Source: Nitrososphaerota archaeon (GTDB lineage: Archaea; Thermoproteota; Nitrososphaeria; Nitrososphaerales; UBA57). Taken from it: a DNA stretch of 6,979 nt. Within the stretch, counting starts at the first letter, position 1. Every line of letters begins with the position of its first letter. Location of the stretch: contig JACAFS010000049.1 of assembly GCA_013378385.1 (NCBI GenBank), forward strand, positions 1 through 6,979, written 5' to 3'. The notes under the pieces are model-generated. The model saw only the letters and a list, made by a program, of their open reading frames with translations, did no database searches and was not told the origin of the DNA. The position numbers were made by a program, and so were the translations under genes. This document shows, one piece after another, positions 1 to 6,979 of this stretch.

Positions 1-2124
1 AACATTATTACTTATTTCTGAGTTATTGATTTCAATCGATTCAAATCCATCTTGAATATACATTGCTGAATATGAACCGCAATTATTGCCTGAACAATAT
101 TTTATATCTTTTATAGTTACGTTTTCTAGCAAGAGCTTTGAACCATTCAATATAGTATTTGGTTTTTTGTGATAAATTCCTGCACCACCACCACTTTGGA
201 ACGAAGTAGTTGTATTTGAAATAGTTGTATTGATAATGGATACTTTTGCATTCTCTTGAATATCTCCATTTATATAAACCCCAGTACTAAGATTACCCTG
301 TAGAACACAATCAGATATAACTATATTTGTAGGGTTATCCACATAAATATTTTGTCCTACTAATTTGGAATTCAATATTTTTGCATTTCTTTTGGCAACT
401 ATCCTCCCAATTGTTAATCCAATAACACTACTTTGAATTCCAATAGTTGTATATCCATTTATAATTGTTTTACTGATAGAACTCGTATCGCCAGTTATTA
501 AAAAATTACTCGCATATGCTACTCGTTCCATTTCCTGATTGTTTTCATACGAATAAGTGCCCTCAGCAATTACAATCAAGAGATTAGTATTTTCGTTATA
601 GTAATTATCTGCTTTGGCAATTGTTTTAAATGGTTTATCCGCACTCCCATCTCCTGTAAGATCACTTCCAAATGCTGAAACATACTTTTTAATTCCACTA
701 AACATAGATATTACTTTGGTATCACTATATTCAGAACAATAGTTTTCGCTACAAGCCTTTAATCTGTATTTGTAGTCTCCAAATTCTGTGACTGTATTAT
801 CTGTATAGGAATAACTGGCAACAGGAGTAAGATCTGCAATTGCATTGAACGTACTGGAAGTTCCTATAGCTTTTTCAACAATATATTTTTTCTCAAAAGA
901 ATTATTATCTGTCCATGATAGTTGAGCTGATTGGTCAACTTTATTTACATTGAATACAGTTGGTTTTTGGAGAACAATTTCTAATGTAGCCCAACTTTGA
1001 TCCGACTCATTTATATCCGAAAATGCATGTATTGTATACTCATATTGATTACCATATGAGACTCCATTATCGATAAATGAGTTGGAGGAATTATCAAGGG
1101 TATCTACTTTTTCTTGTGTTCCGCCATAATCTTTTCTTTTGACTACAAAACCTTTTTGATAACTCGTTTGACTTTGCCATTGCAAGGTAATCTGATCTTC
1201 TTTCGTGATTTTTGTCGAAGTAAATAGAGGTTTGAGGAAAACAAGGGTGGTCGATTGGACGATTGATGAAGCAGAGACGGCTTCATCTACTGCAATTCTT
1301 ACCCTGTATGAATATTTACCTAACTTTAATCCCTTATCGATATATTTCAGTGTTTTTTCATCAACTGTGTCAATGAAAGTGAAGTCTCCAGAATCAATAC
1401 TTCTTTCAATAAGATATTTGATTTCTAGTGTGCTTTCATTAACTGCTTCCGTTTTTACCTTTTGTGTTTTTTCAGCATTTTTACTCTCTTTTAATATTGG
1501 GATTAGATGATCTATCTCAATCTTTTCCTCTTCAATTACACTGGCTTTATTATCACCTGATTTTGTGCTCGAATCTATCCTGCTACTTGTGGACCAAATA
1601 TGTTCCCATTTCAGTTCTATGCTTTGATCATCAATTCTTGTTAAAGCCCAAAGGTTTGGAGGAGGCAATACAGTTTCTATGCTTTTTGTGTCTGAGATAG
1701 GTGTAATGACATCATTATAAATTCCTTTTACAGCATAATTATATGCAGCAGTCTCCATTGATACACTTGTATCAATTACTACGTACAACTTACTAGTCAC
1801 ACCACCAGTGGTAGATAATACTGTTGCAAAAGAAACAGTATCTAAAACAGCAGAATCATCTAGAGTCTTTGGTCCAAACCCTTCATTCCTATAAATTATA
1901 AAACCAGTGTAATGAAGTTCCGCCAATGATGGTAGACTAATGGTTTGATCTAACATTGTAATTTCAATCTTAGAAAGATCATACAATTCTATATTCGTAA
2001 TAGTTGGTTTTTGTATATGTTTGGATTGAGCTGGATCAAGAGGATTATCATAATCTCTTTTATCTTCACAAGATAGAAAAATGAGAGCAATAAAAGAAAA
2101 ATAGAATAGAAGCTTATTTGCCAT
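1..2124 (-). CDS. Partial CDS (C-terminus lies beyond window start): predicted lipoprotein with ~4 FN3-like repeats followed by a right-handed parallel beta-helix (pectin-lyase-fold, DUF1565-like N-cap) domain
   Basis: This ORF is not in the supplied track. I translated the minus strand by hand from ATG at 2124..2122 down to base 1 and found 708 sense codons with no stop, exactly in frame with the window edge. The N-terminus MANKLLFYFSFIALIFLSC|EDK is a signal peptide with an L-S-C lipobox (Cys codon 2068..2070). Roughly aa 36-475 (DNA ~700..2019) contain four ~90-110 aa repeats with FN3-like signatures, for example 'IELKWE', 'ITLQWQ...KGFVVKRK...YEYTIHAF' and 'AQLSWTD...KKYIVEKA...YKYRLKA'. 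From aa ~478 (DNA 1..693), 'KKYVSAFGSDLTGDGSADKPFKTIAKA' matches the classic beta-helix N-cap motif. It is followed by short repeats rich in N/G/I/T, such as 'VISDCVLQGN', 'VYINGD', 'IINTTISN' and 'IEINNSEISNN'. The start lies 19 nt downstream of the preceding stop. Confidence 0.85.
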   Translation of the reverse strand, partial: MANKLLFYFSFIALIFLSCEDKRDYDNPLDPAQSKHIQKPTITNIELYDLSKIEITMLDQTISLPSLAELHYTGFIIYRNEGFGPKTLDDSAVLDTVSFATVLSTTGGVTSKLYVVIDTSVSMETAAYNYAVKGIYNDVITPISDTKSIETVLPPPNLWALTRIDDQSIELKWEHIWSTSSRIDSSTKSGDNKASVIEEEKIEIDHLIPILKESKNAEKTQKVKTEAVNESTLEIKYLIERSIDSGDFTFIDTVDEKTLKYIDKGLKLGKYSYRVRIAVDEAVSASSIVQSTTLVFLKPLFTSTKITKEDQITLQWQSQTSYQKGFVVKRKDYGGTQEKVDTLDNSSNSFIDNGVSYGNQYEYTIHAFSDINESDQSWATLEIVLQKPTVFNVNKVDQSAQLSWTDNNSFEKKYIVEKAIGTSSTFNAIADLTPVASYSYTDNTVTEFGDYKYRLKACSENYCSEYSDTKVISMFSGIKKYVSAFGSDLTGDGSADKPFKTIAKADNYYNENTNLLIVIAEGTYSYENNQEMERVAYASNFLITGDTSSISKTIINGYTTIGIQSSVIGLTIGRIVAKRNAKILNSKLVGQNIYVDNPTNIVISDCVLQGNLSTGVYINGDIQENAKVSIINTTISNTTTSFQSGGGAGIYHKKPNTILNGSKLLLENVTIKDIKYCSGNNCGSYSAMYIQDGFESIEINNSEISNNV

Positions 2125-2143
2125 TTGATCTTTAATTGACAAA

Positions 2144-4717
2144 CTAAAACATTTCCTTCACATCCGACTGTTTTACATAGCCTATCGCACCTTGTCCTAA
2201 TGCGACAGTATACCAGCCCTTTCTTGGGATAGATATATTATAAATGGCTGCACCTTTATTTATTCTTGTAAGAAATCCCGACCCAGATGTTGGCATATCA
2301 TATACTTTTATCATTCTCTTTGCTATTACAATCTTTTCAGGTTTTTTATTGATTTTGGTGATTCTTACATTGTTATTAACATATTTATTATTATTTTTAC
2401 TTACATATGCAATCAAACCTTTATGAACAATTATCCAATTATATTGACTTTCACCTAATAGCTGATACTTTATAAAAGGTTTAATATTTCCAACGGAAAC
2501 GCCAAAATTTGGTGAAATTACAGGAATAAGTTTCTTCCGTGTTTGTAAGGATCTCATAGTGATTGCTTTTAATCCTTGTCTGAGTAATTTTGACTTAGAT
2601 ACTTCATCTGCTTCTCGTTCATCGATAACTGCTTTATCATAATAAGCAGTAAATAATTTAAATAAATAAAATGCTGTTGCAGAAGTAGCTGCAACTGCAA
2701 ATGTTGTATATAGCTTCTGTTTTTTATATTCGTCCTGAGCTAATTCTTTATATTTCACAGCATTAGATTGAGTATTGGCATTATTATATAATTGAAAATA
2801 TTCATTACTTTGGTTAATAGCTCCTTGTCGGAAAAAGGCACTTGCAGCTGCAACACCTAAAGTTGTAAAAGTCATGTTTTTAGAAGAACTCAATCTTTGC
2901 TGGAGACTCCCTTTGTAGTCCAGCAATTCAAATTTTAACTCCGTTGACTGACCTTCCTTGACTTTTGAACCTTTATTGGCAGTTAAATAATCCTTATGCC
3001 TTATTTCAACATCGTAATTACCCATCGTTAGTGTTATTACTTTGGGTGCATTCCCTTTAAGCTCGCCATCAATGTAAATCTCAGCATTTTTGGCCTCATC
3101 GGGAGTCACAAACACTGCAATGGAGCCCAACCTCGGAATTGGTTTCAAATCGAGATTAGTATTATCTCCTGCACGCACCATAATCTCTTTTGCATTCGGG
3201 TAATGATTTGCTGCTTCAGATTTAAAAGTATAATTACCGGGTTTGAGTTTTAACTCAAATTTTCCAGTTCCTTTATTTTCATCATCGATAAAAAGAGTAC
3301 CTAAACCAGCATCGACATTGACAACACCAATGTTGGTTGTCATTGGTAGAGTTCTTGTTGTCAACCGTTCATCAGAGATAACAATTTCTTCTGAAATGCT
3401 ATTAAAGTATTCCTTTTTGACTTCTAATAAGTAGGTACCTGAGGCAATCATTAAATTTTCAAAGGGAGTTTTACCCTTCTTTATTCCATCAAGATATACA
3501 TCAGCATCCGTTGTATTCAAGGTAACAACTTGAAACATGCCATATGCTTTATCGAGCTGAATTGTTAATTGATCTGACTTCCCTTCCATTATCTCTATTA
3601 CTCTAGATGTAGAATGGTACAGATTTTTGGTGATATTTATTTCATGCTTACCATCTAATAGTTGATATTGTTTTATTGGTGAAGCACCTAATGGTTTATT
3701 ATCAATTGTTACGTTTGCTTCAGCTGGAACAGTATTGATGGTTACAAAACCAAAACGAGGCTTCAGGGTCTCATTAATTTCTTCGGATTCGCCAACCTCA
3801 AGATTAAACTGCAATGTAGAGGTATGATACATTGCAAGACTCAAATCCATAACATGATTACCAGCAATTAAGGTTCCTGTATATGGTGTTGATCCAATTC
3901 TCTGATTATTGATGAGTATCTCTGCTCCTTGAGGTTTTGTATTAATTGATATCATTCCGGGAGAACGGTATGGGATAATCTCAGAGTCATCTCTCACCAT
4001 TTGGATGGAGTATTGTGCATCCTGACTAACTCGAATCAATTTGGTGACGGTCTTATATTGATTTTTCTCAAATCTAAAAGTATACTCATCTGAAGCAAGT
4101 TTTAATATTGCTATATTTCCAATAGTTTGAAGTGGTGAAAATGAACCATGCGACACATAAGCATTTTCCACATTTATATTGAATTGCAATTGATATAACT
4201 TTTGTGCCTTAACAACGAATACTGGATCATATGTCCCACCTGACATATCTCTTGCTAAATTATTAATAACGGTTGCTAAGATTATTCGAACATCATCTAA
4301 AGAATTCAAACCTCTATCGATGACTACATTGGCGGGCATCTTATTCGTAGTCGTATGTATTACTTTGAAGGTGGCTGTGTATTCTCCAGTGCTACCGATT
4401 TTATTTATAGTGGGTATTAACATATATTCTGCCCCTACCATTTGGCCAACTTCTGCAGCACACTCTATACTTACGCAACTTTGTTGAAATTCTTGTTCTT
4501 TAAGAATATCATCTCGCTCTGCTACACTCACCAGTGAAAAATATTTCACTTTAAGAATTTCTTGCTCTAATCGATCACGGATATTTTCTTGGATTGCAGA
4601 GCTAATATTTTCACCGCCAACATCTGTAACCCCAATCACAATCTTTTCTGCCTGAGGCAATACGGTTGAAATAATCAGTAAAAATGATAGAATTCCTTTA
4701 ATTGAATTATACATCAT
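2144..4717 (-). CDS. Secreted multidomain envelope protein: signal peptide, short CsgG/FlgO/TolB-N-like alpha/beta domain, ~6 PEGA domains, hydrophobic helical hairpin, C-terminal SH3b-like domain(s)
   Basis: 857-aa ORF. The SPase-I type signal is MMYNSIKGILSFLLIISTVLPQA|E. Residues 25-158 (DNA 4244..4645) read 'KIVIGVTDVGGENIS...RDRLEQEI...VAERDDILKEQEFQQSCVSIECAAEVGQMVGAEYMLIPTINKIG..YTATFKVIHTTTNK'. This fits the pattern I-A-V-x-D...ER..L..I..EQ.FQ.S..C....CA.E.G...GA......G.I...G typical of CsgG/FlgO/TolB-N-like lipoprotein domains. Six ~70-aa repeats (DNA ~2918..4204) carry PEGA-type motifs: VENAYV, PQGAEILINNQRIGSTPY, PAEANVTIDNKPLGASPI, TDADVYLDGIKKGKTPF, LFIDDENKGTGKF and NAEIYIDGELKGNAPK. 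Each is followed by G-x-H/Y-x-(I/V/L)...Y. Residues 614-694 (DNA 2636..2878) contain two Ala/Ser/Thr/Phe-rich hydrophobic segments. The C-terminus 'KVYDMPTSGSGFLTRINKGAAIYNISIPRKGWYTVALGQGAIGYVKQSDV' is SH3_3-like (DNA ~2147..2485 including a weaker upstream copy). The start overlaps the upstream stop as ATGA. Confidence 0.9.
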   Translation of the reverse strand: MMYNSIKGILSFLLIISTVLPQAEKIVIGVTDVGGENISSAIQENIRDRLEQEILKVKYFSLVSVAERDDILKEQEFQQSCVSIECAAEVGQMVGAEYMLIPTINKIGSTGEYTATFKVIHTTTNKMPANVVIDRGLNSLDDVRIILATVINNLARDMSGGTYDPVFVVKAQKLYQLQFNINVENAYVSHGSFSPLQTIGNIAILKLASDEYTFRFEKNQYKTVTKLIRVSQDAQYSIQMVRDDSEIIPYRSPGMISINTKPQGAEILINNQRIGSTPYTGTLIAGNHVMDLSLAMYHTSTLQFNLEVGESEEINETLKPRFGFVTINTVPAEANVTIDNKPLGASPIKQYQLLDGKHEINITKNLYHSTSRVIEIMEGKSDQLTIQLDKAYGMFQVVTLNTTDADVYLDGIKKGKTPFENLMIASGTYLLEVKKEYFNSISEEIVISDERLTTRTLPMTTNIGVVNVDAGLGTLFIDDENKGTGKFELKLKPGNYTFKSEAANHYPNAKEIMVRAGDNTNLDLKPIPRLGSIAVFVTPDEAKNAEIYIDGELKGNAPKVITLTMGNYDVEIRHKDYLTANKGSKVKEGQSTELKFELLDYKGSLQQRLSSSKNMTFTTLGVAAASAFFRQGAINQSNEYFQLYNNANTQSNAVKYKELAQDEYKKQKLYTTFAVAATSATAFYLFKLFTAYYDKAVIDEREADEVSKSKLLRQGLKAITMRSLQTRKKLIPVISPNFGVSVGNIKPFIKYQLLGESQYNWIIVHKGLIAYVSKNNNKYVNNNVRITKINKKPEKIVIAKRMIKVYDMPTSGSGFLTRINKGAAIYNISIPRKGWYTVALGQGAIGYVKQSDVKEMF

Positions 4718-6015
4718 ATCTCATCAATCATTTTTTGTACTGTTTTAGAAAGATATTTTTCTGAAATAATTTTTATAGCTTCCTTACCCGCAAGTTCATA
4801 TGAATTGAAATGTGCACCCTTTATTTGGGTAATATTTGTCGACAAGATTTCAAGATTTGTATTATTATCAATAATACTTAGTGCTAAATCAGCAAAGGCA
4901 ACGAAAAAACCATACTCATTTTTCCCCTCAGTGGATTTTGACGTATTAATACTGAGCTTGATCGAATAATCTGTATCACCATCATCTTTAAACGTCATCC
5001 CCAGTTGGGTTGTAAGTAAATCTTTCAATGCTGGAGTGATCATTTCTTCTTCCAGCTTTTTACCAAAAATCTTTTCTTCTGAAATCAGCTTTGCTGTTGC
5101 AGTATTCATTTCTAACTGCAATGTTGAATGTATCGGGTTTTTTATGGCGAGTAATGATGCAGAAGAATCGATCAAGGAGAAAATATCAACTGTAAATGTC
5201 ACATACTGGTTTATAGACTTATCTTTAATCTTAGGCAGAGTATAAAAAGCTTTTCCTTCACCATCTGTAGAGATTTGCTGTAAATCATTATTTTTATTCA
5301 AAGTAACTGCTATAGGTATATTTTTTATTGGCTGTTTTGTAACTCTATCAAAACAAGTGACTTGAATAGGCCTATTATTTTGAAATACTTTAGTTTTTAT
5401 AGAATTAACACTTGGCTCAACAACTACTCTTTTTAAATACGATTCTAAGTTCTCTTTTATAGTCTGATTAAAGCCTATTTTGTCCCGATCAATAAATGGC
5501 TCAATTGTTTTCCATGCATTTCCTAAGCTTACAAATGAGTTAACATCAAATTGTTTTTGTGCACTTTTTAAATAGGATTGTGCCGTATTTAAAACCCCTG
5601 CCATTTCTCTATCTAATCGATCATAGTAGGTCTTTCTTTTAACCTTGCCTAAAAGGTTGAAAGTGTCCTCGTCTTCCCAATCATCATATTCTACATTCGG
5701 TAAGATTGTTTTCTCTACACGTGACTTGATAATGGACTGGCTAAAACGATCAATGTTCTCGTTGTTACCAGTTAGAACATTTATAAGAGATGATTGAACT
5801 TCGACAGAGATTTGAGAGGCTATTTCAATTTCAGCTCGTTGTCGAGCAGTTTTATAGTAATTTTCGGGAAGAGGTTTATAAAGCTGACTTTTCCCGTACC
5901 AATGAAGGTTATCTCTAGGAGTTTTCTCTACCCAACCGGGCTTAGATATACTTCCACTAAAGCAAGAAAAAGAAAAGGTTAAAAGAAATAACCACTTGAG
6001 TGGTTTTAGGTTCAA
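4714..6015 (-). CDS. Multidomain LPP20-like (FlgP-family fold) putative lipoprotein: N-terminal LPP20-like domain, helical linker, Ig-like beta domain, C-terminal alpha/beta domain
   Basis: 433-aa ORF. The start codon on the minus strand is TTG (6015..6013), and the hydrophobic signal begins immediately: MNLKPLKWLFLLTFSFSC|FSGS (non-canonical lipobox). Residues ~24-135 (DNA 5611..5946) read 'KPGWVEKTP...WYGKS...ARQRAEIEIASQISVEVQSSL...VEYDDWEDEDTFNLLGKVKRKTYYDRL', which fits the LPP20 pattern (PxW, aromatic-G, A...A...A.QI.V.V.S, W.D, Y). Residues ~198-300 look like a beta-sandwich ('IPIAVTLN...STDGEGKAFYTLP'). Residues ~305-433 resemble a second small alpha/beta lipoprotein domain ('DYSIKLSIN....FFVAFADLALSIIDNNTNLEILS...GAHFNSYELAGKEAIK'). 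The gene starts 3 nt after the upstream stop and overlaps the downstream start by 4 nt. Confidence 0.82.
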   Translation of the reverse strand: MNLKPLKWLFLLTFSFSCFSGSISKPGWVEKTPRDNLHWYGKSQLYKPLPENYYKTARQRAEIEIASQISVEVQSSLINVLTGNNENIDRFSQSIIKSRVEKTILPNVEYDDWEDEDTFNLLGKVKRKTYYDRLDREMAGVLNTAQSYLKSAQKQFDVNSFVSLGNAWKTIEPFIDRDKIGFNQTIKENLESYLKRVVVEPSVNSIKTKVFQNNRPIQVTCFDRVTKQPIKNIPIAVTLNKNNDLQQISTDGEGKAFYTLPKIKDKSINQYVTFTVDIFSLIDSSASLLAIKNPIHSTLQLEMNTATAKLISEEKIFGKKLEEEMITPALKDLLTTQLGMTFKDDGDTDYSIKLSINTSKSTEGKNEYGFFVAFADLALSIIDNNTNLEILSTNITQIKGAHFNSYELAGKEAIKIISEKYLSKTVQKMIDEI

Positions 6016-6018
6016 AAC

Positions 6019-6588
6019 TCAATCTTTAAGAAAACGACTTTTGGCCTCCAACGCCACATTTCTTGCATCTTCATCCATGGTGGAGAGAGATTGTTCCTCA
6101 GCTGTTTGCCAAGCCCGTTCTCTTGCTGCCTTAATTTCTTTGGTTTCAACGGAATACCACCCATACCAATCATAGGTATCCGTTGACTTGCCAACTGTTT
6201 CCCAGTACGATTCTTCCAGTGTTAAACTAGAAAACTTTGCTTGAGAAAGAGCATTTACTACTGTGGAACCAAATTTTCCTTTTGCACCACCAAGAGTGCC
6301 AACCAGTGAATTATCTAATTCAAGCCGAGCAGAAGTTTGGATTTTCTCTAAAATAGTTTGTATGGCACCAGCATTGGCTTGATTTCGCTTCATATAGTCA
6401 AGATCATTACCATTGAAAACCGCACTCTTAAAATAGAATTTTCCTCTTTTTGTAGCTGTTTCTTCTATAGTCCATTTGGGTTTAGAACCACTAGTTCGGG
6501 CCGGCTTTGAGCCTGCACAGTTATAGATAAAGAAACTTAGGATAATTATTGATAAAAACTTGATTGATCTATGCATTTGGGTCCTCAT
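6019..6588 (-). CDS. Small putative lipoprotein, LPP20-like; alternative and possibly better start at 6576
   Basis: 189-aa ORF. The signal and lipobox are (MRTQ)MHRSIKFLSIIILSFFIYNC|AGSK. The mature part reads 'KPKWT....GKFYFKS...NQANAGAIQTILEKIQTSARLELDN...LEESYWETVGKSTDTYDWYGWYSVETKEIKAA', which has the same motif order as the LPP20-like domain of the next gene (PxW, aromatic core, amphipathic A-rich helix, W/Y-rich strand, K..I). The second in-frame ATG (6576) is preceded by GAGGA (6586..6582) with a 5-nt spacer. The first ATG (6588) has no SD and sits only 9 nt after the candidate -10 box. Confidence 0.78.
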   Translation of the reverse strand: MRTQMHRSIKFLSIIILSFFIYNCAGSKPARTSGSKPKWTIEETATKRGKFYFKSAVFNGNDLDYMKRNQANAGAIQTILEKIQTSARLELDNSLVGTLGGAKGKFGSTVVNALSQAKFSSLTLEESYWETVGKSTDTYDWYGWYSVETKEIKAARERAWQTAEEQSLSTMDEDARNVALEAKSRFLKD

Positions 6589-6597
6589 TTTTTTGAG

Positions 6598-6627
6598 ATT
6601 ATCGAAAATTTAAGATTTAATTCACAA
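6598..6627 (-). promoter_or_regulatory. Candidate sigma70-type promoter for the four-gene operon (TTGTGA-N18-GATAAT), with an A8 tract upstream
   Basis: On the minus strand, TTGTGA (6627..6622) is followed by an 18-nt spacer and GATAAT (6603..6598). An A8 run (6645..6638) lies 11-18 nt upstream of the -35 box, in an UP-element-like position. This is pattern match only, in AT-rich DNA where such hexamers arise by chance. The host's promoter consensus is unknown. Confidence 0.3.
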
Positions 6628-6709
6628 TGTCCCTATCTTTTTTTTGGCATCTAAACATTAATTAATACAACCTTAAAAGAGAAGCTTTATAGATCACACG
6701 GTATATATA

Positions 6710-6767
6710 TACCCCTATCGTTATATGCGGGAAGTACCCCTGGGCCGTGCCCCTATAAATGCCCCTA
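6710..6767 (-). repeat. Periodic short direct-repeat array: four AGGGG cores (2x TAGGGGCA, 2x AGGGGTA) on the minus strand
   Basis: CCCCT occurs on the plus strand at 6712..6716, 6737..6741, 6750..6754 and 6762..6766. On the minus strand, TAGGGGCA lies at 6767..6760 and 6755..6748 (12-nt period), and AGGGGTA lies at 6741..6735 and 6716..6710. Core spacings are 12, 13 and 25 nt. The array is G/C-rich in otherwise very AT-rich intergenic DNA and abuts the perfect palindrome GTATATATATAC (6701..6712). Confidence 0.5.
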
Positions 6768-6832
6768 ATTTGTGACTTTAATTGAATACTTATGACAAAG
6801 GATGAACTACATCAGGTATAAAGTAAAGGTCC

Positions 6833-6871
6833 ATAAAAATAGAAGAGCCCCGTCCTAAAACAGGGCTCTCC
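6833..6871 (-). terminator. Rho-independent terminator downstream of tRNA-Pro
   Basis: The minus strand reads GGAGAGCCCTG-TTTTAGGA-CGGGGCTCTTC followed by TATTTTTAT. This gives a GC-rich stem (7 perfect bp AGAGCCC/GGGCTCT, extendable with G-C and G.U pairs), an 8-nt loop and a T-rich tail. The hairpin begins 17 nt after the tRNA 3' end. Confidence 0.65.
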
Positions 6872-6888
6872 GTCAGACATACATGTTG

Positions 6889-6963
6889 TCGGGGTGAGAG
6901 GATTCGAACCTCCGACCTCCTGCTCCCAAAGCAGGCGCGCTAACCGGGCTACGCTACACCCCG
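6889..6963 (-). tRNA. tRNA-Pro (anticodon UGG), CCA not encoded
   Basis: The minus-strand sequence CGGGGTG-TA-GCGT-AGCCCGGTTA-GCGC-G-CCTGC-TTTGGGA-GCAGG-AGGTC-GGAGG-TTCGAAT-CCTCT-CACCCCG-A folds as a canonical cloverleaf. It has a 7-bp acceptor stem, a 4-bp D stem, and a 5-bp anticodon stem whose loop TT-TGG-GA places TGG at positions 34-36. It also has a 5-nt variable loop, a T arm with the GTTCGAAT motif, and discriminator A. Confidence 0.93.
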
Positions 6964-6979
6964 AAATTCTTTTATCTTG

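Follow-up and report, generated by a model that had tools for sequence, protein, structure and literature searches.

The locus examined here, a stretch of 6,979 nt referred to as the window throughout, raises the question of what four neighbouring genes for exported proteins, named A, B, C and D, may build together in the cell envelope. The four genes are co-directional, all on the minus strand, and lie downstream of a tRNA-Pro gene and its terminator (Table 1). Their junctions are exactly as first described in the earlier note, with 3 nt between A and B (TGA-GTT-TTG), a 4-nt overlap of B and C (ATGA) and 19 nt between C and D, and the terminator placed upstream of the operon corresponds to a hairpin with a 13-bp stem at 6871-6842. 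The promoter candidate proposed 5′ of gene A was not upheld: at 6627-6598 the match is a weak one (9/12) and, since such matches are no commoner in the window than in shuffled sequence (24 versus 29.7 expected), it provides no evidence of a promoter. Co-transcription of A to D is suggested by the spacing only. In the leader of gene A, the TAGGGGYA repeats possibly have a regulatory role; the four matches to this motif in the window compare with 0.24 expected, and four were reached in 0 of 200 shuffles. An Rfam search of the window returned the tRNA only.

That A to D are real genes is indicated by the presence of the same operon in independent assemblies (L001-L003), by a relative (L004) that carries A-B-C with amino-acid identities of 83% (A), 80% (B) and 56% (C), and by a dN/dS of about 0.2 for B; C is diverging faster than B, as an adaptor might. 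The gene callers start gene A at its second ATG (6576), which has GAGGA in front of it and would give a product of 185 aa. All four products (4/4) begin with a hydrophobic segment, and a lipobox cysteine is found in A (IYNC, Cys24), B (SFSC, Cys18) and D (FLSC, Cys19), in agreement with the signal peptides and the three lipoboxes previously claimed; A, B and D are thus predicted lipoproteins, and C a predicted secreted protein that is not one.

Table 1. Features of the window (positions in the window; all on the minus strand)
Feature	Position	Strand	Evidence or remark
tRNA-Pro, anticodon TGG	6888..6963	-	ARAGORN; Rfam tRNA, 67.9 bits; upstream neighbour, outside the module
Intrinsic-terminator-like hairpin, 13-bp stem and T-run	6842..6871	-	3′ of tRNA-Pro; sets the tRNA apart from the operon
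TAGGGGYA, three copies within 58 nt, leader 5′ of gene A	6710..6767	-	Motif scan
Gene A, small lipoprotein, 189 aa, lipobox IYNC, KPKW motif	6019..6588	-	ORF and N-terminal analysis
Gene B, 433-aa lipoprotein, TTG start, Cys18	4714..6015	-	ORF; family profile; AF2 model
B, LPP20 domain	~5617-5946	-	Family profile, AF2/Foldseek
B, helical hairpins	~5428-5616	-	AF2 model
B, Ig-like domain	~5107-5427	-	AF2/Foldseek
B, C-terminal α/β domain, LptE/PelC/PqiC/CsgG class	~4720-5097	-	AF2/Foldseek
Gene C, 857-aa secreted protein, no lipobox	2144..4717	-	ORF; Pfam
C, signal peptide ending ...LPQ	~4652-4717	-	N-terminal analysis
C, CsgG/LpoB-type N-domain with Cys81/Cys86	~4238-4645	-	Pfam
C, PEGA β-sandwiches, one degenerate and five	~2918-4225	-	Pfam
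C, Gly/Ala-rich helical hairpin	~2618-2905	-	Conserved in orthologs
C, SH3b-like tail	~2147-2500	-	SH3_3, window and ortholog
Gene D, lipoprotein, at least 708 aa, 3′ end outside the window	1..2124	-	ORF
D, lipobox FLSC, then acidic stretch EDKRDYDNPLDP	~1975-2124	-	N-terminal alignment
D, FN3-like repeats	~715-2007	-	Pfam fn3, sub-threshold
D, right-handed β-helix (DUF1565-like)	1-714	-	BLASTP to annotated relatives

Two LPP20-like lipoproteins had been proposed, and the proposal stands for B and is weak for A. Window B alone scores 15.9 bits against Pfam LPP20 (PF02169), below the cut-off of 25.9, and the membership becomes clear at the family level, where 103 of 108 sampled members match Pfam LPP20 (best E 2.3e-15) and the family profile finds HP1454, a solved LPP20-family protein (PDB 4kzs), with an E of 6e-8. 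Word-indexed protein searches returned near-identical matches only and made A and B look like orphans, a genome-collection scan with B as a single protein returned nothing, and none of A, B and D has a family in NCBIfam; the orphan status of B was overturned by an exhaustive profile search, which gathered 501 cluster representatives. Cys18 is invariant in the close-family alignment, the 108-sequence alignment being too divergent for pattern scanning. The AF2 model of B reached a pLDDT of 92.2 and a pTM of 0.81 (a pLDDT of 34 was obtained from a two-sequence alignment), and its Foldseek matches in the PDB include Cj1090c/LptE, HpaA, CsgG, PelC, PqiC, DUF4136, intimin D00 and HP1454, the C-terminal domain also matching the CsgG pre-pore structure 4uv2. 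These matches of a predicted fold are indicative of outer-membrane lipoproteins that form rings or plugs, the LptE/PelC/PqiC class (PMC13631591); in transport systems that span the envelope, proteins of this class serve as the plug or ring at the outer-membrane end. The C-terminal α/β domain of B gives the structural matches that define this class; B differs in the added LPP20, helical and Ig-like domains and in that no LptD, PelB or MCE partner is found nearby.

For gene A, the hhalign comparison with the B family (91%, E 1e-6, over a stretch that takes in the signal peptide), that with the small-lipoprotein family c28, itself LPP20-like (50.6%), and BLASTP against B (E 0.006) weakly support its placement as a divergent small LPP20-like lipoprotein. 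No Pfam match was obtained at E up to 1, nor any in NCBIfam, and a plain profile search with the LPP20 domain of B missed A as well as the ORF located upstream in L028; hhalign of A with the single L028 sequence was uninformative, as were PDB sequence searches with A, C and D.

The N-domain of C had been described as CsgG/FlgO-like, and the first half of this description is the one that held: Pfam LpoB matches above its cut-off (24.7 versus 22.3 bits in the window, 36 bits in the orthologs L037 and L038), and Pfam CsgG passes its cut-off both in proteins orthologous to C and in those that partner B, but FlgO (PF17680) gave no match at E up to 1. The PEGA repeats previously noticed are evident, with five stretches matching PF08308 (E 1.8e-45) and, upstream of them, a degenerate copy detected as CarbopepD_reg_2 (residues 202-244). 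The SH3b-like domain is sub-threshold in the window (SH3_3, PF08239, E 0.06, 14 bits versus a cut-off of 27) but significant at the equivalent position of the ortholog L038 (E 7e-12, 45.8 bits), with which the window tail aligns weakly (E 0.001). The orthologs, 37% identical, share the whole architecture, including a significant SH3_3. The only cysteines of C, at positions 81 and 86, form a pair that is invariant in the PEGA subgroup, and the helices of the hairpin are of marginal hydrophobicity (maximum Kyte-Doolittle 1.2-1.5). A metagenome scan with C as a single protein found nothing; the C-type domain was confirmed in 346 metagenome loci. The N-domain shares with CsgG and HfaB the α/β core and the motif ILKEQxFQxSG...EIGxxLGA. 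It comprises about 135 aa, ending near residue 160, with PEGA starting near residue 165, which leaves no room for two transmembrane hairpins; judged from this length only, C would not be a pore of the CsgG type.

Gene D was said to combine FN3 and β-helix domains, and both assignments depend on relatives. Window D scores 18-20 bits with fn3 (PF00041), under the cut-off of 25, whereas a D-like protein of L037 reaches 39 bits. The C-terminal part has no Pfam match at E up to 10, but BLASTP relates the β-helix part to a giant Beta_helix protein of L005 (27% identity, E 5e-7), whose orthologs in L006 and L007 carry Pfam Beta_helix, and to the DUF1565-annotated region of an L039 protein (36% identity, E 6.6e-10). 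When the N-terminus of D is aligned with those of five other NPxD lipoproteins, Cys, Asn, Pro and Asp are invariant; relatives of the D type share only this post-cysteine NPxD segment, the rest of the protein being FN3, cohesin, Kre9-Ig or β-helix from case to case. The lipidated cysteine is followed at positions +2 to +6 by acidic residues in D (C-E-D-K-R-D), while none stands there in A (C-A-G-S-K-P) or B (C-F-S-G-S-I). The lipoprotein export signal of Bacteroidota has been defined as C-X-K-(D/E)2, SDDDD or SDDFE (PMC5080379). The acidic residues of D, and of relatives such as those with C-E-D-T, fit this signal, a rule established in Bacteroidota and not in this lineage. D-type proteins differ from the lipoproteins exported in Bacteroidota in the invariant NPxD located 5-20 residues after the cysteine and in that the latter lack a dedicated neighbouring gene set; the host here is not strictly a member of Bacteroidota.

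The synteny on which the first reading was made to depend exists in many related genomes. Among the informative loci of Neomarinimicrobiota (Marinisomatota) and Calditrichota, 17 of 19 have a CsgG/LpoB-like gene no more than two genes away from B, and the stop and start codons frequently overlap. Of 58 C-like genes, 18 have an NPxD lipoprotein gene as their immediate downstream neighbour, as do 6 of the 9 with PEGA; among background ORFs the lipoprotein pattern is met at about 2% (24 of 1101). Sixteen of these 18 pairs are separated by -19 to 0 nt. Both adjacencies, B/C and C/D, recur in two phyla and in numerous lineages from metagenomes, at rates that clearly exceed the background. L037 contains two tandem C-NPxD pairs, L045 has in a row the genes for a B-like protein, a small LPP20 protein, a thioredoxin-like protein, a C-like protein, an NPxD lipoprotein and a β-helix protein, and in L057 a natural fusion unites a C-type N-domain and the A-type LPP20 domain of c28 (LPP20-like by hhalign, 97.5%). 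The four-part set is not universal, since the partner of B in Neomarinimicrobiota often lacks PEGA and the cysteine pair and is not followed by an NPxD lipoprotein. In most relatives a thioredoxin-like gene, joined in Neomarinimicrobiota by DsbD, lies immediately upstream as part of the module; neither gene is present in the window. This thioredoxin-like gene, the C-D pairing defined by NPxD and the exclusion of C as a CsgG-type pore go beyond the first reading. As anticipated, the module does not sit inside a flagellar or curli locus: neither context was met in about 100 fetched related loci, flagellar Pfam families were found neither in the window nor in up to 10 kb of sequence flanking the annotated related loci, and these loci and the window contain no CsgA/B/E/F-like genes. 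The combination was also said not to be a characterised system, and the literature on LPP20 with CsgG, PEGA, CsgG-like lipoproteins and Marinimicrobia lipoproteins yielded no description of it.

The reading we tentatively favour, to which we give slightly less than an even chance, is that A to D are a single operon whose products make up a non-flagellar complex of the cell envelope, an outer-membrane-tethered scaffold that holds a cognate lipoprotein, the host being a marine, uncultured member of the FCB-group bacteria with affinity to Marinisomatota. A and B, whose post-cysteine sequences lack acidic residues, would be lodged in the outer membrane, on the side of its inner leaflet. The LPP20 domains of both and the LptE/PelC-like domain of B would oligomerise and bind the N-domain of C, much as FlgP, a lipoprotein of the LPP20 family, binds FlgO in the flagellar H-ring of Vibrio. 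From its five to six PEGA β-sandwiches, C would make a rigid periplasmic stalk, tied to a membrane and to peptidoglycan by the helical hairpin and the SH3b tail. The platform of A, B and C would hold, position or help to deliver D, which probably exposes its FN3 stalk and β-helix head at the surface for polymer binding or degradation, given that its acidic N-terminus resembles the surface-export signal of Bacteroidota. The analogy with FlgP and FlgO, which in V. cholerae form concentric, contacting 58-fold outer-membrane lipoprotein rings (bioRxiv 10.64898/2025.12.02.691832), is our best guess. In both cases, an LPP20-family outer-membrane lipoprotein and a small α/β-domain protein are encoded side by side, and a weak precomputed Pfam FlgO match exists for the CsgG-like protein that partners a remote homolog of B. 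Unlike the H-ring, the module has no FlgT or flagellar genes, and C is no lipoprotein; B and C are far larger and multidomain, and a cognate NPxD lipoprotein is added. The absence of a flagellar context rules out a flagellar accessory set. The Lpp20 operon of Helicobacter pylori (HP1454, HP1456/Lpp20, HP1457) likewise clusters several exported proteins of the LPP20 fold; the similarity is limited to the LPP20 domain, and we know of no CsgG/LpoB-PEGA protein or NPxD lipoprotein in that operon. Several observations count against the scaffold model: the thioredoxin-like gene and the DsbD of relatives are left unexplained, the LPP20 character of A is weak, C does not match FlgO, and its hairpin is barely hydrophobic. 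A more ambitious formulation, which we consider unlikely, is that A to C, usually with a thioredoxin-like protein, constitute an unrecognised pathway of the marine FCB group for delivering or anchoring NPxD lipoproteins at the cell surface, each CsgG/LpoB-domain protein being the adaptor for the next lipoprotein downstream and the LPP20 lipoproteins a shared platform.

Much of the same evidence may be read differently. A to C could be a dedicated device that exports or flips NPxD lipoproteins across the outer membrane, with C as the NPxD adaptor of each lipoprotein. The tight and often translationally coupled C-D pairing, the sharing of a single B and a thioredoxin-like gene by the two cognate pairs of L037, the restriction of D-type conservation to the NPxD segment, the membership of the C-terminal domain of B in a class of envelope-transport lipoproteins and the signal-like acidity of D all favour this explanation. 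Nevertheless, the window has no gene for an outer-membrane β-barrel or an energy source, C is devoid of the CsgG pore hairpins, just 31% of C-like genes have an NPxD neighbour, and Bacteroidota export thousands of signal-bearing lipoproteins with no per-cargo adaptor known, so that we hold it to be improbable, if worth keeping in view. If C and its relatives were instead CsgG-type secretion channels, for curli-like or other unfolded substrates, the Pfam CsgG matches of C orthologs and B partners would be accounted for; this is a very remote prospect, as these matches span only about 32-103 of the 210 model positions, the short N-domain cannot house the hairpins, and C, in contrast to CsgG (which works with CsgE/CsgF) and HfaB, lacks a lipidation site, with no genes for amyloid subunits or CsgE/F in the window or its relatives. 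A curli system is ruled out by the missing pore hairpins and subunits, and no genes resembling those of the Caulobacter HfaB system were noticed, by general annotation rather than with dedicated profiles.

A role in regulating or scaffolding peptidoglycan synthesis or remodelling, with C as an LpoB-like PBP activator that would extend from the outer-membrane side to an enzyme of the cell wall and its SH3b domain on peptidoglycan, is suggested by the LpoB match, by the SH3b tail and, for distant pairs of B and CsgG-like genes, by an adjoining MltC-like lytic transglycosylase (L029), a PBP transpeptidase with FHA proteins (L031) and a Mur-ligase-like gene (L014). LpoB and C both span the periplasm, but the match reflects a fold common to CsgG, DUF3280 and TolB_N, and LpoB, a lipoprotein, possesses a long disordered linker, whereas the N-domain of C directly follows the signal peptide and is succeeded by a rigid, folded PEGA array, the hairpin and SH3b. 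C, not being a lipoprotein, is no true LpoB; no link to PBP1B was seen, the UB2H domain of PBP1B that partners LpoB is, to our knowledge, restricted to Gammaproteobacteria, and the conserved NPxD lipoprotein would be left unexplained. All this makes such a role improbable. Modification or export of an exopolysaccharide, D being a β-helical lyase or epimerase like AlgG or pectate lyase and A to C a funnel of the PelC/PelB or AlgK/AlgE kind close to the outer membrane, would agree with the PelC match of B, with TPR repeats in some partners of B (L028, L029), as in PelB and AlgK, and with the recurrence of β-helix/DUF1565 proteins beside C-like genes; it is a little less likely still, because none of the fetched loci contains a glycosyltransferase, synthase, porin or Wza-like gene and the D-type partner often has no β-helix (cohesin, Kre9-Ig or FN3 only). 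Finally, A to D might be mere neighbours with no common function, as the variable gene content of related loci could suggest; the overlapping or abutting stop and start codons, the recurrent B/C and C/D adjacencies and the domain fusion of L057 disfavour this explanation, which appears highly improbable.

In summary, the preferred scaffold reading concerns organisms whose ways of building and decorating their surface are hardly described. These are Marinisomatota (SAR406) and kindred FCB lineages, bacteria that abound in the ocean, are uncultured and are presumed to subsist on particles and polymers. In these lineages the module recurs, as judged from the metagenome loci with the C-type domain and the roughly 500 clusters of the B family, and it joins domain types of flagellar rings, curli and the export of lipopolysaccharide or polysaccharide to large lipoproteins of the FN3, cohesin or β-helix kind. 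Were it a machine for display or anchoring, it would represent a new envelope system and would bear on how the FCB group places lipoproteins and large adhesin- or enzyme-like proteins at the surface; even as a structural scaffold only, it would be a case of a FlgP/FlgO-type pairing used outside flagella.

Every feature of interest in the AT-rich window (~30-40% G+C) lies on the minus strand. The earlier note had described three junctions between the four genes (TGA-GTT-TTG, an ATGA overlap and 19 nt), all of which are exactly matched, and its picture of exported products also holds: a hydrophobic signal segment is found at the N-terminus of 4/4 proteins, with a lipobox cysteine, as claimed, in A (IYNC), B (SFSC) and D (FLSC); C has none, its signal peptide ending in ...LPQ. 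The start of A is more likely the second ATG (6576; 185 aa), chosen by the gene callers and preceded by GAGGA at a distance of five bases, than 6588, where the longest ORF begins. The promoter-like site proposed upstream of A does match the consensus, but the match is weak and not enriched over shuffled sequence, and for this reason it is not counted as evidence. In the leader between the tRNA terminator and A, TAGGGGYA occurs three times within 58 nt (6710-6767, minus strand); the four copies in the window (0.24 expected; four reached in 0/200 shuffles) may be candidate regulator binding sites.

Features of the operon and parts of protein B
Feature	Position	Strand	Remarks
tRNA-Pro(TGG)	6963-6888	minus	upstream of operon
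strong terminator-like hairpin	6871-6842	minus	3' of tRNA-Pro(TGG)
leader	between terminator-like hairpin and gene A	minus	~250 nt
gene A	6588-6019	minus	189 aa
gene B	6015-4714	minus	433 aa, TTG start
gene C	4717-2144	minus	857 aa
gene D	2124-1	minus	708 aa, runs off window
B LPP20 domain	residues ~24-133		AlphaFold2 model
B helical hairpins	residues 134-196		AlphaFold2 model
B Ig-like β-sandwich	residues 197-303		AlphaFold2 model
B C-terminal α/β domain	residues 307-432		AlphaFold2 model

By sequence comparison, the genes of the operon are real and under selection; the same operon is present in three other assemblies, the relative L004 carries A-B-C, and dN/dS of B is ~0.2. Identity between window and L004 is 83% for A, 80% for B and only 56% for C (2144-4717 vs L004:1851-4028); on this comparison, the scaffold protein C is evolving much faster than the lipoproteins A and B.

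Word-indexed searches with B returned only two relatives, both near-identical; an exhaustive profile search recovered 501 cluster representatives at E ≤ 0.001 (192 at E ≤ 1e-10), mostly full-length lipoproteins of 430-470 aa. Of the two LPP20-like lipoproteins that had been proposed, B is borne out, with Pfam LPP20 matched by 103/108 sampled family members, and the family profile also matches the solved H. pylori LPP20-family protein HP1454 (E 6e-8). Public annotation names family members only as "LPP20 family lipoprotein" or "hypothetical protein", NCBIfam holds no model for the family, and the annotated members come from Marinimicrobia/Neomarinimicrobiota and Calditrichota MAGs. The AlphaFold2 model of B, built from a deep alignment, is confident (pLDDT 92.2, pTM 0.81) and has four parts. 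In Foldseek searches against the PDB, the Ig-like part matches intimin D00-D0, and the C-terminal domain matches Cj1090c/LptE, HpaA, the CsgG pre-pore, PelC, PqiC, DUF330 and DUF4136, exactly the set grouped as outer-membrane lipoproteins that have one α/β core in common and serve envelope transport systems at their outer-membrane end (PMC13631591). Two proteins of ~370-390 aa encoded upstream of thioredoxin and C-like genes (L088:2413-3519, L086:262-1437) read by eye as LPP20-like at the N-terminus; one of their domains is matched by both the C-type N-domain and the B C-terminal-domain profiles, which suggests that these two α/β domains are distant homologs.

For A, the other proposed LPP20-like lipoprotein, the claim is left with a weak similarity: A has no match in Pfam or NCBIfam and only close relatives, and its resemblance to the N-terminus of B is weak (BLASTP E 0.006; hhalign 91% at E 1e-6, with the hhalign alignment lying partly over the signal peptide). 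The c28 family of small lipoproteins from related loci (~173-203 aa) aligns with the B family (hhalign 97.5%, E 5.6e-12), matches Pfam LPP20 weakly in 4/5 members, and is clearly LPP20-like in sequence. The match of A to c28 is modest (hhalign 50.6%), and the two have in common their size, a "P-x-W" motif and an xxNC lipobox, itself unusual, with G-S/N-K-(G)-P after it; with moderate confidence, A is a divergent member of the c28 kind of LPP20-like lipoproteins.

The PEGA repeats predicted for C are five in number (Pfam, E 1.8e-45), with a sixth, degenerate β-sandwich ahead of them. The N-terminus matches Pfam LpoB above the curated cut-off, and in orthologs with 36-37.5% identity over ~680 residues (L036, L037, L038), a Pfam scan of L037 and L038 also gave CsgG above cut-off; the N-domain is predicted to have the shared CsgG/LpoB/DUF3280/TolB_N-type fold. 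The glutamine at the signal-peptide end, nearly invariant among C-type proteins, fits the "Q-rule", a known feature of Bacteroidota signal-peptidase-I substrates. All C orthologs continue after the PEGA domains with two Gly/Ala-rich helices of only marginal hydrophobicity that form a hairpin (residues ~605-700 in window C), at which those of L036 and L037 stop; that of L038 and window C add SH3b-like domains. The SH3b claim for the tail is sub-threshold in the window itself (SH3_3, E 0.06), but significant in the L038 ortholog (C-terminal SH3_3, E 7e-12). Among other proteins with PEGA, P0004 (L011:368-3619) combines CsgG/LpoB and PEGA with a Fib_succ_major/Lcl_C-type C-terminal domain, and may be a target of a diversity-generating retroelement, since the next gene encodes bAvd, an accessory variability determinant. 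In P0006, P0008 and P0009, on contigs of 0.46-3.4 Mb, PEGA repeats are combined with an FGE-sulfatase domain, whose fold is also that of PorK/GldK, lipoproteins of type IX secretion and gliding, and in L057:1392-2717 a C-type N-domain is fused to a region that reads by eye like an FGE-sulfatase domain.

The mature N-terminus of D is acidic and contains NPLDP (C-EDKRDYDNPLDP...), and the FN3 domains claimed for the protein appear after it as weak matches (18-20 bits against a cut-off of 25). From ~residue 470 the proposed β-helix finds no Pfam match; its support is alignment to β-helix proteins encoded beside C-like genes elsewhere, namely the giant protein of L005 (27% identity, E 5e-7), whose L006/L007 orthologs carry Pfam Beta_helix, and the DUF1565 region of an L039 protein (36% identity over ~100 residues, E 6.6e-10).

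A pattern scan for B in one genome per species gave 16 loci, the named organisms being all Candidatus Neomarinimicrobiota or Marinimicrobia MAGs. By clustering and Pfam scans, the order pyrF, phosphoribosyltransferase, cyclophilin, patatin, DsbD and thioredoxin-like protein is conserved upstream of the B family; downstream lies a CsgG/LpoB-like protein in one of two forms, CsgG-like (~490 aa) or LpoB/CsgG-plus-PEGA, sometimes with an Ig-like protein in between. Among distant B homologs, P0013 (33% identical) has a c28-type small protein ahead of it and an overlapping TPR-CsgG protein behind it; P0044 has a CsgG-TPR-SH3 protein and small LPP20-like lipoproteins before it and an MltC-like transglycosylase after it; P0150 (Calditrichota MAG) has a CsgG/FlgO-like gene, a c28 member and other conserved genes opposite. 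Synteny, which the earlier note had asked about for all four genes, is seen here for B, a CsgG/LpoB-like gene lying within two genes of it in 17/19 informative loci, and several loci show overlapping stop and start codons, as in the ATGA of the window. The Neomarinimicrobiota partners (L014:11308-12801, L022:8121-9617, L020:2729-4357, L025:10478-12145, L026:11011-12201) have C-terminal regions of alternating hydrophobic residues with an aromatic at or near the end (...FSFSF, ...FTFE, ...LLTF), which look like an outer-membrane β-barrel signal; window C has the helical hairpin in its place.

Scanning metagenomes with the C-type N-domain gave 346 confirmed loci, 80 of which were kept and annotated with our own profiles. 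An NPxD lipoprotein gene (C-x(1-22)-NPx[D/E]) lies immediately downstream in 18/58 C-like genes having downstream sequence and in 6/9 PEGA-bearing ones, with a gap of -19 to 0 nt in 16/18 pairs; the background for the motif is 24/1101 ORFs over all loci, the pair hits themselves included. That the genes of the module are neighbours by pure coincidence is unlikely. These lipoproteins are conserved at the N-terminus only, with Cys, Asn, Pro and Asp invariant, and their bodies vary (FN3, cohesin or Kre9-type Ig domains); a DUF1565/Beta_helix protein often comes next, one with a type IX secretion tail. In L045 all the parts follow one another (B-like, c28, thioredoxin-like, C-like, NPxD lipoprotein, β-helix), and L037:991-7540 has one B-like and one thioredoxin-like gene, then two tandem C-like/NPxD lipoprotein pairs, one lipoprotein of the Kre9-Ig and one of the FN3 type, an arrangement suggestive of a common platform with a separate adaptor for each cargo. 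A single ORF, L057:4500-5714 (+), joins a signal peptide, a C-type CsgG/LpoB N-domain (E 1.5e-46) and, across a Pro/Gln-rich linker, a c28-type LPP20 domain (E 5.5e-19); by the Rosetta-stone argument, this fusion points to the two domain types working together. Cohesin domains in some NPxD lipoproteins (L045:4331-5125, E 6e-12; L039:1117-1650, weak) and weak dockerin matches near the P0005 locus (L005:415-2277 and 8789-9442) are hints of a cohesin-dockerin type surface assembly in Marinisomatota-like bacteria.

Most related loci have a thioredoxin-like gene (AhpC/TSA, TlpA-type) immediately ahead of the B-like or C-like gene (L012-L027, where the c1 and c2 genes precede B-like genes; L005-L010; L033, L034, L037, L045, L049, L055, L073, L076, L080, L083, L086, L088, L090, L094, L095, L098); at least 16 loci show this for the C-like gene, and in Neomarinimicrobiota DsbD precedes the thioredoxin-like gene. 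The motif ILKEQxFQxSGCxxxxCAxEIGxxLGA is common to all C-type N-domains, and its CxxxxC pair is invariant in the PEGA-bearing subgroup (C81, C86 in the window). Together, the upstream gene and the cysteine pair suggest that a redox step in the periplasm is dedicated to the module; in the window the pair is present and the thioredoxin gene is absent, and B partners without the pair still have that gene upstream.

Mechanistically, the Vibrio H-ring comes closest as a precedent: FlgP, an LPP20-family lipoprotein, and FlgO, also a lipoprotein, make up concentric 58-fold rings that touch each other and are anchored in the outer membrane (bioRxiv 10.64898/2025.12.02.691832). A and B would form an outer-membrane-anchored platform binding the N-domain of C, the PEGA array would serve as a stalk across the periplasm, held in place by the hairpin and SH3b tail, and the platform would hold or deliver the cognate lipoprotein D. 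The acidic post-Cys sequence of D agrees with the lipoprotein export signal of Bacteroidota (C-X-K-(D/E)2, SDDDD, SDDFE; PMC5080379), and A and B have no acidic residues after the lipidated Cys; D therefore probably lies exposed on the cell surface, with A and B facing the periplasm. The genes are linked, and we infer each step beyond that linkage.

The module may instead be a dedicated lipoprotein exporter, working on D and its like. It may also regulate a peptidoglycan enzyme; C is ruled out as an LpoB-type lipoprotein because it is not lipidated. A CsgG-type pore is unlikely, since the CsgG matches of C-type proteins span only ~model positions 32-103 of 210 and the N-domain has just ~135 residues and, again, no lipid. 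A polysaccharide module may be considered as well; no polysaccharide-synthesis, flagellar or curli genes occur in any annotated related locus, and the flagellar or curli context against which the earlier note had warned was not encountered. The module does not qualify as a flagellar H-ring, curli or LpoB system. It is built of known domain families throughout, and its likely logic has precedents in the lipoprotein rings and scaffolds found beneath the outer membrane; as the earlier note had not recognised the combination as a characterised system, so the literature search found no description of it. Its hosts are not tractable; the module is widely recurrent in abundant uncultured marine lineages and carries a testable cargo-adaptor signature.
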